Positions 1 to 64,000 of a stretch of 64,000 nucleotides of DNA are shown piece after piece. Source of the stretch: Candidatus Bathyarchaeota archaeon (GTDB lineage Archaea; Thermoproteota; Bathyarchaeia; 40CM-2-53-6). The stretch covers positions 3,183 through 67,182 of the forward strand of contig VBBR01000032.1 in assembly GCA_005881615.1 (NCBI GenBank), written 5' to 3'. Under the pieces are notes generated by a model. The model did not search any database, was not told the origin of the DNA, and saw only the letters and a program-made list of their open reading frames with translations. The position numbers were made by a program, and so were the translations under genes. How positions within the stretch are numbered: position 1 is the first letter of the stretch; every line of letters begins with the position of its first letter.

Positions 1-302
1 CCCGCTGCCTTGAAGTGCCGAAGGGCGTCTTCCAAGAGCAGCTTCGCGATGCCGTGATTCCTGTGAGCCTTCGCCACGGCAATGTAGTACACATAGCCGA
101 CGTTCGACTCTATCGTCTTCAGCATGACCAGCCCGACAGGTTTGCCTAGCAAGATTGCGGCTCTGACCACATCTACGTTTCGGAGGGTCCCTTTCGAATG
201 TCTCAGGTACCATCCTTCAAAGCTCTCGTTAAGTATCCATTCCAGGCCCGCCCTTTTCTCGACGGGAATGTCGACGATTACGGCTCCCTCCTGTTCTGTC
301 AT
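1..302 (-). CDS. GNAT-family N-acetyltransferase, N-terminal part only (gene runs off the left edge of the window)
   Basis: Reverse-strand translation from ATG at 302..300: MTEQEGAVIVDIPVEKRAGLEWILNESFEGWYLRHSKGTLRNVDVVRAAILLGKPVGLVMLKTIESNVGYVYYIAVAKAHRNHGIAKLLLEDAL. Typical GNAT motif A (R-x-x-G-I-A-x-x-LL). Its ATG overlaps the TGA of the upstream amidohydrolase (ATGA), suggesting coupling. Not in the ORF track because no stop falls in the window. Confidence 0.55.
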   Translation of the reverse strand, partial: MTEQEGAVIVDIPVEKRAGLEWILNESFEGWYLRHSKGTLRNVDVVRAAILLGKPVGLVMLKTIESNVGYVYYIAVAKAHRNHGIAKLLLEDALRHFKAA

Positions 303-1126
303 AGACGGAACACTCGCTCCGCATTGTGCGACAAGATTTTTTCCTTGTCGCGTTCATCCACTTCCAATCTCCTCACCAGCGCCAACGCGTCGGAGTGTTT
401 GGTGATAGGATAATCTGTTCCGAAGATGACTTTCTCGGCGTTGCCTGCGAAATAGATGGCTTCGCTAATCTTTCTGGCGAGCCACGCCGCATACTTCTCC
501 GCGTATGCAACATCGCCTGTGATCAATCCGGAGATGTCGGCGTAGACGTTAGGGTGTTTGTAGGTTAGCTCCGCGGCATCCTCGAACCATGGATTGCCAA
601 AGTGGCAGAGGACTATGGTCAGCTCCTCTCTCCTGTTCGCTAGTCGGTCCAGGGTTAGCGGGTGCGAGCGGGCGAGGTCTCCAGTGCTAAACGCAGTGTC
701 TCCGGTATGAAAGAGCACTGGGAGTCTCTTCGACTCGGCATAATCATATAGTTCGTCGAAAACCGGACTGTCTGCCGATGCCTTCACGTAACCCAGCCTG
801 ACTTTGAAGGCCTTAACCTCCCCCGGGTTCTCCTCAGCGAGCTTGAGTGCAGCCTTCACCTCCTTCATTGAGGGTTCTACCGTAACTACCGGCGCGAGAA
901 TTCCGTCGCTCCTCCTGCACAGCCTGATGACTTGCTCGTTGGGAAGAGCGGTGGTTCCTTGTAGAGGCGGACTGAGGAGCAGCCCATTTTTGACCTTGCA
1001 TCTTCGCATGGTGCCCAGTAGTTCGTTCATATTGTAGCTGAGACCGTTTATCCGCGCGAATCTGATGAGGGCGTCATCTCTACGCTCGGACAGGTGGACA
1101 TGGGCGTCGATTATTTTTGCGGCCAT
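299..1126 (-). CDS. metal-dependent amidohydrolase (amidohydrolase-2 / TIM-barrel hydrolase family)
   Basis: 275-aa ORF. N-terminus KIIDAHVHL (His-x-His metal motif) and C-terminal D-x-H...TDYP are typical of amidohydrolase_2-type TIM-barrel hydrolases. Confidence 0.7.
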   Translation of the reverse strand: MAAKIIDAHVHLSERRDDALIRFARINGLSYNMNELLGTMRRCKVKNGLLLSPPLQGTTALPNEQVIRLCRRSDGILAPVVTVEPSMKEVKAALKLAEENPGEVKAFKVRLGYVKASADSPVFDELYDYAESKRLPVLFHTGDTAFSTGDLARSHPLTLDRLANRREELTIVLCHFGNPWFEDAAELTYKHPNVYADISGLITGDVAYAEKYAAWLARKISEAIYFAGNAEKVIFGTDYPITKHSDALALVRRLEVDERDKEKILSHNAERVFRL

Positions 1127-1258
1127 TTCTCACACTCGCCTTCTTCCAGCGGACCCCGCTGTAGGACAGATCAATCCTGCCGGAGACTCCCACTAATACC
1201 TCCTTGCGTAAGCTGGGCAGAAAGCAGATATGGAAAAGCATACCGTTAGCCACTCACC

Positions 1259-1822
1259 ATGGGCGAACTGGTCGTCAAAGAACTAACGCCGTCTCTGAGA
1301 GACGACTTCCTGCTGTTCTTCGATAGTGTGGCGTTCGCGGACAATCCTGACTGGTCTGACTGTTACTGTTCCCTCTATCATTTCGCAAACAAGGGAAAGG
1401 CTGAGAGTCGCCGCCAGGCCTCAAGCCACATCGAGGAGGAAAGGATCCACGGATTCCTTGCCTACGACAATGGAAAACCCGTTGGCTGGTGTAACGCCGC
1501 CAACCGCAACAGCTACCCCACGCTCCACTGGCTGATGGGTCCTGGTCCCGACAAGTCAGAGCGAGTTGGTGCAATCGTCTGCTTCGTAATAGCCGCTTCA
1601 CATCGCAACCAAGGAGTCGCCTCCCACCTACTGGACGCCGCGTGCAGAAAATTTTCACAAAAAGGATTAGAATTCGCTGAAGCCTACCCGGTGAAGGAGT
1701 CAAAGTCATCTGCTTACAACTTTCCAGGCCCGCTGTCAATGTACCTCAAGAATGGTTTCACCCAACATCGCGACGCCGATTGGTATCTGGTAGTGCGAAA
1801 GCGACTCGAAACAACATCCTGA
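1259..1822 (+). CDS. GNAT-family acetyltransferase
   Basis: 187 aa. Central segment VGWCNA...IVCFVIAASHRNQGVASHLLDAACRKF matches the GNAT acetyl-CoA binding motif (R/Q-x-x-G-x-A/G). Confidence 0.55.
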   Translation: MGELVVKELTPSLRDDFLLFFDSVAFADNPDWSDCYCSLYHFANKGKAESRRQASSHIEEERIHGFLAYDNGKPVGWCNAANRNSYPTLHWLMGPGPDKSERVGAIVCFVIAASHRNQGVASHLLDAACRKFSQKGLEFAEAYPVKESKSSAYNFPGPLSMYLKNGFTQHRDADWYLVVRKRLETTS

Positions 1823-1897
1823 GGCAGACCGCCCCCTTTCTAACAATAGGCAGCTCCAGCAACGACCTGGGATGCTGGAAATCCAACAGTAATGTGA

Positions 1898-1912
1898 TGG
1901 GCCCGCCCGGAT
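1898..1912 (+). repeat. 15-nt direct copy (tgggcccgcccggat) of the 3' end of tRNA(CAU) at 10159-10274; putative att-core remnant
   Basis: Exact match to the tRNA acceptor/T-stem 3' strand at 10162-10176, in the same orientation. Lies in a non-coding 540-bp gap. Confidence 0.5.
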
Positions 1913-2359
1913 ACTACCGGCTAGCCTAGTGCGCCAGGAGAACTGTTCCTTTTTTTTGTGGCGCAGAACCTTTTGCACAACAGAATCTTCCTGTCGTTAG
2001 TTGTCATAAACGACAGGGCCTTTTTCAGCGTTACTAGTCGGCGAACTAGTCGATCAAGGAATGGTCCCTGCCCCGGTGTTTCTTGATGGACCCTGTTGTT
2101 GACGAAGTATCTTTCTAGTGTTCAGAGTTATCATAATCGAACCGGTCGGCCCTTGCGAAATCGCCCAGCCTACAGTCGCGTAGCTTGCAGGAATGGCTTC
2201 CAAAGCTCCCTACCGTCACTACCGGCATAGCGAGGTGAATCAATTCCTGGAATACACTAAGGTAGACTCGAGACATACGGAGCGCGCTTTGGCAATCCGC
2301 CGCCGGTCGTATATTGGCTAGTCTTATCTACGCATCTCTGGCGAAGTTATTCCCGAAAA

Positions 2360-4432
2360 ATGGTTATGATTTCTAAGTTAATGCGCGTACGACTGAATAC
2401 ACCAAGACTAAATCAACAACTGGTCACGAAGGCATTCTTGGTAATCGCAATCCTATCAGTCTCGACTCTCTCGGCCCTGCCCTCTGTGGCAGGTCAAACG
2501 ATCACGGGATCTCTGACCTTCCAAAGAGGTGAGAACAATGCCTTCACAGGTCTGATCGATGCAACCCACGGGTTTGCATACTTTGCGACCGATACTCAGC
2601 CAGGACAAATCGTGAAGGTTAGACTCTCCGACTTCACTAAAGTCAGCACTTTGGTGCTGAATCCACATGAGGATTTCCTGTCAGCTGGAGTCATTGACCC
2701 AGGCAACGACTTCGCATACTTCGGGACCTACAACCTTGGATCTCCAAATGCAAGCATAATCAAAGTCAGGCTATCCGACCTGACACGTGTAGGCGCGATT
2801 CAGATCAGTTCAAGAAACAATAGATTCTTCACGACCGCCGTGATCGACAGCGCGAACGGTTTCGCGTACTTCGGAAGTCTCCGAGGGGGCGTTATTGACA
2901 AGATCAGACTGTCAGACTTCACGCTGGTTGCTACGCTGAACCTTCCGAATGGCTTTGGGCTCTTCGGGTCAGCTATCGACACTACCGGGTTCGCATACTT
3001 CTCCACAGGCACCGGAACCGGTTACATCTTTAAGATCAGACTCTCGAACTTCACCTTGGCGAAGACGCTCACGGTGGGGGAACCGTTGGGATCAACCCCG
3101 CTAATCGACCCGACCACGGGGCTCTCTTACTGGCCAACCGACACTAACCCAGGGTCAATACTGCGAGTGAAAGTATCAGACCTCACCATCACCGGGAACA
3201 TGACTCTGAATGCGGGAGAATTATCCCCGAATTCCGGCGTGATCGATCCTTCCGAAGGTTTCGCCTATTTCGGAACACAAGGGACCCCATCGGAGATTGT
3301 TAAGATCAACATTGCAACCTTCAAACTGGCAAACACGTTGAAACTCGCGCCCTACGAGTCCCTGCTCTTCTTGAGCGCAGCAGGGGTGATTCAGAGTGAA
3401 ACGAGGGGTGGTAGCTTCGGCTACTTCGCGACCTACACCTCTCCGAGCTTCATTGTAAAGGTCAAACTGTCCGACATGAGCCGCGCTGGTACAATGACTC
3501 TCAAGCAGGGAGAGCAAGCCTTCGACAATTCGATAATCGACACGGCAGCAGGATTCGTATACTTCGGGAGCGATTCAGTGTTTGGGACGGGATCGGGTAC
3601 TGGCGCAATATCTAGAATAAGGACCTCCGATTTCACGGATGCTGGAACACTGCTGCTCAACCCTGGCGAAGGCCCCCTATGCTCGGCGGTCATAGATACG
3701 ACTAATGGGTTTGCCTACTTCGGAACGAGCACCTTTCCGGCAAAGATCATCAAAGTCAGACTCTCGGACTTCAGTCGCGTCGGGGTTCTCACGCTCGCCA
3801 CGGGCGAGGACCTTGCTTGTACGGGCGTAATTGATCCTCTGAACGGTTTCGCGTACTTTGCTACCCAAGACGACCCCGCAATTGTCCTCAAGGTCAGACT
3901 CTCCGATTTCTCTCTAGTTGGAACAGGCACCTTGGGCGCCTTCGAAGGTATCCCCATCAGCTCTATCATAGACGTTCAGCACGGTTTCGCCTATTTCGGA
4001 ACACTAAGTTTCCCTGGAGTCATTGATATGGTGAGACTCTCCGACCTTACGGAGGTAGCGTCGCTGACAATCGACCAGGATCAACCGGCCGCCGCCGCGA
4101 TTGACACTTTAGGAGGCTTTGCCTACTTCGGAACCTTTGAGGGCGTAGTGAAGCTTCGGCTGTCTGATTTCAGCGAGAACATGTCGATGACGCTGAATGG
4201 GCTTCAATCCTCCGTCGGCTCCGTCGTCCTCGACTTGTCTCTCGGTTTCGGCTACTTTGGAGGTGTCGGTTTCGTCGCGAAGATTCAGCTCTCGACCTTG
4301 AACGAGGTCGGCTCGACGATGACAGCGAGTCCGAACGATTTTCTCTTTAGTGCCAGCATCGATCCTGCGGCTGGAACAGCATACTTCGGCGTCCTATCGG
4401 ACCCAGGCAAAGTCTACAGAGTTAGCCTCTAA
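2360..4432 (+). CDS. secreted tandem-repeat protein (about 12 repeats of roughly 55 aa; beta-propeller-like)
   Basis: 690-aa ORF with an N-terminal hydrophobic signal/anchor (AFLVIAILSVSTLSALPSVAG). The unit 'IDxxxGFAYFGTxxxPGxIxKVRLSDFTxVxTLxL' recurs about every 55-57 residues along the whole length. The true start may be an internal Met (MRVRLNTPRL). Confidence 0.7.
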   Translation: MVMISKLMRVRLNTPRLNQQLVTKAFLVIAILSVSTLSALPSVAGQTITGSLTFQRGENNAFTGLIDATHGFAYFATDTQPGQIVKVRLSDFTKVSTLVLNPHEDFLSAGVIDPGNDFAYFGTYNLGSPNASIIKVRLSDLTRVGAIQISSRNNRFFTTAVIDSANGFAYFGSLRGGVIDKIRLSDFTLVATLNLPNGFGLFGSAIDTTGFAYFSTGTGTGYIFKIRLSNFTLAKTLTVGEPLGSTPLIDPTTGLSYWPTDTNPGSILRVKVSDLTITGNMTLNAGELSPNSGVIDPSEGFAYFGTQGTPSEIVKINIATFKLANTLKLAPYESLLFLSAAGVIQSETRGGSFGYFATYTSPSFIVKVKLSDMSRAGTMTLKQGEQAFDNSIIDTAAGFVYFGSDSVFGTGSGTGAISRIRTSDFTDAGTLLLNPGEGPLCSAVIDTTNGFAYFGTSTFPAKIIKVRLSDFSRVGVLTLATGEDLACTGVIDPLNGFAYFATQDDPAIVLKVRLSDFSLVGTGTLGAFEGIPISSIIDVQHGFAYFGTLSFPGVIDMVRLSDLTEVASLTIDQDQPAAAAIDTLGGFAYFGTFEGVVKLRLSDFSENMSMTLNGLQSSVGSVVLDLSLGFGYFGGVGFVAKIQLSTLNEVGSTMTASPNDFLFSASIDPAAGTAYFGVLSDPGKVYRVSL

Positions 4433-4649
4433 ACACGCTGCGAAGCGGCTCCAACCTTTCCCCTTTTTTCTCGTCGAAGAGTTCCTACGTCGATCTGGTG
4501 CTCCTAACTGCTTTGTGACGTGGTCATCTCGTTTTGTTCCCGCTTCTGTTGCTTCAACCCAATCCCTGAAACAAGGATGCCCTTTGTCGACAAGCTTGGA
4601 GACCAACGCAAAAGCAGCCATCCCCGGAATGTCCACTAGGCTAAACTGC

Positions 4650-4667
4650 TGGGCCCGCCCGGATTCG
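4650..4667 (+). repeat. 18-nt direct copy (tgggcccgcccggattcg) of the tRNA(CAU) 3' end; putative att-core remnant
   Basis: Matches 10162-10179 (tRNA 3' strand) 18/18 and is followed by 'ct' as at 10141-10149. Same orientation as the copy at 1898 and as the intact tRNA. Confidence 0.5.
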
Positions 4668-4844
4668 CTTGAAAACTACAGCGAATCCATTCTCTGTGTT
4701 CGAAACCCTTCTAGATTCTCCTAAATTCAGATGCTTCTTGGACACCAGTCTGTACAGGTATATGCTAGAGTTGATTTTCGACGACCTCGCCGTGCCTCAG
4801 GGTCGCAGTTTATGGAAACTGTCGAAGTCGAACTGTCGCTGACA

Positions 4845-5192
4845 TTAGGCCTCCGCTATCCCCCAGATTTGCCCACCTGGTGCCTGGAAGTAGAAGCGGT
4901 TGCTAATTGGATGTTTCACTTGGGACAAACCCGCCGCCAGAACCTTCTTTTTCAGAGCAGACGGATCCTCAGTCTTGACCTCCAGCCAGGCCCCCCGCCA
5001 AGGTTGCTTCCCGTCGAGTGCGTCCTTGGCAAACTCGACGCTCAACGAAGCCCCGTTGGGAAATACGAAGACAAGCATTGACCCTGGCAACGCCACAAGC
5101 TCGCAACCAAAGATATCGGTGAAAAAACTGGTCAACCTTTCTTTATTCTCGAGTCTTGCAAAAGTATGCACACGATTCGTCATGCCTATCAT
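4845..5192 (-). CDS. VOC (glyoxalase/bleomycin-resistance/dioxygenase) family protein
   Basis: 115 aa, single betaalphabetabetabeta-like module. C-terminal FYFQAPGGQIWGI is typical of glyoxalase-fold proteins. Weak. Confidence 0.4.
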   Translation of the reverse strand: MIGMTNRVHTFARLENKERLTSFFTDIFGCELVALPGSMLVFVFPNGASLSVEFAKDALDGKQPWRGAWLEVKTEDPSALKKKVLAAGLSQVKHPISNRFYFQAPGGQIWGIAEA

Positions 5193-5247
5193 GATACTTT
5201 CCTTTTCTGGATGAGTTGGCCCAGGTGGGGTTAAAAAATTAGTGTGT

Positions 5248-5460
5248 CTAGCCGAAACTAGGGATGATGTCTCTGGCGAACTGTTGCATGGAGTCTAAGC
5301 AGTTATTTTGCCGGAACCCGATCACAAAGTAATGGCAGCCTCTCTCCTCCGCCTCTTTTATCCTGGTAGTGCAGGCTTTTTCGTCGTACTTCGGGCTGAA
5401 GTCCGTGTCAGCGAACGAGACTTTGCTGGCCCGGTTGTGCTGTTTTGCTTCCTGTGACAC
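5248..5460 (-). pseudogene. C-terminal fragment of a luciferase-like monooxygenase (LLM / F420-dependent oxidoreductase) gene
   Basis: The 70-aa ORF ends ...RIKEAEERGCHYFVIGFRQNNCLDSMQQFARDIIPSF, matching the conserved LLM C-terminus (...FAeeVmPaF). No upstream LLM body is present; the ORF abuts the next gene. Confidence 0.4.
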
Positions 5461-5605
5461 GACCGTTTAACGAATTCGGCCCATGTTACCAAGAAAGATC
5501 TCCTCAAACGGTACGCATTTATTGTCCCTGCAGGTTTTATTTGAACATGAAAACGGGACCTGTGCCCGTCCAAATCCCACTCCCGGTGATCTTCAGGTCG
5601 CTCAG

Positions 5606-6016
5606 ATGATGACGAGGAAAACCGGGTCTCTGCAACATATTGAAATCAACGTGACAAACCTGGAGACGTCGAAAGGCTTCTACGATGGCTTCCTTACTTG
5701 GATAGGCTATAATCGCGTAATGGACGAGAAGGACATAGCAGGATGGAGCAACGGTGATATTCAGATTTTTCTGGTCAACTGCGAACCCCACTATCGCAGT
5801 GCAGAGTTCCACCGAAAACATGTAGGCCTAAACCACGTTGCGTTTAGAGCTAGCTCCAGGGAAGATGTTGATAGGTTCTTCAGCGAGTTCCTATCCACAA
5901 GGAGAATCACAGTTCTGTATGGTGGACCGAAAGCGTATCCTGAGTACAGCCTGACGTACTACTCGGTGTACTTCGAGGACCCTGACAGAATAAAACTCGA
6001 ATTCATGCATGCGTGA
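5606..6016 (+). CDS. VOC/glyoxalase-family protein
   Basis: The ORF frame (5483..6016) contains HIEINVTNLETSKGFYDGFLTWIGY...HVGLNHVAFRASSREDVDRFF...YFEDPDRIKLEFMH, a typical VOC fold with the metal-binding H/E pattern. Start placed at the internal Met doublet (MMTRKTG); the upstream 41 codons look non-coding. Confidence 0.6.
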   Translation: MMTRKTGSLQHIEINVTNLETSKGFYDGFLTWIGYNRVMDEKDIAGWSNGDIQIFLVNCEPHYRSAEFHRKHVGLNHVAFRASSREDVDRFFSEFLSTRRITVLYGGPKAYPEYSLTYYSVYFEDPDRIKLEFMHA

Positions 6017-6172
6017 TTCGACGTGCGACCAGTCAGAATCTCCGATCTTCAGAGACATTATGAAAGACGGGCGCCGAAGATGGCTTAGAGTCGGGGTCGA
6101 TGATCATGCATGTTCAGCCTGCTTCAAGTCCCAATGCGTAACGGGCCCATTCTGACTGACCATTACTCATCT

Positions 6173-6709
6173 CTAATGGCATCTCTTCACTTGGATCGAG
6201 ACCTGGTCTCTCATTGAGACAGCTCGATCCGTATCCACGGCTGGAGGGTTTCTCAATCGTGGAGACCCCAAGAGGTGGCGGTCCTTCTGGCTCAAAGCAC
6301 AGTTGCTCCGATCCTCCATCGTCAAAACGGATGGTCCTCCGCGTTGTTTGTGCATGAGAAGTAGCGTGTGACCGTCGGGGTCCTCAAAGTAAATCCATCG
6401 ATGCCTCTCGTTGTCCGATCTCCATTCTTCAATCTCGCCTTTCAGGTTCGCCCCCGCAGCCTTCAGTTCCCGCACGGCGCTGTCCAAGTCTTCTACCAGA
6501 AGCCCCACTGCTGGACAGCGTCCGTCCTGTCTTCTCGCGAGACGGGTATCCCTTGCAAGAATTTCAAGATTTGTTGTCTCATCGATCGCGTAATAGGCGT
6601 AAGCAGGCGTATCCTCAACAAGGTTTAGCCCAAGAACCTCAGCATAAAATCGCCGCGTCTCTGGACGATCACTTACGAGACCCAACCAACCGATCCCAGA
6701 GACTTTCAT
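6173..6709 (-). CDS. VOC/glyoxalase-family protein
   Basis: N-terminus MKVSGIGWLGLVSDRPETRRFYAEVLGL...WIYFEDPDGHTLLLMH is a glyoxalase-like module. Its stop sits 4 bp inside the next gene (6706), suggesting an operon. Confidence 0.65.
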   Translation of the reverse strand: MKVSGIGWLGLVSDRPETRRFYAEVLGLNLVEDTPAYAYYAIDETTNLEILARDTRLARRQDGRCPAVGLLVEDLDSAVRELKAAGANLKGEIEEWRSDNERHRWIYFEDPDGHTLLLMHKQRGGPSVLTMEDRSNCALSQKDRHLLGSPRLRNPPAVDTDRAVSMRDQVSIQVKRCH

Positions 6710-7170
6710 GGATAGTTACCGATGTGCCACTGCCATTTCTTGCCGTCCAGTCGGACAAAGTCTTCGAAAGCAGACGGTCCCTTTCGCTGGTACTCACACC
6801 AAGACGCGATTTTTCCGTCACGAACTTTGACGATGACAACACCATGGTCAGCAGAGGATTTGCCTTTCAAGCCAAATGAGAACTCGCCAGCACCAACTTG
6901 GTTTGACTCGTCAAACGAAAGATGGTGAAAGACCATGAAGGTCCCAGGCGTAAGGGCCCCAAAGTAAGAACGCAGCTGTTCTTGTCCATGATAAAACTGA
7001 ACATCCGGTGGCTCAAAGTAAACCGCGTCGCTTGTGAAACACTCCAGCGCAGATTCGGTATCCTGTCGACTCCAGGCCTGAGCAAGCTTTGTCATCAAGG
7101 CATGGTATTCCTGAGGACCCAACACTAACATGCCGACACCCCGAATCGCGTCAGGTCTCAGTAAATACAT
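6706..7170 (-). CDS. SnoaL-like / NTF2-fold protein
   Basis: 154 aa; ...LAQAWSRQDTESALECFTSDAVYFEPP...DGKIASWCEY matches the SnoaL-like (NTF2-like) pattern. Confidence 0.5.
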   Translation of the reverse strand: MYLLRPDAIRGVGMLVLGPQEYHALMTKLAQAWSRQDTESALECFTSDAVYFEPPDVQFYHGQEQLRSYFGALTPGTFMVFHHLSFDESNQVGAGEFSFGLKGKSSADHGVVIVKVRDGKIASWCEYQRKGPSAFEDFVRLDGKKWQWHIGNYP

Positions 7171-7502
7171 TTGTCTCCAAGCAACACTCTGAGTCGCTTC
7201 TCGAAACCACTCGTAACACCGCGGTGGTGAGAGGGGAGGGGGTCCGAGTATCCAAACATGTGTCGAGCCATGGGTTGAGCGAGTAACACGCTGTCGTCTG
7301 GTCGAATTGATGGTGGGTGACGTCCCAAGAAAAAAAGCCGCAGCTGCGAATCAGCCTTTGATGGGCAAAACCACTACAAGGGTGCCTGAAAATCAAGATT
7401 CAAAAGTCATGAGACACCGCCAGAGAGACATCGCGCAAAATCCGTGTCGCTCAATGAGGCTAGTCTATTAGACGATTCCAAACCAGGCTCGGCAGATTAC
7501 TA

Positions 7503-8342
7503 TTGGAGTCCGGATTGCTTCAAGTCGACGACGGCAGGCTATACTACGAGGTCAACGGTCGCGGCGACCCGATCGTCCTCATACACGCAGGCTTCCTAGA
7601 CAACAGAATGTGGGACGAACAATTCCAATTATTCGCCCAGCACTACAAGGTCATCCGTTACGATGTAAGAGGCTACGGCAAGTCCGACGAGCCAAAAACC
7701 AGTTTCTCCGACTATAAGGACCTCCACAGGCTACTCGCCCATCTAAGCGTCAAAACCGTCCACATAGTCGGCGTCTCAAACGGTGGAAGAATCGCCCTTG
7801 ACTTCGCCGTGGAATACCCTGAGATGATTCACTCTCTGATTCTGGTCGGAACGGGGGTTAGAGGCCGCGGGGTCTCGGGGCCAGAAGAGGAAAAGTTCTG
7901 GGGCGAGTTCGAGACGCAGATGAAACTCCAAGAAGAGGCTGTCAAAGGAGACAGGCTGGCCGAGGCTACAGAAATAGATGTGGACACTTGGGCCACTGCT
8001 CAGACACCCGCTTCACAAAAGCGCATTCTCGAAATAGCCCTTGAAAACTCCCACGTTCAAAAAGACGAACCTGGAAAATTCCAAGTGTCACCCGAGCCAG
8101 CTGCTTACAAGAGGCTATCCGAAATACGCGCCCCGACTCTGGTGATAATTGGAGACCGAGACGTTCGAGGGATGCGGTATATCGCCGATGACGTTCACTC
8201 GAAAATCCAAGGCTCCAAGAAACTGGTGGTTCAGGGAGCAGACCATATAGTCAACATGTCCAAGCCAAAGGAATTCAACAAGATGGTTTTAGAATTCTTG
8301 GAAAGCAGTGCAGATCCTCCGCAAGATGTGGTCAGAGGATAA
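7503..8342 (+). CDS. alpha/beta-fold hydrolase
   Basis: 279 aa; YYEVNGRGDPIVLIHAGFLDNRMW (oxyanion-hole HGG-like region) and GVSNGG nucleophile-elbow (G-x-S-x-G) variant. Confidence 0.7.
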   Translation: MESGLLQVDDGRLYYEVNGRGDPIVLIHAGFLDNRMWDEQFQLFAQHYKVIRYDVRGYGKSDEPKTSFSDYKDLHRLLAHLSVKTVHIVGVSNGGRIALDFAVEYPEMIHSLILVGTGVRGRGVSGPEEEKFWGEFETQMKLQEEAVKGDRLAEATEIDVDTWATAQTPASQKRILEIALENSHVQKDEPGKFQVSPEPAAYKRLSEIRAPTLVIIGDRDVRGMRYIADDVHSKIQGSKKLVVQGADHIVNMSKPKEFNKMVLEFLESSADPPQDVVRG

Positions 8343-8410
8343 AGCGAGCTTCAACGGCAAGTTCTACCGGATAAAAGATGCCTACTGTAACCCCGAGACA
8401 GGTCGTTCTG
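8308..8410 (+). pseudogene. short N-terminal-like fragment of an LLM/F420-dependent oxidoreductase
   Basis: MWSEDKASFNGKFYRIKDAYCNPE resembles the conserved LLM motif (W.ed.vsf.Gkfy.l.da...P). Fused out of frame to the 3' end of the hydrolase gene, with no remaining LLM body. Confidence 0.3.
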
Positions 8411-8562
8411 TCTTATACTGTTTGCTCTTGGCAATCCGGCACGAACCAACTATCCAGTACCGAGGGAGGGGAGAGGCAGGTCTCACGTTGGAACTATTCT
8501 CGGCCGACTCCAGCAGAATATTAATCACAGGATGTTGGAACGTCCGTTGCAAGCGGTAAGAA

Positions 8563-9309
8563 ATGTCAGCTAGTCGAGAGGAGACTTTCGCACGGATGTC
8601 CTCCCGTGACTGGCCCACGGAGGTTCATACGCTTGATGATCTAGAGGGCCAAGTAGCGCTGGTCACAGGTGCATCTCGGGGCATAGGCGCAGCTGTTGCT
8701 GCGGAATTGGACGACCTCGGAGCAATTGTATATGGTGGAATGCGAAGGCCAAAGGCTGTAAACGGCCTGAAGCCAATCGTCCTCGATGTTACTCAAGAAG
8801 CCATAATCTCAGCCGCAATCGACCAAATCCAACACGAAGCGGGCCGCCTGGACATCCTAGTCAACAACGCGGGCGTAGGCGTGTCGGACGGGGACTTGGC
8901 GGTGATCTCTACCGAGGAGATAAGAGAGGTGCTGGAGACAAACCTCCTAGGGCCCATGCTTGTGAGCAAGCATGCTCTCCCCATTCTACTGAAGCGGCGC
9001 GGCGGGAGGATCGTGAACGTTTCCAGCCTCGTCGGAGCTGTGACGGGGGGCATGGAAGGTAATTACCCCGCTTATCGGATCTCCAAGACTGGCCTAAATG
9101 GGCTCACGGTCTATCTTCACGGGGAATATGGGCCACAGGGCCTTATCGCGAATTCCGTCTGTCCCGGACATACTAGGACCGACCTAGGCGGGCCAGACGC
9201 CGAACGTAGCGTGGAAGAAGGAGCTGAAACTCCAGTATGGCTCGCGACCTTTGCTCCTGGAGGTCCCGGGGGGCTCTTCTGGCGCGACAAGAAGGTTATT
9301 CCTTGGTGA
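8563..9309 (+). CDS. short-chain dehydrogenase/reductase (SDR)
   Basis: VALVTGASRGIGAAVAAEL (TGxxxGIG Rossmann motif), NNAGV, and YRISKTGLNGLT (catalytic Y-x-x-x-K). Confidence 0.8.
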   Translation: MSASREETFARMSSRDWPTEVHTLDDLEGQVALVTGASRGIGAAVAAELDDLGAIVYGGMRRPKAVNGLKPIVLDVTQEAIISAAIDQIQHEAGRLDILVNNAGVGVSDGDLAVISTEEIREVLETNLLGPMLVSKHALPILLKRRGGRIVNVSSLVGAVTGGMEGNYPAYRISKTGLNGLTVYLHGEYGPQGLIANSVCPGHTRTDLGGPDAERSVEEGAETPVWLATFAPGGPGGLFWRDKKVIPW

Positions 9310-9447
9310 CATTTCGACCGGACTGCACCTACCTGGCCACTTACCAACCTAGGGTCCGCTTCATCAGAGGTATGATGGAGAGCATTCGTAGCCTAAGGGA
9401 CAGACCGCGTAACCACTCGCTTCTAGGAAACCCTCGAGAATATCTTG

Positions 9448-10158
9448 GCGGGGTCTATGGCTATTAGGTCAGGGTTTGGGCCAGATCTTTATGGCCTGAT
9501 CGGCAAGCGTCTGGGCTCTTTGAGCTATGGACTCCTGATTCCATGTCTGATACTTGGCAACTTGCTTGTTCAGCTCAAGATTGCTGGTCGAGTAGGTTTG
9601 CTTCTTCTCCGAGAATGGCCTGTTTGGACAACTCAGGGTTGTATGCTGATAGGGTAAGGTTGCCTAGCGTGTGGAGCCATGCTTGATGAACTTCTTCATA
9701 ATTCGCGCCGAGATCCTTGACCCAGGGGGTCGTTCAAGGTTTGAGGCATGATGTGCTCGACCTGCGTGTTCTCTAGAAGAGCGGGTTCTTTGTGATGATA
9801 GCTCCCTTCCAGGGAAGAGAGAATGTTCCAAGCACCCAGTCCCATGTATAGTTGGGCTGTCTTGAGACCCTAAGTGAAGGCGTTGTCATCAGGCCAGCCG
9901 TAATGCGTCAACCCTTGGACGAGTGATCCCAGGACATTTCCTTTGTCGACAGATTTCGAAATTGCTGGAAAGTATCTGTTCAAGGATCTTGCAGAATAGT
10001 TGAGGACGAGCCTCCGTACCAGAAAGGACTCGATGAGCTCGAGCCCTGTCGCAAAATCATTCATTGGCAAAGCGCCCTCTGAGTGTATTTCGTAGAGTTT
10101 CAGGAGCAAAGGATAGGCTGTGTTTACATCCCACCAAAAAGGATTCGCTGAATTTTTT
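9448..10158 (-). pseudogene. remnant of a GmrSD/DUF1524-type (His-Me finger, type IV restriction-like) gene, 5'-truncated at the tRNA and carrying at least three frameshifts
   Basis: Minus-strand frames give ...FATGLELIESFLVRRLV...GWPDDNAFT* / ...LENTQVEHIMPQTLNDP / WVKDLGANYEEVHQAWLHTLGNLTLSAYNPELSKQAILGEEANLLDQQS* / LNKQVAKYQTWNQESIAQRAQTLADQAIKIWPKP*. The (V/I)EHI-x-PQ ... lGNLtL...N pattern is the DUF1524 HNH-like core. The listed ORF 9870..10298 is an artefact fusing the first fragment to the antisense of the tRNA. Confidence 0.45.
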
Positions 10159-10274
10159 TGGTGGGCCCGCCCGGATTCGAACCGGGGACCGTCAGGTTTC
10201 CCGAACTTGGGGCTATGAGCCTGCCGCTCTTTCAGTTCTTCAACCTGAAGAAAACCTAGCTGAGCTACGGGCCC
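10159..10274 (-). tRNA. tRNA(CAU) (elongator Met or Ile2) with two introns (D-loop and canonical 37/38)
   Basis: Reverse complement: GGGCCCG-TA-GCTC-AGCTAGGT[TTTCTTCAGGTTGAAGAACTGAA]A-GAGC-G-GCAGG-CTCATA[GCCCCAAGTTCGGGAA]A-CCTGA-CGGTC-CCCGG-TTCGAAT-CCGGG-CGGGCCC-A-CCA. The 7-bp acceptor, T-arm, CAU anticodon and encoded CCA are all in place; both bracketed inserts can form hairpins (BHB-like). Confidence 0.7.
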
Positions 10275-10611
10275 TCCAAGAAAGCCGCTCGCACACACCT
10301 AATTCTTAATGGTTTAGCGCAGACTCAATCCTGTAACGACCTTAATTTGCGACATGTAATAGCTACTCTACGGTATCGGTAAGGTACGTTGTAGCGGTTC
10401 TTGGGACTTTTCTGATTTTGTTTGGGCTCGTTGCACGTTCTACGGGCCTGATGAAGAGTCGAAGAGACTCAAACTATGGTCTGGCGACAGTCTGGTTCAA
10501 TCCCGTTTCTCTCGGAGCGATATTCATACTGGACGGGTTTTTCGTCTTGTAGATGATGCTGCCTATCTTTTAATAAACGGGGCTTGTCGGGTTGTCGGTT
10601 GCCGCCGGCTG

Positions 10612-10760
10612 TATGCGGGCCGCCGTTCCCTCAGAGGTTTGGGGGCGCGAGCTCAGTGGTAGAGCAGCGGACTCGGCTTGTGGCTGAGGCTGAAGCTGTT
10701 AAAGTGGAAGGTCCACTGTAGCAACCCGTTGGTCACAGGTTCGAACCCTGTCGGCGGCGC
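10612..10760 (+). tRNA. tRNA with multiple non-canonical introns; best guess tRNA-Thr(UGU)
   Basis: Perfect 7-bp acceptor GCCGCCG (10612-18) / CGGCGGC (10750-56) followed by G-CCA. Canonical D-arm GCTC-AGTGGTA-GAGC, T-arm ACAGG-TTCGAAC-CCTGT, and a clean anticodon arm CTCGG-CTTGTGG-CTGAG (anticodon TGT). About 70 extra nucleotides are spread between acceptor and D-stem, before the anticodon stem, and in the variable region. Exact exon boundaries unresolved by eye. Confidence 0.5.
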
Positions 10761-11479
10761 CAACTTCGAGAAACCTAGCATTTGGCTGGGGCCACCAGAA
10801 CGACCTGAGACTTGGGTTTGCCCTTGCTCAGGCGTTCTTAAGTGATCCCTTCGTGGTTACAACATTTCTAACTGTCCGGGCCGCTACTTCTGAGCCCATA
10901 TCATCGGCTGTGAGAACGAAAGAGTTCCTTGAGTTCCATGGCACTGTCAACTCTTCGGTTGCTGTTTCTTGTTCTTCGGTCGTCTCTAACTGTTTTGTTC
11001 GAGGAGTGACCGATTATTCGTTAGGGGCGTTCGTCAGATGAGCCCTGTTACGCTTGGGGGAGGTGACTGGTTGGTTGGCCACTGTAAAATCCCTGCCTTG
11101 CAACGGGCCAAGCTACCACGCTACGGGCGTGAGGGGGCGGTTGAGGTTCGACCGTTCCCTGCCGAAAAGAGGCTCGGTGTCCCTGAGGCGCAAGGGCTCT
11201 CAGGTGAAGCAGTGAAGGGGAACCCGATGACGACGGTAATCCTCGGAGTCGATGAGAACAAGTCTAGTCTTCGAACAACCGAAGACTTGACAGAACCAGT
11301 TCCAGCAAACGCTAAGGGAGCTAGAAAGCCAGGTTCGTAAGCTCCTGAAGGAAGCAGCGGAAAGCGGTCCTTCCGAGAGAACCCGGGATCTTACTGGGAG
11401 AGTCTACGATCTGGCCGAACGAGCCAACCAAATTCGGCCCCAAGAAGCTAGGAACCAGTCTACTACCAACCAGTCAGTC

Positions 11480-11881
11480 TTGGAAAAGCTTCCCGAAGAG
11501 TTCAATGAGGATTTTGGTAGATTCAAGGCATTGGTAACCTTCGTTGAACCGGTCCGAAAGCAGCACTATAACGCCACGGGTCACAATATAGGAAGAACCT
11601 ATGGTTCCTTTGGAACCAGTGAACTCTCGCCAGGACACCACCACGGCAAGTCCGTCATCAGTACCCTAGAAATCCGTTGCGACGCCTGCGGTAACGAATC
11701 CCCCCAGTCAGAAAGAAGAGATTACCCAATTCACGTTCTGCTTCACGACCGAGAACAATGGGAAGTTTGTACCGGTCAATCCGGCTGTGAATGCCAAGGC
11801 TACGAGGGCAAGGGCGTTCGAATTGGCGTCAACCTTTCTCCTGAGAGAGTAGGGAAAAGGGAAAGAGCCCAAGCTCTCTGA
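11480..11881 (+). CDS. hypothetical Cys-rich protein (frame is open from 11291 with no canonical start before the TTG at 11480)
   Basis: C-terminal CDACGN...CTGQSGCECQGY suggests a metal-binding module. The upstream in-frame segment (QNQFQQTLRELESQVRKLLKEAAESG...) looks coiled-coil-like. ORF 11038..11340 in another frame may be part of the same gene disrupted by a frameshift. Confidence 0.3.
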   Translation: MEKLPEEFNEDFGRFKALVTFVEPVRKQHYNATGHNIGRTYGSFGTSELSPGHHHGKSVISTLEIRCDACGNESPQSERRDYPIHVLLHDREQWEVCTGQSGCECQGYEGKGVRIGVNLSPERVGKRERAQAL

Positions 11882-12155
11882 GTAGTTTTCGCATACCGCT
11901 CCACGTATAAGTCGAACTCTCGGTTTGCTGGCAAGTCACTCACTGATCATTTTTCGAACGTTCTTCCGAAAAATAGGCACGCTCTTCTCAAGAAGCGGTT
12001 TGGGAAGATTCATAATCCTTGTCGCCGTTGTGACCTAGGAAATCGCTATCCATGCAAATATGTATCAAAAGATAGAAATCGGATTGATGATTTGTCAATC
12101 CTTATTATTCGCGGCGACGAGTATCGACGATAAGGACGCTTTGACAAATGTAGAT

Positions 12156-13493
12156 ATGCGCCTCAGGGCTGATGCTGAACGACTTTCTCAGTCTTGGCTA
12201 TCAGACCGCTGGAATGGAATCCGTCGGCTTTACTCGGCCGAGGACGTCTGCAAGCTCCGGGGGACCGTCCATCCAGAGTGCACCTTGGCTCGACTCGGTG
12301 CGGAAAAGTTTGAGCGCCTCTTAAGGGACGAGGCGTACATTCCCACTCTCGGCGCTCTGACTGGGGTACAAGCTGTCCAGATGGTCCAGGCTGGGCTCAA
12401 GGCGATCTACATGAGCGGCTGGCAGGTAGCCGCAGACGCTAACCTTTCAGGCCAAACTTACCCTGACCAAAGTCTGTACCCGGCCAACAGTGTTCCGAAT
12501 CTAGTGAAGAGGATCAATCAGGCATTCCAGAGAGCCGACCAGATACAATTCGTGAGTGGCCAAGGGAGAATCGACTGGCTCGCACCGATCATTGCCGACG
12601 CAGAGGCAGGGTTCGGAGGCCCCCTCAACGCCTTCGAACTGATGAAAATGATGATAGAGGCTGGAGCGGCAGGAGTGCACTTCGAAGACCAGCTCGCTTC
12701 AGAGAAGAAATGCGGCCACCTAGGCGGAAAGGTCCTAGTTCCCACTCACCAGTTCATCAAGACTCTGATCGCGGCCCGACTTGCATCCGACATAATGGGC
12801 GTCCCAACATATCTCATCGCGCGAACAGATGCAATGGGAGCCAAACTCTTGTCGAGCGACTCCGATCCGAGAGACCTGCCTTACATGACCGGTGAGAGAA
12901 CCGCGGAGGGTTTCTACAGAATCAAGCCCGGCATAGAGGCTGCCATTGCGCGAGGTATGAGCTACGCGCCTTACGCTGACATCCTGTGGTGTGAGACTTC
13001 CACTCCGGACCTTGAGGAGGCGAGAAGGTTCGCAGATGCTGTTCACAGAGTGTTCCCTGGAAAGCTGCTAGCATACAATTGCTCGCCATCATTCAATTGG
13101 GAGAAACATCTGGATCCGGAGAGCATTCGGCGTTTTCAGAGAGAACTGGGCATGATGGGTTACAAGTTCCAGTTCGTCACATTGGCCGGTTTCCACAGTC
13201 TCTCAGTATCCATGTTCGAGCTGGCGAAACAGTACGCTGTTGAAGGAATGGCGGCATATGTTCGCGTCCAGAGGAAAGAGTTCGAAGCCGAACCTGCAGG
13301 CTACACCGCGGTGAAGCACCAGGCGTTTGTGGGAACAGAATACTTCGACGAGGTCGCAAACGTAATCTCGAGCGGAATGTCTTCGACCACAGCCATGAGC
13401 GAATCTACTGAAGCGGTCCAGTTCAAAGAACAATCCGTTCTGGTACCGCCTCCAGTTTCAAGCACCAAATCTGACCGAGACCGGAACCAGTAG
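12156..13493 (+). CDS. aceA: isocitrate lyase
   Basis: ...[13 protein letters not shown]...[11 protein letters not shown]...[20 protein letters not shown] carries the ICL signature K-K-C-G-H. Start placed at the Met of [14 protein letters not shown], where homology to ICL N-termini begins (ORF-track start 12060). Confidence 0.85.
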
Positions 13494-13495
13494 GT

Positions 13496-15109
13496 TTGCA
13501 CTTATCCGACGAAACGAAAAGCCAATCCGCGCTAGCACTGGAACCGCGAAGCCTCAAAATTACAGGGCCCCACATACAGGGTTTAGAAGAGATACTGACA
13601 CCTGACGCTTTAGCCTTTGTCGGAGATCTTGTTCTAGAATTTTCTCCACGTCTCGAGTCGCTACTGGGGAAGAGAATGATCGTTCACGAGAATCTCCGAA
13701 ACGGAGCACTTCCCGATTTTCTGGAAGAGACACGTGAAATTAGAACATCCGAATGGAAAGTCGGACCTATCCCACCTGATCTTCGACAAAGACGGGTAGA
13801 GATCACTGGCCCGGTCGACCGGAAGATGGTGATAAACGCGCTCAACTCTGGCGCTGATGTCTACATGGCCGATTTCGAGGACTCCCACTCGCCGACCTGG
13901 GAGGGAACCGTTCAGGGCCAAGCTAACCTTCGAGACGCGGTAGACCGGACCATTAGATACACTGGTCCTGACGGCCGAGAGTACAAGTTAGGTGAGAAAC
14001 TTGCAACTCTCATGGTGCGGCCTCGAGGCTTACACCTAATTGAGAAACATGTTCTAATCGAGTCCCGCCCGATTCCAGCTTTCCTCTTCGACTACGGCCT
14101 CTTTCTCTACCACAACGCCAATAAATTGATCAGGCAAGGGACCGGGCCGTACTTCTACATCCCGAAACTCGAGAGCTATCTAGAAGCCCGCCTCTGGAAC
14201 GACATCTTCGACTACTCTGAGAAAACCCTCAAGCTTCCGCGCGCCGGCATAAAGTGCAGTGTTCTAATCGAAACAATTCTAGCCGGATTCCAGATGGACG
14301 AAGTCCTCTACCAATTGCGCGAGAGGATTACAGCCCTCAACCTCGGCCGCTGGGACTACATCTTTAGCCTGATCAAATTCCTGGGCCACGACCCGAGATT
14401 TCTAGTTCCCGAAAGACCCCTCCTCCCCATGACAGCACCCTTCCTCAAGTCCAGCTCCGTTCTATTGGCCCAATCCTGCCACCGACGAGGCGCCTACGCA
14501 ATCGGAGGGATGGCTGCCCAGGTCCCCATCAAAGGCGACCCCCGTTCCCAGGAAGCCATCGACAAAGTAGTCGCTGATAAGACGCGGGAAGTTGCTGAGG
14601 GATACGAGGGCGCTTGGGTCGCCCATCCTGGTCTGGTACCAGTCGTGATGAATGTCTTCGACAGCCGTCCTGTAGAATCTAAGAACATTGAAGCGATTAC
14701 GGAGATAAGCCGCGAGGATCTCCTCAAAGTGCCCGAGCCAAAGATAAGCGAACAGTCTCTAAGAGCAAATGTCGCTGTCAGCCTAAAGTATCTAGAATCC
14801 TGGCTGGGAGGTCTCGGTTGCGTCGCAATCAACAACCTAATGGAAGACACTGCCACGGTGGAAATATGCAGAGCCCAGATCTGGCAGTGGATTCATCACT
14901 CCGCCAAGCTTCTTGACGGCCAGACGATTACGCGCGAGCTGTTCAGGAGAATTTTGAGGGAAGAAACGGCCAGAATAAGTGGAGGAGTCAAATCGCAAGC
15001 CGACGCAGAACCCAATTTCAAGATCGCAGGAGATCTGCTTGACTCACTTGTGACTAGTGATACCTTTTCCGAGTTCATCACGCTGCTCGCCTACAACTAT
15101 CTAAGCTGA
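13496..15109 (+). CDS. aceB: malate synthase A
   Basis: RRVEITGPVDRKMVINALNSGADVYMADFEDSHSPTW plus the length (537 aa) are typical of malate synthase A. Starts 3 nt after the aceA stop. Confidence 0.85.
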   Translation: MHLSDETKSQSALALEPRSLKITGPHIQGLEEILTPDALAFVGDLVLEFSPRLESLLGKRMIVHENLRNGALPDFLEETREIRTSEWKVGPIPPDLRQRRVEITGPVDRKMVINALNSGADVYMADFEDSHSPTWEGTVQGQANLRDAVDRTIRYTGPDGREYKLGEKLATLMVRPRGLHLIEKHVLIESRPIPAFLFDYGLFLYHNANKLIRQGTGPYFYIPKLESYLEARLWNDIFDYSEKTLKLPRAGIKCSVLIETILAGFQMDEVLYQLRERITALNLGRWDYIFSLIKFLGHDPRFLVPERPLLPMTAPFLKSSSVLLAQSCHRRGAYAIGGMAAQVPIKGDPRSQEAIDKVVADKTREVAEGYEGAWVAHPGLVPVVMNVFDSRPVESKNIEAITEISREDLLKVPEPKISEQSLRANVAVSLKYLESWLGGLGCVAINNLMEDTATVEICRAQIWQWIHHSAKLLDGQTITRELFRRILREETARISGGVKSQADAEPNFKIAGDLLDSLVTSDTFSEFITLLAYNYLS

Positions 15110-15387
15110 CAAACTGTCCGACCGAAGCGAGCGTGCAAAGGGGCTTTTTCCAAACATTTCCAAAAATAAGCATACTCTTTCTAGACCCCCGGGGTGGTCG
15201 ATTTTCGCGTGTCCCGCCTTCCTGAAAACCTTCCAAAAAAAGGATCTATTCTTGGATAATCGTAACCATGTCGGTTACTATTGTCCATACTATGGATGCG
15301 TGGGTACCGACACGAATTATAAGCCGATTCCGCTAGTAGTCATCTAACGAACAGAAAAGCTACGAGCTTGTTTGTTGGTTTTAGCAA

Positions 15388-15699
15388 ATGAAGCTTGACC
15401 AAGGACCTTCCGGAGAGCTAACTGTCCTAGATTCAGGATACACAGACCAAGTCTTACTAGATTGTGTCAGCGAGGAGTATCTGCGGATCAAAGCGATCAT
15501 CTACAACTCGCTCAACGACATGAACAAGCTCTTCCTGGTCGACCGGGCGTTGTACACGAACAGTCCGGAGAGACCCCTCTTCATGGAGCTGACACCCCAA
15601 AACATGTCGGCCATGAGAAAGCCCCTAGTGATCTCGGAAGTGAAACTGTACAGCGTGGAGAGGACTTGGGGTCTATCCACACTTAGAATGATGAAGTAA
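15388..15699 (+). CDS. hypothetical protein
   Basis: 103-aa ORF without recognisable motifs; sits between aceB and albA. Confidence 0.3.
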   Translation: MKLDQGPSGELTVLDSGYTDQVLLDCVSEEYLRIKAIIYNSLNDMNKLFLVDRALYTNSPERPLFMELTPQNMSAMRKPLVISEVKLYSVERTWGLSTLRMMK

Positions 15700-15704
15700 G
15701 ATTT

Positions 15705-15989
15705 TCAGTCGTTTCTTGTCAGAACAATCTCTATGGTGGACACGTTCCGCTGTTCGTCTCCCTCGCCAAGCAACTCAGTCGCAATCTTAACTTCCTTGAT
15801 AACCAGCTTGCCCTGGAAGAACCGGTTCCTAACGACCTCGACAACATCCACGGCGTGGCTGATCGATTGACCACGGGCCTTGACCGTTATTTGTTTGGAA
15901 CCCATGTTGAAGTGCATCATGACAGCCGTAGCATAGGCCATCAAAGGCTTCTTTCCGATGAATACTACGTCCGGCGGAGCCCTGTTCAT
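15705..15989 (-). CDS. albA: Alba (Sso10b-type) DNA/RNA-binding protein
   Basis: MNRAPPDVVFIGKKPLMAYATAVMMHFNMGSKQITVKARGQSISHAVDVVEVVRNRF...VSTIEIVL is the canonical Alba fold sequence. The ORF-track version (to 16076) adds a spurious 29-aa basic leader. Confidence 0.8.
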   Translation of the reverse strand: MNRAPPDVVFIGKKPLMAYATAVMMHFNMGSKQITVKARGQSISHAVDVVEVVRNRFFQGKLVIKEVKIATELLGEGDEQRNVSTIEIVLTRND

Positions 15990-16223
15990 AGGACGTGCAG
16001 GATGTGTCTCAGGGGTTCTTTCCGGGGTTCGTTCTGTACGTGCGGGACGTTTCGGTTCAGTTTTTTCCACTTGCAAACACTAGCCTCTTTGAATCCTTAC
16101 GGTAACGAAGCGGGGAAGGTTCTCGCGACTTAAGCCTTTGCGCACCAACGGTTGCGGAAGAAGAAGAGAAAAAAAGAGAAATTGGGAATTTTGGAGGGGA
16201 GAACGTTCCCCCGAGACGTTGTT

Positions 16224-17354
16224 CTAGATAATGTCTCGGGTGAGAGCTTCTCGGAACTTGACCCTGCAGTCTTGGCACTGGAAGAGGCCGATCAACACGT
16301 TCTTCTTGGATTTGCCGCCTTTGAGTTCCCAGACCTTTGCAGCCTTGGGAACGTCAGCGCCGCACTTTGGACAGACAACCTTGTAGAACTGGCTTGGCAG
16401 CTGTAGGCTTGGCTGGGCCATGTCGGGTCCTGAGGGGATGCCTGGGACAGTTTCGGTGCCAGGGATTGTTGGTGAGATCTCGCTCTCTGTTGTTGCGATC
16501 GCTGAGGAAGCTTCGAGAGTAGGCATGTCATCGACGACTTTGACGACAAGCGCGTCAGCAACATCCTCAACGTATTCCTGAGCTGGTGCTGCATTGAAAG
16601 AATCTTCGACGATGGGTGTGCTTGCTTGAGTCAATGGAATAATTGGGGCTGCGATGGTATCCTCAGAGACTACGGATAGTGGTTGAGCCTGCTCTTGGAC
16701 CGGTGGGGTGAACACCGGAGTCGGAACGGAGACTGGAGCGCTAGTCGGAGCATTGTTTGTTTGAGGATTCGTCCAGGTTGAACCGTTACTGGATGGCTGG
16801 GGCGGGACGGGTGTTGTCGGGGGAGCCCATGGTCTCTCGGAGACAATGGAGCTCGCAGCGAACTTGACGCTTGGCGAAGTGGGCGTCGGTGCTGGTGCTT
16901 GTTGTGCTGGAGATGGTGTCTGTTGTGGAGCATTCCGTGCCCATTCCTCGATGAGAGTTCGTGGAGCCGGTGGATTGGCCTGTTTGAAGTCGGCTGGTGC
17001 TAGGGGTCTGGTCTCAATGTGGGTTAGGACCTCGATCATGTCTTTGATTTCTTCGATGCTGTGGAGGTTTCGCTGTAGGAGGCCCTTGAACTCTTCGCGT
17101 TGTCCGCGGTATTCTTGTTCGCTGACTTCACCGGTAACGTATTTCGTTTCTAGATTCAGCAGTCGTTGTGGTGTGCTGCCGATCTGGTCCTTTGTCTCTT
17201 TGAGGTGCTCGTTCAACGTGTATCCTAGCACGTTGATTCTGTCTTGGAGGTCTTGTGAGGCTCGTCCGTATTCCTCGTATATGGTCCGCATTTTTTCTTT
17301 GTAGCCGTTGATCTCGCTGATTAACTTCTCTAGAGTTAGATCGTTTAGTACCAT
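16224..17354 (-). CDS. coiled-coil / Pro-Thr-Ala-Gln-rich linker / C-terminal C4 zinc-ribbon protein
   Basis: 376 aa: N-terminal ~120-aa heptad-like segment, ~170-aa low-complexity P/T/A/Q-rich region, C-terminal KVVCPKCGADVPKAAKVWELKGGKSKKNVLIGLFQCQDCRVKF (CxxC-x19-CxxC). Divergently transcribed from the cdv array. Confidence 0.6.
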   Translation of the reverse strand: MVLNDLTLEKLISEINGYKEKMRTIYEEYGRASQDLQDRINVLGYTLNEHLKETKDQIGSTPQRLLNLETKYVTGEVSEQEYRGQREEFKGLLQRNLHSIEEIKDMIEVLTHIETRPLAPADFKQANPPAPRTLIEEWARNAPQQTPSPAQQAPAPTPTSPSVKFAASSIVSERPWAPPTTPVPPQPSSNGSTWTNPQTNNAPTSAPVSVPTPVFTPPVQEQAQPLSVVSEDTIAAPIIPLTQASTPIVEDSFNAAPAQEYVEDVADALVVKVVDDMPTLEASSAIATTESEISPTIPGTETVPGIPSGPDMAQPSLQLPSQFYKVVCPKCGADVPKAAKVWELKGGKSKKNVLIGLFQCQDCRVKFREALTRDII

Positions 17355-17689
17355 TTTTTTTCATCCTAGGGAAGCGACTTCTATGAGGTAAAATGGTAAA
17401 AGCGTTCAACCGCAAAAACCTCTGAAAACAGGGGTTGTAAACCCAGAATCAGCAATTTGGTAGAAACAAGACTGTCAATGATGCGCGCTGAATTGACCTG
17501 TTTTTAACTAGCAATGCTAAACTGGGATTGGGGAAAACACAACTTCCTACCAATTTTCTGACACCGCATATAAACCAAAACCGTCCTGTGGCCCGCACAA
17601 CATCCCCGCCGAATATCTGTTGACAACATGCAACCTATTGCCTGAGCTAGAATTTCTCTAGCCCGTATACTACGAAACCATACCCTTAC

Positions 17690-18394
17690 GTGTCAAGAAC
17701 CCACTTGGAACGCGTCCCAAGTAAACCAGCTTTCAAGATAGAAATGTCATACAAGTCCATGAAGAATTGGGACCGAGAGCAGAGAGAGCCTTTGCTCTCG
17801 AAGGTCACCGATCGCATCCACCACCAAGAACCGCTCAAGGAGAAGATCTCACAGGTCGTCTACAAGCTCAAAGTACAACAGAATAGGCTTGAAGGAGCCA
17901 ACCTCAAGACACAGCAACACGACAAGTCACTGTTCGACAAGTGCGTCCAAGCCCAGATGTCCAAAGACACCATGCGCAGCGCAATGTACGCCAACGAGAT
18001 CGCGGAGATCCGGAAAATCGCCAAAGTTACACTCAGAAGCGAACTAGCACTCGAACAAGTCGTACTCCGACTCGAAACAATCCAGGAATTCGGCGACGTC
18101 GCAGCCATGATGGGCCCAGTCGCAGGAGTAGTACACCAGATCAAGAACCAGATCGCGGGAGTCATCCCACAAGTCGGCTACGAACTAGGCGAGATCTCCG
18201 ACACACTAAACAGCGTAGTCATGGAAGTTGGCGAAGCAACGGGACAAGGCTATGATCTGGAGGCATCAGGTCCAGAAGCCTCGAAGATCATTTCTGAAGC
18301 CAACACCATAGCTGAGACACGGATGCGTGAGAAGTTCCCGGAGTTACCCTCTCCAACCGCCACTGCAGAACACGAGATAGTGATTCCAAGGTAG
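17690..18394 (+). CDS. ESCRT-III / Snf7-family protein (CdvB paralog)
   Basis: Snf7-like helical core (...ANEIAEIRKIAKVTLRSELALEQVVLRLETIQEFGDVAAMMGPVAGVVHQIKNQIAGVIP...), closely related to the ORFs at 19196 and 22831. No C-terminal winged helix. Confidence 0.75.
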   Translation: MSRTHLERVPSKPAFKIEMSYKSMKNWDREQREPLLSKVTDRIHHQEPLKEKISQVVYKLKVQQNRLEGANLKTQQHDKSLFDKCVQAQMSKDTMRSAMYANEIAEIRKIAKVTLRSELALEQVVLRLETIQEFGDVAAMMGPVAGVVHQIKNQIAGVIPQVGYELGEISDTLNSVVMEVGEATGQGYDLEASGPEASKIISEANTIAETRMREKFPELPSPTATAEHEIVIPR

Positions 18395-18429
18395 GAGTAA
18401 CTCCGACAACATTTTTTTGGTGCAAAATC

Positions 18430-19143
18430 ATGCCAATAACACTTGAACAAGTCCGACGATTCCTCGGCAGAACCCTCCAAGACCCCTACGGCAGAGCCTT
18501 CGGCAAAGTCGTAGGCATCTCCGCCAACCTCAGAGACGAGGTAACCGGAGTAGGAATAGAGGAAGGCAACGGAGAATTCCTCCAATGCCCCGGCGACAGA
18601 GTCACCATAACAGGTGACACTCTCGTCCTGGCACCGGCCTGGAAGGTGGAAGCAGAGGAGTTCCGGAAAGAATTCGACATCGTAACTAGACGCCTCCGAG
18701 CCCTTGACGAGCTGTTCAGTGTCGGCGACATCCAGAAGGACGTCTACGAGGATCTAAGGAAACAGCACGAGGACGCGATCAACGAGCTGAAAGGCAAGAG
18801 AAAGGAGATAATCGACACTCTGGCTCAACGAACCAGCGTTCTCAACACGCAGTTGCGACAGTTACAGACACACCTCGCAGGCAACAAGATGTTGCATGCG
18901 TCCGGCGAGTTCGACGATATGAATTACAAACAGGCTAGCGACGCTATCGACAGCGGTCTCGTCCGCGCGATGGCCGAGAAGAAGGACGTTGAGTCAATCT
19001 ACAGTTACCTACAGAAGCTCGACGCGGCCCAAGCGCCCCCCGCTGCACAACAGCCCCAACCCATAGCTCCAACCCCTCAACCAACCACAACAACCTCCCC
19101 CGCGAGAGACCCTGTTCTAGTACTTCACGTGAGGGAGACTTAG
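18430..19143 (+). CDS. cdvA: CdvA (PRC-barrel + coiled-coil cell-division protein)
   Basis: N-terminal PRC-barrel-like segment (LGRTLQDPYGRAFGKVVGI...GVGIEEGNGEFL...), a long coiled coil, and a Pro/Gln-rich tail. Located between two cdvB-type genes. Confidence 0.75.
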   Translation: MPITLEQVRRFLGRTLQDPYGRAFGKVVGISANLRDEVTGVGIEEGNGEFLQCPGDRVTITGDTLVLAPAWKVEAEEFRKEFDIVTRRLRALDELFSVGDIQKDVYEDLRKQHEDAINELKGKRKEIIDTLAQRTSVLNTQLRQLQTHLAGNKMLHASGEFDDMNYKQASDAIDSGLVRAMAEKKDVESIYSYLQKLDAAQAPPAAQQPQPIAPTPQPTTTTSPARDPVLVLHVRET

Positions 19144-19195
19144 GAGGATTCAAGGGCTGTTCCGAAAATTCGAGGAGAAAGTCCATCCTATTCCG

Positions 19196-19960
19196 TTGAA
19201 AGAGCGCATAGCGCAAGCTTTGTTCCGACTCGGATCACAGAAAGAAAAACTAGAGCACATGTCCGCTAGGCTCCAGCAACGCGACAAAGAGATGTTTCAG
19301 CGATGCATCGGCGCTCAGCTCTCCAAGGATCCCTCTCACGCAGCTCTCTACGCCAACGAGTGTGCTGAGATTCGGAAAATGGCTCATCTTACGCTCAGCA
19401 GTGAACTGGCCCTCGAACGTGTCATCCTCCGAATGCAGACGGTCGAAGAGTTCGGCGACATTATGGCCCAGATCGCACCGGTCATCGGAGTCGTACGCGA
19501 GACACGCGGTAGAATTGCAGGTGTCATTCCCGAAGTGGCCAACGAGCTTGGCGAGGTCAACAACATGCTAAGTGACATGAGCATGGAAACCGGCCAGGTC
19601 GGCGAAGACCAGGGCTTCGACATGAGCGCCTCAAGCGCCGAAGCACGCAAGGTTCTCGAAGAATCCAGCGCCATTGCATCCCAAGAAATGAAAGAACGAT
19701 TCCCGGAGCTGCCAATGCCTGAGACCCGCCAACCAGTTCGAGAAGCCGCAACACGCGCCCCAGAACAAAGAATCCCCATCGCCATAACCACAAACGGCTC
19801 AGAAGAAGCTCCCCTGGAAGACAGGCTCCTAAGCTACATCAAATCACACAACGGAGAACTCAGCCTCAACAACTGCTCCGCAGAGCTCCTGGTCCCGAGC
19901 GACGACATCAGGCGTTCCCTACAACGGCTCAAGGATGACGGAAAGATAGTCATGGACTAG
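19196..19960 (+). CDS. cdvB: CdvB (ESCRT-III with C-terminal winged-helix-like domain)
   Basis: Snf7 core plus a C-terminal ...LSYIKSHNGELSLNNCSAELLVPSDDIRRSLQRLKDDGKIVMD winged-helix-like module, as in CdvB proteins that bind CdvA. Confidence 0.8.
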   Translation: MKERIAQALFRLGSQKEKLEHMSARLQQRDKEMFQRCIGAQLSKDPSHAALYANECAEIRKMAHLTLSSELALERVILRMQTVEEFGDIMAQIAPVIGVVRETRGRIAGVIPEVANELGEVNNMLSDMSMETGQVGEDQGFDMSASSAEARKVLEESSAIASQEMKERFPELPMPETRQPVREAATRAPEQRIPIAITTNGSEEAPLEDRLLSYIKSHNGELSLNNCSAELLVPSDDIRRSLQRLKDDGKIVMD

Positions 19961-20255
19961 ACGGGAGATAAGTGCTCCCGTCCAAGCCCTTCAGTATCAC
20001 AAGAGGGGACAAGTAATCTCAGCATCCGAAGAACTGGAATCGCTTGCAGTAAAATACGCGAAAGAAGCTATCGAGCTGGAGAGAAAAGGCTCCAAACGGC
20101 TTGCCGCAACAAAATACCAGCGAGCCATCGAAGTCCTCCTCAAACTATGCTCATTATACCCAGCCGCGGTTCAAAACAAGGTCTACACGGAACACGTAGA
20201 AGCATACAAGAAACGAATCCAAGAACTCCAGTCAGACGAACCAATAACTCATTCT

Positions 20256-21161
20256 ATGGATTCGACTGAGACCCGTGAGTCCAAGACCATCAAGCTCGAT
20301 CAGTGGGTCCTGACGGAGAAACCGGACATCAGCTGGAGCGACATCGCCGACCTTGAGAAGCCGAAACGAGCGATCGAAGAATCAATAATCTTCCCCGTTC
20401 GAAGACCGGATCTCTTCCCTCTTGGCTGGCCTCGAGGAATACTCTTCTTCGGACCCCCAGGTTGCGGAAAAACCCTACTCGCTGCCGCCATTGCGAGCGA
20501 GATCAAGGGGATGTTCTTCTGTGCGGACGCCGCTTCCCTAATGTCAAAGTGGCTTGGAGAATCCGAACGAAACGTCTCCCAACTCTTCACAAAAGCAAGG
20601 GAAGTGTCTGAGAACGGGCAACCAGCCATCGTTTTCATCGACGAAATAGACTCGTTAATGGGCGTCCGGGGGGAAGAGGTCGGCGGAGAAGTCCGCGTCC
20701 GAAACCAGTTCCTCAAAGAGATGGATGGCATCCTCGACAAGAACAAGAAATTCCACGTCTACCTCATCGGTGCAACAAACAAGCCGTGGGTCCTGGACGA
20801 GCCGTTCATCCGACGCTTCCAGAAGAGAATCTACGTTCCACTACCAGACGTCAAAGCCCGCATGGACATGTTCCAGATCTATGCCCAGAATCTGAAGTTC
20901 CAGAACAACGTGGACTTCGCTGAGCTAGCGCGAAGGACTGAAGGCTACTCTGGAGGAGATATTCGCGATCTGTTCCAGTCCACCCAGATCAAGGTGGTCC
21001 GCGACTTCTTCCAGCGTGGTGCCGCTAACGATCTCAACGCTATTCCAGACCCGATTACTATGGAGGATTTCGAGACCATCATCGTGGGCCGACGGCCAAG
21101 CGTCTCGCAGAACATCATCAAACGATACTTCGACTGGGACGAATCGTTCAAGGCATCATAG
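20256..21161 (+). CDS. cdvC: CdvC / Vps4-type AAA+ ATPase (ATPase core from the first canonical ATG; MIT domain encoded in-frame upstream, 19959-20255)
   Basis: Walker A LFFGPPGCGKTLLAAAIA, Walker B IVFIDEIDSL, a SRH region and a Vps4 C-terminal helix. Upstream in the same frame with no ATG/GTG/TTG: ...ISASEELESLAVKYAKEAIELERKGSKRLAATKYQRAIEVLLKLCSLYPAAVQNKVYTEHVEAYKKRIQEL, a clear MIT domain. Confidence 0.85.
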   Translation: MDSTETRESKTIKLDQWVLTEKPDISWSDIADLEKPKRAIEESIIFPVRRPDLFPLGWPRGILFFGPPGCGKTLLAAAIASEIKGMFFCADAASLMSKWLGESERNVSQLFTKAREVSENGQPAIVFIDEIDSLMGVRGEEVGGEVRVRNQFLKEMDGILDKNKKFHVYLIGATNKPWVLDEPFIRRFQKRIYVPLPDVKARMDMFQIYAQNLKFQNNVDFAELARRTEGYSGGDIRDLFQSTQIKVVRDFFQRGAANDLNAIPDPITMEDFETIIVGRRPSVSQNIIKRYFDWDESFKAS

Positions 21162-21174
21162 AGGATGAAAAGAC

Positions 21175-21645
21175 GTGAACCTTGACGGAACTGACCTACG
21201 CATCCTCGCGGAGCTCGTGGAGAACTCCAAACAATCCTATGTTGAGATAGGCCGCAAACTCGCCCTCCATCCCAACGTCATCGCCTACAGAGTCAACCGA
21301 CTAGAAGACGCCCACATTATCCGCGAATACACAACACTCATCGACTTCGGAAAGCTCGGCCTCTTAGAACAAGTCATCGTCGCCGCAAACTTCCCCAGCA
21401 GCCCCTCCAGAGAAGACATTCTGAAACAGATATGCGAGATCCCAGAAACCCTCAACGTCATCAGCTCCCTCGGAACCCCAGAAGGACTCGTCTTCATAGT
21501 CGCCCGCAACAAAGAGGTCGTAAACGCGGTCCTGTCAAAGCTCCGTTCAATGAACCTTGACATCGATTTCGCATCCTCAGTCATCAGGACCTATGACGAG
21601 GGACGCTTGGGAATGTTCCTCCGGTCCATGGCAGGCCCAGAATAG
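21175..21645 (+). CDS. Lrp/AsnC-family transcriptional regulator
   Basis: LDGTDLRILAELVENSKQSYVEIGRKLALHPNVIAYRVNRLEDAHII (HTH) plus a C-terminal RAM-like domain. Confidence 0.8.
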   Translation: MNLDGTDLRILAELVENSKQSYVEIGRKLALHPNVIAYRVNRLEDAHIIREYTTLIDFGKLGLLEQVIVAANFPSSPSREDILKQICEIPETLNVISSLGTPEGLVFIVARNKEVVNAVLSKLRSMNLDIDFASSVIRTYDEGRLGMFLRSMAGPE

Positions 21646-21659
21646 AAGGTCGATCCTAA

Positions 21660-22127
21660 TTGGAAAAGCCATCCTGGACCCCAATTGTCCTATCCGGCGC
21701 CATCCCACGAGAAGCCACGGACCTACTCGCAATTCTAGTGATTGGCATAGTAGCCCTCCAGGCGTCTCTTGCCGCAATAGGTCCAACAATCCCCGAGTCA
21801 CGACTCTGGCTCTCTCTCCTAGTTGTTCCACCGACATGTGCCCTAGCGTCTGTATCTACTACGACAAGACGGACGAAGGAGGAATTAGCCCTCTTCGCCT
21901 ACGGAGGCTCCGGCTGGCAGATTCTCCTACGCTACTTCATCAGAGGAGCGATCATTGCTCTGCTCGCATTCTCTCCAGTCCTGCTTCAAGAATTCCTCAC
22001 AACCACTCCGATGCTCGAACTAGCTACAACAGTGATCATTCTGTTGTTCGCAGGAGGTCTGTTCTATTCGCTACCCAGTCTTCGCCGAATACGATCCTCA
22101 TCGTTTGTTGAGCACTACAAGAGTTAG
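21660..22127 (+). CDS. small 4-TM membrane protein with FtsX/MacB-permease-like C-terminal signature
   Basis: RRTKEELALFAYGGSGWQILLRYFIRGAIIALLA resembles the FtsX-domain consensus (R.eiailkAlGas...il.qfl.E.l.l.l). Lacks the large extracytoplasmic domain of full-length FtsX/MacB. Sits 6 nt upstream of the ABC ATPase. Confidence 0.5.
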   Translation: MEKPSWTPIVLSGAIPREATDLLAILVIGIVALQASLAAIGPTIPESRLWLSLLVVPPTCALASVSTTTRRTKEELALFAYGGSGWQILLRYFIRGAIIALLAFSPVLLQEFLTTTPMLELATTVIILLFAGGLFYSLPSLRRIRSSSFVEHYKS

Positions 22128-22132
22128 CAAAC

Positions 22133-22828
22133 ATGCCATCTGTGATCGAAACAAGGTCAGTGGTCGTCGAATACCCTTCAGTCAAAGGGGTTCTGCGGCT
22201 CTACGAGCAAGGCGTTTCCTTGAAAGTGGATCAGGGAGACTTCCTCGCCGTCCTCGGCGGGTCTGGCTGGGGAAAATCAACACTCGTCAACGTAGTCTTG
22301 GGACTGGAGAAACCCATTCATGGGTCGGTCAGCTTTCGCGACCACGACGTCACACGGGAATCATTCGTAAAACGGTGTGCCTTGGTTAAGACAGCCGCCG
22401 TGTTTCAGCGTCCAACCGCGCTCCCGCAGATGACAGTTTCACAGAACCTGCACCTAGCCCTCTCGCTAGCGGGGGTCCCGAGAAAGGATCGAGATGAAAG
22501 GATCAAAGAAGCCCTCGCATTTTTTGGATTAGACAAGATCGAACGATCATACCCTGACGGGCTCAGCGCTGGCCAGCGAAGGCGAATCGATCTCGCAAGA
22601 GCTTTGGCCGTCAAACCCGAACTACTGGTGATCGACGAGCCGACGGGCGACTTAGATGGGTCCGCTACAAACCTGCTAATCCCTCTTCTAAGGGGACTAA
22701 ACCGGAACCAGGGAACAACAATTTTCATGACCACAGCACTGCCTCGTCAAGCGTCGCAAGCAAAGCACCAGGTGCATCTCAGACCGCCTTTGTACCTCAC
22801 TCCGGAAAACAGGATGATCGGAGACTAA
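22133..22828 (+). CDS. ABC transporter ATP-binding protein (FtsE/MacB/LolD-like)
   Basis: Walker A GGSGWGKST, signature LSAGQRRR, Walker B LLVIDEPTGDLD. Confidence 0.8.
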   Translation: MPSVIETRSVVVEYPSVKGVLRLYEQGVSLKVDQGDFLAVLGGSGWGKSTLVNVVLGLEKPIHGSVSFRDHDVTRESFVKRCALVKTAAVFQRPTALPQMTVSQNLHLALSLAGVPRKDRDERIKEALAFFGLDKIERSYPDGLSAGQRRRIDLARALAVKPELLVIDEPTGDLDGSATNLLIPLLRGLNRNQGTTIFMTTALPRQASQAKHQVHLRPPLYLTPENRMIGD

Positions 22829-22830
22829 CA

Positions 22831-23439
22831 ATGTTCCGCGACAATCCCTCATTAACCGACAGAATCCGGGAAGCGATCAAGCCGACACCGATGAAACAGC
22901 GGATCCAGTTCGCTTCCCACAAACTCCGTCTACAAACTACAAGGCTGGAGCGAAGCATTACCCAGATGGAATCACGAGACCAGACACTTCGAGATAAGTG
23001 CACCAAAGCACTGGAGGCGCGAGATACTCAAACCGCGACCGTTTTCGCAAACGAATGCGTCCAAATTCGAAAACTCATCAAGACATCCCTCCGAAGCCAG
23101 ATCTGCCTCGAACAAGCACTACTCCGCCTCGAGACGGTGGAACAGTTCGGCGACCTGGTCCACAGCATGGGCTCAGTCAAAGGACTCCTCGGCGCAGTAA
23201 GAGGCGAGCTAGAAGGCAAACTTCCCGAAATTTCAACAGGTATCGGCGATGTCGAAGACTCGCTAGAGAATCTCACGATGGAAATTGGGGAAGCAGTTGA
23301 CTCGGATGGGATGTCCATCCCGGTCAATGATGAATCCGCTCACATCTTGAAGGAGGCGGATCTTATGGCCGAGCAGAAGATGAAAGAGAAATTCCCTGAA
23401 ATTCCTCAGATAGCGAATCCGGCTCATCGAGTGAGGTAG
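22831..23439 (+). CDS. ESCRT-III / Snf7-family protein (third CdvB paralog, no winged helix)
   Basis: ...TVFANECVQIRKLIKTSLRSQICLEQALLRLETVEQFGDLVHSMGSVKGLLGAVRGELEGKLPEI... is colinear with the ORFs at 17690 and 19196. Confidence 0.75.
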   Translation: MFRDNPSLTDRIREAIKPTPMKQRIQFASHKLRLQTTRLERSITQMESRDQTLRDKCTKALEARDTQTATVFANECVQIRKLIKTSLRSQICLEQALLRLETVEQFGDLVHSMGSVKGLLGAVRGELEGKLPEISTGIGDVEDSLENLTMEIGEAVDSDGMSIPVNDESAHILKEADLMAEQKMKEKFPEIPQIANPAHRVR

Positions 23440-23557
23440 AATCTATCTGCTCTCTCCTGAGCTGGAGACGAAAGCTCTCCTCGGACGAAGTGTCAACGAC
23501 ATCTACGGCAGACTGCTAGGACGGGTAATCGGCATCGAGCGCAACCCCTTCGGAGAG

Positions 23558-24064
23558 ATGGAAGGAGTCCAGATAGAAGCGACAGGCGGAATTATTCTCA
23601 CAGCCAAAGCCAGGCAAATGGCCCTCACCCCGAAAACAATCACGATATCCCCGGAGTGGAAGCTTGAGTCCGAGGACATCATCTCCGAACTGACACTGTT
23701 GAGGAAGAGGATTGGTGCCCTGGAATCGTTGAAAGATTCGAGGGAGATTGACGGAGAAATCTATTCGGAGCTTCTCGAGTCGCAGAAGGCCGGCTACCTG
23801 GACAAGGTGAAACTGGCGAGCGCCCTGGTCGGCTCAATGCGATCTAGACTAGCCGAAATCACTGGACAAATCACGAGCCTGACAAGATATCTTGTCAATG
23901 CGAAGCTTGATCACAAGAGTGGGGAGCTTGACGAGGATTCTCTGAAACTCGCGCAGGGCTCTATCGAGCCGAGTCTTCGGCCTTTGATCGCGGAGAGAAA
24001 CGATCTTTCCCTGTCGATCAAAGTTGTCGAGCAGGTCCTGCCATCAAAGGTCAGCATTAACTAG
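23558..24064 (+). CDS. CdvA-like paralog (PRC-barrel + coiled coil); coding frame actually opens at 23435 with no canonical start before the ATG at 23558
   Basis: The in-frame upstream segment SPELETKALLGRSVNDIYGRLLGRVIGIERNPFGEMEGVQIE aligns with the CdvA N-terminus (MPITLEQVRRFLGRTLQDPYGRAFGKVVGISANLRDEVTGVGIE). The downstream part aligns with the CdvA PRC/coiled-coil region (ISPEWKLESEDI / LAPAWKVEAEEF). Confidence 0.6.
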   Translation: MEGVQIEATGGIILTAKARQMALTPKTITISPEWKLESEDIISELTLLRKRIGALESLKDSREIDGEIYSELLESQKAGYLDKVKLASALVGSMRSRLAEITGQITSLTRYLVNAKLDHKSGELDEDSLKLAQGSIEPSLRPLIAERNDLSLSIKVVEQVLPSKVSIN

Positions 24065-24190
24065 GACCCTACTATCCTTGTCCGGTTGAGGATAGGGAAG
24101 TGGCTACCTTCGACAGTCGGGTCCGGGTACTGTAACAGCCATATTTTCCGTTGCCATTTTCCAAATAACAGCGTAGAGTTGCGATGATTC

Positions 24191-24529
24191 ATGACCAGTA
24201 AAGCGAGAAAGAACAAGCCTACAAGGATCGAAAAGGTCCTGCCCTTGGACAAGGTTATCGGGTTCTTCCGTCAACGATTCCACGATCCCTATCTGAATCC
24301 GGAAGCTGAGTTGAGCTTCGTGGATTTTCAAACCGGCTTCCCGGAAGTTCCGCGCGAGGACTTGGAGGAAGGATTGTCTCACTGGGTTATGAGACCCGGC
24401 GCAAGAGTACTCTCAACGAAAACAACTGCTATTGATGGACTTGAACTGCAAGTGTGGTACATTCATGGGCTTCACGAGGAACACGCGGACTTGGAGGATT
24501 CAATGAGCCGGAGCCCCATCCAAGCCTAG
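24191..24529 (+). CDS. hypothetical protein
   Basis: 112-aa ORF, no recognisable motif. Confidence 0.3.
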   Translation: MTSKARKNKPTRIEKVLPLDKVIGFFRQRFHDPYLNPEAELSFVDFQTGFPEVPREDLEEGLSHWVMRPGARVLSTKTTAIDGLELQVWYIHGLHEEHADLEDSMSRSPIQA

Positions 24530-24984
24530 CAGCGAAAAGACGCAACCTCCATCAATCGACTTTCTTACTAATTAGAGTAGGAAATCATAATTCAATATTC
24601 GTGGGAAAATCTTCCGACCCCCCATTTTGAAATCAATTGTGGGAAATCGCCCATTGTCCGCCCTATTCTGAAATCTGGGACCCCCTCTGAACTCTCCCCT
24701 AAGAATCGTTCGTGTTTGGCTGAAATAATGACAGGTTTCGCCTCGGCATGCGAACTTGGATTGCGCCCTAAATCATTGGACTCGCCCATTATCATTGCAG
24801 ACACGAAATCGTCTCCCGAAAAAGTGGGGTATGTTTCAGCGGTTTTGTGACGCATGAGTGGGCTCCCCGGACCATCGTGAAAGTAATCGCCTCGAGCTAG
24901 CTCATCAATCCCGAGGATTCTCGATTACAGACAATTGAAGCCCTTATACCGATCGAAGACCCGCCGCGAAATCGCGAGATACGT

Positions 24985-25698
24985 TTGAAGGCGTTTGTTC
25001 TTGCCGGTGGCGCGGGAACCCGGCTCTCACCGCTAACAAGCTACGTCCCAAAAGGAATGATACCTATAGCTGGCAAGCCATTCATCGATTATGTCATCAG
25101 CTATCTCGCGAGCCATGGAATAAGAAACATCATCATGTTGCTATCCGATGAGGATAGCGAGGTATATCGCAACCACTTGGACGATGGATCGAAGTACGGT
25201 GTCAACATCGGGTACAGCATCAGTCCTCGAACAGGCACCTCGAACGCGCTCAAAGACGCCAGTAGCCACATTGACGGAACATTCCTTGTCTACTACGGCG
25301 ATGTCCTCACAAGTCTCGACCTAACCGATATGATTCGGTTCCACAGGGAGAAGAAAGCCGTTTGCACAGTCGCACTAAGCACCGGCGTCCGAATCGATTA
25401 CGGCGTCGGACGAGTCGACAAGGATAACAGGATAGAATATTTTGAGGAGAAACCGGTGCTCAAGGATTATCCTGTCGCGATCGGTGTATGCCTCTGCGAG
25501 CCCTCGTTCCTAAAGTACTGTTCAAGCGGATCAGACATAGCAGCAAACGTCATACCAGCACTCGTCGCCAAAGGCGAACGAGTCTACGGATACCTAACGC
25601 CGGAACCACACCACGACATCGGATCATTCAAGCAGCTGGACGAGGTAAAGAAGATCCTAAAGACTCACAGCAAGACGCAGACAAAGAGTCAGAACTAA
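24985..25698 (+). CDS. sugar-phosphate nucleotidyltransferase (NTP_transferase family)
   Basis: MKAFVLAGGAGTRLSPLTSYVPKGMIPIAGKPFIDY matches the G-x-G-T-R-L...K-P-M/L signature of glucose-1-phosphate nucleotidyltransferases. Confidence 0.7.
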   Translation: MKAFVLAGGAGTRLSPLTSYVPKGMIPIAGKPFIDYVISYLASHGIRNIIMLLSDEDSEVYRNHLDDGSKYGVNIGYSISPRTGTSNALKDASSHIDGTFLVYYGDVLTSLDLTDMIRFHREKKAVCTVALSTGVRIDYGVGRVDKDNRIEYFEEKPVLKDYPVAIGVCLCEPSFLKYCSSGSDIAANVIPALVAKGERVYGYLTPEPHHDIGSFKQLDEVKKILKTHSKTQTKSQN

Positions 25699-27098
25699 GT
25701 TATCCAGTGCGTCTCCTCAGCCGAATCCTCAACCACAAAACCAAGCTTGGCCATCCGATCGCGGATGCGATCAGCTGACTCGTAATCACGCTTGCTCCGC
25801 AGCTCGTTCCGCAGCTCCAGGACGAAGTTCACCAGCTCGGAAGCCCGGTTCTGCGCAACAGTCTCGGTCTCCAACACGCCAAGCACAGAGCCCAAGTCCT
25901 CCAAAGCACCAATTATCGCGTTCCCAGATTCGGCCTTCGGATTTCTTGCCTCCTCCTCTGCCAGCCCGACTATTCTGATGTAGGCAGCGAGCGCTCCCGG
26001 CGTGTTGAAGTCATCGTCCATGGCCTTGAAGAACTCGTCTCGCGCCTCGTCCAACGGTTTCAGAACCGAGTTTATCTCATTCTCGTTCCGAGTTATCTTG
26101 TCTCGAGCCAGCGCGAGCTGATCGTGCGCCCGCCTGAACCTTCTCGCAAGGCTAACCGCTTGCTGCAACGCCTCCTCGGTAAAGTCCAACGGACTCCTGT
26201 AGTGCGTTCCTGCGTAGAACACACGCAAACCCGGAGTGCCAACCTTTCTGACCATGTCCCGTATCGGGATAAAGTTCCCGAGCGATTTGTGCATCTCTTG
26301 TCCCTTGATGCTCATCAATCCGGTGTGAAGCCAATAGCGCGCCAATGGTTTCTTACCAGTCAGACTCTCCGCCTCGGCGATCTCAGCTTCATGATGAGGA
26401 AAGATGAGGTCCGAACCGCCACCATGCACATCATACGTTGGGCCAAAGTACGTTAGAGTAATCGCAGTGTCCTCGATGTGCCAGCCAGGCCGTCCCTTTC
26501 CCCAAGGACTCTCCCAGAATATCTCGCCAGGCTTCTGGCTCTTCCACAAGGCAAAGTCTCCAGGATTCTTCTTCCGCGGATCCGGATCAATCCGGTGAAC
26601 CGTAAGATCCGCAAGTTTTTGGTGGGAGAGTTTTCCGTAGCCTGGAAACTTGGAAATGTCGAAATAGACGTCTCCGTCAACCCTGTAAGCTATTCCCTTC
26701 TTGAGAAGTCCAGTGATCTGATCGAGGATTTCGGGAATATGATCCGAAGCCTTCGCGTACAGATTAACACTGTCCACGTGGAGTTCTTTCATGTCCTTGA
26801 AGAAAGCCCTCGCTAACCGATCGGCCAAAGCGAGCGGCTGTTCTCCTATATCGTGAGCCTTGTTGATGATCTTATCGTCAACATCGGTAATGTTGAGCAG
26901 AAAGAAGAGACTGAAGCCCTTCCTCCGCAAATAGCGGGCGATGATATCGTAAGCGACGTAGGTCTTCCCGTGGCCAATATGGGACACATCCCAGACCGTT
27001 GGGCCACAGACAAACATGTTCACCCGGTTGGCTCGGATAGTCTCGAACTTGTCCAGTTTCCGCGTCAGCGTATTGTAGACTCGAAGCTCAGAAGACAT
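25695..27098 (-). CDS. cysS: cysteinyl-tRNA synthetase
   Basis: Class I motifs: CGPTVWDVSHIGHGKTY (HIGH), KMSKS-like EMHKSLGNF; overall length 467 aa. Confidence 0.9.
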   Translation of the reverse strand: MSSELRVYNTLTRKLDKFETIRANRVNMFVCGPTVWDVSHIGHGKTYVAYDIIARYLRRKGFSLFFLLNITDVDDKIINKAHDIGEQPLALADRLARAFFKDMKELHVDSVNLYAKASDHIPEILDQITGLLKKGIAYRVDGDVYFDISKFPGYGKLSHQKLADLTVHRIDPDPRKKNPGDFALWKSQKPGEIFWESPWGKGRPGWHIEDTAITLTYFGPTYDVHGGGSDLIFPHHEAEIAEAESLTGKKPLARYWLHTGLMSIKGQEMHKSLGNFIPIRDMVRKVGTPGLRVFYAGTHYRSPLDFTEEALQQAVSLARRFRRAHDQLALARDKITRNENEINSVLKPLDEARDEFFKAMDDDFNTPGALAAYIRIVGLAEEEARNPKAESGNAIIGALEDLGSVLGVLETETVAQNRASELVNFVLELRNELRSKRDYESADRIRDRMAKLGFVVEDSAEETHWIT

Positions 27099-27160
27099 CG
27101 GATCTATCAGCGCGGAAACCTCACAGCCATTTCACTCAAGCTAGTCCTCTATAACAGGCT

Positions 27161-27658
27161 CTAACTGGTTGGAAGCTTGCCCTGACCCTGCTTGGCTTCT
27201 GAGGAATGGCTCTTCTCGGATTGGATATTGCTCCAGGCCTTCGAAAGCATCTCCTTCTCGTTCGGGTACGACAAGGTATGAAGAGCCTTCTCGTACGGCA
27301 TCCACTCCATCGCATCATGCTCCGTCCCCACCTTCGCATCAGCCTGATCAGTCTCAAAGAGAAAGAAATGGACAGTCTTGTCGTAAGTCTTCGCACGGAA
27401 CCCGAACTGGTACTTGATCGCGCCAAGCTTCCCATGCAGCTTCACCCTGCTCACACCAGTCTCCTCACGCACCTCCCTCATAGCCGTCGTGACCTCGTCC
27501 TCCCCCTCCTCGATCAAACCCTTCGGCAAACACCACACACCTCTCTTATTGCTCGTCAACAGCAGAAAAAGCGGATTATCCTTGTCCCAGCGATAGACGA
27601 CTCCCCCAGCTGATGTAACCCGGATCCTCTGCCTGGGCTGCATTCCGCCCCCGTACAT
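27161..27658 (-). CDS. NUDIX hydrolase
   Basis: Nudix box GLIEEGEDEVTTAMREVREETGV (G-x5-E-x7-REUxEExGU). Confidence 0.75.
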   Translation of the reverse strand: MYGGGMQPRQRIRVTSAGGVVYRWDKDNPLFLLLTSNKRGVWCLPKGLIEEGEDEVTTAMREVREETGVSRVKLHGKLGAIKYQFGFRAKTYDKTVHFFLFETDQADAKVGTEHDAMEWMPYEKALHTLSYPNEKEMLSKAWSNIQSEKSHSSEAKQGQGKLPTS

Positions 27659-27680
27659 GACTACACTCTACGCTCTGCGA

Positions 27681-28889
27681 CTATAATTCGATATCTTTCG
27701 ACAAAGGCGTGATGTTTTCCGAAGGAGAACCAACAACCACAATGTCCTCTATCCTGATACCACCCCACTTGGGCTCGTAGAGCCCTGGCTCGATCGTCAC
27801 CACGGATCCTTTTCTCAGGTTATCCTTGCCGTACAGAGAGAGATACGGCCTTTCTCCAATAGTCAGTCCCACTCCATGACCGAGGCCGTGCATGAACCCA
27901 TGAGTCCGCGCTTCTTTGTTCCCCTTGACCAGTTGTCTCGCCGTTGGGTATCCTTTCCTCTCAAAGATCTTGCAGGCATTTGCCATCATGTCCTTGCAGG
28001 GAACCTGCTCCTTCACCATGTCGAGGGCTGATGTCTGGACCTCGAGAACGGCGTCATACATTTCCTTAATCTTCTTCGGCGCGGAACCGAACAGGTAGGT
28101 CCGAGTCAAGTCATGCCAGTAACCATCCGGCTCAGAGGGAAATATGTCGAAGACAATAGGCTCACCAGCTCGGACAATATCTTCGTCTTCACCTCTATAG
28201 TGAGGGTCACTCGATCTCCTGCCTGGCGCGAATATCGTGTCCTCCGGCGCGACCAAGTTCTGCTCGGAAAGCGACCTTCCGATAACCTTCTTGACGGTTC
28301 CAACACTCAAGGGCGTTGACTTGTAAGATACCCTCTTTCCATTGACCTTTGCTCCTCGTAGAAACCGGAGCGTGTCTTCCACGACTCGGATGGTCTTCTT
28401 TCCGAGAACTCTCAGCCTTTCGACCTCCCAACGATCCTTCGTCTCACGTGCAGCTTCGATGATCGTAGGCGACTTTTCCCCTGTAATCTTCACGCCCTTT
28501 CTGCGAAGAGCATCGATCATGTGCAGTGTATTGGACACGTCATTTCTTCCAGCCAGAATTATGGACCCGTGAAGTCCCTCGTCCTTCATGATTTTCTGAT
28601 AGAATCGGATCCTGGCCTCATCCCGGTCATACTTGCTAGCGATCCGCTCGTATCCATAGTCCGAGTAGGTCTTGATGTTGCGAACCTTTCCTTGGCGCGC
28701 GCTGCCCACGTCGATGTTGCTTACTATGAGCGTTGGGTCATGTGATCTTCGTTTCAGAAATATTCCCCCTCTCGGCAGAGAGGTTCCTGCCGCGTACCGA
28801 AGGTCTGGGTTTCCGACCGTTGAATCTCCGAAGACTATGATTGAATTGAGATTTCTTTTTTCCATCTCCACGTCGAGATCTTTGATCAA
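27681..28889 (-). CDS. M24-family metallopeptidase (Xaa-Pro aminopeptidase / prolidase-like)
   Basis: HGLGHGVGLTIGERP and EPGLYEPKWGGIRIEDIVVV are typical metal-ligand regions of the pita-bread fold. Confidence 0.8.
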   Translation of the reverse strand: MIKDLDVEMEKRNLNSIIVFGDSTVGNPDLRYAAGTSLPRGGIFLKRRSHDPTLIVSNIDVGSARQGKVRNIKTYSDYGYERIASKYDRDEARIRFYQKIMKDEGLHGSIILAGRNDVSNTLHMIDALRRKGVKITGEKSPTIIEAARETKDRWEVERLRVLGKKTIRVVEDTLRFLRGAKVNGKRVSYKSTPLSVGTVKKVIGRSLSEQNLVAPEDTIFAPGRRSSDPHYRGEDEDIVRAGEPIVFDIFPSEPDGYWHDLTRTYLFGSAPKKIKEMYDAVLEVQTSALDMVKEQVPCKDMMANACKIFERKGYPTARQLVKGNKEARTHGFMHGLGHGVGLTIGERPYLSLYGKDNLRKGSVVTIEPGLYEPKWGGIRIEDIVVVGSPSENITPLSKDIEL

Positions 28890-28978
28890 GAAGATGCCCT
28901 AGCAACAGGGGGCGAGAATAGTATATTATGATTGGGAACGATCAGTGCGATAAATTGCTCGATAGATTGATGAAGGAT

Positions 28979-29260
28979 CTAGTTCTTCCTGGCGGAAACC
29001 AGAGGCTTCTGAAGGGAAGTCCGAAACAGCCTTTTCTGAGTGGACCTGCGGTGCCGCCTCTCTAGCTCGCTCTTCAACCGTCTTTCCTCCGCCCCGTGTA
29101 GCCAGTCAGGGATTAGAAGAACCCGGATCAGTTCCTGGACAGTGACGCCTCTCTGAATTGCGAGTTGCTTGAGCCTTAGGTAAACGGCTCGGTCGAGGAC
29201 CTGCATGAACTTGACGGAGTCTTTGGTGCCCCGAGTTCTCGATACTGGCATAGGAACCAC
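28979..29260 (-). CDS. small ribbon-helix-helix-like protein (possible regulator)
   Basis: SVKFMQVLDRAVYLRLKQLAIQRGVTVQELIRVLL shows the beta-strand/helix/helix pattern of CopG/Arc-type RHH proteins. Weak. Confidence 0.35.
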   Translation of the reverse strand: MVPMPVSRTRGTKDSVKFMQVLDRAVYLRLKQLAIQRGVTVQELIRVLLIPDWLHGAEERRLKSELERRHRRSTQKRLFRTSLQKPLVSARKN

Positions 29261-29381
29261 GGGAGTCCACTACTATTCATGGCTCATCTACTCTTCTTAT
29301 AGAATAAACTCTAAACAAAAACAAGCTTCCAACCAGCAGGCGGAAATCGGTTAAATTGGACGACAAAGATAGGAACTGCTC

Positions 29382-30410
29382 ATGCTGGCTTGTCTAATCA
29401 ACGGACCTGGGCTTGCGGAGGTCAAAGAGGTCCCAGTTCCCAGACTCCAGCCGGGCGAAGTCTTGATCAAACTCGCAGCAGCCGGAATATGCGGGACTGA
29501 CGTCGAAAAAGTCCATGGTGCATATGGACTTGGCGGAATCCTCGGCCACGAAGTCAGCGGGACCATCGCCAGCGTAGGTGAGGGAGTGACCGATCTGAGA
29601 AAATCGGACAGAGTCATCGCGCATCATCACGCGCCATGCTACAATTGCGAATACTGCCGATACGGGGACCACACCATGTGCGATCTCTTCAAGAAAACAA
29701 ACTTTGATCCCTGCGGACTTGCAGAGTACTTCCGAGTTCCCGAGGCAAACGTCACTCGAGGAGCGGTAGTACGCTTGCCCAAAGAGACAAGCTTCGAAGA
29801 AGGATCCATGATAGAACCGACCGCCTGTTGCGTGAGGGCCCTCGGCAAGGCGGGAGTTAACCCTGGAGACAAAGTCCTCGTCGTAGGCCTAGGCCCGACT
29901 GGCCTGACACAAATACAATTACTCAGGAAAATGGGCGCGGCAAAAATAATCGGCGTCGATATTCTGCCCCATCGACTCGAAATGGCACAAAAGCTGGGGG
30001 CCGACGAGTCGATTGATCCTTCCTCAAAAGATGTCCCTAAACAAGTTACGAAATCAACCCGAGTTGGTGTTGATTTGGCAATCGTATCGACTGGGAATCA
30101 GAAGGCAATACAGCCCGCGCTTGCCTCGGTTAGAAAAGGGGGCAAACTCCTTCTGTTTGGCGCCCCCGCTCAAGGCGCGACCATTGATCTCGATGTCGGC
30201 GCGTTGTTCAGCCGGCAGATCTCAATTGTGACGAGCTATTCTTGTGTAGAATCGGATATTCATCGCGCTCTCGGATTTCTGGCAAAAAGAGAGATAGACC
30301 TTCGGTCTATGGTTACTGACCGATTTGCCTTACGAGACGCTCCAAAAGCGCTTGAGCATGCTCGAACTTCGAGAACTGCCGTCAAGACCGTGATCTTGTC
30401 CCAAGCGTAA
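29382..30410 (+). CDS. zinc-dependent medium-chain alcohol dehydrogenase (threonine/sorbitol dehydrogenase-like)
   Basis: GICGTDVEKVHG...GHEVSGTIASVGEGV (catalytic zinc), C-x2-C-x2-C-x7-C structural-zinc motif (CYNCEYCRYGDHTMC), GLGPTGL Rossmann motif. Confidence 0.8.
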   Translation: MLACLINGPGLAEVKEVPVPRLQPGEVLIKLAAAGICGTDVEKVHGAYGLGGILGHEVSGTIASVGEGVTDLRKSDRVIAHHHAPCYNCEYCRYGDHTMCDLFKKTNFDPCGLAEYFRVPEANVTRGAVVRLPKETSFEEGSMIEPTACCVRALGKAGVNPGDKVLVVGLGPTGLTQIQLLRKMGAAKIIGVDILPHRLEMAQKLGADESIDPSSKDVPKQVTKSTRVGVDLAIVSTGNQKAIQPALASVRKGGKLLLFGAPAQGATIDLDVGALFSRQISIVTSYSCVESDIHRALGFLAKREIDLRSMVTDRFALRDAPKALEHARTSRTAVKTVILSQA

Positions 30411-30449
30411 CACGATGCCAGAGGGAGTTGGCGCTAGTCTTTCCATGCT

Positions 30450-30779
30450 TTGTTCGAGGCGAATCTGACAACGCAATTTCAGTTTGACGAAAAGGTGGAC
30501 TTGGCGATAGGCAAGTCTGTGAAGGCCACGCTCAGGTTCTACAACGAGCTCAGAAAGCAAGCGGTTGCTCGAGGCGAGGTGGTGAAGCCTCCCAGCTACG
30601 AGACGTTCTCGACAATGGCGAGAGGCCTCATGGATGCAAACAAACAGGTTGATCTCGACCGACTGAAGAACGCGAGCATGCGAGACCTCTTCGAGCGAAC
30701 ATGGTCACAGAAGCTTCTCAACTATTCGACGCAGAAACTTCAGAGAGAGGCCTACGAGACTCTCATGAGGAGATACTAG
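30450..30779 (+). CDS. hypothetical protein
   Basis: 109-aa ORF, helical, no motif recognised. Confidence 0.35.
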   Translation: MFEANLTTQFQFDEKVDLAIGKSVKATLRFYNELRKQAVARGEVVKPPSYETFSTMARGLMDANKQVDLDRLKNASMRDLFERTWSQKLLNYSTQKLQREAYETLMRRY

Positions 30780-31056
30780 GAGCATATTGCACTCGACGCT
30801 TTGTGACTCGACAACGGCTACGGCCCTCATAGATTCTCCTCAGTGGTCGTCGAAATTATCGAGGATCTTTCAGGCTCTAATAGATGTTCTCGTCCCACTT
30901 CTGGGACAAGATGCTGAATAAGCACTTTTCCAGACGATTTCATCTCAAAGAAACTATATTCTCGCTGCTTTTCGCTCTCGTCCCTCATGGATATTCTCGC
31001 GTTCTGCGTGAGTTTCAAATACTACCACGCTCCAGTGCACGCTCAACTGAATAGAA

Positions 31057-31200
31057 ATGCCACAAGCATACTGCGTCAAATGCAAAGCAAATATCGAGAT
31101 CAAGAACCCAACGAACGTCACGCTCAAGAACGGAAAGGCTGCGGTCAAAGGCGTATGCCCCAACTGCGGAACCTCCGTCTTCCGAATCGGAAAGGGTTAG
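31057..31200 (+). CDS. small (47 aa) zinc-ribbon protein
   Basis: MPQAYCVKCKANIEIKNPTNVTLKNGKAAVKGVCPNCGTSVFRIGKG: CxxC-x25-CxxC. Below the 60-aa cutoff of the ORF track; overlaps a less plausible 95-aa ORF in another frame. Confidence 0.45.
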   Translation: MPQAYCVKCKANIEIKNPTNVTLKNGKAAVKGVCPNCGTSVFRIGKG

Positions 31201-31275
31201 CGGCTCATCTTAAGCCTCGCGCTCCCCTCCAATATTTTTCCACGCTGAAACACTCCTCTCGTAGAACCTTTTAAC

Positions 31276-33069
31276 TTGAAGAGAGGTCTCTCTCATGAGA
31301 GAACGGTGAGTACGCTCCGCGTCGCATTAGTAATCGTCCTTATGCTGATTGCAACGATAAGTCTCTCTCACACACAAGGAGCGATGGGAACTAGCCCGGC
31401 CACTCAGATAAATCGACTCTTCTACCTCTCTTCCTCAGGGGCACTTAGTTCGGCACCCCCATCGGGAAGCGCGCTCCCTTCCATGTCCAACATAACCAGC
31501 TCGCCAAGCAGTTTTTCCATTCAAACACCTCTTCTCTCATCGGCTTCGATTATCGGGCAACCTACATTCTCTATGTGGACCGATTGGACTGGAAACAAGT
31601 CCGCCCCCCCGCCCCTCTTGATAGGAGTATTCAGTTATCGGCTCCCTGGACAGATTTGGTCTAACACGACATCGACGGCGCAAACGATTTCCTCAGGACT
31701 CGGACCTCAACATCTTAACCTCACCTTGCCAACGCTTAACGCCAATTTGCTAGAAGGCACGTCCTTAGCCATTCAAGTTGTTGCGACCTTAGTTCCTCGC
31801 CACTCAAACATTACTTTAGATTGGGGGTCCGGTTCCGCTCCTTCCTTTGTCGTGCTGCCGCTCTCGGGTTATACGTCGCTATTTCAGATTAGCATTCTCA
31901 ATCACGATGAAGTCCCGACTACCTACTTCAACGTAAATGCAACTCCTGGAAACAACATCGTTCTTGTTAAGGTACTCGTCAACTCGGCCTTTGGATGTTC
32001 AGACGTATCCAAAGTCAACATGACCATTGTGGATCCTCTTTCCCGTCCCGCAGTCGGCGCATCCAACAGGGCCATGCAACAAACCCCTCCATGCCCGGCG
32101 GGACAGAGTCCCTTCGAATTCATCGCCGCTTGGACCTATCTTCCGGGCGCTGCACAGGCAACTTATCAAGTGTGGGTGGATATTATCGACATACAAGGTA
32201 ACACCGCATACAGTTATCGTGGCCCGGCTAGCTTCGGGCTCGTTCCCCCTGGTTTTATCCCACCACCTTACGATCTGATCCCATATTTCGCTGTCGCTGG
32301 CATAGGAGTTGTAGGAGTCTCAGTTGGAGCATTCTATTATCGAAGGAGAAGGGGCAAGAGCTACCTAGCCCCATTTGCACACTTCAACACCCTAACTTCC
32401 GGCGAATTGAACGGAGGAACCGTATCCATTGAAGGCAACACAGGATCGGGGAAAACCATTCTGTCCGAACAACTCATGTTCGAGGACCTCAAGCGAGGGA
32501 AGCCATGCATCTTCGTCTCCACCGGTGACTTTCCCTCTAACGTAAGATCGGGGATGAAGTCAATGGGTCTTGACGTAAGGGGTTACGAACAGAGCGGGCT
32601 CCTGACGTTTGTGGATGGATACTCGGCTGAGGCGGGGCAGGAATCGACCGAGAAATTTTCAGTCCCATCCATTGGGGACCTGACGACGCTGGGCATGAAG
32701 ATCTCATCATCTCTACCATCGCAGTCCAAGGGGGCGAGCCTCTACTTCGATTCCCTGGTCCCCCTAGCATCCAAGACGAAGCCGGAGAGTATCGTCTCGT
32801 TTGTCCAGTCGATTGGTGCGAAAATGAGAGGGATCGGAGGAAAGGCGGTTTTCACTCTGGGCCCCAGCGTCGATCCGATGGTGCAGAAACAACTAGAGGA
32901 CATGTCGGACTGTGTTGTCCAAATGGAAGCATTCGAAGAGCGCGGAGTTCGTCGTAGACGACTAAAGATTGCAAAGCTTAGAGCGAGGAGGCATCAGGAA
33001 GGTTGGAACGTCTTCGCCATAGAAGATGGAAAGGGAATAATCTTCTATTCGAAGAGGCCTAAGACCTAG
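31276..33069 (+). CDS. membrane protein: N-terminal anchor, ~280-aa extracellular domain, TM helix, cytoplasmic KaiC/RecA-like ATPase domain
   Basis: N-terminal hydrophobic helix (VALVIVLMLIATISL), a Ser/Thr-rich extracellular region, a second TM (IPYFAVAGIGVVGVSVGAFYYRRRRGK), then ...GGTVSIEGNTGSGKTILSEQLMFEDLKRGKPCIFVSTGDFP... (Walker A, KaiC/RecA-like). Confidence 0.7.
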   Translation: MKRGLSHERTVSTLRVALVIVLMLIATISLSHTQGAMGTSPATQINRLFYLSSSGALSSAPPSGSALPSMSNITSSPSSFSIQTPLLSSASIIGQPTFSMWTDWTGNKSAPPPLLIGVFSYRLPGQIWSNTTSTAQTISSGLGPQHLNLTLPTLNANLLEGTSLAIQVVATLVPRHSNITLDWGSGSAPSFVVLPLSGYTSLFQISILNHDEVPTTYFNVNATPGNNIVLVKVLVNSAFGCSDVSKVNMTIVDPLSRPAVGASNRAMQQTPPCPAGQSPFEFIAAWTYLPGAAQATYQVWVDIIDIQGNTAYSYRGPASFGLVPPGFIPPPYDLIPYFAVAGIGVVGVSVGAFYYRRRRGKSYLAPFAHFNTLTSGELNGGTVSIEGNTGSGKTILSEQLMFEDLKRGKPCIFVSTGDFPSNVRSGMKSMGLDVRGYEQSGLLTFVDGYSAEAGQESTEKFSVPSIGDLTTLGMKISSSLPSQSKGASLYFDSLVPLASKTKPESIVSFVQSIGAKMRGIGGKAVFTLGPSVDPMVQKQLEDMSDCVVQMEAFEERGVRRRRLKIAKLRARRHQEGWNVFAIEDGKGIIFYSKRPKT

Positions 33070-33815
33070 AATACCTTGTCGCGCGGGAAAACCTCTATTC
33101 CGGCGGTCCCAAATTGATATGGACGAATCTGCGTGTCATGAGCAATTCCACGCATTTTTTCGACTTGTACCGCTCGGACGAAGTTTCCTTGATGCATGAG
33201 TGTGTGAAGTACAACTACTCCGTGTGAAAGAAACTCCTCAAGTTGAAATCTTCGGTCCAAAAGCGATGTCTTCAACTCGCTCGTCACCAGAGAAGTGCAA
33301 CCCGTATCGGCCAGTGCATCGAAGAATTCCACGGTTGCTCTCCGTCTTTTCACCTCATCCCCGTACCTCAACATAATAGATGTGATAGGGTCGAGAGCGA
33401 TCCGCTCTACGTTCTCGCCCTCAACTAGTTTTGTAAGAGTTTTCAAGACCTCGGTGAAGCCGACCCCTTCAGAGGAGTCGGAAGAAAATAGCGCGTGAGG
33501 TCCATTGTTCTTGGTCTTAGTTCTCCGGAGACCGCTGGCGTCTAAGAACAGGAGTCGGCCTTTCTTCTCGACGCTATCCAGGTCCCAGTTGTAAGATTGA
33601 AAGTTCTGTTTGATCATGTCAGGATATTCGTCCAGAGTAACGTAGAGTCCTGTTTCGCCTTGAAGCGCCCCGCTGTAGAGATACTGAATCGCAAAAGTCG
33701 TCTTTCCGGAGCCAGGGCTCCCAACTACCAGAATGCATTTTCCCAAAGGGAAGCCTCCCCCGAGAAGCTCGTCGAGGCCTTTGATCCCTGTGGGAACTCT
33801 GTCCAACGCGATCAT
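33066..33815 (-). CDS. single-domain KaiC/RadA-like ATPase
   Basis: IPTGIKGLDELLGGGFPLGKCILVVGSPGSGKTTFAIQYLYSGALQGETGLYVTLDEYPD (KaiC-type Walker A region). Convergent with the previous gene and overlapping it by 4 nt. Confidence 0.8.
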   Translation of the reverse strand: MIALDRVPTGIKGLDELLGGGFPLGKCILVVGSPGSGKTTFAIQYLYSGALQGETGLYVTLDEYPDMIKQNFQSYNWDLDSVEKKGRLLFLDASGLRRTKTKNNGPHALFSSDSSEGVGFTEVLKTLTKLVEGENVERIALDPITSIMLRYGDEVKRRRATVEFFDALADTGCTSLVTSELKTSLLDRRFQLEEFLSHGVVVLHTLMHQGNFVRAVQVEKMRGIAHDTQIRPYQFGTAGIEVFPRDKVF

Positions 33816-33862
33816 TAATCAGGCGGTTATCAATGTATAAAAATAGTATTTCGAAATCAGCC

Positions 33863-34738
33863 CTAGACTTCCCGGAATTTTCCAGGTGGATTTTCCAGCC
33901 ATATTTTTGAAGAAACGACTCTAGAACTCACCTTCTCAGTTAGCACTGTGCGTGCTATGTGTCGATTTGCGGGGTCAGCTGCTAGGTTGCAGCCGAGAGC
34001 GAAGCACCAGCATACGCCGATTAGGAGAAGGAAGATGTAAGCGAGGGTGCTGAAGATTGGCCGGGTTAGGGCAGTGTAGAGGAGCGAGAAGCCCCCTGAT
34101 GCACCTATCACCATGGAGAGAATCGTGGTGTGGAAGGGACCCACATCAATGCTCCGAAGCCTCAGCCCTCCAAAGTATGGAAGCGCAAGGGCAACCAGCG
34201 GGAGCATTAGTGATGAGGTCATCGTGAGTGTCACAAAATCCTGAGTTATCAGGCTGACAATGTCTGTTGTCCGGGCGAGAGGCGAGATCAAGGGGAGGTC
34301 TTTGTGATTGGCTTCGTAGGTTGCAAAAGGTACTACAACCGCGAGGATGAATCCGAAGTACATGATCTGTCTACGAAGTTTCAGTCGCAAACCGCGGGAG
34401 GCTTGGACCGTTGAGAGTTCTGAGGTCTTGGATCCGATTACGTGAGTTCCCTTTGTGATGAAGAGATAGAGCTTAATCGCCTTCGTTGATATGACCCCGC
34501 CAAAGAAGTACATGTACGTGAACCCTATTGGAATGCCAATAAGAGAGATTACGAGGGTCAACGTCGCGCTCAACGTTAATGTGAGGAGTCCTAACTGCGC
34601 ATTTCTTGGCAGTATTCTATTCGCCGACTCGAGGATGGGAAGAACTGTAGATGATCCGATGAAAAAGAGAGCGAAAGTGGCAGCGCAGCAGACGAGTAAG
34701 TTTCGTCGGTTGTGTGAGCTTCCAGTGCCGCCTGACAA
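33863..34738 (-). CDS. integral membrane protein (about 8 TM helices)
   Basis: 291-aa ORF dominated by hydrophobic helices; no specific family recognised. Confidence 0.55.
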   Translation of the reverse strand: MSGGTGSSHNRRNLLVCCAATFALFFIGSSTVLPILESANRILPRNAQLGLLTLTLSATLTLVISLIGIPIGFTYMYFFGGVISTKAIKLYLFITKGTHVIGSKTSELSTVQASRGLRLKLRRQIMYFGFILAVVVPFATYEANHKDLPLISPLARTTDIVSLITQDFVTLTMTSSLMLPLVALALPYFGGLRLRSIDVGPFHTTILSMVIGASGGFSLLYTALTRPIFSTLAYIFLLLIGVCWCFALGCNLAADPANRHIARTVLTEKVSSRVVSSKIWLENPPGKFREV

Positions 34739-34827
34739 CGTTGCCCGAGTTGAGAATCCGGTTATTGAACAATATTTAGGAAGGCTGGTCCTCTAGCTCC
34801 ATCTAGCTAGTTAATGGAGAACTTCTC

Positions 34828-35604
34828 TTGCCTGAAGAAATGGATCTGATTCTAAAGATCGTTAGGACGTATCGTCCGACCGGCCGTGTGTCGATCCGAC
34901 GGATCGGGAGTTTCGTCAATGATGTATTCCTGGTTAAGGTGGACAACGAGAAACTGGTGGCCAAAAGGTACACGAACTGGGTGTCTCTCAAGTGGGTGAC
35001 GTTGAGTCTCTTTGGCCTGGGTTCGGTTCACTTCTCGATATCCGGGAAGAGACGGATGGAGGCTGAGTATGCCTTCAACGACCTTTTGTCACGTCGGGGG
35101 ATACCAGTGCCCTCGATTCTTGGGGCTGACCAGAAATCTAGGACGATACTGTTCTCCTTCGTTTCCGGCGACCAATTATCCAGTCTTCTTCCCAAGTTGG
35201 CCGGGGTTGCTCAAATAGGACAAAGGGAGCGAGAAGCAGCGTACCAGGCTGGAAAACTGATGGCGGGTGCACATCAGCTCGAAGCTTCGCTAGGCGATAC
35301 GAAGCCAGAGAACTTTCTCGTTGAAAAGAAAGGCGAGGTAACCCTCGTCGACCTTGAGCAAGCTCGCCACAGAGGGGATTATGCTTGGGATTTGGCGGAG
35401 TTCCTATTCTATTCAGGTCATTACTGGTTCTCGTTCAACAAAACTCTCGAGGGATACGTTGATTCCTTCATCAAGGGCTACAAGGAGCAAGGAAGTGCGA
35501 GCACGATAAGAGCTGCCGCCTCTCCACGATACGTTAGAGTCTTCTCCGTATGGACTCCCCCGAATATCCTGCATAACATGAGAAAGAAACTAACGGAGAT
35601 CTAA
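34828..35604 (+). CDS. protein-kinase-like fold protein (Bud32/RIO/Kdo-kinase-like)
   Basis: GDTKPENFLVEKKGEVTLVDLEQAR resembles a catalytic-loop (D-x-K-x-x-N) and DFG-equivalent (DLE) arrangement of small atypical kinases. Confidence 0.45.
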   Translation: MPEEMDLILKIVRTYRPTGRVSIRRIGSFVNDVFLVKVDNEKLVAKRYTNWVSLKWVTLSLFGLGSVHFSISGKRRMEAEYAFNDLLSRRGIPVPSILGADQKSRTILFSFVSGDQLSSLLPKLAGVAQIGQREREAAYQAGKLMAGAHQLEASLGDTKPENFLVEKKGEVTLVDLEQARHRGDYAWDLAEFLFYSGHYWFSFNKTLEGYVDSFIKGYKEQGSASTIRAAASPRYVRVFSVWTPPNILHNMRKKLTEI

Positions 35605-35633
35605 AGGCACCGTGATTCCTATAACTTGGTAAA

Positions 35634-35692
35634 ATCGCCCATAATCAGCCTTGATCGCGATTCTGGGATGCCGTCTGATTGCGCGGCACGAG
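35634..35692 (+). repeat. 59-bp element, copy 1 of an inverted pair (58/59 identical to 40416-40474)
   Basis: atcgcccataatcagccttgatcgcgattctgggatgccgtctgattgcgcggcacgag. Lower-identity similarity extends to about 35725. Lies in a 375-bp convergent intergenic region. Confidence 0.75.
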
Positions 35693-35979
35693 CGGTTTTC
35701 CCGGGAGTTCTCAGGTGGTAAGGTCGGCTATTTTCAGCCTTGATTCGTGATTTGAACAGGCTCGTCCGAACATGTGATATTTCGTGCTGTAAACCCGGAT
35801 AATTCCCGATCAGCAAAAGCCTGGATCGTGCTTTGATTGTTCTGTCTCGCCCATAATCACCATCAGACAGGAAATGTTCCAGGAAAAAATAGGGGGTATT
35901 AGCGACCGACCCTAGCACCGCATGAGCGGTTCTGCGAGATTGTACGGACAGGCGCTTAAACGAGGAGAGAAGGGATGTT

Positions 35980-37665
35980 CTAGAACTCTTCGTCGCCGCC
36001 GGGCGGTTTGAAGTCTTTTCCGCCACCGGCACCCTTGTCGACTCCTTTGGACGCGATGACATCGTCTATTCTCAGAATCATCGATGCAGCTTCGGAGGCG
36101 GATTTGATCACCTGCTGCTTGACTCTCAAGGGTTCGAGAACGTTCAGTTTTCGCATATCCTTCACATCACCCGTGAAGACGTCGATTCCGAACCATGGGC
36201 TCCCCGCTCGCTCGTGCTTTGAGCGCAGTTCGACCAAGACATCAATCGGGTCGAAGCCAGCGTTTTCTGCAAGCGTAGTTGGCACGGCTTCGAGTGATTC
36301 CGCGAATGCTTCGATTGCGAGCTGTTCTCTTCCGCCTACTTTTACCGCGTATTCTCGGAGGCGCTTGGCCAACTCTGCCTCAGGCGCTCCTCCCCCAGCA
36401 ACAATCTTGCCGTCTTCTAGAGCGTTTCTCACAACGCATAGCGCGTCGTGAAGTGATCTGTCCGCTTCATCGACTACATGTTCCGTTCCTCCACGAATTA
36501 CAATCGTGACTGCTTTCGGGTTCTTGGAATCGCGAATGTAGAGAAGTTTGTCATCGCCAATCTTGACTTCCTCGATAAGTTTCGCTTCTCCTAATGCGTC
36601 TTTCGCTAGATCTTTGACGCTGGCAACTATTCGTGCGCCTGTAGCCTTGGAAATTTTCTCCATATCGCCGCTGCTGACGTTCTTGACTGCGCCTATTCCT
36701 TTCTTTGCTAGATAGTGTAGTGCAACATCGTCTATTCCTTTCTCGCTAAAGACAATATTCGCGCCGGTTTTTTCGATCTGCGAAACCATGTCAACCAGCA
36801 TTTTCTCTTCTTCTTCAATGAAGAGGTGCATCTGGTCAGGATTGTTGATGTTGATCTTTGCATCGAACTCCGTCTTCTCCACTTCGATCTTGGCGTTGAG
36901 TAGAGCGATTCGCGCGCCTGTTATCGTCTTCGGCATTTGAGCATGGGCGAGTTCTTTGTCGATGACAATTCCCTTGACGAGTTCCGTTTCTTCGAGGCTC
37001 TTGCCATGTTTCTTGAGAATCTTGATCTGATCGATATCAGCCTTGATCTTACCATCGGTTTTCTCAGCAATATGCTTTACAGCTTTGACGGCGATATCCG
37101 AGAAGTGTTCTTTCGCAACCGCAATGCCCTTGCTGTACATCGATGTGGTTGCGACTTGTCGAAGGATCACATCGTCCTTCTCTGAGATAGGGATCGATAA
37201 CTTCTCAAGGATCTCGATCGCTTTCTCTGCCGCCTTCTTGTAACCATCAACAATCACTGTTGGATGGACATCCTTGTCCAACAACTTCTCCGCCTTCTCC
37301 AGAAGTTCGCCAGACAATAGGACGGCAGTCGTAGTTCCGTCGCCAACCTCGTTATCTTGGGTTTTGGATACTTCAACAAGCATTTTCGCGGCTGGATGCT
37401 GCACGTCAAGCTCCTTCATTATCGTCGCCCCATCGTTCGTGATCGTCACGTCGCCGATACTGCTTACCAGCATCTTGTCCATTCCTCGGGGTCCGAGGGT
37501 GGAGCGCACGGTTTCCGCTACAACCTTTGCAGCCGTGATGTTATTCCTCTGAGCTTCCTTACCAGTTGATCGTCCTGTTCCTTCCTTTAGGATATAGACA
37601 GGTACTCCTTGGGATCCTTGTGCAGACATTCTTTCAAGCCTTCTCGAATTGGAATTCGAAAGCAA
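35980..37665 (-). CDS. thermosome subunit (group II chaperonin)
   Basis: 561 aa with the full CCT/thermosome pattern (…GPRGMDKML…, …TITNDGATIL…, …VGDGTTT…, C-terminal GGxxGGxxM-like tail). Confidence 0.95.
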   Translation of the reverse strand: MLSNSNSRRLERMSAQGSQGVPVYILKEGTGRSTGKEAQRNNITAAKVVAETVRSTLGPRGMDKMLVSSIGDVTITNDGATIMKELDVQHPAAKMLVEVSKTQDNEVGDGTTTAVLLSGELLEKAEKLLDKDVHPTVIVDGYKKAAEKAIEILEKLSIPISEKDDVILRQVATTSMYSKGIAVAKEHFSDIAVKAVKHIAEKTDGKIKADIDQIKILKKHGKSLEETELVKGIVIDKELAHAQMPKTITGARIALLNAKIEVEKTEFDAKININNPDQMHLFIEEEEKMLVDMVSQIEKTGANIVFSEKGIDDVALHYLAKKGIGAVKNVSSGDMEKISKATGARIVASVKDLAKDALGEAKLIEEVKIGDDKLLYIRDSKNPKAVTIVIRGGTEHVVDEADRSLHDALCVVRNALEDGKIVAGGGAPEAELAKRLREYAVKVGGREQLAIEAFAESLEAVPTTLAENAGFDPIDVLVELRSKHERAGSPWFGIDVFTGDVKDMRKLNVLEPLRVKQQVIKSASEAASMILRIDDVIASKGVDKGAGGGKDFKPPGGDEEF

Positions 37666-37879
37666 GGGAGAACGGGATTTCTTAAGGTTTACCCGCTTCC
37701 CGACTGGAACCGAGGATTGTTCAGGTCAGAATCTAGACGTGCGTCGTTTCGATAGGAGATTGTTGGTGCTGTTGTTAGGATTGAGAACGTTTTGCCGAGG
37801 TTTGCAACTCAACTAGGACTTGAATGATACAAGACCAGTACCACTTTCTTCTTTCAAGGGGCAAGCCTGAAGGTACCTT

Positions 37880-38311
37880 ATGGCTTCATCGCAGAACCCG
37901 ATGGCATATTTGCTGGAAAATGGCCTTCGGAGAGTCGAAAGCGAGAGGCCCGAACTTTCGAACGACTCTAGGTATCAGGAGCTGAAGGAGCAACTGCTTC
38001 AAGATGCCGAGGGCCATTTCCGGGAGATACAGGCCACCTATGCGACTATTCTGAAGACCCAATGCCATTGCGGGGGCCAATTGGAGCCGGTGGACCACGA
38101 CTTCGGCAAGTCAGGAGGCACAATCTATGACAGCGTTATCGCAAAATGCAAGTCCTGTGGCGAGGCGCAGGCTTTCCAATTTCCTAAAGAGGGATTCATC
38201 TCGGAAGCTCGATCAGCCATGGCATTGAGAGACTATCTTCAAGCTACGTACGCGATCGACTACGCGGGCGCAGTCAGAAGCGATCTTGAGAGTCGTGCCG
38301 TAAGACACTAG
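37880..38311 (+). CDS. hypothetical protein with two CxxC pairs (possible zinc-binding)
   Basis: CHCGG...CKSCGE within a 143-aa ORF. Confidence 0.4.
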   Translation: MASSQNPMAYLLENGLRRVESERPELSNDSRYQELKEQLLQDAEGHFREIQATYATILKTQCHCGGQLEPVDHDFGKSGGTIYDSVIAKCKSCGEAQAFQFPKEGFISEARSAMALRDYLQATYAIDYAGAVRSDLESRAVRH

Positions 38312-38335
38312 AGTCTTCAGGTCCCCGTCCGCAAC

Positions 38336-38899
38336 CTAAGTGCCAACGGTTTTCTCGTACATTTTCCGGAATGTCCATCTGACAGCGTTCTTAATCTCGC
38401 TAAGACGAGTCTCGTCCCCATAGTTCTTGACGCGCAGCTGTTTCAGAAGGTTGCCCTCCTGATCGAGATCAAAAGACAACACTCGATCCGGGGATAATCC
38501 GCCCTTTCGTACAGCTTCTTCGTCTTTCTTCTGCATTGGCTCAAGCACCTTTCCGAGAAGGAAAGGCCGGAACGGCGGAGTATTGGTGTCGAACTTCATG
38601 CCTTCACCTAGTACGACGCGTAGGTTTGGGCCGTCAACGTGCATGTCAGCTAAAACCACTCCGCTGATCGTTCTAATGCTCTGCGGAGGAGCCTCCTGTT
38701 TCTTTGTGTCCTGCGCCAGAGTTTTCGGAACCTCAACTCTTCGATAGCTTCGCTCAGTGAGTAGGAGATCTATTACTTCTAGGAAGGATCTCAGTGTTCT
38801 GATCTCTTCCTCATCTTCTAGAACTTTCTTTTCGAGGTAAGCTTTCAGCTCGGCAAGCTTCTTTGTCGACCGTTCTCTCAGCTCTGACATAATCGTCAC
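38336..38899 (-). CDS. hypothetical protein
   Basis: 187 aa with an N-terminal charged/coiled segment; no family recognised. Confidence 0.45.
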   Translation of the reverse strand: MTIMSELRERSTKKLAELKAYLEKKVLEDEEEIRTLRSFLEVIDLLLTERSYRRVEVPKTLAQDTKKQEAPPQSIRTISGVVLADMHVDGPNLRVVLGEGMKFDTNTPPFRPFLLGKVLEPMQKKDEEAVRKGGLSPDRVLSFDLDQEGNLLKQLRVKNYGDETRLSEIKNAVRWTFRKMYEKTVGT

Positions 38900-38955
38900 A
38901 TGGTTGGTCGTATTGGGATTCTTAAATAATCCGAAGGCTGGTCAAACGTTGAGTT

Positions 38956-40275
38956 TTGCGGGGTCTAGAAATGCAGTACGTCGCCGCGGTAAAGGAAGTT
39001 CTGCAAGGAACCTTCGACTCAAAGCAAGTTCTCGTCCGTGGATGGCTGCAGAACAAGCGGACGGGCGGCGGAATAATCTTCCTCCTATTGCGCGATGGCT
39101 CAGGGGTTATCCAGTGTACCCTGCGAAAAGGGAAGGTCGACGAGAAGATTTTCGACGAGTTCCAGTCTGCTCGGATCGAGTCCAGTGTTGAGTTGAGAGG
39201 CGACGTTAGGCCTGATCCTCGAGCGCCTGGTGGGAGAGAGCTTCAAGTGGTTGAGGGGCGCGTCGTGCATCCTGCCCTTGAAGAGTTTCCGATTGCGAAG
39301 CAATTCCATGGTCCCGAGTTCCTCTTGGACAAGAGGCACCTGTTTGTCCGGAGCGACAAGATGCGCTCGACCCTCAGAGTTCGCGCGGTCGTTCTCTCGG
39401 CGGTGCGGGAATGGTTTGACAAGCACAGTTTCACAGAAGTTCACGTTCCAACCCTGACATCGGCCGCGGTCGAGGGCGGCGCGACCCTGTTCGAGGTGAA
39501 ATATTTTGATCAAAAAGCGTACTTGACGCAGAGTTGGCAGTTGTATGCTGAAGCGTTGATCGCTAGCATTGGCAACATCTACACTGTCGCTCCATCCTTC
39601 AGAGCCGAGAAATCTCGGACTAGGAGGCACTTGACAGAGTACTGGCACGTGGAGGCTGAGGCGCCTTGGTGTGACCTGAACTGTATAATCGGGGTGGAGG
39701 AGCAATTGTTGAGCCACATCGTAGCGACTTTGGTGGAAAAATGCAAGACCGAACTGGCACTGTTCGAGCGGAAACTGGAGGATTTGGAGAAGGTGAAGCC
39801 GCCGTTTGAGAGAGTCACATACGACCAGGCGTTCAAGATGATCGGAGAAGAAGAATCGGGAATAAAATGGGGCGACGATCTCGGGTACGAGCAGGAGAAA
39901 ATCCTGACTGCGAAATTTGATCGGCCTTTCTTCGTCACTCATTATCCCAAAAAAGCGAAGGCGTTCTATCACATGCCTGATCCGTCGAATCCAGAGGTGA
40001 CCTTGTCTGTGGACTGTTTGGCTCCTGAAGGTTACGGGGAAATTACAGGTGGAGGACAGAGGATTGAGGAATATGATGCGCTGCTGGCGAGGATTCGCGA
40101 AGAGGGATTAGACCCGAAAAGCTACGAATGGTATTTGGATCTGAGAAAGTTCGGCAGCGTCACCCATTCAGGCTTTGGACTTGGACTTGAACGGGTTGTT
40201 TCTTGGGTCTGCAATCTCGACCACATACGAGACGCAATAGCGTTTCCTCGGCTTATCAACCGAATCTACCCATAA
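38956..40275 (+). CDS. class IIb aminoacyl-tRNA synthetase, asparaginyl-tRNA synthetase-like (AsnRS/AspRS)
   Basis: N-terminal OB fold, motif 2 FRAEKSRTRRHLTEYWHVEAE (closest to the AsnRS pattern FRAE-x-S-x-T-x-RHL-x-EFW), motif 3 GGGQRIEEY...GFGLGLER. 439 aa. Confidence 0.85.
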   Translation: MRGLEMQYVAAVKEVLQGTFDSKQVLVRGWLQNKRTGGGIIFLLLRDGSGVIQCTLRKGKVDEKIFDEFQSARIESSVELRGDVRPDPRAPGGRELQVVEGRVVHPALEEFPIAKQFHGPEFLLDKRHLFVRSDKMRSTLRVRAVVLSAVREWFDKHSFTEVHVPTLTSAAVEGGATLFEVKYFDQKAYLTQSWQLYAEALIASIGNIYTVAPSFRAEKSRTRRHLTEYWHVEAEAPWCDLNCIIGVEEQLLSHIVATLVEKCKTELALFERKLEDLEKVKPPFERVTYDQAFKMIGEEESGIKWGDDLGYEQEKILTAKFDRPFFVTHYPKKAKAFYHMPDPSNPEVTLSVDCLAPEGYGEITGGGQRIEEYDALLARIREEGLDPKSYEWYLDLRKFGSVTHSGFGLGLERVVSWVCNLDHIRDAIAFPRLINRIYP

Positions 40276-40415
40276 AGCCAAGAGCGTCTCGCCCGAGTCA
40301 CGTGTCTCACCACAGTCTCCGACCTGTACAAGGGCTCAAATCGTCCCTAGATGAAGGTCCGCCGAAATGCTATCCTGTCATGACTTGATCACTTTCGAAG
40401 GGGTCTGAGGGAACC

Positions 40416-40474
40416 CTCGTGCCGCGCAATCAGACGGCATCCCCGAATCGCGATCAAGGCTGATTATGGGCGAT
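40416..40474 (-). repeat. 59-bp element, copy 2 (inverted) of the pair with 35634-35692
   Basis: ctcgtgccgcgcaatcagacggcatccccgaatcgcgatcaaggctgattatgggcgat is the reverse complement of copy 1 with a single mismatch. Lies in the convergent gap between the AsnRS-like gene and the dehydrogenase gene, overlapping the latter's last codons. Confidence 0.75.
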
Positions 40475-41456
40475 TCTTGGATCCAGCGTTGTCGAGGAGC
40501 TGCGGTTTTGCTATTCGGGCAGCGGTTTTCTGTGCTTCGGAGACTATCTTCTGCGCAAGCTCCACGCTCTCTCGGCGCTGTGCTTGAAGGGTTTGGGCAC
40601 CTATATGGCAGGTTGCCACAGTGACCCCGTTTGGGAACAATACTATGGCCTTTTCCCATTCGTCGACTGGAGGTTCAAGGTGGAAGACATCTAGCCCAGC
40701 ACCGGCTAGCTGGCCTTGCCGAAGCAGTTCCAGGAGGCTGGGACCATCAACAATGTCCCCTCTCGAAGTGTTGATCAAGTAGGAACCTCTCCTCATCATC
40801 GCTAGCCGTTTACCGTCTAGAAGATGGTGAGTCTGAGGAGTGTACGGAACATGGATCGTAACAATCTCGGATTTTTGCAGGAGTTCTTCGATGGATTCGG
40901 TGAAGTCGTAGCTGAGTCCAGGAACCCCGCGGGGCTTGATCACATCGTAACCAAGGACCTCCGCCTGGAAGCCCACTGAAAGAATCCTTGACACCTCATT
41001 TCCTATCCGGCCCGCGCGTCCGATGACCCCGACTTTTTTTCCCTGCAGCTCTTCTCCCATCAGCTGGTTCTTGATCCAGCGACCGGCCTTCATCTCGCGA
41101 TCTGCTAGGGGAATCCTTCGCAGCAACGACAAGATCAGACCAACTGTTAGCTCTGCAACGCTGGTCGAAGGTGCGGCTGGAGTGTTCCAGACCTGTATTC
41201 CTGCGGCCTTCGCTGCCTCGACATCTATGTTGTCGAGTCCTACTCCAGCTCTTCCGATGATCTTGAGATTTCTCGCTGCCTCGATCGTATTGGCATTGAG
41301 CTTCGTTCGGCCGCGAACAATTGCGATCTCGTAATTCGGGATAACTTCTGCCAGTCTTGCCTTGTCGATGCTCGCCTGATCGTCAACCTGGAAGCCTCCT
41401 GCTCGGAGAATCGCCAATCCATCAGAGTGAATAGGATCGCAAACGAGAACTCGCAA
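40464..41456 (-). CDS. D-isomer-specific 2-hydroxyacid dehydrogenase (D-3-phosphoglycerate dehydrogenase-like)
   Basis: NAD-binding GVIGRAGRIGNEV, catalytic R/E/H arrangement, 330 aa. Confidence 0.8.
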   Translation of the reverse strand: MRVLVCDPIHSDGLAILRAGGFQVDDQASIDKARLAEVIPNYEIAIVRGRTKLNANTIEAARNLKIIGRAGVGLDNIDVEAAKAAGIQVWNTPAAPSTSVAELTVGLILSLLRRIPLADREMKAGRWIKNQLMGEELQGKKVGVIGRAGRIGNEVSRILSVGFQAEVLGYDVIKPRGVPGLSYDFTESIEELLQKSEIVTIHVPYTPQTHHLLDGKRLAMMRRGSYLINTSRGDIVDGPSLLELLRQGQLAGAGLDVFHLEPPVDEWEKAIVLFPNGVTVATCHIGAQTLQAQRRESVELAQKIVSEAQKTAARIAKPQLLDNAGSKNRP

Positions 41457-41460
41457 TTCC

Positions 41461-42861
41461 CTAGTTCTCCACCGTCGTAACTGGACGGGACTTTGCTTGA
41501 GAAGCTTGAAGCTTCCGCAACAATGCCTGGGCCGCGATCGTCACTGGATCCCAGACTGGAGCTAGTGGCGGGGAGTAGCAAGTCTCTACCTGCTCGAATT
41601 CCTCTACGGTCAGTCCTAAGTGTCCGGCCATTGATGCGAAGTTGGCTCTCAAGGTGCCTCCCTCCTCACCTACAAGCTGAGCCCCTAACAACCGGCCATC
41701 CTTCAGGTCTGCCAGAAGCTTGACAGTAAGATCTTTGCCTCCAGGGTAGTATGGAAGCCGAGTAGACCCGGTCACCCTAACAGATATTGAGTGTATTCCC
41801 AATTTTTCCAAAAGTGCTGTCGTGGGTCCGAAGGAAGCTATCTCTAGGCCAAACAATTTGACAGTCGTCACGCCCGTCGAGCCGGGATACTTTGCACTGC
41901 CTCCCGCCGCATTGATCCCAGCGACCAAAGCTTGTCTGACCGCTGTCGTGGAAAGCTGAAAGAAGACATGTCGACGGGTTATTAGATCGTAGGTTTCTAT
42001 GCAGTCGCCCGCGGCATATACGTTCGGTGCAGAGGTCGCCATTCGCTCGTCTGTTTTGATTCCTCCTGATTCTCCGAGAATAATTCTGGCTTGTTTGGCC
42101 AACTCGGTGTTTGGCTTCACTCTGACTGCTACGATAACAGCATCGACTGGATGCTCTTTTCCGGGTAGGCGAACTCCAGAGACCCGACCGTTCCGGCCTA
42201 TTATTGCCTCTAGGGTCGATTGAAGATGGTACTCAACGCCATGTTCCTCAGCGCGTGTTCTGACGATCGAAGCCATGTCGGGGTCGAGTATTGCAGGGAG
42301 AATTTCTGGGACAATTTCTGCCTCGAGAACAGCTATGCCCTGGTGAAGCAGTGCTTCGGCCATTTCAGAACCTGTAAGTCCTGCTCCCACGATTGCTACT
42401 CGTTTAGCGTTGTTTTCAGCGAGATGATTTGTCAGTCTCTCAATGTCACTCAACGTCCGGACGGTGAATACTCCCTTGAGGTTGGATCCGGGGACTGATA
42501 CTGTGCTGGGCCGCGCCCCCGTCGTGACAATTAGCGTATCATACTCGATAGTCTCGGTTGAGTCGTCATTAGTCCTGATGGCTTCTAGGCTTCGCTTCTC
42601 CGTGTTGATGCTTGTGGCTTTCCAGCCGAGGCGGAGGTCTATCCGGTTCATCTGCTCATAGAAGGCTTCGTCATGTCCTATCAATGCTTCAAGGTTTGGC
42701 ACGACATGGCTGAAGGCATAGGGGAGGCCGCACCTGGAGTATTCGGGCAATTCCTCATCGCCTAGAAGAACGATCTGTGCAGTTCTGTCTGTTTTTCGTG
42801 CGTGAAACGCGGCAGTTGTACCAGAGACTCCGCAACCGATGATCACAATACGCCGGGGCAT
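41461..42861 (-). CDS. FAD-dependent pyridine nucleotide-disulfide oxidoreductase (NADH oxidase / CoA-disulfide reductase family)
   Basis: RIVIIGCGVSGTTAA (FAD GxGxxG), single redox Cys in YSRCGLPY, second dinucleotide-binding motif IVGAGLTG. Confidence 0.8.
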   Translation of the reverse strand: MPRRIVIIGCGVSGTTAAFHARKTDRTAQIVLLGDEELPEYSRCGLPYAFSHVVPNLEALIGHDEAFYEQMNRIDLRLGWKATSINTEKRSLEAIRTNDDSTETIEYDTLIVTTGARPSTVSVPGSNLKGVFTVRTLSDIERLTNHLAENNAKRVAIVGAGLTGSEMAEALLHQGIAVLEAEIVPEILPAILDPDMASIVRTRAEEHGVEYHLQSTLEAIIGRNGRVSGVRLPGKEHPVDAVIVAVRVKPNTELAKQARIILGESGGIKTDERMATSAPNVYAAGDCIETYDLITRRHVFFQLSTTAVRQALVAGINAAGGSAKYPGSTGVTTVKLFGLEIASFGPTTALLEKLGIHSISVRVTGSTRLPYYPGGKDLTVKLLADLKDGRLLGAQLVGEEGGTLRANFASMAGHLGLTVEEFEQVETCYSPPLAPVWDPVTIAAQALLRKLQASQAKSRPVTTVEN

Positions 42862-42918
42862 GGCGCTTCATGATTTCCTTCGTCCGATAACGGTTTCCTT
42901 AGCGCGGGGGAAGCCGGT

Positions 42919-43764
42919 TTGTGGGCAAGGGTTAGTTTAAAGTGGGGAAGAACGGATTTTGAGCTTAGAGAATCTATGAAAGCTAACATGAGCAATTTTC
43001 TGAGAGACGGAAAAGGGATGCTGCTCGCATATGATCAGGGTTTCGAACACGGACCCTCGGCGGACTTTAACGATAAGAACATCGATCCAAACTACATCCT
43101 CGACATCGCTGCAAAGGGAGATTTTACTGGACTAGTTCTCCACAAGGGCATTGCCGAAAAATACTATACAGGAAAAATCCCGCTCATCGTAAAGCTCAAT
43201 GGAAAGACCAGTCTGTCCAAGGGCGAACCTGTCTCGACCCAAGTTTGTAGCGTGGAAGAGGCGGTCAGCTTGGGAGCGAAGGGCGTGGGATACACCATCT
43301 ATCTGGGGAGCGCTCATGAGAGCCTGATGCTACAAGAGTTTGGCGAGATTCAGGAGGAAGCCCACGACGACGGGATTCCGGCTATCGCCTGGATCTATCC
43401 GAGGGGTGAGTCTGTGAAAAACGATACCAGCCCGGAAATAGTGTCGTACGCTGCGCGGGCCGGCCTTGAGGTCGGTGCTGATGCTGTCAAGATCAAGTAC
43501 TCTGGGTCGCCTGAGACGTTCAGCTGGGCGGTTAAGGCGGCTGGGTTGATCAAAGTATTCATGTCGGGTGGACCTAAAGCTCCAACCGACGAGACATTCC
43601 TCAGCCAGGTTAAAGGAGCGATGGACGGCGGGGCCGCCGGTCTAGCGGTCGGGCGAAACGTCTGGCAGCACCAAGAACCGCTCAAGATGGCGTCGGCTCT
43701 GAAAGAGATCATCTTTAACGGTCGCGAAGTCGATAAGGCCTTACAGCTTGTAGTAGCGCAGTAG
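42919..43764 (+). CDS. archaeal-type class I aldolase (DhnA/FbaB family; FBP aldolase or ADH synthase)
   Basis: LLAYDQGFEHGP...IKYSG... pattern of the DhnA family with the Schiff-base lysine region. Adjacent fbp/tpiA favours FBP aldolase. Confidence 0.7.
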   Translation: MWARVSLKWGRTDFELRESMKANMSNFLRDGKGMLLAYDQGFEHGPSADFNDKNIDPNYILDIAAKGDFTGLVLHKGIAEKYYTGKIPLIVKLNGKTSLSKGEPVSTQVCSVEEAVSLGAKGVGYTIYLGSAHESLMLQEFGEIQEEAHDDGIPAIAWIYPRGESVKNDTSPEIVSYAARAGLEVGADAVKIKYSGSPETFSWAVKAAGLIKVFMSGGPKAPTDETFLSQVKGAMDGGAAGLAVGRNVWQHQEPLKMASALKEIIFNGREVDKALQLVVAQ

Positions 43765-43776
43765 AGTAGGTTCTCG

Positions 43777-44697
43777 ATGGCGGCACGGAAACTCCGCGAG
43801 CTTCTTGAAACCGAGGACCGGAGTCTTGGCAAGCTTGTAGAGCTTCTTGCTGAACTCTCCCTTAGGATCGTGCGGGAGATTCCTCGAACCCTGGGAATGA
43901 CCGAGGGGGTGAATATTTACGGGGATAGACAGACAGAGCTTGATGTCTGGTCTAATGGGCTTCTGACCAAGAGGTTGCTTAGAAGCGGGCTGGTTCGACA
44001 GGTGGCCTCCGAAGAGATGGAGACGGTAATGAACGCCGATCATGGCGAGTATACTGTTGCGCTAGACCCGCTAGACGGCTCCTCGAACATCAAGACGAAC
44101 AATCTCATGGGCACAATTATTGGAATCTATCATGACGAGTCTCTTCCAGCAACCGGCCGCGACCTATTGTCTGCCCTCTATTTCCTCTACGGACCCTACG
44201 TTGAAGCGGTCGTAGGAACAAAGACCGGTGTATATCTCGCCGCCCCAGCAGGGAGGGGAATTGGGGCATCCAAATTCATCTCAACTGGAGAGCCGCACCG
44301 TCTGCCCCAGAAAGGCTCGATCTACGGGATCGGGGGATCGCGGGACAATTGGACACCAAGGGTTCGTGAATTCGCTGACAAGCTTGAGAAGAGGAAACTC
44401 AAGTTCCGATATGGTGGCTCTTTCGTGGGTGATTATAATCAAGTGCTTTGTAGCGGCGGGTTCTTCGCCTATCCCGATTTACTCGACGCCCCTGATGGAA
44501 AATATCGATTACAGTTCGAGTCGAATCCGATGGGGTACATCACCGAGAAGGCCGGTGGAAAGGCCAGCACTGGAAAAGGGAGAATACTAGATGTTGAACC
44601 TGTCAGTATATCCCAACGTGTTCCTACTTATTTGGGCAACAAGGAGTTGGTTTCTGAGTTTGAAGAGCGCTCCGGCATGAGTGCTGGTTTTTCCTAG
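43777..44697 (+). CDS. fbp: fructose-1,6-bisphosphatase, class 1 (FIG-superfamily, bacterial/eukaryal type)
   Basis: VASEEME...VALDPLDGSSNIKTNNLMGTIIGIY is the class I FBPase metal-binding signature. Confidence 0.75.
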   Translation: MAARKLRELLETEDRSLGKLVELLAELSLRIVREIPRTLGMTEGVNIYGDRQTELDVWSNGLLTKRLLRSGLVRQVASEEMETVMNADHGEYTVALDPLDGSSNIKTNNLMGTIIGIYHDESLPATGRDLLSALYFLYGPYVEAVVGTKTGVYLAAPAGRGIGASKFISTGEPHRLPQKGSIYGIGGSRDNWTPRVREFADKLEKRKLKFRYGGSFVGDYNQVLCSGGFFAYPDLLDAPDGKYRLQFESNPMGYITEKAGGKASTGKGRILDVEPVSISQRVPTYLGNKELVSEFEERSGMSAGFS

Positions 44698-44709
44698 GAA
44701 AGCCAGGGG

Positions 44710-45408
44710 ATGAATCGAATAAAACGAATCCGAACCCCGCTGATACTTGTGAACTTCAAAACCTACATTGAGGCGACCGGAAAGAGGGGTGTTGAGCTAG
44801 CGAAAATCGCTGATCAGGTTTCGAGAGATAGCGGAGTGACCATTGCAGTTGCGCCACAGTTCACTGACTTGAAGACCGTAACTGAGGCTGTCGAGATACC
44901 TGTTTTCAGCCAACACATAGATCCTATCAAGCCTGGTGCCTATACGGGTCATGTCTTGGCCGAGGCGGTCAAGGCCGCAGGCGCATCGGCAACGCTTCTG
45001 AATCACTCTGAGAGGCGAATCAGGATATCAGACATTGAGGAGGTTCTCTCCTTTGCAAGAGTCTCTGACCTTGCCACTCTGGTATGCACTGACACCCCCG
45101 GTGTAAGCGCAGCGGTTGCTTCACTCAACCCCGACATTATCGCTATTGAACCTCCAGACCTCATAGGAACTGGGGTTGCTGTTTCGAAAGCTCGGCCGGA
45201 GCTAATCACGAATGCGATTAAACGGATTAGGTCAATCAATAACTCCGTCGACATTCTGTGTGGTGCAGGGGTAAGCACGGCAGTGGATGTCGGCAAAGCA
45301 CTTGAGCTTGGAACCCGTGGTGTGCTCGTCTCAAGTAGTGTCGTAAAAGGAACGAATCCGGGCCAGCTATTGGAGAACATGACCGACGAAGTCCTCAGGT
45401 CCAAGTAA
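44710..45408 (+). CDS. tpiA: triosephosphate isomerase (archaeal short type)
   Basis: LILVNFKTY...NHSERR...IAIEPPDLIGTG... matches archaeal TIM (~230 aa). Confidence 0.85.
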   Translation: MNRIKRIRTPLILVNFKTYIEATGKRGVELAKIADQVSRDSGVTIAVAPQFTDLKTVTEAVEIPVFSQHIDPIKPGAYTGHVLAEAVKAAGASATLLNHSERRIRISDIEEVLSFARVSDLATLVCTDTPGVSAAVASLNPDIIAIEPPDLIGTGVAVSKARPELITNAIKRIRSINNSVDILCGAGVSTAVDVGKALELGTRGVLVSSSVVKGTNPGQLLENMTDEVLRSK

Positions 45409-45445
45409 GGGTTCTTCATGGTTAGTGGCTAAATAGAAGCGAAGA

Positions 45446-45955
45446 ATGAGGAGGTTCGGTTGTGGAGCCATGGCGTCGCCTAGAGGAACCGTGGGCCTTC
45501 GAATCTTAGCATACGGGTCAGCCCTCTCAACCTACGTGTTAATAGTCATTGGCGGCTATGTTGTCTTCAGTGGCTCTGGGGTTGCATGCGGCAGTTCGGG
45601 CCCAGATTCATGGCCATTATGCAATGGGCAGGCGCTCCCGACACTCTCAGGACCCGTTCTCGTGGAATGGACACATCGGCTTTTCACACTAGTCGTTGGA
45701 CTTTTCGTGCTCGGGACCACGGTAATTGCATGGTCACGACATAGACAGGAAAAGAGAATTCTCCAGCTCTCAACCATCAGCTCACTTGTTCTCCTCGGCC
45801 AAATCTTGCTGGGTATGGCGACCGTCAAGACGGGTCTTGACCCTCTAGTAAGCACAGCTCACCTGGCCGTTGCTTCCGCACTATTAGCAGTAGTAATGCT
45901 AAACGCGATTACGGTAAGACGATTCACCACCTCATCGGATTTGGTTCTGAGGTAG
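45446..45955 (+). CDS. short 4-TM haem A synthase-like protein (CtaA/Cox15 family, single-module type)
   Basis: Four predicted TM helices, a Cys pair in the first external loop (GVACGSSGPDSWPLCNG), His residues in TM2/TM4; located immediately upstream of coxB/coxA. Confidence 0.45.
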   Translation: MRRFGCGAMASPRGTVGLRILAYGSALSTYVLIVIGGYVVFSGSGVACGSSGPDSWPLCNGQALPTLSGPVLVEWTHRLFTLVVGLFVLGTTVIAWSRHRQEKRILQLSTISSLVLLGQILLGMATVKTGLDPLVSTAHLAVASALLAVVMLNAITVRRFTTSSDLVLR

Positions 45956-46005
45956 TCCCGGTTTGCTTTCGTTATAGTCAGTGCATAACGCTTTAAAAAT
46001 GAAGG

Positions 46006-46743
46006 ATGGGCACGAGGAAAAAGCAAGAGACCCAGAAGATGGCGTTCTCCAACACGGAAGTTGTCTTCAACAATCTGTTCAGCCTCTTCACGTATCTAGC
46101 GGTTCTTGTTGGAGTTATCGTCTTCGCTCTGATGGCATTTCTAATCATCAAATACAGAGAAAGGAAAAACTCTCAGGACCCAGAGGATACCCCGAGACTC
46201 GGACGCATCCCGATAGTTAGAGGTCACGGTAGGAACGTCCTAATCACCGTTTCTCTATCAACAATCATCCTGCTTGCACTGATCATTGGGTCCTTCGCCG
46301 CCGTAGATACCTTGTTGACCCCGCCGAACGGAACTTGGTGCTATGGACTTTATCCCGGATATGGCGCACAATCCCCGCTCAACCAAGACTGCCCCCGAAT
46401 CGATGTCACCGGGCATCAATTCTATTGGGAGTTCTCGTACCCTCACGCGCTCCCTCATGCACCTCTCTACACTGAGAAGTATGTCTTTCGAGTACCGAAA
46501 GATGCAACCGTAGTCATAGATGTGACAAGTGCTGACGTCTTCCACGATTTTGGCATTATCCCATTCAAGATCAAGACGGACGCGATACCAGGACGTGTGA
46601 ATACAATTTGGTTTCAACCTTACCAGAATGGCACATATCTAATCCAGTGCTTCGAGCTGTGCGGATCTGGACACTACTACATGAATGCCACACTGATCGT
46701 AATGCAAGTTCCCCAGTTCCAAGCATGGTACAATTCGACTTAG
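46006..46743 (+). CDS. coxB: haem-copper oxidase subunit II (CuA cupredoxin domain)
   Basis: Two N-terminal TM helices then HDFGIIPF...LIQCFELCGSGHYYMNATLIVM (CuA ligands H, C-x-E-x-C, H, M). Confidence 0.85.
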   Translation: MGTRKKQETQKMAFSNTEVVFNNLFSLFTYLAVLVGVIVFALMAFLIIKYRERKNSQDPEDTPRLGRIPIVRGHGRNVLITVSLSTIILLALIIGSFAAVDTLLTPPNGTWCYGLYPGYGAQSPLNQDCPRIDVTGHQFYWEFSYPHALPHAPLYTEKYVFRVPKDATVVIDVTSADVFHDFGIIPFKIKTDAIPGRVNTIWFQPYQNGTYLIQCFELCGSGHYYMNATLIVMQVPQFQAWYNST

Positions 46744-46752
46744 AGGGTTTCA

Positions 46753-49176
46753 ATGAGCCCGGAACAATTGCCAGCCCGAATTCGCAGATGGCTGTATACT
46801 ACTAACCATAAGGAAATTGGTATCCTATACCTAATCACTTCACTATTCTTTTTCGTCGCAGCAGGTGTATTGGCCCTCACCATGAGGAGTCAACTGTCGG
46901 TCCCGGACAATCATCTTTTGAGCGCGGATCTCTTCAACCAGTTTGTAACCGTTCATGGGCTCCTGATGGTCTTCTGGGTCCTTTCACCCTTCGCCTTTGG
47001 TTTTGCCAACTACATCATTCCTTTGCAAATCGGTGCGAGAGACCTCGCGTTTCCAAGGTTGAACGCGATGAGCTACTGGTTCTACTTGGTCAGTGGTGCA
47101 GCGATGATGATGAGCTTCTTTTTCGGCGGAGCCCCGGACCTCGGCTGGACCCTCTATTCTCCTCAGACTTCGTTCAAGTTCACCCCTACAATCGGATTGA
47201 ACCTTGGGGCCGCAGGGCTCATTCTCATCGTCGTCTCGATAACGATGAGCTCCGTGAACTTTCTAGTGACGATGTTCAAAATGCGAGCACCAGGAATGAA
47301 ACTGAAACACATGCCAGTCTTTCCCTGGGCCATCCTCATCACCATTTTCATGATGCTGTACGCCTTCCCCTCGTTCCTTGCAGCGCTCCTTTTGCTGTAT
47401 GTCGATAGAGCGTTTGGAACGTTCTATTTCTCCTCGATTCAAGGTGGAGCTCTCCTGTGGGACAATGTTTTCTGGTTCTTCGGCCATCCAGAAGTGTACA
47501 TCGTCCTGTTTCCTGCGATAGGTGTAATCGCAGACGCCATTTCCACCTTTACAAGACGACCACTATACGGAAGCAAGTACATCATCGGCTCGATGATAGC
47601 CGCTGCCATAATCAGTTTCATCGTCTGGGGTCATCACATGTTCGTGACCGGAATCGGGCTAACTTCCACAAAACTATACACTGTTACGACAATCGCCGTC
47701 TCACTACCCTTCGACGTAATGGTCATTGCGATGATAGAAACACTAGTAAAGGCTCGAGTAAGACTCAAAGCAGCTGCTCTCTTCACATTGGGAGCCGTTG
47801 CGTTATTTGTTATCGGCGGCATAACAGGCGTGTACCTGGCATCGGTCGCTCTCGATCACGCCCTTAGAGGCACGTATTTCGTCGTCGCTCACTTCCACTA
47901 CATCATGGTTGGTGCAAGCATCATGGGACTCATCGGAGGCTTGTACTATTGGTTTCCGAAAATGACTGGTAGAATGTATAACGAGGGCCTCGCGAAAATT
48001 CACTTCATCTTCTCCTTCATCGGTTTCAACATTCTCTACTTCCCGATGTTCCTCCTCTTAGACATGCCAAGGAGAATTGCTACCTACGCGCCAAGCACCG
48101 GGTGGGCCGCTTTGAATTTGATGTCGACGGTTGGGGGTTTCATCTTCGGATTAGCCCAGATACTTCTATTCGTCAACTTGTTCGCTAGCCTGCGAAGAGG
48201 CTCAATTTCTGGCCCCAACCCTTGGGAGGCTTGGACCCTAGAATGGTCCCTTCCTTCACCGCCACCGGCTCACGACTTCGACACGATCCCCGCTATTGCG
48301 GAAGATGGAACGTATCATTTTGGGAACAGTTCTGGCTATCCCAACGGATCCGGCTATCCGAATGGTTCGAAGATGGGAAATGGCACCGTCCATTCGCATC
48401 TCGAAGGACAAAGCCCTTGGCCCGTTGTTGTAGCGTTCGCGGCCTTCATCTTCTTCCTCGGAATTACAATTGGGCAACCAAGCAACCCAAGTGTACCAGT
48501 CACATTCCAGCCTTTCTGGCCCTTGGTTCTAGATGGGGCGATCTTGGGAGTGATAGCGCTGTATGGCTATAGTCGGGAGAGGTTCTCCGTACACGAAGAG
48601 ACCAATGTTGAGAGCTGGCCCTTCCGAGAGGTTCCAAACGTAAAACTCGGAATCTGGACGTTTCTGGGTGCAGAGGTTATCTTCTTCGGGGTCCTCATTG
48701 GCGCGTACTTCTTTGTCAGAACAAACTCCGCCACCTGGCCAGCAGTCGGCTCATTGTTTGAGGTTCGAAGCGGTTTTGCTATGACACTTGTCCTGCTTAC
48801 AAGCAGTCTTACCGCGATCATGGCCCTCGTCTCGGCAAAAGTTGGATCCCGTAACGGCTTGATGGCAAGTTTATTCGCTACTTTTGGATTGGGAGTTGCG
48901 TTTCTCTACATCAAGGCAACAGAGTGGATCTCTCTTGGAGCAAATGGGGTTTTTTCAGTCGCAAACGGTCTTCCGGCAACCAGCTATTTCATCACAACTG
49001 GGGTACACGGAGTGCACGTTTTCGCCGGCATGCTGATGACGCTGTATTTGCTAGTCAACGCCCTAAAGGGCCGCTATCTCAAGGGAGACTATCATGCTAT
49101 CGAGCATTTTGGTCTCTATTGGCACTTCGTCGATATCGTCTGGGTGTTCCTCTTCCCCTTGTTCTATCTCATCTAG
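46753..49176 (+). CDS. haem-copper oxidase subunit I fused to subunit III
   Basis: WFFGHPEVYIVLFPAIG and the conserved His ligands of subunit I. C-terminal ~250 aa (…YWHFVDIVWVFLFPLFYLI) correspond to subunit III. 807 aa, with an Asn/Gly/Ser-rich periplasmic linker (GNSSGYPNGSGYPNGSKMGNGT). Confidence 0.9.
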   Translation: MSPEQLPARIRRWLYTTNHKEIGILYLITSLFFFVAAGVLALTMRSQLSVPDNHLLSADLFNQFVTVHGLLMVFWVLSPFAFGFANYIIPLQIGARDLAFPRLNAMSYWFYLVSGAAMMMSFFFGGAPDLGWTLYSPQTSFKFTPTIGLNLGAAGLILIVVSITMSSVNFLVTMFKMRAPGMKLKHMPVFPWAILITIFMMLYAFPSFLAALLLLYVDRAFGTFYFSSIQGGALLWDNVFWFFGHPEVYIVLFPAIGVIADAISTFTRRPLYGSKYIIGSMIAAAIISFIVWGHHMFVTGIGLTSTKLYTVTTIAVSLPFDVMVIAMIETLVKARVRLKAAALFTLGAVALFVIGGITGVYLASVALDHALRGTYFVVAHFHYIMVGASIMGLIGGLYYWFPKMTGRMYNEGLAKIHFIFSFIGFNILYFPMFLLLDMPRRIATYAPSTGWAALNLMSTVGGFIFGLAQILLFVNLFASLRRGSISGPNPWEAWTLEWSLPSPPPAHDFDTIPAIAEDGTYHFGNSSGYPNGSGYPNGSKMGNGTVHSHLEGQSPWPVVVAFAAFIFFLGITIGQPSNPSVPVTFQPFWPLVLDGAILGVIALYGYSRERFSVHEETNVESWPFREVPNVKLGIWTFLGAEVIFFGVLIGAYFFVRTNSATWPAVGSLFEVRSGFAMTLVLLTSSLTAIMALVSAKVGSRNGLMASLFATFGLGVAFLYIKATEWISLGANGVFSVANGLPATSYFITTGVHGVHVFAGMLMTLYLLVNALKGRYLKGDYHAIEHFGLYWHFVDIVWVFLFPLFYLI

Positions 49177-49184
49177 GTGATCCA

Positions 49185-49496
49185 ATGAACACCACATACC
49201 TCTACCTTCTCGTCTTCGCAATTCTTGTGGGAAGCACCGACATCGAAGTCAACATAGTCGCCTTGTATCCATCAGCCCCAAGTAATGGGGTAATGCTGTT
49301 TGGAACGATTGCGCTTTCATACGGAGTTATCGTAAGCATTCTACTCGGTTTGGCTGGGATGAAGGCGCTCCTGATAGCGTTGTTCTACCAGCATCTAAAA
49401 TATGAGCCTAAGTCCCTATCATCATGGGTCCTCATCGGGCTCGTCATGGCCTCACTTCTAATGTCATTAGTCTTCATACAGCTGCATGTTCACTAA
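49185..49496 (+). CDS. small 3-TM membrane protein (possible oxidase accessory subunit)
   Basis: 103 aa starting MNTTYLYLLVFAILVG, 9 nt after the coxI/III stop. The ORF-track entry 48924..49496 is extended 5' into the coxI/III gene. Confidence 0.5.
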   Translation: MNTTYLYLLVFAILVGSTDIEVNIVALYPSAPSNGVMLFGTIALSYGVIVSILLGLAGMKALLIALFYQHLKYEPKSLSSWVLIGLVMASLLMSLVFIQLHVH

Positions 49497-49608
49497 GAAA
49501 CCGATAAGGACTGGGTCATTCGCCAGTTATGAATTCCAATTAGGGTACTGAGTTGAACGTCACCAAAGGACGCCCGCAAATCCGTCAGTCAAAGGCTGAG
49601 CGGTTTCG

Positions 49609-50457
49609 ATGAAGAATGGTGTATTTTCCGGTGGAACTCGATTATTGAATAGTGCTCTTCTCGGCGGTCTCATGGTGACCTTAGGAGTAGTCACTTATCC
49701 CTTCATAGATGCTCTTGGTCTTTCGCTGGGCATCGGAAACGACGGTTTTGTGGTGAGCTACGCCTATTTGACGCTAGGCCTTACAGTAACCGGATCTCTC
49801 ATTCTATTCTACTGCGCAACCAGAATCCTGACCGATTGGTCGTATGGCGAGAAGTCTATGAATTCGTTGTCTAGCCTCTCAATCCTCGGTCAAGTCTTTG
49901 CAAGGAGGCAATATTCTCGATTATTCCTGTTGTCAGCCCTTGTGTACGGTGCATTCTACGCACTCGCTTCTGGAATGATCGTCTTTCAACCTGCCTTAGA
50001 CTTCTCAGAAGTTTATCATGTGGGCATACCTTCGCTGTCAATCGCCACCTGTTGCGGGCCATTCGGAGAAACCCCAGAGATGGTCATTTACGTTACCCAA
50101 CATCTAGGGCTTCTCTTGGTTCCAGTCAACCTGCTCCTCCTCTTCTCAATTTCGTGGCTTGTTGGTCTAAACGCAAGTTTCGCAGCGTTCGCTCTGTCAT
50201 TTCGAACCAAGAACATCGGATCGAGCTGGATTGGAGGGGCAGGTGCATTCCTCGGCCTTTTTTCCTCGTGTCCGACTTGTGCGGGACTCGCTATTATCGC
50301 GCTCTTCGGTGGGACCGGGACATTATCCGCTGCATTCTTTCTCGGACCTCTTCAGGCCCTGTTCGTTGGTCTCAGCATACCAATACTCATAGGAGCCCCG
50401 ATAATGTCCGCGCGATCGTTACGTAACCTCGAAGGCCAAGGTTGTCCGAGACCTTAG
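49609..50457 (+). CDS. polytopic membrane protein with CPTC motif
   Basis: 282 aa, about 8 TM helices; ...LFSSCPTCAGLAIIALFGG... Unknown family; position suggests an oxidase-associated (copper handling or assembly) role. Confidence 0.5.
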   Translation: MKNGVFSGGTRLLNSALLGGLMVTLGVVTYPFIDALGLSLGIGNDGFVVSYAYLTLGLTVTGSLILFYCATRILTDWSYGEKSMNSLSSLSILGQVFARRQYSRLFLLSALVYGAFYALASGMIVFQPALDFSEVYHVGIPSLSIATCCGPFGETPEMVIYVTQHLGLLLVPVNLLLLFSISWLVGLNASFAAFALSFRTKNIGSSWIGGAGAFLGLFSSCPTCAGLAIIALFGGTGTLSAAFFLGPLQALFVGLSIPILIGAPIMSARSLRNLEGQGCPRP

Positions 50458-50562
50458 TATCGAAGAGACCACGACTGGAATTAGTGCCGGCACTTTATCC
50501 GATCAAACGGTAAACATAGAAAAAAGGAGGTGGGATTCTTGCATCAACGATCCAGGGTCAGT

Positions 50563-50994
50563 TTAGTTTACGTTTATGATGCCTTTCATCCACGCGTGGA
50601 TGGTGCAGTAGTAGTGGTAAGTGCCCTTTACCGTGAATGTGTGGGAGTAGGTCCCGCCGTGTGCGATGGAGTTGGAGGTAAACGTGTCCAAGCCGTTCGC
50701 GTTCAAAGTGGAATTAGTCCCTACCGTGTGATTGACGCCCCCGTCGTTTCTCCAGAAGACCGCCGCGCCGTTTACGGTGGCATTATATGATGCCGGATTG
50801 AAGAGGCAACTAGCGTCGTTGAGACCGCACGCTGTGTCGTCTTGAATAATGACGTTCGCGTTCGTCGGGGTCTGTTGCGTGAGAATGTAAGCTGCGACGC
50901 CGACAACGATCAGTATTACTACGACTATCGCGATGAGCTTCCATGTCATGCTCTTAGGCTTCGATGGTTCAGGTGGTTTTGGTGTTGTTTCCAT
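50563..50994 (-). CDS. membrane-anchored plastocyanin/azurin-like blue copper protein
   Basis: N-terminal TM anchor, then a cupredoxin signature ...YHYYCTIHAWMKGIINVN (C-x2-H-x2-M) with an upstream His (NHTVG). Confidence 0.75.
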   Translation of the reverse strand: METTPKPPEPSKPKSMTWKLIAIVVVILIVVGVAAYILTQQTPTNANVIIQDDTACGLNDASCLFNPASYNATVNGAAVFWRNDGGVNHTVGTNSTLNANGLDTFTSNSIAHGGTYSHTFTVKGTYHYYCTIHAWMKGIINVN

Positions 50995-51152
50995 TTTTTT
51001 CCCTTGATTCGAGTCGGGTTTCCTGCTTTTGGTATAAAGGTTGTTTCAAGCATCTACATACCGATAATCAAGGATGGGATCTGTGGGGTTGCAACCGATT
51101 AAATATGAGCACGGACACTAGCTATCTGAAATCCTAATGAGATGATGGTTGA

Positions 51153-52085
51153 ATGAGCGTCTTTCCTCCGGTCTTCAAGAGTTGGCGGGGCCCGATACAG
51201 GACAAGATTGACAATACTCTTGAAACGAATTTCGATCGAGAAGAAGCGAATCAGATTATCAAGTATATGTTCAAGACTGGGGGGAAACGTTGCAGGCCAT
51301 TGTTGGTCATTCTTTCAACGAAGGCGTTCGGAGGAGACCCTAATGAGGCGCTGGATGCTGCCGCAGCGCTTGAGATAATTCACGCTGCCACTCTCGTCTT
51401 TGACGATCTGATCGACAAGGACCAGGTTCGGAGGGGCGCTCCGTCAGTTCATATGGCGTTTAGCAACGAGAAAGCCTTGACCTCGGGATTATTTCTGGCG
51501 TCCAAAGGTGTTCAGCTCTTGTCGAATTACAAGAACGCAGAGGTCATGAGGATGATCGGCTCGACGCTCGTGGACGTAAGTAGGGGAGAGCTTCTAGACA
51601 TTATTTCCGACTTGAATGCGAGCGTAAGCGAGTGTATTGCGATTGCTGATTTGAAAACAGCATCTCTGTTCGGAAGCGCCGCTGGTATCGGAGCTGCAAT
51701 TGCCGGAGTAGAGGGAAAGGATCTTGTCAGCATGCAAAAATTTGGGCGGTCAGGTGGAATGGCGTTTCAGATTCAAGATGACGTACTGGACTTCCACAAC
51801 GGTTCCGGGGAACAGCTGTTGAAGGGACCGAACATTGTGACTTCCCACTGTCTTCATGAAGCACCACGTCCCAACCATAACTCAGACGTATTGAACTCGA
51901 ACAACGGTCACAGCAACAGAGAGGTCCTTCGATTTTTGAAAAAAACCGGCTCTCTAGAATTCGCACGAAAACGCGCGAGAGACTACGCAATCGAAGCAAA
52001 GGCATCGTTGCGGAAGGTAAAACGGTTGAGAAACCGGAAGATTCTCGAAGAATACGCCGATTATCTGTGGAAGAGGAAGGAATAG
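51153..52085 (+). CDS. polyprenyl (geranylgeranyl) diphosphate synthase
   Basis: First Asp-rich motif LVFDDLIDKD, second FQIQDDVLDF. Confidence 0.8.
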   Translation: MSVFPPVFKSWRGPIQDKIDNTLETNFDREEANQIIKYMFKTGGKRCRPLLVILSTKAFGGDPNEALDAAAALEIIHAATLVFDDLIDKDQVRRGAPSVHMAFSNEKALTSGLFLASKGVQLLSNYKNAEVMRMIGSTLVDVSRGELLDIISDLNASVSECIAIADLKTASLFGSAAGIGAAIAGVEGKDLVSMQKFGRSGGMAFQIQDDVLDFHNGSGEQLLKGPNIVTSHCLHEAPRPNHNSDVLNSNNGHSNREVLRFLKKTGSLEFARKRARDYAIEAKASLRKVKRLRNRKILEEYADYLWKRKE

Positions 52086-52165
52086 GCGCAGAATTACTCT
52101 CTAACTCAAACGTTTATAATAGCTAAACTCCCGGTGGCTCGAAGATCGAACCACGGGTCCAAAAA

Positions 52166-52537
52166 ATGGTCGCACAGGGAATCCCGGAGATCGGAGCCTA
52201 CATTGGTTTTCTCTTCGTCTCGACCGTCGCTCTCATCATCGTTCTAAGACTCCTGGTTACACCGCGAGATCCTCGACCGACCCCTGAAAAGAAGAAACCA
52301 TTCGAATCAGGCCAGATCGCGATCGGACCTGGTAGGACCCGATTCATCATCCAGTACTATCCATACCTCTTGATGTTCGTTGTCTATGACGTTATGGCCA
52401 TGTTCCTGTTCGCTTGGGGACTGAATCTAAGGGCTCTTGGCGAGGCAGGGTCCCTTCCAGTTCTCGTCTTCATCGTCGTGCTCTTGATTCCCCTTGGGTA
52501 CGCGCTCCACCTCGCCGATCATCGGGAGAACTGGTAG
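52166..52537 (+). CDS. nuoA: NADH-quinone oxidoreductase subunit A
   Basis: 3-TM, ...PFESGQIAIGPGRTRFIIQYYPYLLMFVVYDV... matches NuoA/ND3. Confidence 0.8.
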   Translation: MVAQGIPEIGAYIGFLFVSTVALIIVLRLLVTPRDPRPTPEKKKPFESGQIAIGPGRTRFIIQYYPYLLMFVVYDVMAMFLFAWGLNLRALGEAGSLPVLVFIVVLLIPLGYALHLADHRENW

Positions 52538-52552
52538 GAGCTTACACCAAAC

Positions 52553-53560
52553 TTGGCGCCAATGCTGGGCCCGCTGCAACCTCTAGTTGACATGATCACA
52601 AGTCCGCTTTTCCTCATGATTGTGCTCTTTCCAGGCCTAACTTCGATCGCGATCATAGGCGCACTTCTCGGATGGTTAGAGCGCAAGGTGACTGCCCGAG
52701 TGCAACTTCGCATCGGCCCTCTGTACGCAAGCCCAGCTGGCGGGATTCTTCAGATGTTTGCGGATCTGATCAAGCTCTCGTTCAAGGAACTGTTCGTTCC
52801 AGAGAATTCCGACGCCTTCTTCTTCATAATGGCTCCAACTACTGGGCTCGTCATCGGAGCCGCCCTCGTGGGGCTTATCCCATTCGCACCAGGACTTCAA
52901 ATCGCGAACATCGAGGTTGGGCTTCCCGCCTTCCTAGCAATCATCACCCTATCTCCCAGCCTCGTGCTTCTCGCGGGATGGAGTGCGAATAGCAAATTCC
53001 CATTTATCGGTGGACTGCGAGCGCTCTTCCAACAAACAGCATATGAGATTCCCCTCTGGCTGTCCGCGCTTGGAGTGATCATGATGGCAGGATCACTGAA
53101 CCTGGCTCAGATTGTAGCGGCACAATCCGCCGGATGGTTCATCATTCCCCAGGCTCTGGGAGCTTTCATCTTCTTGGTCACTAGTGTCGCGGAGATGGAA
53201 AGACTGCCCTTCGACCTGCCCGAGGCGGAGTCTGAGATCATGATGGGTTGGCAGGCAGAATATCCTGGGGTCTTATTCCTCGCAGCCCAAGGCCCAGGCT
53301 TTGTGAAACTCTACGCTTTCTCAGCCCTCTTCACCACAATATACCTTGGGGGCTTCCTTGGACCGAGCTTTCTTCCCCCGCTGTTCTGGATGTTGCTGAA
53401 AACTCTCGTAATAATCGTCTTGATAATGTTGTTACGGTCGACCTTTCCCAGGGTCCGACTGGACCAGCTTCTCAGGGCGGGTTGGACAACTCTGCTCTCT
53501 CTCGCGATAGTCAACATAGGCGTAACCTACCTCTTGGTCGTAGGACTACCGACGTTCTAA
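52553..53560 (+). CDS. nuoH: NADH-quinone oxidoreductase subunit H
   Basis: ...GWLERKVTARVQLRIGPLYASPAGGILQMFADLIKLSFKE... canonical NuoH/ND1. Confidence 0.9.
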   Translation: MAPMLGPLQPLVDMITSPLFLMIVLFPGLTSIAIIGALLGWLERKVTARVQLRIGPLYASPAGGILQMFADLIKLSFKELFVPENSDAFFFIMAPTTGLVIGAALVGLIPFAPGLQIANIEVGLPAFLAIITLSPSLVLLAGWSANSKFPFIGGLRALFQQTAYEIPLWLSALGVIMMAGSLNLAQIVAAQSAGWFIIPQALGAFIFLVTSVAEMERLPFDLPEAESEIMMGWQAEYPGVLFLAAQGPGFVKLYAFSALFTTIYLGGFLGPSFLPPLFWMLLKTLVIIVLIMLLRSTFPRVRLDQLLRAGWTTLLSLAIVNIGVTYLLVVGLPTF

Positions 53561-53568
53561 TCCAAAAA

Positions 53569-54063
53569 ATGACAGACCTCTTGTTTCTAGCCTTCGCCGC
53601 AGTGACAATCGGCGCCGCAATCCTTGCGATCGAAGCAAGAGATCTAGTTTACGGTGCTGCGGCTCTCGGTATAGCATTCCTCGGGGTAGCAGGATTATTC
53701 TTTCTACTTGACGCGGCCTATGTAGGCTGGTTTCAGATTGCGGTCTACATTGGCGCGGTAGTTGTTCTGATTCTGTTCACGGTTATGCTCGTTGGGCCAA
53801 AGATGGGAGAAACACCGCTGGGGCTCAAACGAGTATCGCTCCTCGCAGCTATTCTGGTATCCTTGCTACTAGGAATGACCGGCGCACTAGCCAACGCAAC
53901 GGCATTTCCGGGACCAGACTCCTGCGGATCGGGTTGCAGTCTCACTCTGCTCAGTACTTCTCTTCTGAAGAGCTACGGAGTACAACTAGAGTTCATGTCT
54001 CTTGTGATGGCGGCTGCCGTAATTGGCGCGTTGGCATTGTCGAAGACAGATCGAGGGCAATGA
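53569..54063 (+). CDS. nuoJ: NADH-quinone oxidoreductase subunit J
   Basis: MTDLLFLAFAAVTIGAAILAIEARDLVYGAAALGIAFLGVAGLFFLLDAAYVGWFQIAVYIGAVVVL = NuoJ/ND6. The ORF-track entry 53248.. is extended upstream over the nuoH 3' end. Confidence 0.7.
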   Translation: MTDLLFLAFAAVTIGAAILAIEARDLVYGAAALGIAFLGVAGLFFLLDAAYVGWFQIAVYIGAVVVLILFTVMLVGPKMGETPLGLKRVSLLAAILVSLLLGMTGALANATAFPGPDSCGSGCSLTLLSTSLLKSYGVQLEFMSLVMAAAVIGALALSKTDRGQ

Positions 54064-54066
54064 CAA

Positions 54067-54375
54067 ATGGAGCCTCTGTCAAGCTTCTTCGCCGTTTCAG
54101 TAATTCTCCTCGGCATTGGAATCTACGGTCTTACGACAAAGCGGAACGCTATCCGAATTCTTTTCTCCGTAGAACTGATCTACAACGCAGCCAATCTCAA
54201 TATCATAGCCTTCGCGCGCCTCCGTAGTCCCCCCCTGGTTACCGGGCAGGTCCTAGTATTGTTCACTATCGCGCTCGCCGCGATGGAAGCTGCTGTCGGG
54301 CTCTCGATCATCATCCTAGTCTCGAGATTGAATGCCGAGATAGATCTCTCCAAACTTTCGAAGCTGAAAGGTTAG
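54067..54375 (+). CDS. nuoK: NADH-quinone oxidoreductase subunit K
   Basis: ...AIRILFSVELIYNAANLNIIAF... NuoK/ND4L. Confidence 0.8.
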   Translation: MEPLSSFFAVSVILLGIGIYGLTTKRNAIRILFSVELIYNAANLNIIAFARLRSPPLVTGQVLVLFTIALAAMEAAVGLSIIILVSRLNAEIDLSKLSKLKG

Positions 54376-54382
54376 ACCCGAA

Positions 54383-55888
54383 ATGACCCTCCTTCTAATC
54401 GGCGCGATAATCGTACCGCTGATGGCCATTCCAATTCTTTACACACTTGCGAGGCGGCTAAAGGAGAAAACCGGATTCGTTTCCTTCGCTCTTCTTCTCA
54501 TCCCGCTCGTAACAATACTCTACGCCGCGCTTCAAGGAACTGGATCCAACCAAGGAACCTACCAAGAACTGTACTCTTGGTCTCCAATCGGAAACTTCGG
54601 CTTCCGAGTCGACAACCTAAGCCTTCCAATTCTCTTCATCATCGGCCTGCTCACATCCCTAGTTTCTCTCTTCTCTGTCCCCTACATGCGTCAAAGAATA
54701 GGCGACGACCCAGGACGCTATGGGCTGTACTACAGCCTCTATGCCCTGTACTCTCTCGGAATGATTGGGACGGTTTTAGCGACCAACCTGATCGAGTTCT
54801 ATCTCTTCTTTGAGATAATGCTCGTTCCATCTTTCTTCCTCATCGCCGAATGGGGTTACGGCGAGAAAGAAAGAATCTCGCTAACATACTTCATTTGGAC
54901 CCATGTCGGGGCGTTGGTGCTTCTCGTCGGGATCCTAGTCACCGCTTTTCTGACTGGCGCTACCGATATGGACGTCGTAATCGGCAACCTCACGGCGACC
55001 CCAGGACTCATCTCAACAACTCTCCGACTTGGGATAGTCGCAGCTATGTGCTTCGGATTTTTCGTAAAGATTGGCCAGTTCGGATTACACGTCTGGCTTC
55101 CATCGGCCTACGCCGAGGCGCCCGCGCCAGTCAGCACAATTCTAGCTGCTGCTATGACGGGAATAGGTGGATACGCGACCGTTAGGATAGTCATGACGAT
55201 ATTCCCGCAGTCCTTCCTGACTTTTTCGGCCTTCTTCGCAGGCTGGGCCCTTATCACAATGATCTATGGTAGCGCGATGGCGCTGGTGCAAGATGACATC
55301 AAGCGGTTGCTAGCATATTCTAGTATCAGCCAGATGGGCTACATTCTATTCGGGCTCGCAGCATTCAACTCGTTCGGCGTTTCGGGCTCTATGTTTCAAT
55401 ACGTGAGCAATGGGACCGCCAAAGGAATACTCTTCATCGTAGTCGGCGCGGTCATGCTTCAGGTCCGAGGCGAGAGAAGCCTAAGCAAACTCGGGGGACT
55501 CGCGAGCAAAATGCCCATCACGGCTACCGCCGCCTTCATCGGATCTCTAACTCTCGCCGGTCTGCCCTCCACCAACGGGTTCCTATCCGAATTCTTCCTG
55601 TTCCAAGGCGGATTCGTAAGAGCTACCGATACAGCCTCGGAATACCGTCTCGTAATTGCTGTCCTTGGAATTATAGCCACAGCCCTCACAGCAGGCTACT
55701 CCCTAATGGCAATGAAGAAGATCTTCTTTGGAGCACCAAACTCGGATACCGCCGATGTCAAGGAAGCGCCGTGGACGATTACCCTTCCTCTCATCACACT
55801 CAGCATCGTAACCTTAGTCTTGGGCATCTATCCGGAGCCTATACTCGGTCGACTACTTTCTGCAGCAAGGGCCATCGTGGGGTCATAG
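54383..55888 (+). CDS. additional NuoM/MrpD-like antiporter-type subunit
   Basis: 501 aa; WLPSAYAEAPAPVSTILAAAMTGIGGYA resembles the NuoM/ND4 TM7 motif but is distinct from the canonical nuoM at 57985. Confidence 0.75.
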   Translation: MTLLLIGAIIVPLMAIPILYTLARRLKEKTGFVSFALLLIPLVTILYAALQGTGSNQGTYQELYSWSPIGNFGFRVDNLSLPILFIIGLLTSLVSLFSVPYMRQRIGDDPGRYGLYYSLYALYSLGMIGTVLATNLIEFYLFFEIMLVPSFFLIAEWGYGEKERISLTYFIWTHVGALVLLVGILVTAFLTGATDMDVVIGNLTATPGLISTTLRLGIVAAMCFGFFVKIGQFGLHVWLPSAYAEAPAPVSTILAAAMTGIGGYATVRIVMTIFPQSFLTFSAFFAGWALITMIYGSAMALVQDDIKRLLAYSSISQMGYILFGLAAFNSFGVSGSMFQYVSNGTAKGILFIVVGAVMLQVRGERSLSKLGGLASKMPITATAAFIGSLTLAGLPSTNGFLSEFFLFQGGFVRATDTASEYRLVIAVLGIIATALTAGYSLMAMKKIFFGAPNSDTADVKEAPWTITLPLITLSIVTLVLGIYPEPILGRLLSAARAIVGS

Positions 55889-55892
55889 GCAA

Positions 55893-57983
55893 TTGGCCAC
55901 CTCTCTTCTCGCATGGCTCATCTGGATCACGCCACTAGTAGGCGCCCTTCTCACCCCGCTAATCGCGAAGATTCACTCTAGAGTTCGCGATATCGCAGCA
56001 GTAGGTTTCACCCTTGTTGCTGCTGTATTGGCGACTATGACGGCACTAACGGTCTCGGCCGGAGACTACACTGTCGCCTGGATTCCCTCTCTCACCATCA
56101 CCGCCGGAGTTCTTGTCGATCCTCTTAGCCTCTTCATGGCAAACATAGTTGCATGGATCAGCCTCGTCATCATGATCTATAGCGTCGGCTACATGAAGGG
56201 CGAATTCGGCATGACGCGATACTGGTTCTTCATGAACCTCTTCATCGGAAACATGCTACTTCTCGTGCTCGCTGACAATCTGCTAATGATGTTCTTCGGT
56301 TGGGAAGGCGTAGGCCTCTGCTCCTACGCATTGATCGGTCACTTCTATCGAGACGAGGCACAATACTGGGTAGGTAGCCCCGGCGACAAAGCACTAGGTG
56401 TCTCGGAAGAATATTCTCCAACAAAGTCAGGGATGAAGGCGTTCATCATGACGAGAATCGGAGACGTCGCGTTGCTGATCTCGATCTTTCTTATCTACGC
56501 TTTTGCGAGGACCTTCAACTACAATCAGCTAGTAATAGAGCTAGGCGGTGCAGGGAGCTGGGCCGCCAATCTAGCTCGACTCGGCCTGCTGCTTCCCACG
56601 GCACTACTGTTCTTCGGAGGACCGATCGGGAAATCGGCTCAGTTTCCCTTGCAGGAATGGCTTCCGGACGCGATGACCGGTCCTGCCTCAGTCTCCGCTC
56701 TAATCCACGCCGCTACGATGGTCAAGGCGGGTGTCTTCCTTACTGGAAGAATGGGACCAGTATTCTTCATCGCGCTATCTCAGTTCAACCAAGTCCCACA
56801 ATTCTTCGGCGTGATCGCTTGGATAGGCGCGTTTACAGCGCTCCTAGCCGCGAGCCAAGCCGCAGTCGCTCGAGAAATAAAGAAAGTCCTAGCCTACTCT
56901 ACAGTCTCTCAGATCGGCTACATGATGCTGGCCCTCGGCGTGGCAGGGCTTAGCGCCAACTTCCTGGCCGGATACACCGCAGGACTATTTCACCTTCTCA
57001 GCCACGCCGTGTTCAAGGCCTCGCTATTCCTTGCAGCAGGATGGGTGTTGCACGTCACAGAATCCCGTTTCATGGACGAAATGGGCGGGTTGGCAAGAGC
57101 GATGAGGCTGACCTCCGCGTCGATGCTTCTGGCTGGGCTCTCTCTTATGGGAATCCCCCCGTTCAGCGGGTTCTGGACAAAAGACGCGATACTTTCGGTC
57201 AGCTTCCTCGGGGGACAATACATCCTCTATGGATTAGCACTCGCTACCGCATTCATCACCGGTTTCTACACGGTCAGAATGCTCGGGATCACTCTTGCTG
57301 GAAAGCCTAGCAAACATGCCGAGGATCTGACGGAGAGTGGAAAGCATCCTCACGAAGCCGGGTTCATGATGCTAATGCCCTATTTGCTTCTGGCCGTTGG
57401 CAGTCTTGGTTTGGGACTTGCTTACCCATTCTACAGTGGTCCATTGACCACATATATTGCGAGCACTTTCAGCTCAGCCCTCTACAAGTTCCCAGCTGCA
57501 ACCATCTCGACTTCTGGTCTTACAGACCTTCTCCTTCTCTCCGTGAGCACACTCGTAGCCGTGACGGGCGGCATAGTGGGTTACCTTCTCTACTTCAAGA
57601 AAACCTACGAGTTCAAAACGGACATGAACCCTATCCAACGATTCCTCTACAAACGATGGTATCTCGACGCCATCTACTACAAAGTCTTCGTATCGGGCAT
57701 ACTCGCAGCGAGCCGTGGACTTTTCACCTACGTTGAGCAGGGGATCTGGAACAGGTTGAACAACGCGTTTGCTCAAGATATCATGGATTATTCCAAGGCG
57801 AGTGATCAGCTTGACACACAGGTTGTAGACCGAGCCGCAAACGAAGTGGCGTCGTACGGCTCGCGGCTTAGCAACTTCCTCCGAAAGCTACAATCAGGAG
57901 TAACTGAGCAGTACGTCATTGCCTTCGCCATCGGAATAATTCTCCTCCTAGCCTACATGCTATTCGTTGTAGGGGCCACCTAA
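55893..57983 (+). CDS. nuoL: NADH-quinone oxidoreductase subunit L
   Basis: 696 aa; WLPDAMTGPASVSALIHAATMVKAGVFL and a long C-terminal extension as in NuoL/ND5. Confidence 0.85.
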   Translation: MATSLLAWLIWITPLVGALLTPLIAKIHSRVRDIAAVGFTLVAAVLATMTALTVSAGDYTVAWIPSLTITAGVLVDPLSLFMANIVAWISLVIMIYSVGYMKGEFGMTRYWFFMNLFIGNMLLLVLADNLLMMFFGWEGVGLCSYALIGHFYRDEAQYWVGSPGDKALGVSEEYSPTKSGMKAFIMTRIGDVALLISIFLIYAFARTFNYNQLVIELGGAGSWAANLARLGLLLPTALLFFGGPIGKSAQFPLQEWLPDAMTGPASVSALIHAATMVKAGVFLTGRMGPVFFIALSQFNQVPQFFGVIAWIGAFTALLAASQAAVAREIKKVLAYSTVSQIGYMMLALGVAGLSANFLAGYTAGLFHLLSHAVFKASLFLAAGWVLHVTESRFMDEMGGLARAMRLTSASMLLAGLSLMGIPPFSGFWTKDAILSVSFLGGQYILYGLALATAFITGFYTVRMLGITLAGKPSKHAEDLTESGKHPHEAGFMMLMPYLLLAVGSLGLGLAYPFYSGPLTTYIASTFSSALYKFPAATISTSGLTDLLLLSVSTLVAVTGGIVGYLLYFKKTYEFKTDMNPIQRFLYKRWYLDAIYYKVFVSGILAASRGLFTYVEQGIWNRLNNAFAQDIMDYSKASDQLDTQVVDRAANEVASYGSRLSNFLRKLQSGVTEQYVIAFAIGIILLLAYMLFVVGAT

Positions 57984-57984
57984 G

Positions 57985-59475
57985 ATGATCGGACTGCTTT
58001 CAATTGCCATCTTTCTCCCAGCAGTACTGGCAGCCCCGACATATTTGCTCGGCAGAAAGAACGCCAAAGTGGCAAAGATTCTGGGATTAGGAACCACTGC
58101 CATCGTCTTCGTTATTTCAATCATGATTCTTGTGGTCTTTCAATATGGTCAGGCCGGGTTCCAGCTCTCTGAGAGCATTCCGTGGGCGGGGTCCTTCGGG
58201 CTCAACTACAAAGTCGGAATTGACGGTATCAGCCTTCCACTCCTCATGATAGCCACGTTTCTGAGCCTGCTATCCGCAGCGGGATCTTGGGATCAGATTA
58301 CCTTCAGACACGCTGAGTACTATGCTCTCTTCCTCATCTTCGAAACGGGAATTATAGGCGTCTTCACTTCCCTCAACCTGATTCTGTTCTATCTTTTCTG
58401 GGAGATCGTTCTCATTCCAATGTTCTTTTTCATCGGAATCTGGGGCGGACCCCGCCGGAGATATGCCTCTCTAAAATTCCTCATTTTCACATATTCCGGT
58501 AGCGCGGTGATGCTCTTCGGTTTTCTTGCCCTATATGCCTGGACCGGAACCTCGGCCTACCCTGGAGGGCCCTCGTTCGATTATGATGTTCTGGCGGCGA
58601 GGATTCCTAACCTTGCACTGCCACTCCAGCTCGTCGTAGCAATCACAACCTTCGTTGGATTCGCTGTGAAGCTTCCAATATTCCCACTTCACACCTGGCT
58701 GCCTGATGCCCACGTAGAGGCCCCGGCACCGGTAAGCGTTCTCCTTGCTGGTTTGCTTCTCAAGATGGGCGGTTATGGATTGATTCGATACAACCTGCTA
58801 CTATTCCCGAAAGCGGTGAATGTTCTCTGGCCCTACTTCACAACCATCGGCCTCATCACAATGATCTATGGTGCATCAGTCGCGCTCGTCGCCAAGGACA
58901 TCAAGAGAATGATTGCCCTTACGAGCGTCAATCACATGGGCTACGTTCTCCTCGGAGCCTTCACCGCTACGGTCGCAGGGGTTTCAGGAGCGGTCTTTCA
59001 AATGTTCAGCCACGGGCTTGCAGTTGGAATGCTCTTCCTCATGTCCGGGTACATCCATGACCATACAGGAACGAGAAATATCGACGAACTCAAAGGGCTG
59101 AGAGGAAAGATGCCCCAGACAGTCACACTCCTCTTCTTGGCGTCAATGGCTGCCATGGCAGTTCCTGGTTTCGCCAATTTCATCAGCGAATATCTCGTGA
59201 TCCAGGGAGCCCTCAGCGTGAGCTATCTCTTCGCGATCGCCATCGTCGCACCAGCTCTCACCGTCGGATACTTCCTCTGGATGCTAAGACGAGTCGCCAT
59301 GACCCCGGGGGTTGGTCCTAAGAACGAACTCAGACTTCACTCGATCCTGATTCTAGTCGCATTTCTCGTCCCGTTGCTGATCTTCGGAGTGTATCCTCCA
59401 CCAATACTAGGGAGTGTGATAACGCCAACGGTGGAGAAATGGATTGGAACGATAGTTGCTCTGGGAGCAAGGTAG
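57985..59475 (+). CDS. nuoM: NADH-quinone oxidoreductase subunit M
   Basis: HTWLPDAHVEAPAPVSVLLAGLLLKMGGYG (ND4-type). Confidence 0.85.
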   Translation: MIGLLSIAIFLPAVLAAPTYLLGRKNAKVAKILGLGTTAIVFVISIMILVVFQYGQAGFQLSESIPWAGSFGLNYKVGIDGISLPLLMIATFLSLLSAAGSWDQITFRHAEYYALFLIFETGIIGVFTSLNLILFYLFWEIVLIPMFFFIGIWGGPRRRYASLKFLIFTYSGSAVMLFGFLALYAWTGTSAYPGGPSFDYDVLAARIPNLALPLQLVVAITTFVGFAVKLPIFPLHTWLPDAHVEAPAPVSVLLAGLLLKMGGYGLIRYNLLLFPKAVNVLWPYFTTIGLITMIYGASVALVAKDIKRMIALTSVNHMGYVLLGAFTATVAGVSGAVFQMFSHGLAVGMLFLMSGYIHDHTGTRNIDELKGLRGKMPQTVTLLFLASMAAMAVPGFANFISEYLVIQGALSVSYLFAIAIVAPALTVGYFLWMLRRVAMTPGVGPKNELRLHSILILVAFLVPLLIFGVYPPPILGSVITPTVEKWIGTIVALGAR

Positions 59476-59481
59476 TCCTAA

Positions 59482-60936
59482 TTGGCATTACTATCGCTGA
59501 CCCCGTTTCTCAGCCTAGCGGTATTCGGGCTACTCGCCACTCCTGCGGGCTTCCTCCGTTTCAGAAATTCGAAGCTTGGTCTCGCGCCCTTCGTTTCTAT
59601 CTTAGGCTTGGCTGTGGCCATGGTCTCCACGGTATGGCTTGGATTCACCAGCTCCTCGCCAGTATCTTTCGGAGGGCTCCAAATTGACTCGTTTACCCTG
59701 TTCTTTTCAGGAGTCCTGCTAATTGTAGCGATGTTCGTGGCTGTTGCCTCGCTGCAATACATGCGAGATGACCCCAACAAGGGGCCGTTTTTCGGACTCC
59801 TGTTGCTTTCGACCCTCGGCATGATCGTTCTGGCCGCTTCAATGGATCTGATCCTTCTCTATGTGGGCTGGGAGTTGATGAGCATTCCCACCTATGCCTT
59901 GACAGCGTTCAGGAAGAACGACCCGAATTCCAACGAAGCCGCTATGAAATTCTTCGTCCTCTCAGCGCTCTCCTCCGCGCTCATCGTCTATGCCATCTCC
60001 CTGGTTTTCGGCATAACAGGCTCAACCGGGCTGACGGCTATTGCGAGCGCCCTATCGACAGCTGGACCAGATGTTCGTCCATTCGGCGTCCTCGCCATAG
60101 TCCTGTTCATCGTCGGGTTCGGGGTGAAGATGGCAGTCGTTCCATTTCACATGTGGATACCCGACGCTTTCGAAGGCGCCCCAGTGACTATTGGTGCGTT
60201 TTTGGCGGCGGGCGCGAAGATGGCCGCATTCGCGGCAGCGTTTCGAGTATTCATTGTAGGAATCTTACCTTTCAACGTGGACTTCTACTCGACATTTGCG
60301 ATTGTAGCGGTGGTAACAATGACTATGGGAAACGTTGCGGCCCTTATGCAGAAGAGCTTCACACGCCTCCTTGCATACTCTAGCATCGCCCAGGCCGGCT
60401 ACGTCCTAATGGCCCTTGCCACTCCATTCACGACGACCAATGTGCCGTTGGGTCTGGCTGGCGGACTCTTCCACGTGCTGAACTATGCAATCCTGAAGAC
60501 CGCGGCATTCGTTGCCGCGGCGGCGATCGCTACCAAGCTTTCAGTTAGAGACCTTGATTCTCTCAACGGGCTCTCCCGAAGAATGCCCCAAACGTCTCTC
60601 AGCATAGCGGTAATTTTTCTCGGCCTCGCAGGAGTGCCTCCCCTGAACGGCTTTTTCAGCAAAGTAATGTTGTTCACGGGCGCGATCTATTCGCCGTATA
60701 GCTGGGGCGGCTACCTAGCATTGGCCGCGCTGATTAACAGCGGTTTCAGCATGAGCTACTATGGTTGGGTCATCAAGAGAATGTATTTTGACGAACCGTC
60801 AGATCAGTCCAGGATTCCCGAACCACGAATCTACATGGCCGTTCTTTGGGCAGCCACGATCTTGATCTTTGCCATAGGACTATATCCTGACCCCTGGATT
60901 CGGTTGGTTCTGAGCGCTGCCGCTGCATTGCACTAG
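59482..60936 (+). CDS. nuoN: NADH-quinone oxidoreductase subunit N
   Basis: MWIPDAFEGAPVTIGAFLAAGAKMAAFAA (ND2-type). Confidence 0.85.
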   Translation: MALLSLTPFLSLAVFGLLATPAGFLRFRNSKLGLAPFVSILGLAVAMVSTVWLGFTSSSPVSFGGLQIDSFTLFFSGVLLIVAMFVAVASLQYMRDDPNKGPFFGLLLLSTLGMIVLAASMDLILLYVGWELMSIPTYALTAFRKNDPNSNEAAMKFFVLSALSSALIVYAISLVFGITGSTGLTAIASALSTAGPDVRPFGVLAIVLFIVGFGVKMAVVPFHMWIPDAFEGAPVTIGAFLAAGAKMAAFAAAFRVFIVGILPFNVDFYSTFAIVAVVTMTMGNVAALMQKSFTRLLAYSSIAQAGYVLMALATPFTTTNVPLGLAGGLFHVLNYAILKTAAFVAAAAIATKLSVRDLDSLNGLSRRMPQTSLSIAVIFLGLAGVPPLNGFFSKVMLFTGAIYSPYSWGGYLALAALINSGFSMSYYGWVIKRMYFDEPSDQSRIPEPRIYMAVLWAATILIFAIGLYPDPWIRLVLSAAAALH

Positions 60937-61523
60937 TCGCCTCGCGAGGCCATGAGCCGCCCATTTAGAATGTCTGCAATCTCAGAGAGGTCGCTGATCA
61001 CCTTCTCCCGCTGAAACTGTCTTTCTTCATGACCAAAATCAATTTGGATGGTTTCAACAACGAAATCACCCTTCTCATCTTTCTGGCTGTAACTCGTGAC
61101 TATGCTTCTGGGCTCCGGCTTCACGAATTCCTTGTCCATCGTTATCGCGAAGTCTTTGACCAGCCTTGCCCTTACTAGCTCCATCGTGGAGTCAGAACTC
61201 ATCTGCCCTAGGGCTGTCCCGATGTCGACACCTGGGTCCTTCTTGCCGTGGATGTCTAGAACATATCTGATTCCATCTTCTGCTATGAAAGTCTCAATGC
61301 CCTTTCGGAGCTCTGATTTCGCAGATTGAATCTTATTCAGATCCAAGAATTCTTTGCTGACCTTACCAATAACAGCATAGGATCTCGAAGTTAAGGCTGC
61401 TTCCTCAACGATTGAACCAGTATAGAGGTCTGCGTCAGGGCTCGCGACGTGCGGAGCAATTAAAAGAACACGTCCTATACCGACGATTTCTACGTGATCA
61501 GGGTGAATAATCTTGACGGGCAC
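60933..61523 (-). CDS. hypothetical protein (possibly amidohydrolase-like, e.g. N-formylglutamate amidohydrolase-type fold)
   Basis: 196 aa; LLIAPHVASP...YVLDIHG pattern hints at a Zn-hydrolase of the FGase/AstE type. Weak. Confidence 0.4.
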   Translation of the reverse strand: MPVKIIHPDHVEIVGIGRVLLIAPHVASPDADLYTGSIVEEAALTSRSYAVIGKVSKEFLDLNKIQSAKSELRKGIETFIAEDGIRYVLDIHGKKDPGVDIGTALGQMSSDSTMELVRARLVKDFAITMDKEFVKPEPRSIVTSYSQKDEKGDFVVETIQIDFGHEERQFQREKVISDLSEIADILNGRLMASRGD

Positions 61524-61689
61524 TCCCTAGGCACCTCGTATGTAGAATAAGGCTTGGAAACTATATCAAAACTGGCTTTGTCAGGCTATCGGTTTTTTTT
61601 GACCACTTTCATTCACCTATCTGTAAAATAGTTCTCTGGCACGTCTATGTTGGTAGTCATCAGTCGATGAAGCCTAGTCTGGAGGCGAG

Positions 61690-61920
61690 ATGTGGGTTTT
61701 GACCCGAAATAGCCGACTGGGCCGATGCTGGGTAGAAGGTTGCCTTGACCAGGCGTAAAACCCTGACTTGCAAACGGTCTAGCTGGCCCGGTGAATGCCA
61801 GGCGAGAACCGTGAGGTTCGCGGCCGTCGCGTCCACAAGTGAAGCAATAGTACGGGAACCCCAGACTGAGGGCAATCCTGAAAGTCGATGCAGATGAGTC
61901 AGGACTCATCAATCAAGGAC
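61690..61920. other. GC-rich, ORF-poor segment with repeated CCAGGCG motifs; candidate structured ncRNA (strand undetermined)
   Basis: 500-bp divergent gap between the gene at 60933-61523 and atpH. The only ORFs here (61613..61912, 61660..61875, minus) have an odd Pro/Gly/Ser/Arg composition. Motifs ttgaccaggcgtaaaacc and atgccaggcgagaacc recur. Confidence 0.2.
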
Positions 61921-62021
61921 CTGACAGAACCTCAAAACCCATCCTCGAACAGTTTTATAGCGATCGTTGAGGGCATGCGTTTGAAACCTCAGTTTCATGG
62001 TGTCTTTGGAGCAGAAATTGC

Positions 62022-62339
62022 TTGTCCGGAATGGAGGCTGTAAGGAAGATTGTGGAAACTGAGGCACAGGCTAAGCGGATAATCGAGGATGCGAAGTTAA
62101 GGGCTCAGGAAATTCTAGAGAGTGCCTCTGCAGAGTCACAGAGGGTTCGGCAGACCGCTATATCTGGTGCAGATCAGGATAAGGCTCGGATATTGAAAGA
62201 GGCACGAGAGAAGGCCGAAGCTGACGCTAGAAGTTCAGACGAAGAGACCAACGCTTTACTGGAGAATTACAAAAATCTCTTCGAGAAAAGGAAAGAAGTC
62301 GCCGTAAAGAAAGCCGTTGAATTGATCTTGGGAGGCTGA
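62022..62339 (+). CDS. atpH: A-type ATP synthase subunit H
   Basis: 105-aa all-helical, Glu/Lys/Ala-rich protein (MSGMEAVRKIVETEAQAKRIIEDAKLRAQEIL...) at the head of an atp operon. Confidence 0.65.
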   Translation: MSGMEAVRKIVETEAQAKRIIEDAKLRAQEILESASAESQRVRQTAISGADQDKARILKEAREKAEADARSSDEETNALLENYKNLFEKRKEVAVKKAVELILGG

Positions 62340-62344
62340 AAGAA

Positions 62345-62950
62345 TTGGCGGAGTCTTTGGAGAAGCTTCACAACCGGATACTGTCCGACGCAAAACTGAA
62401 GGCCGCCGATGTCATCCGAGAGGCAGAAGAAAAGGCAAGGCAGAGTGTAGAAGAGTCTAGGGTTCAGGCACAAAAGGATGCAGACGAGATCCTCTCGAAG
62501 GCCAACTTAGAAGCTGAGAGTATCAGAAGAGGCATTCTCAGCTCGAGAATTAGAGCGAACCGTCTCCGAGTTCTCGATGAAAAGAATAAGATCGTTCAGA
62601 GCGTCCTCAAGTCTGTGGAACAGAGGCTTTCTGACATTGCCAGCACGGATCAGTTCCAGCCAGCTCTGAAACGGTTTGTCGCCGAGGCCGTTGATGCGGT
62701 GGGGGCGGATGATATAGTTGTGAGAGTTGGCTTTCAGAATGCGGAGAGAAAAAGTCTCGACTCTCTGGGACGAACTCTCCCAACGAGGACTAGATTCGTC
62801 GTCGAGGACAAATCCATCGACGACCTAGGTGGAGTGGTTGCAGGCGACGTCGGGGGAAAGATGATTTTCAATAATTCTTTTAGGGCTCGCATTGAGAGAC
62901 TGGACAACCAACTGCTGACGACGATTTCCTCTACAATATTTGGCGAGTAG
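62345..62950 (+). CDS. atpE: A/V-type ATP synthase subunit E
   Basis: 201 aa; long N-terminal helix plus a C-terminal globular part ...DLGGVVAGDVGGKMIFNNSFRARIERL... as in subunit E. Confidence 0.65.
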   Translation: MAESLEKLHNRILSDAKLKAADVIREAEEKARQSVEESRVQAQKDADEILSKANLEAESIRRGILSSRIRANRLRVLDEKNKIVQSVLKSVEQRLSDIASTDQFQPALKRFVAEAVDAVGADDIVVRVGFQNAERKSLDSLGRTLPTRTRFVVEDKSIDDLGGVVAGDVGGKMIFNNSFRARIERLDNQLLTTISSTIFGE

Positions 62951-62979
62951 GTCCGAATTTCTTGCTTAGACCAGAGACG

Positions 62980-64000
62980 ATGCATCAGGTCAGCATCATA
63001 GTCGCAAAGGACCAGATCCACAACCTCCTCTCATACGCCGGGAAAGAACACGTGATCCATCTCGTTACCGTTGAGGATGAAAAACTTCCACCCGGTGCCG
63101 CTCCATTCGAAGCTACCAGTCTTCTGTCCAAATCTGCGACTATCAGGAACCGCATCTCAGCACTATCCGCTGCTCTTCAACCGATTAAAGGTGAACCGGA
63201 GAAGATCGAAGCTCCCATTCATAACATCGATGAACTCGCACTCTTCCTCGATCAGGAAACCTCGAAACTCGAAGGGTCCGTTCACGAACTTGAAGAATCG
63301 CAAGGCAAATTGCTTTCCGACAAGGAGAGAACCTCAGAATTTTCACGGTTTCTTTCAGGGTTAGAAACTATCGGGATGCCACTCGGGGCTATAGGCGGCA
63401 GCGGTTTCTTGGTCACTCTCGCCGGAGAATGCGCGAGAGAGTCAACTGTCGCCATCCAGCGGGACTTAGATGAGCAGACCTACGGTAATCTGATCTTCGT
63501 CATCACCCATAGCACCGAAAGAACTCAGACCTTCTTGGCGATTTTTCCCCATGCCTTCGAAGATGACGCTAAACAAGCGGCCGCGGCACTAGGTGCAAAG
63601 GTGGAAGAGCCTTGGCAGGATCTTCCCCCAGACCCCAAGCAAGCCAAGGACTTCATTGATGCCAGACTCGCGGAGATAGAGGATACAGAGAAGAAACTTG
63701 ATCACCAGCGTGAACTCCTTAGGAAGGAGTACGGACCAAGGCTCAAGACTCTTGAATATCTGACCGAGATTCTGGAAGCCCGATCCAGAGCAGTTTCAAA
63801 TTCTTCCACTACAGAGTCTACCTTCATGCTGAGGGGGTGGGTCGCGAAAGATAGGATCCAAAACCTGACAGAAGGAGCTTCGCAAGCTTGCAAAGGACTC
63901 GTTTCTGTTCACGTAGAGAAGGCTCAAGGGCATCAGATCTCACATGGCGAGTCCCTAGAAAACGGCTTCGAGGCCAGCGACCGCCAGACTCCACCAACTC
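62980..64000 (+). CDS. atpI: A/V-type ATP synthase subunit I (a-subunit), N-terminal cytoplasmic part; continues past the window end
   Basis: Open frame from ATG 62980 to the window edge: MHQVSIIVAKDQIHNLLSYAGKEHVIHLVTVED...STFMLRGWVAKDRIQNL... is typical of the subunit I N-terminal domain. Absent from the ORF track because no stop falls in the window. Confidence 0.7.
   Translation, partial: MHQVSIIVAKDQIHNLLSYAGKEHVIHLVTVEDEKLPPGAAPFEATSLLSKSATIRNRISALSAALQPIKGEPEKIEAPIHNIDELALFLDQETSKLEGSVHELEESQGKLLSDKERTSEFSRFLSGLETIGMPLGAIGGSGFLVTLAGECARESTVAIQRDLDEQTYGNLIFVITHSTERTQTFLAIFPHAFEDDAKQAAAALGAKVEEPWQDLPPDPKQAKDFIDARLAEIEDTEKKLDHQRELLRKEYGPRLKTLEYLTEILEARSRAVSNSSTTESTFMLRGWVAKDRIQNLTEGASQACKGLVSVHVEKAQGHQISHGESLENGFEASDRQTPPT

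Follow-up and report, generated by a model that had tools for sequence, protein, structure and literature searches.

Near-cognate start codons probably used by cdvC and by neighbouring ESCRT-III/Vps4 division genes in Bathyarchaeia

AUU serves as the start codon of the Escherichia coli genes infC, which encodes IF3, and pcnB, and in these genes the weak codon sets a low expression level that depends on a fidelity factor. Archaeal initiation one base away from AUG was found by harringtonine ribosome profiling in Haloferax volcanii, where approximately 30% of the mapped alternative start sites were near-cognate (PMC7261190); these were mostly alternative or putative sites, which the authors set aside against false positives (PMC7261190). 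S. solfataricus aIF1 is reported, in work cited in PMC6237735, to discriminate against non-canonical starts and, taken along with the Haloferax sites, this makes non-AUG initiation plausible in archaea. As for cell division, Sulfolobus provides both the CdvC/Vps4 structures (PDB 2v6y, 2w2u and 4lcb) and the cdvA-cdvB-cdvC gene neighbourhood with which the locus presented here can be compared.

The window considered here is a stretch of 64,000 nt from a contig (VBBR01000032.1) of a soil Candidatus Bathyarchaeota, and it harbors the same gene neighbourhood. The cdvA-cdvB-cdvC run begins with cdvA copy 1 (18430-19143, forward strand; Pfam CdvA coiled-coil, E = 2.8e-20), whose ATG is retained at the same position in all relatives examined. 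It continues with cdvB (19157-19960, forward strand), encoding an ESCRT-III/Snf7-like protein with a C-terminal winged helix, and with cdvC (20016-21161, forward strand, 381 aa). Unlike Sulfolobus, the window also has extra paralogues: cdvB2 (17744-18394), cdvB3 (22831-23439, matching Pfam Snf7) and cdvA2 (23447-24064, forward strand), a second cdvA-like gene with a Pfam CdvA coiled-coil match. The window CdvC shares the order of MIT, AAA, lid and Vps4_C with its Sulfolobus counterpart and S2 aligns with S2, but where Sulfolobus has its Met1 codon the window has ATC. A conserved AUH near-cognate codon behind a Shine-Dalgarno (SD) motif recalls infC and pcnB. However, the window system is archaeal, with aIF1/aIF1A/aIF2 in place of IF3 and no known autoregulatory logic, and the genes affected are several cell-division ESCRT-III/Vps4 genes of one cluster. 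In contrast to the H. volcanii sites, the near-cognate codon of cdvC is the only available start, belongs to an essential-type gene and is clade-conserved.

The cdvC frame is open from 19950, after an in-frame TAG at 19947-49. It runs past the end of cdvB (GAC TAG, 19955-60), with AGA at 19959-61, ATA at 19968 and ATC at 20016, and holds no ATG, GTG or TTG before ATG 20256, all exactly as placed in a preliminary description of the sequence. That description also located an MIT domain 5′ of this first canonical start and argued that it must be expressed, and both statements are borne out by our data. The segment 20016-20270 encodes a true MIT domain (Pfam MIT, E = 6e-6; its 26.7 bits are slightly under the gathering cut-off of 30 bits), which matches the MIT domains of the Sulfolobus CdvC structures 2v6y, 2w2u and 4lcb in phmmer searches with E-values from 2e-10 to 1.5e-9. 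The domain spans approximately 20019-20243 (forward strand) and precedes a single AAA+ cassette with lid (Pfam AAA, E = 5e-36; AAA_lid_3, E = 1e-8) and the Vps4 C-terminal helix (Vps4_C, 21.4 bits, cut-off 21.3). With its N-terminal MIT, its AAA+ with lid and Vps4_C and its linkage to cdvA and cdvB, the protein is a CdvC/Vps4. Strong purifying selection acts on the MIT segment (dN/dS 0.01-0.07 at dS from 0.5 to >2), which indicates that it is translated and that the ATH (ATC, ATT or ATA) state of its start column is old. In-frame ATG, GTG and TTG add up to 5.15% of codons in the window and, under this codon usage, 102 consecutive codons would contain none of them with P ~0.005. The start-less cdvC frame is neither chance nor error, since it recurs in many independent assemblies.

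Comparative sequence evidence points, with good confidence on our part, to de novo translation of cdvC from the near-cognate ATC 20016 (20016-20018, forward strand) behind an SD. This codon occupies the position of Met1, as residue 2 of the window protein aligns with residue 2 of Sulfolobus CdvC (2v6y, 2w2u), and GenBank TMI17086.1 (381 aa) already starts there. Start columns were anchored on the window's own start, an automatic consensus column having chosen internal conserved Met columns. Across 80 genome loci, the majority of distant Bathyarchaeia show ATG, TTG or GTG directly before SASEELE and an SD 6-8 nt 5′ of that codon. Within the window's clade (n = 18, the window and 17 related genome loci), the column reads ATC in 11 sequences, ATT in two, ATA in one, GTT in two and GTG in two, so that ATH is present in 14 of 18. 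No canonical in-frame start exists anywhere 5′ of the MIT domain in 12 of these 14; the exceptions are L014, with an in-frame TTG five codons upstream, and L009, where a GTG follows 11 codons downstream. L011, one of the two loci with GTT, is also devoid of a canonical codon upstream. The 10 columns downstream of the start codon have a residue identity of 0.99, against 0.52 upstream of it.

The SD-like motif GAGGGG (20003-20008, forward strand) lies 7 nt 5′ of ATC 20016. Taken as an 8-mer (AGAGGGGA), it agrees at only six of eight positions with the consensus GGAGGUGA, taken here in place of the host's own 16S 3′-end. The clade keeps GGAGG, GAGGGG or GGGGG at equal distance from the cdvC start while the flanking intergenic bases diverge; the cdvB-cdvC intergenic region carries indels and the SD alone is retained. 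The cdvB SD stands in the same register as that of cdvC (6 nt after the 8-mer), and so do the SDs before the canonical cdvB GTG starts of L010-L012. Several marks of a near-cognate start are found together at cdvC: no upstream canonical start, a conserved and selected N-terminal domain, an orthologous start column and SD spacing.

Some counter-points concern the codon itself. Where it has been measured in other systems, AUC performs poorly as a start codon. ATC, ATT and ATA are synonymous Ile codons, and a codon pattern alone cannot tell a start from an internal Ile. The GTT found at the start column in L010 and L011 has two mismatches to AUG, so the start must be elsewhere in these loci: at a TTG at codon -5 in L010 and possibly at a CTG at -1 in L011.

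Neighbouring genes present a similar picture. Conservation suggests that cdvB most likely starts at the near-cognate CTG 19157 and not at the annotated TTG 19196. Its frame opens at 19133 and the conserved N-terminus LFRKFEEKVHPIPLKERI is encoded 5′ of TTG 19196, L010-L012 carry GTG exactly at the CTG 19157 column, and the paralogue cdvB3 begins MFRD at the position aligned with it. Relatives have CTG, CTC or CTA at the TTG 19196 column, which makes this TTG an internal Leu. An SD-like GGAGG (19143-19147, forward strand) overlaps the cdvA stop TAG (19141-43) 9 nt 5′ of CTG 19157, is conserved in the clade and keeps the same spacing to the GTG of L010-L012. About half of the 76 Bathyarchaeia cdvB loci adjoining cdvC have no canonical start and show an SD-linked ATH or CTG instead. 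GenBank holds only the 254-aa TTG version of cdvB, which is N-truncated.

The start of cdvA2 is, likewise, most likely the near-cognate CTG 23447 and not the annotated ATG 23558. The N-terminal part encoded 5′ of ATG 23558 aligns with CdvA1 residues 7-40, and its pN/pS against close relatives is 0.05-0.08. The start column holds ATG, TTG or GTG in nine relatives and CTG in the window, L010, L013 and L100. An SD-like GAGGU (23433-23437, forward strand) overlaps the cdvB3 stop TAG (23437-39), and the corresponding GAGGTAG is conserved in relatives, 9 nt 5′ of the cdvA2 start column. GenBank TMI17091.1 is a truncated, 168-aa version of cdvA2. The CTG starts of cdvB and cdvA2, together with the cdvB pattern across Bathyarchaeia, are new extensions. 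The case of cdvC is almost certainly one of weak-start-codon usage common to the clade and to these two division genes, and not one of frameshift or assembly error.

Among the 10 window ORFs that have the longest prefixes without a start, a Pfam scan showed a domain extending 5′ of the first canonical start in cdvA2 alone. The other scanned ORFs (NTP transferase, 2-hydroxyacid dehydrogenase, thermosome, NuoL-like, SnoaL and DeoC) were consistent with canonical starts. SD-first scans of the window, looking for a strong SD and then a long ORF, were too noisy for a genome-wide rate. SD-like motifs are common inside window genes, and most window genes have no SD. In a sister clade, a kinase-like gene shows TTT, TTA, ATT and GTT at its start column. 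For the TTT cases, an alternative-frame GTG combined with a +1 slip at CTT-T was ruled out as a general solution, 5 of 16 loci having no such GTG.

The cdvB-cdvC spacer is predicted to be structured. Directly 3′ of the cdvB stop, GACGGGAG and CUCCCGUC enclose the loop AUAAGUG in a hairpin (19960-19982, forward strand) seen in both the MFE and the centroid structure. Folded one sequence at a time, relatives form a hairpin at the same site from other sequences: GGACGAG/CTCGTCC in L013, L014 and L016 and GGGCG.GGC/GCC.CGCCC in L009. RNAalifold predicted no pairs for this intergenic hairpin, for which the MAFFT alignment of the divergent spacers was wrong, and an Rfam search of the intergenic region returned no known RNA family. 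A further possible stem (19987-20008, forward strand) would pair CCCUUC (19987-92) with the cdvC SD GAGGGG (20003-08); the prediction holds for the window and for L001-L008, and we take the stem as a real element only with great caution. The whole 76-nt region folds with z = -2.4, a stability equalled by 4 of 200 shuffles. No AT-rich TATA-like element was found 25-35 nt 5′ of 20016, a stretch that is not conserved. An internal promoter or a leaderless cdvC transcript was ruled out on these grounds, the promoter scan itself covering a bacterial consensus only.

We propose that cdvC, probably co-transcribed with cdvB, is translated as follows. The GAGGGG 7 nt upstream would pair with the 16S rRNA 3′-end and set AUC 20016-18 in the P site, where the initiator Met-tRNA would read AUC despite the third-position mismatch. 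The product would be the full 381-aa CdvC (M-SASEELESLAVKYA...) with its MIT domain intact, and the expected N-terminal peptide would be (Ac-)M/SASEELESLAVK. The weak codon, possibly together with the SD-occluding stem, may hold CdvC synthesis low relative to CdvB or, alternatively, may make it sensitive to initiation-fidelity factors, e.g., aIF1. The same device appears to be used by cdvB (CUG 19157) and cdvA2 (CUG 23447). For the weak cdvC start we infer a translation-attenuating or regulatory role.

Termination-reinitiation would be a variant of this explanation, not its opposite: ribosomes ending cdvB at TAG 19958-60 would stay on the mRNA, open up the 19960-82 hairpin and begin again at AUC 20016, and a relaxed codon need would make a canonical start unnecessary. 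All three non-canonical starts closely follow a cdv stop (by 13 nt at cdvB, 7 nt at cdvA2 and 55 nt at cdvC), the hairpin immediately 3′ of the cdvB stop is conserved and there is no AT-rich promoter-like element between cdvB and cdvC. However, coupling would have to bridge 55 nt and two stems, which is a long spacer, and the strong conserved cdvC SD favours direct 30S recruitment. Furthermore, the kinase-like gene with non-canonical start-column codons in the sister clade leads its transcription unit, which shows that such codons can occur without coupling. We regard reinitiation as unlikely, if still worth keeping in view.

De novo initiation at AUC 20016 also has to be weighed against another non-canonical codon further 5′ (e.g., ATA 19968, AAG 20001 or AGG 20004), which would add a short N-terminal extension. 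Open from 19950, the frame does include the near-cognate ATA 19968, put forward as a start in the preliminary description; however, this codon falls within the hairpin loop, has no SD at a proper distance and is replaced by ACA in L001 and L007, whose frame is that of the window. The peptide encoded 5′ of 20016 (including, e.g., EISAPVQALQYHK) is unconserved and varies in length and frame, and the aligned position is where Sulfolobus CdvC, as solved, begins. Such an extension seems improbable.

Still harder to sustain is the view that an MIT-less CdvC from ATG 20256 (20256-20258, forward strand) is the real product and the MIT-coding stretch a relic. This ATG is the first canonical start, and callers limited to ATG, GTG and TTG give a 301-aa product (MDSTETR...) from it, but it encodes an internal Met in a variable linker and is not a conserved start: the first canonical codon of relatives is scattered at +11, +50, +55, +57, +60, +76, +80 or +165 codons. 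No SD was found in front of ATG 20256, and the low dN/dS of the MIT segment speaks against a relic. The MIT domain of Vps4/CdvC is needed to bind ESCRT-III MIM2 (PDB 2w2u), which also counts against an MIT-less product.

A programmed +1 frameshift or read-through at the cdvB TAG, yielding a CdvB-CdvC fusion with no separate start, is barely credible. The window sequence does resemble prfB (RF2) in its stop codon, its cdvC frame open in +1 across that stop, its nearby SD-like motif and the structured RNA that follows. Unlike prfB, the junction has no conserved frame relation or slippery site, the linker peptide is unconserved and the intergenic sequence is divergent with indels. Relative to the cdvC start, the cdvB stop lies at -58 (+1 needed) in the window, L001, L006-L008 and L011-L014, and at -59 or -50 (-1 needed) in L002-L005, L016 and L010; L009 and L020 have it at -54, already in frame with cdvC. 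The differing offsets, found even between relatives 97-99% identical in protein, stem from a 1-nt indel directly behind the cdvB stop. In L014 an in-frame TAA at -24 intervenes between the cdvB stop and the cdvC start, and the cdvB stop is TAG, TAA or TGA depending on the relative. With 33 of 51, TAG is the window's most frequent stop, which also rules out TAG recoding or pyrrolysine. The TAG-A overlap, for which a comparison of orthologous junctions had been suggested, is seen not to be a conserved frame relation.

No more credible is a 1-nt indel or substitution, by assembly or sequencing error, in a normal cdvC start: single-base changes can create canonical starts (in metagenome contig L161, GAGGG replaces the GAGGGG of the others and brings an upstream GTG in frame, and L162 has GTG against the window's GTA at codon -1), but at least 13 MAG contigs, the output of several independent projects and assemblers, carry ATH with no canonical start upstream, many metagenome contigs share the ATH codon, truncated calls of 283-345 aa make up dozens of metagenome protein clusters, and synonymous divergence among ATH loci (0.5 to >2) shows that they are not copies of one error. 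Of the alternatives offered in the preliminary description, non-canonical initiation, with ATC 20016 among the codons listed, is thus the one that stands, whereas the +1 shift product and the assembly indel fall.

These starts bear on annotation as well as on biology. Callers limited to ATG, GTG and TTG (Prodigal-type) remove the MIT domain from CdvC, the resulting 283-345-aa products being abundant in public databases, and trim the N-termini of CdvB and CdvA2, including in the GenBank records for the window's contig. Such truncated calls distort domain-based surveys of archaeal ESCRT systems. The cdv near-cognate starts are also natural substrates for studies of start-codon fidelity in archaeal, eukaryote-like initiation. 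A generally relaxed, SD-dominated start-codon rule (N-U-N) in this lineage, a bolder version of the regulatory proposal given below, is hinted at by the TTT, TTA, ATT and GTT codons of the kinase-like gene in the sister clade. That a start codon has stayed weak over deep divergence, and that several genes of a single division cluster show this, suggests that ESCRT-III/Vps4 stoichiometry is tuned at the level of translation in this uncultured archaeal class. It is conceivable, although we put it forward with more doubt than conviction, that weak near-cognate starts (AUH, CUG) are a conserved, selected regulatory feature of ESCRT-III/Vps4 division genes throughout Bathyarchaeia; if so, synthesis of CdvB, CdvC and CdvA2 would be low and dependent on aIF1-type factors, and the supply of division proteins would be tied to how the translation machinery is faring.

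The reading frame of cdvC, the gene for a Vps4-type AAA ATPase with an MIT domain, is open from 19950, after an in-frame TAG at 19947-49, and closes at the stop codon 21159-61 (forward strand). The preliminary description had noted that this frame encodes its MIT domain without any canonical start codon (ATG, GTG or TTG), and its coordinates are all correct (the TAG, the cdvB end GAC TAG at 19955-60, AGA 19959, ATA 19968 and ATC 20016): the first canonical in-frame codon is ATG 20256. Given the codon usage of the window itself, the probability of 102 successive codons free of ATG, GTG and TTG is about 0.005. The start-less stretch is a true MIT domain, since it matches the solved MIT domains of Sulfolobus CdvC in phmmer (2v6y, 2w2u, 4lcb; E = 2e-10 to 1.5e-9) and Pfam MIT with 26.7 bits. 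Its dN/dS of 0.01-0.07, at dS from 0.5 to >2, means that the segment is translated and that the ATH state (ATC, ATT or ATA) is long-lasting.

In 80 genome loci encoding relatives we scored the codon directly before the conserved SASEELE. Distant Bathyarchaeia mostly have ATG, TTG or GTG there, with a Shine-Dalgarno-like motif (SD; GGAGG, AGGTGA or GGTG) 6-8 nt upstream. In the window's clade (the window with related loci L001-L016 and L020; 81-99% protein identity) the same column holds ATC in 11 sequences, ATT in 2, ATA in 1, GTT in 2 and GTG in 2; in the window it is ATC 20016-18, behind the SD-like GAGGGG at 20003-08. No canonical in-frame codon occurs between the upstream stop and 50-165 codons downstream in 12 of the 14 ATH sequences, the exceptions being L014, with a TTG in frame 5 codons upstream, and L009, with a GTG 11 codons downstream; of the two GTT loci, L011 likewise lacks a canonical codon ahead of the MIT domain. 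At this column conservation of the aligned DNA changes abruptly, non-synonymous positions being near-invariant from there onward; upstream only a GGAGG/GAGGGG/GGGGG block at fixed distance is conserved and the remainder is divergent, with indels (residue identity 0.99 over the ten downstream columns versus 0.52 upstream). Residue 2 of the query (S) aligns with residue 2 (S) of 2v6y, so that the ATC sits at the Met1 position of a characterised Sulfolobus CdvC. Non-canonical initiation, one of the possibilities raised in the preliminary description, is thus well supported at the near-cognate ATC 20016 by the orthologous canonical starts, the fixed-distance SD, the conservation boundary and the Met1 alignment, and on these comparative grounds the start position, its SD and the conservation of both can be regarded as established.

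GenBank already reflects this start: TMI17086.1 (100% identical, 381 aa) begins MSASEELE, and therefore the NCBI annotation places it at ATC 20016. The nearest proteins belong to soil Bathyarchaeia MAGs, among them the 'BA_n' isolates and 'Crenarchaeota archaeon 13_1_40CM...'. Near-identical sequences in JGI, ENA and Logan are called as 283-345 aa from internal codons, which shows that a canonical cdvC start is missing from many independent contigs. Two variants show that a canonical start arises easily: in L161 the SD G-run is one G shorter (GAGGG for GAGGGG), so that a GTG further upstream falls in frame (388-aa call, region 1-45), and in L162 a GTG replaces the window's GTA at codon -1 (382-aa call, region 285-305).

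Minimum free energy and centroid folds of 19955-20030 predict two stems, a hairpin formed by 19960-67 and 19975-82 immediately behind the cdvB stop, and a pairing of CCCUUC (19987-92) with the cdvC SD (20003-08), at -22.4 kcal/mol (z = -2.4; 4 of 200 shuffles equally stable). In separate folds the first hairpin is re-formed from different sequences in L013, L014, L016 and L009, which suggests that it is selected; the second is found among relatives in L001-L008 only. The predictions lend both stems weak support, and an Rfam search of the cdvB-cdvC intergenic region matched no family. Methionine is the residue inserted at near-cognate initiation. On SD-led archaeal mRNAs a 30S-aIF1-aIF1A-aIF2-Met-tRNAi complex tests P-site triplets, and aIF1 works against non-AUG codons (PMC6237735 and work cited there); initiation-site profiling in Haloferax includes near-cognate sites (PMC7261190). 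We speculate that the weak codon, possibly together with SD occlusion, would keep less CdvC than CdvB being made from one transcript or, alternatively, that it would let fidelity factors influence how much CdvC is made. Ribosomes that reinitiate once cdvB has terminated possibly contribute to cdvC translation.

Other readings of the start-less frame fare worse than initiation at ATC 20016. The alternative start ATA 19968 lies in the loop of the first hairpin and is not conserved, being replaced by ACA in two relatives with the same frame as the window, L001 and L007; ATG 20256 encodes a Met inside the variable linker and is unconserved as first canonical codon. A +1 shift giving a CdvB-CdvC read-through product had been raised as a possibility, the cdvC frame being described as opening at the cdvB stop in +1 register. 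Relative to the cdvC start column the cdvB stop does lie at -58, requiring +1, in the window, L001, L006-L008, L013 and L014, with further +1-type offsets in L011 (-46) and L012 (-49), but it lies at -59 or -50, requiring -1, in L002-L005, L016 and L010, and at -54, which puts it in the frame of cdvC, in L009 and L020. One single-base indel right behind the cdvB stop separates the +1 from the -1 arrangement, between genomes with 97-99% identical CdvC; an in-frame TAA interrupts L014 at -24, and the cdvB stop varies between TAG, TAA and TGA. The register is therefore a coincidence of the window genome. On this comparison we reject frameshifting; we also reject an assembly indel, which the number of independent assemblies and their synonymous divergence exclude. 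Recoding of TAG is excluded, as TAG ends 33 of the window's 51 long ORFs and is its most frequent stop (TAA 12, TGA 6).

The cdv cluster, all on the forward strand, begins with a cdvB paralogue (17.7-18.4 kb), whose probable start is ATG 17744 (MSYKSMKNWD...) although a canonical GTG, 17690, comes first: in relatives the 17744 column is ATG, and upstream of it they show stops or no conservation. It continues with cdvA (18430-19143; Pfam CdvA), cdvB (open from 19133, TAG stop 19958-60), cdvC, an Lrp/AsnC regulator (GTG 21175), a membrane protein, an ABC ATPase (22133), a third cdvB (cdvB3, 22831-23439; Pfam Snf7) and, last, a second cdvA-like gene, cdvA2. Upstream of the cluster a non-coding block, GCAACCTATTGCCTGAGCTAGAATTTCTCTAGCC (17630-17665), may be a promoter or operator; part of it (…CTAGAAT…) is kept even in the more distant L008, L014 and L020. 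An SD is missing from most genes of the window; the strong ones cluster at genes directly behind another gene, for example cdvB, cdvC and cdvA2.

By the same kind of comparison, cdvB and cdvA2 appear to share the near-cognate start device of cdvC. The first canonical codon of cdvB, TTG 19196, lies downstream of the conserved N-terminus LFRKFEEKVHPIPLKERI and is an internal Leu, as relatives carry CTG, CTC or CTA there. The likely start, CTG 19157, stands 9 nt after GGAGG (19143-47); its column is GTG in L010-L012, L015 has ATG two codons upstream, and cdvB3 starts MFRD (ATG) at the aligned position. GenBank holds only a truncated, 254-aa cdvB product. For cdvA2, whose frame opens at 23435, the part matching CdvA1 residues 7-40 precedes the first canonical codon, ATG 23558, and this upstream segment has a pN/pS of 0.05-0.08 against close relatives. 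Its most likely start is CTG 23447, 9 nt after GAGGT (23433-37), in a column with ATG in L002, L004, L009 and L020, TTG in L001, L003, L006, L007 and L011, GTG in L014 and again CTG in L010, L013 and L100. The only GenBank entry, TMI17091.1 (168 aa from ATG 23558, labelled 'hypothetical'), is short of half the N-terminal barrel. The Lrp/AsnC-type gene has CTG in its start column in L013 (~2770) and L020 (~4150), and no canonical codon follows there for 22-35 codons.

In 80 metagenome loci surrounding the thermosome gene, the start columns of ~25 gene families were also compared. In the majority the start is canonical and stably kept among relatives, for instance ATG for 41461-42867 (14/14), the ABC ATPase (9/9) and 29373-30410 (4/4), and TTG for 27681-28898 (4/4), 21660-22127 (7/7) and 33863-34792 (8/9, with ATG in 1/9); hence the genome is not globally careless about start codons. 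The exception is a kinase-like gene (Pfam APH, 34828-35604; TTG 34828 in the window), first of its unit, in a sister clade ~75% identical (L095-L098, L105, L110-L114, L116, L118, L120-L122, L124). There the putative start column reads TTT in 11, TTA in 3, ATT in 1 and GTT in 1, preceded by a strong SD (e.g. GGAGGTGA) at 6 nt and by an in-frame stop at 2-3 codons. A canonical codon follows only 22-76 codons downstream; this codon is at position 35 or later, beyond the Gly-rich loop, in 10 of the 16 loci, and at 56 or 76, beyond the VAKRY lysine too, in 9. Purifying selection acts on the N-terminal segment (pN/pS 0.04-0.3). Elsewhere in the window, a CAU-anticodon tRNA (10162-10274, reverse strand), matched by Rfam and missed by ARAGORN, carries insertions of 29 nt in the D region and 18 nt after the anticodon; its G1:C72 end marks it as an elongator Met or Ile2 type, not an initiator.

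Across Bathyarchaeia, the cdvB-type gene directly upstream of cdvC was scored in 76 loci, with N-termini read by eye, and about half (~38) have no canonical codon ahead of the conserved N-terminal helix. The putative start is CTG in 13 sequences of the window's clade; in several other lineages it is ATC, ATT or ATA, placed 5-6 nt behind GGAGGGA or TGAGGGA. These ATH loci (among them L018, L023, L024, L042, L048, L049, L052, L057, L058, L060-L065, L067-L069, L072, L075, L076 and L078-L080; gene at ~2000-2200 in each) often have their first canonical codon 30-127 codons downstream. In the distant L069 (~3001) the cdvC start column itself is ACG, 4 nt after AGGTGA, with the first canonical codon 28 codons downstream. 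Near-cognate starts thus recur in the cdv genes of Bathyarchaeia, and the trait appears to be ancient. Within a limited literature set we found no paper that describes non-canonical start codons for either Bathyarchaeia or cdv genes, and the wider pattern seems to be unreported. The cdvC case is a well-documented instance of known near-cognate initiation, and the conserved weak starts of Bathyarchaeia cdv genes merit a systematic census.

Follow-up and report, generated by a model that had tools for sequence, protein, structure and literature searches.

The locus analysed here raises the question of whether a small membrane protein and an ABC ATPase, encoded side by side among cell-division (cdv) genes, form a membrane component of the archaeal Cdv machinery, and whether they are related to bacterial FtsEX. 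The pair lies in a stretch of 64,000 nucleotides, called the window below. An earlier note had described it as a minimal FtsEX/MacB-like module and proposed an archaeal analogue of FtsEX that transmits force or extrudes a substrate during Cdv-mediated division. Membrane attachment and regulation of archaeal Cdv/ESCRT-III filaments are poorly understood, and we know of no membrane adaptor of Cdv other than CdvA. A conserved membrane ATPase complex encoded between cdvC and cdvB would be a concrete candidate for an additional membrane-side component. The reading favoured here, to which we would give about an even chance, is that of a minimal type VII-like ABC complex within the cdv unit that probably acts with the Cdv/ESCRT-III machinery.

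For crenarchaea, an extension of cdv operons by a "TM protein and ABC ATPase" was mentioned in one sentence by Ravi et al. (2024, mSystems 9:e00847-23, PMC11237479, Supplementary Text 2.2), which gives no family definition, fold, phyletic range, Lrp, degenerate H-loop or functional proposal. The module is not mentioned in the 2024 ESCRT survey of Makarova et al. (PMC10936438).

The gene pair within the Cdv locus

Both open reading frames named in the earlier note exist in the window (Table 1), and the strings quoted from them (KEELALFAYGGSGWQILLRYFIRGAIIAL, GGSGWGKST and LSAGQRRR) are all present in the translations; the spacer between the genes is 5 nt, not 6 nt. The first product, designated TM4, is identical to TMI17088.1, annotated as "hypothetical protein", and the second is identical to TMI17089.1, for which the source annotation is "multidrug/lipoprotein export ATPase". 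Complete members of the TM4 family are 137-156 aa long, and this length is kept down to 26% identity. The dN/dS values were 0.14 for TM4, 0.04 for the ATPase and 0.012 for the neighbouring Lrp gene. Because the reading frame length was retained at such divergence and dN/dS was 0.14 and 0.04, respectively, it may be concluded that both are real coding genes. TM4 is under purifying selection, and its rate of evolution is several times that of the cdv genes.

Table 1. Genes and sequence elements of the cdv cluster in the window, with profile matches.
Feature	Position	Strand	Description
Gene with PF18822 match	16224-17354	-	PF18822 1e-7, weak zinc-ribbon matches; position conserved
CdvB paralogue	17690-18394	+	CdvB1/B2 1.5e-66
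CdvA	18430-19143	+	PF18822 3e-20; NF041007 2.6e-29
CdvB paralogue with C-terminal extension	19196-19960	+	NF041008 CdvB; CdvB1/B2 1.4e-53
CdvC (Vps4-like AAA ATPase)	20016-21161	+	NF041006 CdvC 1e-134
Lrp/AsnC-family transcription regulator	21175-21645	+	HTH_AsnC-type 1e-10, HTH_24
TM4	21660-22127	+	TTG start, 155 aa, 4-TM membrane subunit, orphan family
Cytoplasmic helix between TM2 and TM3 of TM4 (predicted)	21855-21911		residues ~66-84
TM4-ATPase spacer	22128-22132		5 nt
ABC ATPase (NBD)	22133-22828	+	ATG start, 231 aa, PF00005 2e-29
Walker A	22256-22282		GGSGWGKST
ABC signature	22562-22576		LSAGQ
Walker B and catalytic Glu	22622-22639		LLVIDE (Glu169)
H-loop position	22736-22738		Ala202
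CdvB (ESCRT-III/Snf7) paralogue	22831-23439	+	Snf7 1e-9; CdvB1/B2 5.6e-44
Short CdvA-like coiled-coil protein	23558-24064	+	PF18822 CdvA 4e-9

The neighbours had been taken for cdv genes, and the profile matches bear this out for CdvC, three CdvB paralogues and the CdvA-type proteins. By these matches, the region is confirmed as a Cdv division locus in which genes for CdvA, CdvB (three paralogues) and CdvC are clustered with two CdvA-like genes. In the CdvB paralogue with the C-terminal extension, residues 5-254 match positions 25-259 of the 260 positions of the NF041008 profile, the C-terminal end of the match being read as a putative winged-helix part. The AAA part of CdvC is callable from an ATG at 20256. 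The MIT domain is encoded upstream of this ATG and in frame with it, beginning near 20016, where there is no canonical start codon and an AUC is a possible start; CdvC was also compared across 69 loci.

The genes cdvC, lrp, TM4, ABC, cdvB and cdvA-like follow one another in a tight run, with spacers of 13, 14, 5 and 2 nt from cdvC to cdvB. The pair had been placed between cdvC and another ESCRT-III gene. This is correct on the cdvB side, whereas on the cdvC side the Lrp/AsnC gene intervenes, which is the first gene of a conserved three-gene insert (Lrp-TM4-ABC) and was found in every locus. The distances of 5 and 2 nt are those of translational coupling and place TM4 and the ATPase gene inside the cdvC-to-cdvB transcription unit; judged from this spacing, the two are probably co-translated as part of one tightly packed unit with cdvC, Lrp and cdvB. 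The sequence GGAG precedes the ATG of the cdvB gene that follows the pair. A scan for sigma-70 promoters and terminators was uninformative for an archaeon. The conserved cluster is bounded upstream by the minus-strand gene with the PF18822 match and ends downstream with the CdvA-like gene, which is kept in all loci reaching it. No secreted or hydrolase gene was found in the conserved cluster, either in the window or in the related loci examined. The cdv identity of the locus does not in itself make TM4 and the ATPase Cdv components.

Conservation of the Lrp-TM4-ABC insert

The co-occurrence of the pair with cdv genes was studied in related loci, comprising 24 loci and 81 more, the locus of the most distant family member (P0270) and contigs mislabelled as bacterial. 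As far as the contigs reach, Lrp-TM4-ABC lies between cdvC and the cdvB/cdvA-like pair in 108 of 108 related loci, and the proposed linkage to cdv genes is thus strict. Even P0270, with 26% identity in TM4, keeps the order Lrp, TM4, ABC, CdvB, CdvA-like. This order is invariant among loci that have diverged to the point of saturation at synonymous sites, and the flanks of the cluster vary among loci, with genes replaced and an adjacent four-gene block inverted.

All 108 loci belong to soil Bathyarchaeia. An exhaustive HMMER search of 1.84 billion representative proteins yielded 22 TM4 clusters at 50% identity and no relatives outside this orphan family, and the lineage is narrow, with 22 species-level genomes. 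Two matches were set aside: the only large one, P0267 (1541 aa), belongs to an FG-GAP/MAM repeat protein and rests on a low-complexity Thr-rich stretch, and P0257 is a fused or frameshifted TM4-ABC fragment and not a natural fusion. Among the loci and family members examined, the pair always occurred in a cdv context. Therefore, the pair is not a generic widespread transporter, the outcome that the earlier note had named as contrary to its proposal. Its restriction to a single lineage of soil Bathyarchaeia also means that it is no analogue of FtsEX for archaea in general.

These data bear on the explanation that competes best with a role in division, namely that the pair is an ordinary small Lrp-regulated exporter of a lipid, peptide or metabolite, or a housekeeping transporter, that hitch-hikes in the cdv cluster. 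Here, a single insertion between cdvC and cdvB would have occurred in the ancestor of the lineage and would have been kept because breakage of the operon is costly. Lrp-TM4-ABC does look like an insert, with its own regulator, in a cluster of the cdvA-B-C type, and the presence of Lrp would fit just as well with a small transporter under regulation that has nothing but the operon in common with the cdv genes. The narrow lineage, the export annotation of the ATPase in the sources and the fast evolution of TM4 relative to the cdv genes also agree with this explanation. However, a passenger would hardly be expected to hold its position in all 108 loci at saturated synonymous divergence while the flanks were inverted or replaced, to be absent from every context other than cdv in the exhaustive family search and in P0270, and to lie at coupling distances on both sides of the ATPase gene. 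The loss of the H-loop histidine described below speaks against a high-turnover pump, and TM4 has neither a conserved outward surface nor a substrate-binding domain. A hitch-hiking transporter is thus considered unlikely, although it is the strongest of the alternatives.

Relationship to known ABC systems

That the second gene encodes an ABC ATPase is clear from its PF00005 match, and the earlier view of an ABC-type gene pair is supported. Across the ATPase family, the Walker A motif GGSGWGKST (with an invariant Trp), Q92 of the Q-loop, LSAGQ, LLVIDE169 and GDLD of the D-loop are conserved. The H-loop histidine is replaced by Ala202, which is invariant in 17 of 17 aligned members and is followed by the invariant P204-R205; TTA(L/I) of the ATPase aligns with (A/V)THD of E. 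coli FtsE, LolD, YbbA and MacB. The assignment to the FtsE/LolD/MacB type was upheld in part. FtsE (TIGR02673) is the best NCBIfam model, and the best single-NBD matches of the ATPase profile in the PDB are type VII NBDs (5xu1_A, MacB and YtrE), aligned over the full length. However, the FtsE score of 133.4 bits is about half the cutoff of 264.85 bits, with DarD, PhnT2, CysA-type and other models within a few bits of it. The identity to E. coli FtsE is approximately 30%.

TM4 is predicted to have four TM helices with both termini inside. Two independent AF2 models (pLDDT 81.5 and 87.7) place helices at residues 19-38, 46-65, 68-80, 85-103(-113), 118-144 and 147-154. Lys and Arg are restricted to the predicted cytoplasmic segments, in agreement with the positive-inside rule, and conservation is concentrated in these segments, which include the helix between TM2 and TM3 and the C-terminal motif GG.FYS.PSLRR.RS..F.E.YK. 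The N-terminus (MEKPSW.PI.LSG..PR) is conserved as well. The outside loops, of 7 and 14 residues, are uncharged and are the least conserved segments; the first of them, between TM1 and TM2 (residues 39-45), varies in sequence and length. As the earlier note had stated, TM4 lacks a large extracytoplasmic domain; the predicted topology, the AF2 models and the family alignments show none between TM1 and TM2.

MacB, LolCDE, HrtBA, YtrEF and Spr0694-0695 are type VII ABC transporters, the "mechanotransmission" class. The predicted layout of TM4, an N-in/C-in bundle of four TM helices with a coupling helix between TM2 and TM3 and a minor C-terminal cytoplasmic helix, is that of a type VII transmembrane domain. 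Two motif positions also correspond: R.REELAL.AYG.S..Q of TM4 to ERTREIGI..A.GA....I of type VII proteins, and Y..PS.RR...S.F to.PA.RAA.LDP..AL. In contrast to TM4, with its TM1-TM2 loop of about 7 residues, all characterised type VII members have, to our knowledge, a functional outside domain (Sabre/Porter) of 100-250 residues.

The similarity of TM4 to type VII proteins is below HMMER detection. The C-terminal half of TM4 had been said to match the FtsX-permease signature; this was not borne out by Pfam, by the PDB profile search or by the exhaustive HMMER search. The Pfam FtsX model (PF02687) gave no match to TM4 of the window at E <= 1, and one of 17 family members reached E = 1.8. No FtsX, MacB or LolC chain was found among PDB sequences at E <= 10 with the TM4 family profile, and the ribosomal L27 and dehydratase chains that it did return (all E > 0.5) were discarded. 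Scans of TM4 with Pfam, NCBIfam and PADLOC gave no meaningful match; OST3_OST6 (E 0.22) and exosortase XrtS (E 0.007, 16 bits against a 145-bit cutoff) were regarded as noise. When the 3204 ORFs of the window and the fetched loci were searched with an HMM of 6 FtsX domains from E. coli, no bona fide FtsX-domain protein was detected.

The predicted fold gave a different picture. The best Foldseek match of the TM4 models was FtsX in 8x61 (E 0.04, prob 1.0, TM 0.53-0.57), the best-matching FtsX chains being those in which the TM part alone was modelled (TMq 0.53-0.57); 8x61, 8i6q, 8tzj, 8hd0 and 8w6i are FtsEX structures. Type VII chains (FtsX, LolC/E, MacB, HrtB and YtrF) made up most of the top ~35 matches with both models, and no match of either model reached E <= 1e-3, all having E >= 0.04. 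Alignment of 145 TM4 sequences with 16 FtsX-domain sequences by hhalign gave a score of 26.5 (P = 0.0015) over 72-115 columns, with a probability of only 17%, in the expected register of coupling helix, TM3, TM4 and C-terminal P(S/A) motif. Block-shuffled decoys scored 13.9 +/- 2.7 on average, with 1 of 150 reaching the real score. When only the 6 E. coli FtsX sequences were used, P was 0.011-0.042. The resemblance of TM4 to FtsX is thus visible only by profile-profile alignment and in the predicted fold. Of the proposed FtsX/MacB affinity, a significant FtsX-domain match was not found, and what stands is fold, topology, the two motif positions and the hhalign result. They lend weak to moderate support to the view that TM4, probably, is a very diverged, stripped-down type VII (FtsX/MacB) transmembrane domain.

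TM4 might instead be a truncated permease of the ABC-2 (type V) kind, or it might have a distinct fold and simply hold an ABC ATPase at the membrane, its FtsX likeness being that of any four-helix bundle with an amphipathic cytoplasmic helix. Besides the lack of a significant FtsX sequence match and the Foldseek E values, this is favoured by the matches to NosY of NosDFY (7o0y, 7o0z and 7znq), with TMq of 0.58-0.64, comparable to type VII, for the second and better model; by a sub-threshold ABC2_membrane_5 match (E 0.0027) in P0270; and by an acidic motif after a TM helix of ABC-2 permeases, (E/R)E..G..E.L, which resembles that of TM4 and was also picked up by hhalign. However, the NosY matches were absent with the first model, and ABC-2 subunits have six TM helices, whereas TM4 has four, with the coupling and C-terminal helices of the type VII layout. 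Alignment of TM4 with ABC-2 permeases gave P = 0.16 over 34 columns, compared with P = 0.0015 for FtsX, and both the dominance of type VII chains among the Foldseek matches and the type VII nature of the best single-domain NBD matches point the same way. An origin of TM4 outside type VII is accordingly held to be improbable, and somewhat more so than hitch-hiking.

Possible role of the pair

TM4/ABC resembles FtsEX in that separate, adjacent genes encode an ATPase and a 4-TM protein and are linked to cell-division genes. Bacterial FtsX binds activators or hydrolases of the EnvC, PcsB, RipC or CwlO type through its outside domain, and FtsEX works with FtsZ and peptidoglycan hydrolases, whereas TM4/ABC sits with ESCRT-III/Cdv. 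Further differences are the lack of a Pfam FtsX match, the FtsE score at half the cutoff and the gene order, permease then ATPase. Because TM4 lacks an extracytoplasmic domain, the outside loops are its least conserved segments and the H-loop histidine of the ATPase is replaced by alanine, the pair is not an FtsEX orthologue, and for the same reasons the suggested FtsEX-like transmission of force to an external partner is not supported. That an ATP-driven change in TM4 is passed across the membrane to activate an external envelope-remodelling factor (an S-layer or pseudomurein-type hydrolase, for example) where the cell divides is very improbable despite the FtsE and FtsX best matches and the embedding in a division operon, since TM4 is without the domain between TM1 and TM2 through which FtsX acts in this way, the short uncharged outside loops are poorly conserved, no hydrolase or secreted partner is encoded in the conserved cluster, and the ATPase falls far short of the FtsE equivalog cutoff and lacks the H-loop histidine.

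In the favoured reading of a minimal type VII-like complex acting with Cdv, the most likely assembly would be (TM4)2(NBD)2 of the MacB/FtsX/LolCDE architecture. Each TM4 protomer would provide four helices, the TM2-TM3 coupling helix and the C-terminal minor helix, on whose conserved cytoplasmic elements the ATPase presumably docks; the extracytoplasmic domain would have been lost or never present. Because the switch histidine is alanine in every family member and the other motifs are kept, ATP binding and dimerisation are expected, with slow hydrolysis. The ATPase would then act as a switch gated by ATP and not as a fast pump. The pair would most likely operate at the membrane or its cytoplasmic face with the Cdv/ESCRT-III machinery of this soil Bathyarchaeia lineage, possibly as a membrane-embedded anchor or regulator or as a local handler of lipids. 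A role in Cdv-mediated division is suggested by gene order alone, which, together with the narrowness of the uncultured lineage, limits the value of the finding.

A more specific proposal, which we consider rather doubtful, is that, in soil Bathyarchaeia, an ABC complex of the FtsX/MacB type was stripped down, attenuated in ATP hydrolysis and taken into the Cdv (ESCRT-III/Vps4) division machine to serve there as a dedicated membrane component. If so, the pair would provide ESCRT-III filaments with an ATP-gated anchor in the membrane, a checkpoint or a means of remodelling lipids, and bacteria (FtsZ) and archaea (ESCRT-III) would each have linked type VII ABC systems to cytokinesis on their own. 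It would also follow that an extracytoplasmic domain is not required for the type VII transmembrane core to function. The characterised type VII systems known to us (MacB, LolCDE, FtsEX, HrtBA and BceAB) act via the outside domain, and a naturally minimal version would show what the four-helix core and the ATPase do alone. About 200 "hypothetical" proteins also gain a defined family name and features.

Two other roles were considered for the pair. PADLOC returned generic ABC/AAA matches only, and a defence-system role was rejected. The idea that the C-terminal tail of the ATPase (HLRPPxF...) is a motif for interaction with the MIT domain of CdvC was likewise rejected: in the alignment with FtsE/LolD this stretch corresponds to their last core strand, and the conserved part of the tail is PP.[FL] only.

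Gene layout, synteny and range of the TM4-ABC pair

The small four-helix membrane protein (TM4) and the ABC ATPase were encoded on the same strand, and 5 nt separated their ORFs. The earlier note's description of a two-ORF ABC module inside the Cdv operon held in all essentials, and two details are corrected here: the ORFs are adjacent, but the spacer is not 6 nt long; and the pair does lie between cdvC and another ESCRT-III gene, but an Lrp/AsnC gene also follows cdvC. Between cdvC and the last cdvB, successive genes were separated by 13, 14, 5 and 2 nt, and GGAG was found directly 5' of the ATG of this cdvB. Such spacing is the layout of a single, putatively translationally coupled unit. The public copies of TM4 (TMI17088.1, annotated "hypothetical protein") and of the ATPase (TMI17089.1) are located on an 82-kb Candidatus Bathyarchaeota MAG contig. 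ARAGORN found no tRNA genes across the whole window (1-64000).

Genes of the cdv cluster, with median dN/dS for five of them
Product	Coordinates	Strand	Remarks	Median dN/dS
CdvA-like protein with zinc ribbon	16224-17354	-	domain-profile matches	
CdvB	17690-18394	+	domain-profile matches	
CdvA	18430-19143	+	domain-profile matches	
CdvB with C-terminal extension	19196-19960	+	domain-profile matches	
CdvC/Vps4	to 21161	+	domain-profile matches	0.014
Lrp/AsnC regulator	21175-21645	+	domain-profile matches	0.012
TM4	21660-22127	+	155 aa, TTG start; no family assignment	0.14
ABC ATPase	22133-22828	+	231 aa, ATG start; PF00005, 2e-29	0.037
CdvB	22831-23439	+	domain-profile matches	0.028
Short CdvA-like protein	23558-24064	+	domain-profile matches	

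Gene order was compared in 24 loci, comprising 22 GTDB species representatives and two metagenome contigs found via the ABC ATPase. The ten-gene cdv order was identical in all of them, as far as each contig reached, and was again identical in another 80 metagenome loci, retrieved by patterns specific for the ATPase, and in the locus of P0270, the most distant TM4 (26% identity). The linkage of the pair to cdv genes in other genomes was strongly confirmed within one lineage, being exceptionless among the loci examined.

In the window, genes for an NTP-transferase (+), CysRS (-), a NUDIX protein (-) and an M24 peptidase (-) lie directly 3' of the cluster. This block was inverted relative to the window in three related loci (L123, L125 and L126), and other genes were found in a fourth (L001). 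Because the flanks were inverted or replaced between loci, it may be concluded that the cluster stayed intact while its surroundings rearranged. The synteny breakpoint lay exactly where the short CdvA-like gene ends; the block spans 24985-28889 in the window, 5471-9515 in L123 and 10025-14089 in L125.

When 1.84 billion representatives were searched exhaustively with HMMER, 22 clusters of the TM4 family, all from soil Bathyarchaeia, and no FtsX-domain proteins were returned. The same archaeal cluster was present on contigs that carry the label Verrucomicrobia, Dormibacterota, Limnocylindrales or Binatus. These bacterial-labelled contigs were evidently mis-binned, which seems to reflect contaminated bins among soil MAGs. 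The oddly labelled cases were the loci L012, L020 and L022 and the proteins P0190, P0221 and P0283; the MAG labels include Dormiibacterota and plain "bacterium".

Relationship of TM4 to FtsX

Complete TM4 homologues were 137-156 aa long. Because this length was kept down to 26% identity and the median dN/dS was 0.14, TM4 is a genuine protein under purifying selection; it evolves fastest among the five genes with dN/dS values. In family alignments, conserved positions clustered in three segments that are predicted to be cytoplasmic. These were the N-terminal end (MEKPSW.PI.LSG..PR), the helix joining TM2 and TM3 (R.REELAL.AYG.S.WQ..LRY.LRG) and the C-terminal end (GG.FYS.PSLRR.RS..F.E.YK). The predicted outside loops (7 and 14 residues) contained no Lys or Arg and were the least conserved segments. 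In one database protein (P0257, 191 aa), the first ~104 residues of TM4 apparently run into the beginning of the ABC ATPase; this most likely reflects a frameshift or an artefact of assembly and not a natural fusion.

Pfam FtsX did not match the TM4 of the window, and among 17 diverse family members the best E-value was 1.8, reached by only one. The TM4 family profile found nothing relevant among PDB sequences. When 145 TM4-family sequences were aligned with 16 FtsX domains (E. coli and diverse plasmids) by hhalign, P was 0.0015; the real score of 26.5 compared with 13.9 +/- 2.7 for block-shuffled decoys, of which 1 in 150 reached it. The alignment spanned the coupling helix, TM3 and the fourth TM helix up to the C-terminal Pro-Ser/Ala motif. 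With five E. coli ABC-2 permeases, P was 0.16.

AlphaFold2 models built from two different alignments (pLDDT 81.5, pTM 0.77; pLDDT 87.7, pTM 0.82) showed the same succession of elements: short N-terminal helix, TM1, 7-residue loop, TM2, cytoplasmic helix, TM3, short outside segment, fourth TM helix and C-terminal helix. This corresponds to the layout of type VII (FtsX/MacB/LolCDE-class) systems, which have four helices per subunit with a coupling helix between TM2 and TM3. Against 350,542 PDB chains, the top ~35 Foldseek matches of both models were mostly type VII membrane domains (FtsX, LolC, LolE, MacB, HrtB, YtrF and Spr0695). The best was FtsX 8x61 (E 0.04, probability 1.0, TM 0.53-0.57), and no match reached E 1e-3. 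Unrelated helical membrane proteins appeared only at a probability of about 0.1; the ABC-2 protein NosY was also found with the better model, at a TMq of about 0.6.

Judged by sequence, TM4 does not qualify for Pfam FtsX under the criterion that defines this family. The weaker lines of evidence (models, Foldseek, hhalign, helix layout and affinity of the ATPase) agreed with one another, and TM4 is probably a type VII membrane domain that has diverged very far. Thus, of the "FtsX signature" noted previously, a remote, sub-threshold resemblance was retained, whereas the standard sequence tests (Pfam FtsX, PDB profile) gave it no support. The proposed absence of the large extracytoplasmic domain usual in FtsX was borne out by the TM1-TM2 loop of the models.

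The ATPase and possible modes of action

The partner is unambiguously an ABC ATPase. In the PDB search, the best single-domain matches of the family profile were type VII nucleotide-binding domains (NBDs; 5xu1_A, MacB and YtrE), with alignments running from one end to the other. The best NCBIfam model was FtsE, with a score at half the cutoff. Walker A and B, A-loop Tyr14, the Q-loop, the LSAGQ signature, the catalytic Glu169 and the D-loop were intact and conserved. Walker A (GGSGWGKST, residues 42-50, nt 22256-22282) contained an invariant Trp in 17 of 17 aligned family members. The H-loop His position was Ala202, likewise in 17/17 (residues 202-205, nt 22736-22747); the family motif is TTA(L/I)PR, with P204 and R205 invariant, versus (A/V)THD in E. 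coli FtsE, LolD, YbbA and MacB. Loss of this His, as in HlyB H662A and MalK H192 mutants, strongly slows hydrolysis and leaves ATP-dependent dimerisation intact. By analogy with these mutants, we infer that Ala202 would make the enzyme a slow, switch-like ATPase with attenuated hydrolysis.

The proteins would form a (TM4)2(NBD)2 complex in the membrane, whose NBD dimer would close on ATP binding. In MacB-type proteins, such closure is believed to zip the TM helices together. The TM4 bundle is predicted to stop at the outer membrane surface, so output via an outside domain would be impossible. Since the constrained surfaces of TM4 are cytoplasmic, the output could plausibly be an altered cytoplasmic or membrane-embedded face that Cdv proteins would recognise, or an action on the bilayer itself.

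A Cdv-linked role is our best guess because the pair appears to be co-translated with cdvC, lrp and cdvB and is absent elsewhere. A regulated small transporter merely sharing the cdv operon is a less probable but plausible alternative, and it is unlikely that the pair activates an external enzyme in the manner of FtsEX. FtsEX and other type VII systems are the closest known systems and have a common core with the module, which, unlike them, has neither the outside domain nor the H-loop histidine. As a mechanism, the functional FtsEX analogy found no support.

The association of a transmembrane protein plus ABC ATPase with cdv genes was mentioned once, without further analysis, by Ravi et al. 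2024 (PMC11237479), so the existence of the module is not new; Makarova et al. 2024 (PMC10936438) do not include it in their ESCRT survey. New here are the fold assignment, missing outside domain, degenerate H-loop, Lrp gene within the insert, strict synteny and narrow range.

Other genes of the cluster

The CdvB/CdvA gene complement is richer than that of the classical cdvABC operon. Three CdvB paralogues, of which only the middle one has a C-terminal extension, and three CdvA-type genes (one full, one short and one zinc-ribbon fusion) were counted in 17690-24064 plus 16224-17354.

In the region of the CdvC N-terminus (19950-20256), the MIT domain was coded in frame 5' of the callable ATG at 20256, and no in-frame ATG, GTG or TTG preceded this coding in the window. 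A canonical start was likewise missing in 49 of 69 related loci (from L001-L109). The codon of the conserved Ile/Val just before 'SASEELESLAVK' was ATC in 51 of the 69 loci, GTT in 8, ATA in 3, ATT, ACG and GTG in 2 each and GTA in 1, and a conserved GGAGG/GAGGGG motif lay about 8-10 nt 5' of this codon. A non-canonical AUC codon (20016) is thus the suggested start of CdvC, and its use might serve to control translation. Because there is no canonical start codon, gene callers disagree on CdvC length (255, 301, 373, 382 or 399 aa).

The divergently transcribed zinc-ribbon CdvA-like gene encodes 376 aa: a CdvA-type coiled coil at the N-terminus, a low-complexity linker of ~200 residues rich in Pro, Thr, Ser and Ala, and a CxxC...CxxC zinc ribbon at the C-terminus. 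According to Makarova et al. 2024, extra CdvA-like proteins of Bathyarchaea are encoded outside the cdv locus, whereas this gene abuts it. Its position was kept in every locus long enough, and in four of the related loci (L001, L002, L125 and L126) its neighbour was an Alba gene.

Follow-up and report, generated by a model that had tools for sequence, protein, structure and literature searches.

We report that the CdvA-like gene in the polycistronic cdv locus on a contig from an uncultured soil bathyarchaeon is very probably an intact gene of 205 codons that starts at a near-cognate CTG at positions 23447-23449 of the window (i.e., the whole stretch of 64,000 nucleotides that was analysed), as judged from comparative sequence data and a structure model. 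Two other genes in the same locus, cdvB and cdvC, most likely also have near-cognate starts on comparative grounds, CTG in the former and ATC in the latter, and the cdvB case had been missed in an earlier note on this DNA. [quoted passage not shown] Our data favour the latter, since homology and selection indicate that the N-terminus is translated and the orthologues have their start where CTG 23447 lies.

The observation on which the earlier note was built was reproduced when the sequence was re-read. Specifically, the CdvA-like frame carries an in-frame TGA at 23432-23434 and is open from 23435 (GGT AGA ATC TAT CTG CTC TCT CCT GAG..., translated as GRIYLLSPELETKALLGRSVNDIYGRLLGRVIGIERNPFGE), the first ATG, GTG or TTG in this frame is the ATG at 23558, and the upstream ESCRT-III gene has the 3' end CGA GTG AGG TAG, such that the AGA at 23438-23440 falls in the downstream frame. 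The claimed similarity to the N-terminus of the canonical CdvA (18430-19143) was also recovered in a BLASTP comparison using the extended CdvA-like product (E = 4e-28), where the alignment begins ETKALLGRSVNDIYGR / QVRRFLGRTLQDPYGR. The absence of a canonical start over 41 codons is, taken alone, unremarkable (P ≈ 0.09 given the window's own in-frame codon usage), and it is homology, selection and coding potential that make the observation real. With respect to coding potential, the upstream stretch scores 0.33 per codon, where in-frame windows score 0.24 ± 0.15 and out-of-frame ones -0.56.

The CdvA-like product matches the Pfam CdvA coiled coil (PF18822) with 36.1 bits (gathering cutoff 30), and its AlphaFold2 model has a pLDDT of 89. 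The best Foldseek match is the S. islandicus CdvA (9s9g; TM 0.78-0.82 over ≈190 columns, identity ≈27%), with PRC-barrel proteins ranking next, and an hmmsearch of the PDB gave CdvA at 1e-22 (query 8-197 to chain 9-196). The 37 codons 5' of ATG 23558 encode a conserved part of the PRC-barrel; in the model, residues 1-37 contribute a helix and two strands to a confidently predicted barrel that superposes on the solved CdvA. The score against the NCBIfam equivalog model NF041007 is 69 bits, i.e., below the cutoff of 350, and the CdvA-like protein is a homologue/paralog and not an equivalog of the Sulfolobales CdvA. The C-terminal tail of CdvA binds CdvB; in the alignment the CdvA-like protein stops at residue 205 and has neither the Pro-rich tail nor the VLVLHV segment seen in canonical CdvA. 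It resembles CdvA of Sulfolobales (PDB 9s9g; PMC12818579) in that a long helical hairpin follows an N-terminal PRC-barrel, and differs in being a second paralog beside the canonical CdvA and in lacking the Pro-rich C-terminal tail.

The codon homologous to CTG 23447-23449 was compared among soil Bathyarchaeia (≈60 distinct loci, 62-63), and it is ATG in 24, TTG in 22, CTG in 10, GTG in 3 and ACG in 3-4 of these, i.e., ATG/TTG/GTG in 49 of ≈62. Its third base is G without exception (62 of 62 sequences), with only NTG and ACG seen and never a synonymous Leu codon, whereas the Leu codons 2, 6, 12 and 24 of the same gene vary freely between CTC, CTA, CTT, CTG and TTG. Most database homologues are 205 aa long with the N-terminus MLSPELET, which corresponds to the CTG position. 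At least 4-5 separate lineages have CTG at this position, among them a deep clade that is uniformly CTG (L026/L031/L099), and diverged lineages carry it as well (L009, L026, L027, L029, L031, L097 and L099). Moreover, the closest relatives (L001-L006, L034, L036 and L057) and also L027/L029 have an in-frame TAG immediately 5' of the CTG, and in nearly all loci an in-frame stop is present 0-4 codons 5' of the start, leaving no usable upstream in-frame start there. A Shine-Dalgarno (SD) sequence, (G/A)AGGT(A/G), is retained in nearly all loci; L033, with a 37-nt spacer, instead has a separate AAGGAGG. The SD consensus used is the archaeal one (PMC7531240), the 16S rRNA 3' end of this organism being outside the window. 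We also note that the window, and none of its relatives, has an in-frame ATC at 23441, two codons 5' of the CTG, as a possible alternative start, and that part of the 83%-identity clade has an ATG or TTG five codons upstream of the start, within the SD.

Codons 2-37 are under purifying selection in genes that start with CTG or ACG, with dN/dS ≈0.09 compared with 0.07 for the rest of the gene. The window and L009 differ by 8 synonymous and 3 non-synonymous changes over these codons, and for pairs inside the CTG/ACG lineages the synonymous to non-synonymous counts are 8:3, 6:2 and 2:0. The coordinates of the features discussed here are listed in Table 1.

Table 1. Features of the cdv locus, in window coordinates; start sites and gene extents are predictions.
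Feature	Positions	Strand	Basis or remark
cdvB (ESCRT-III, C-terminal winged-helix-like end), re-annotated with putative CTG start (19157-59)	19157..19960	+	SD AGGAGG 19142-47, spacing 9 nt, overlaps cdvA stop TAG 19141-43
Hairpin directly 3' of the cdvB stop codon, GACGGGAG-ataagtg-CUCCCGUC	19960..19982	+	
cdvC (Vps4-like), re-annotated with putative ATC start (20016-18), 381 aa with MIT domain	20016..21161	+	SD GAGGGG 20003-20008, 7-nt spacer
Predicted CdvC N-terminus from ATC, (M)SASEELESLAVK			
ESCRT-III (Snf7-family) gene	22831-23439	+	stop TAG 23437..23439; Pfam Snf7, 1.1e-09
Shine-Dalgarno GAGGT	23433..23437	+	SD scan; spacing 9 to CTG; overlaps ESCRT-III stop codon
CTG, putative near-cognate start of the CdvA-like gene	23447..23449	+	codon census, upstream TAG in relatives, homologue N-termini
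CdvA-like gene, re-annotated, 205 aa + stop, PRC-barrel N-domain and CdvA coiled coil	23447..24064	+	Pfam, AF2, Foldseek, PDB hmmsearch
Codons 2-37, omitted by gene callers: barrel helix 4-11, strands 15-18 and 23-32	23450..23557	+	dN/dS; secondary structure from AF2 model
Internal ATG (Met38), from which public annotations begin (168-aa product); not the true start	23558..23560	+	Leu in P0028, P0029 and P0085
CdvA-like peptide across Met38, NPFGEMEGVQIEATGGIILTAK			predicted from the CTG-start product

For cdvC, the start most likely lies at ATC 20016, as suggested by several lines of comparative data. The codon at this position is ATC in 64, ATT in 3, ATA in 2 and GTG in 2, with ATC/ATT/ATA accounting for 69 of 75 distinct sequences, a pattern that is also expected for an internal Ile codon. 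The assignment rests on three loci, L099 (with TAG immediately 5' of the ATC), L008 (with TAA immediately 5' of the GTG) and L033, together with the SD spacing, the third-position periodicity, which starts at the ATC, and the alignment to the NCBIfam CdvC profile, where residues 2-380 align to model positions 2-370. In-frame stops are present 0-7 codons 5' of the start in many loci, and the MIT domain is encoded upstream of ATG 20256. The earlier note had seen the same TAG-A context at the cdvB-cdvC junction as at the CdvA-like gene; this context is irrelevant because the ATC lies 56 nt past the cdvB TAG, behind a 55-nt spacer that contains a hairpin, and has an SD of its own.

Similarly, the cdvB start is most likely CTG 19157 given its conservation in relatives, where the homologous codon is CTG in ≈30, GTG in 5, TTG in 2 and ATG in 1 (of 38) and never CTA or CTC. 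The start chosen by the ORF finder, TTG 19196, is an internal Leu codon that is CTG, CTA or CTC in relatives, and residues 12-267 align to positions 19-259/260 of the NCBIfam CdvB model. Hairpins at the place directly after cdvB were predicted in single-sequence folds for 11 of 16 lineages, with differing stem sequences, and RNAalifold gave no consensus structure for this hairpin on a MAFFT alignment, which is not structure-aware.

What the data show is where the CdvA-like gene starts, that its N-terminus is coding, that it has an SD, that relatives lack any reading frame upstream of it, and that CTG/ACG/ATH codons recur and persist at these start positions. As for mechanism, the GAGGT SD together with the near-cognate CTG would direct initiation of the CdvA-like gene within the polycistronic cdv locus; the initiator Met-tRNA would pair with two of the three bases of the CTG, and the product would start with Met and have a complete PRC-barrel. 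The yield from the CTG is probably lower than from AUG, and may be low because aIF1 discriminates against non-AUG codons (PMC6237735) and archaeal reviews give only AUG, GUG and UUG as start codons (PMC7531240).

Ribosomes terminating 7 nt upstream of the CTG may also contribute by re-initiation. That restarting of ribosomes which stop at TAG 23437-39 is the route to this start, giving the same product with its expression tied to the ESCRT-III gene, is possible, if on balance unlikely. The spacers would fit, being 3-9 nt in nearly all CdvA-like loci and 13 nt at the cdvA-cdvB junction; coupling in H. volcanii tolerates distances of up to ≈10 nt and has disappeared at ≈20 nt (PMC10666635). However, the well-spaced SD means that coupling is not required, and re-initiation is inapplicable to cdvC, with its hairpin-containing 55-nt spacer, and to L033, with its 37-nt spacer and own SD, both of which start at the homologous position. 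Of the coupled products considered in the earlier note, re-initiation without fusion is compatible with the 7-nt spacer, while the fusion part is contradicted (see below).

It is highly improbable that the start codon has simply been lost by a change from TTG to CTG, with the gene decaying or translated only from ATG 23558 as a truncated protein. Sister strains do have TTG, T-to-C is a single transition, and every public annotation of these contigs calls ATG 23558; against this, within the CTG/ACG lineages codons 2-37 are under purifying selection as strong as that on the remaining codons, CTG persists through a deep clade where synonymous sites are saturated, and the third base of codon 1 is invariant. 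Moreover, the SD scan found no SD before ATG 23558, the orthologues do not start at the internal Met, and Met38 itself is not conserved, being Leu in several of them. According to the model, a product starting at Met38 would miss two barrel strands.

It is barely credible that an ESCRT-III/CdvA-like fusion arises at AGG-TAG-A, be it by programmed +1 frameshifting, the lead hypothesis of the earlier note, or by bypass of the stop codon. Read in the +1 register, the window's CdvA-like frame does indeed run open through the TAG, and many loci conserve AGG TAG, but the SD (GAGGT) overlapping the upstream stop codon accounts for the shared 'AGG TAG A' motif, and the TAG-A/+1 AGA geometry, although seen in the window, is not kept in relatives. 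An in-frame TAG separates the junction from the CTG in L027/L029 as well as in the nearest relatives. The frame offset to the upstream stop is variable (distinct loci: 43 with offset 1, 10 with offset 2 and 11 with offset 0), as are the stop-to-start distance (6-12 nt) and the stop codon (TAG/TAA/TGA). The 3-4 codons from the junction to the CTG are unconstrained (TAT/TAG/TCG/TTG, with length changes), and most orthologues have an ordinary ATG, TTG or GTG start of their own with a conserved SD. Finally, an artefact of sequencing or assembly at the start codon, which nothing favours beyond the codon being unusual and against which the earlier note had already argued, can be dismissed since the same sequence including the CTG is found in independent NCBI (WNGD/WNFX), ENA (k141 contigs) and JGI (Ga01373xx) assemblies from different samples and assemblers, and CTG is present also in diverged lineages.

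Usage of near-cognate starts appears to be gene-specific because such codons hardly ever occur at the starts of ten neighbouring genes, the only clean sporadic cases being a CTG for lrp in L026 and an ACG for the ESCRT-III gene in L082. The lrp gene in L008 and the ABC gene in L086 were dropped as candidates, each having an ATG three codons upstream. Within the window, a Pfam scan of seven other ORFs with a long open upstream stretch gave no domain reaching upstream of the first canonical start, and coding-potential and SD scans of all ≈70 ORFs revealed no further clear near-cognate case. The CysRS gene is ambiguous, with CTG 27110 behind GAGGT and TTG in relatives, but with an ATG four codons downstream. 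ORF 11291-11881, considered as a fourth case, is frameshifted relative to its 201-206-aa homologues and has AAG at the Met position, and probably represents a pseudogene or an error and not a near-cognate start. A tRNA scan of the window found none.

Three division proteins are truncated in all public annotations of these contigs and by standard gene callers. The CdvA-like call of 168 aa lacks half of the barrel, the CdvB call is short of the N-terminal 13 residues and the CdvC call of 301 aa lacks the MIT domain. The MIT domain binds ESCRT-III, and surveys of domain architecture in Cdv systems would wrongly infer an MIT-less Vps4 in these archaea. Our comparative data also suggest that archaeal ribosomes use CUG, AUH and ACG starts on SD-led internal cistrons, which is absent from current reviews of archaeal initiation, and our literature searches turned up no earlier account of cdv genes with such starts or other non-canonical ones.

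Across the soil Bathyarchaeia clade, where synonymous sites are saturated, cdvC holds AUC, AUU or AUA and never AUG, and cdvB has mostly CUG. These patterns suggest that start-codon strength may be one way in which archaeal ESCRT expression ratios are set. A tentative reading, which we consider possible without favouring it, is that the weak starts represent selected gene-specific control that, together with the cdvB-cdvC hairpin, would set the ESCRT-III/Vps4 stoichiometry or respond to the stringency of start selection (aIF1 activity). In bacteria, the AUU start of infC (IF3) is a conserved weak start codon that is thought to restrain or regulate expression; if the selected-control reading is true, the cdv genes would be an archaeal counterpart of this logic in cell division. 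The infC AUU and the true ATT start of E. faecalis ebpA, 120 bp upstream of the annotated ATG (PMC4447247), are similar to the present cases in being conserved weak starts, and ebpA shares the downstream-ATG annotation artefact with the CdvA-like gene. They differ in encoding an initiation factor and a pilin and not cell-division proteins.

With respect to frameshifting of the prfB/RF2 type, the junction in the window is alike in having an SD-like element beside a stop codon; it is unlike in that the frame relation is not conserved, the downstream gene has its own start in the orthologues and in-frame stops block a fusion in relatives. The codon set is that of SD-led near-cognate initiation as measured in E. 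coli (Hecht et al., bioRxiv 10.1101/063800), where the best four non-canonical initiators are CUG, AUC, AUU and AUA, at 0.1-3% of AUG; such initiation is also allowed by NCBI genetic code table 11. The likeness covers the CUG and AUH codons (here plus ACG), the SD at 7-9 nt and the expected decoding by initiator tRNA with reduced efficiency; the host here is, however, an archaeon that initiates via aIF1/aIF1A/aIF2, and particular genes have kept these codons over long evolutionary distances, such that they are not rare accidents. Single archaeal ATC/ATT starts have been inferred earlier for the S. marinus ribosomal protein L12ae (PMC2678158) and the Asgard AtubA (PMC13394414), which share with the cdv genes an alignment-conserved N-terminus upstream of any ATG, GTG or TTG, an Ile codon at the homologous start and a plausible RBS. 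While those are isolated genes in single genomes, the present cases comprise three genes of one locus with a census of 40-75 distinct sequences per gene.

The window holds a Cdv (archaeal ESCRT) locus, the genes of which are listed in order in the table. The ESCRT-III gene preceding the CdvA-like gene terminates in AGG TAG (23434-39), and the CdvA-like frame, open after a TGA at 23432-34, encodes GRIYLLSPELETKALLGRSVNDIYGRLLGRVIGIERNPFGE ahead of the first ATG/GTG/TTG at 23558. The CdvA N-terminus aligns with this stretch (BLASTP E = 4e-28 when the complete proteins are compared), and on all these points the earlier note described the sequence accurately. A run of 41 codons lacking any canonical start would arise by chance with a probability of ~0.09; it is the homology, not the length of the start-free run, that marks the feature as real.

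Genes of the Cdv locus in the window
Feature	Position
ESCRT-III paralog, first	17690-18394
cdvA	18430-19143
cdvB	end 19960
cdvC	end 21161
Lrp regulator, membrane protein, ABC ATPase	after cdvC, before second ESCRT-III paralog
ESCRT-III paralog, second	22831-23439
CdvA-like gene	end 24064

A protein database search returned 197 relatives, nearly all of 205 aa and beginning MLSPELETKALLGR, and therefore their codon 1 corresponds to CTG 23447-49. The DNA of ~110 related loci (L-numbers below) was gathered from exact-match contigs, 23 assembly loci (all soil 'Candidatus Bathyarchaeota/Bathyarchaeia' MAGs) and 80 metagenome contigs. Among 62-63 distinct sequences the start-position codon is ATG (24), TTG (22), CTG (10), GTG (3) or ACG (3-4), the third base being G without exception, and Leu codons 2, 6, 12 and 24 of the gene range over CTC/CTA/CTT/CTG/TTG; such a codon pattern identifies a start codon rather than a leucine. 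Six near-identical contigs, which derive from different samples and were built with different assemblers, share this CTG, and in them TAG replaces the window's TAT 23444-46 so that the CdvA-like frame opens at CTG itself; TAG-CTG is also present in L027 and L029. ACG occupies the position in one sub-clade (L082:8430, L083:3649, L089:4750, L090:4104), and on the 1.24-Mb contig L082 the upstream ESCRT-III start is also ACG (ACG TTC AGA GAC vs ATG TTC AGA GAC elsewhere).

The comparative data indicate that the CdvA-like N-terminus is translated in the CTG lineages. For codons 2-37 of 13 CTG/ACG-start genes dN/dS (Nei-Gojobori) is 0.09, compared with 0.07 both for the rest of the gene and for canonical-start genes; synonymous and non-synonymous differences within CTG or ACG lineages number 8:3 (window vs L009), 6:2 (L082 vs L083) and 2:0 (L027 vs L029). 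On a neighbour-joining tree CTG turns up at no fewer than four or five distinct positions; all members of the deep clade L026/L031/L099, where synonymous sites are saturated, carry it, and ACG characterises another clade. AlphaFold models the 205-aa product with confidence (pLDDT 89), residues 1-37 forming a helix and two barrel strands (15-18, 23-32); the model matches the S. islandicus CdvA crystal structure with a TM of 0.78-0.82, and a profile search matched residues 8-197 to CdvA residues 9-196. Met38 is replaced by Leu in several orthologues, which therefore cannot start there.

The earlier note had offered two explanations, programmed +1 frameshifting or termination-coupled re-initiation that yields fused or coupled ESCRT-III products, and systematic non-canonical start-codon usage. 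We reject frameshifting with fusion: the stop-to-start distance is 6-12 nt with a frame offset of 1 in 43, 2 in 10 and 0 in 11 distinct loci, CTG starts are found with offset 1 and also with offset 0, the upstream stop may be TAG, TAA or TGA, and the intervening nucleotides vary in both length and sequence. What is conserved at the junction is (G/A)AGGT, overlapping the stop codon and ending 9 nt before the start, a Shine-Dalgarno (SD) core that can pair with the 3' end of archaeal 16S rRNA (consensus from PMC7531240); L033, with its 37-nt spacer, has a separate AAGGAGG. Since the conserved element is an SD overlapping the stop codon, the 'NNN-TAG-A' geometry is a by-product of its position. 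The second explanation gains support, and it extends to three genes, the CdvA-like gene, cdvB and cdvC.

The cdvB-cdvC junction, the note's first case, seems to resolve in the same way, with a near-cognate start at ATC 20016-18, the codon ahead of SASEELESLAV. The TAG-A context invoked there plays no part, because this start lies 56 nt beyond the cdvB TAG. Among 75 distinct sequences the position holds ATC (64), ATT (3), ATA (2) or GTG (2), and the remaining four have GTT or GTA but carry a CTG or ATG shortly before it. This position is preceded, at 7-9 nt, by a GGAGG/GAGGGG motif. An internal Ile codon would likewise vary among ATC/ATT/ATA, and the assignment therefore rests on other evidence. 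TAG immediately precedes ATC in L099, behind AGGAGGTG, and the contexts in L008 and L033 are TAA-GTG and TGA-CCA-GTG. Past the ATC, the sites that vary among 35 window-clade sequences split 38:4:3 between third, first and second codon positions; codon periodicity is absent from the preceding 56 nt (8:5:8), and frame-changing indels occur beside the cdvB stop. The 22 codons upstream of the ATC score -0.14 per codon (non-coding) vs 0.21 for the MIT region, and residue 2 corresponds to position 2 of the NCBIfam CdvC profile. Much of the 83%-identity clade (L083-L091, L096-L113) has an in-frame ATG/TTG five codons before the ATC, within the GGAGG motif (cATGGAGG / cTTGGAGG), where the window has AAG; the cdvC start is ambiguous in such loci.

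A third near-cognate case, overlooked in the earlier note, is predicted at cdvB, with CTG 19157-59 as the true start. Its product, (M)FRKFEEKVHPIPLKER, parallels MFRDNPSL... of the ESCRT-III paralog, and AGGAGG (19142-47), overlapping the cdvA stop codon, lies 9 nt ahead. In 38 distinct orthologue sequences the position is CTG (~30), GTG (5), TTG (2) or ATG (1), never CTA or CTC, making CTG the majority cdvB start across the clade. TTG 19196, the start in the ORF listing, was rejected as an internal Leu that in relatives is CTG/CTA/CTC with coding sequence upstream. A stable hairpin follows at 19960-19982 (GACGGGAG / CUCCCGUC, 7-nt loop), its first base being the last of the cdvB stop codon. 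It recurs at the same place in 11 of 16 lineages with other stem sequences (e.g. GGACGAG/CUCGUCC, AGCGAGG/CCUCGCU), which suggests covariation. Placed between cdvB and cdvC, the hairpin could act as a partial terminator or as a stability element; the window shows no T-run after it. In the MFE fold of 19950-20030 (z-score only -2.2) GCCCUU (19987-92) pairs with the cdvC SD region GAGGGG (20003-08), a predicted pairing that may sequester the ribosome-binding site.

This lineage tolerates near-cognate starts at a low rate, since ~340 distinct start contexts of ten other locus genes are ATG/GTG/TTG with four exceptions, two of them clean (lrp CTG in L026, ESCRT-III ACG in L082), and SD and coding-potential scans of the window gave no further clear case. 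Only in cdvB and cdvC are such starts the rule, while in the CdvA-like gene they are frequent. These three are internal cistrons with SDs among the strongest in the window; most predicted window genes have no recognisable SD before the first canonical start, and clear SDs concentrate at operon-internal genes, these three included. For CysRS (27098-27125, minus strand), CTG 27110 follows GAGGT at a distance of 7 nt and corresponds to TTG in relatives, and ATG 27098, four codons downstream, is ATA/ACT/TCT in relatives; this is ambiguous between a start-codon shift and a fourth near-cognate start. A candidate at 11291-11881 proved to be frameshifted instead: the hypothetical protein at 11260-11881 (homologues of 201-206 aa, MSSALRTKEFLEFQQTL...) is split over two frames by a ~7-nt insertion near 11285-11300, with AAG at the Met position, and is probably a pseudogene or a local sequence error.

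Taken together, a near-cognate start is the best reading of the sequences for the CdvA-like gene, and likewise for cdvB and cdvC. The initiator tRNA would start at the near-cognate codon, led by the SD, and ribosomes terminating 7 nt upstream possibly aid the CdvA-like start through re-initiation; termination coupling in H. volcanii functions only to ~10-20 nt (PMC10666635). Systematic misannotation results, with a CdvA-like protein of 168 aa, a CdvC of 301 aa without MIT and a shortened CdvB. Weak start codons may possibly have been selected to tune the ESCRT-III/Vps4 machinery, consistent with AUG being absent at cdvC and nearly absent at cdvB and with the conserved hairpin between them.

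The CdvA-like paralog stops directly after the helical hairpin, whereas canonical CdvA continues with a Pro-rich linker and a terminal ...PVLVLHVRET; because it lacks both, it may not bind winged-helix CdvB as CdvA does. Our literature searches found no report of non-canonical starts in cdv genes. Archaeal reviews give AUG/GUG/UUG alone as start codons (PMC7531240), and aIF1 disfavours non-AUG codons (PMC6237735). In E. coli, CUG, AUC, AUU and AUA are the top four non-canonical initiators, at 0.1-3% of AUG (bioRxiv 10.1101/063800). Near-cognate sites were seen, and set aside by the authors, in ribosome profiling of H. volcanii (PMC7261190), and isolated ATC/ATT starts were inferred earlier for S. 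marinus L12ae (PMC2678158) and Asgard tubulin (PMC13394414).
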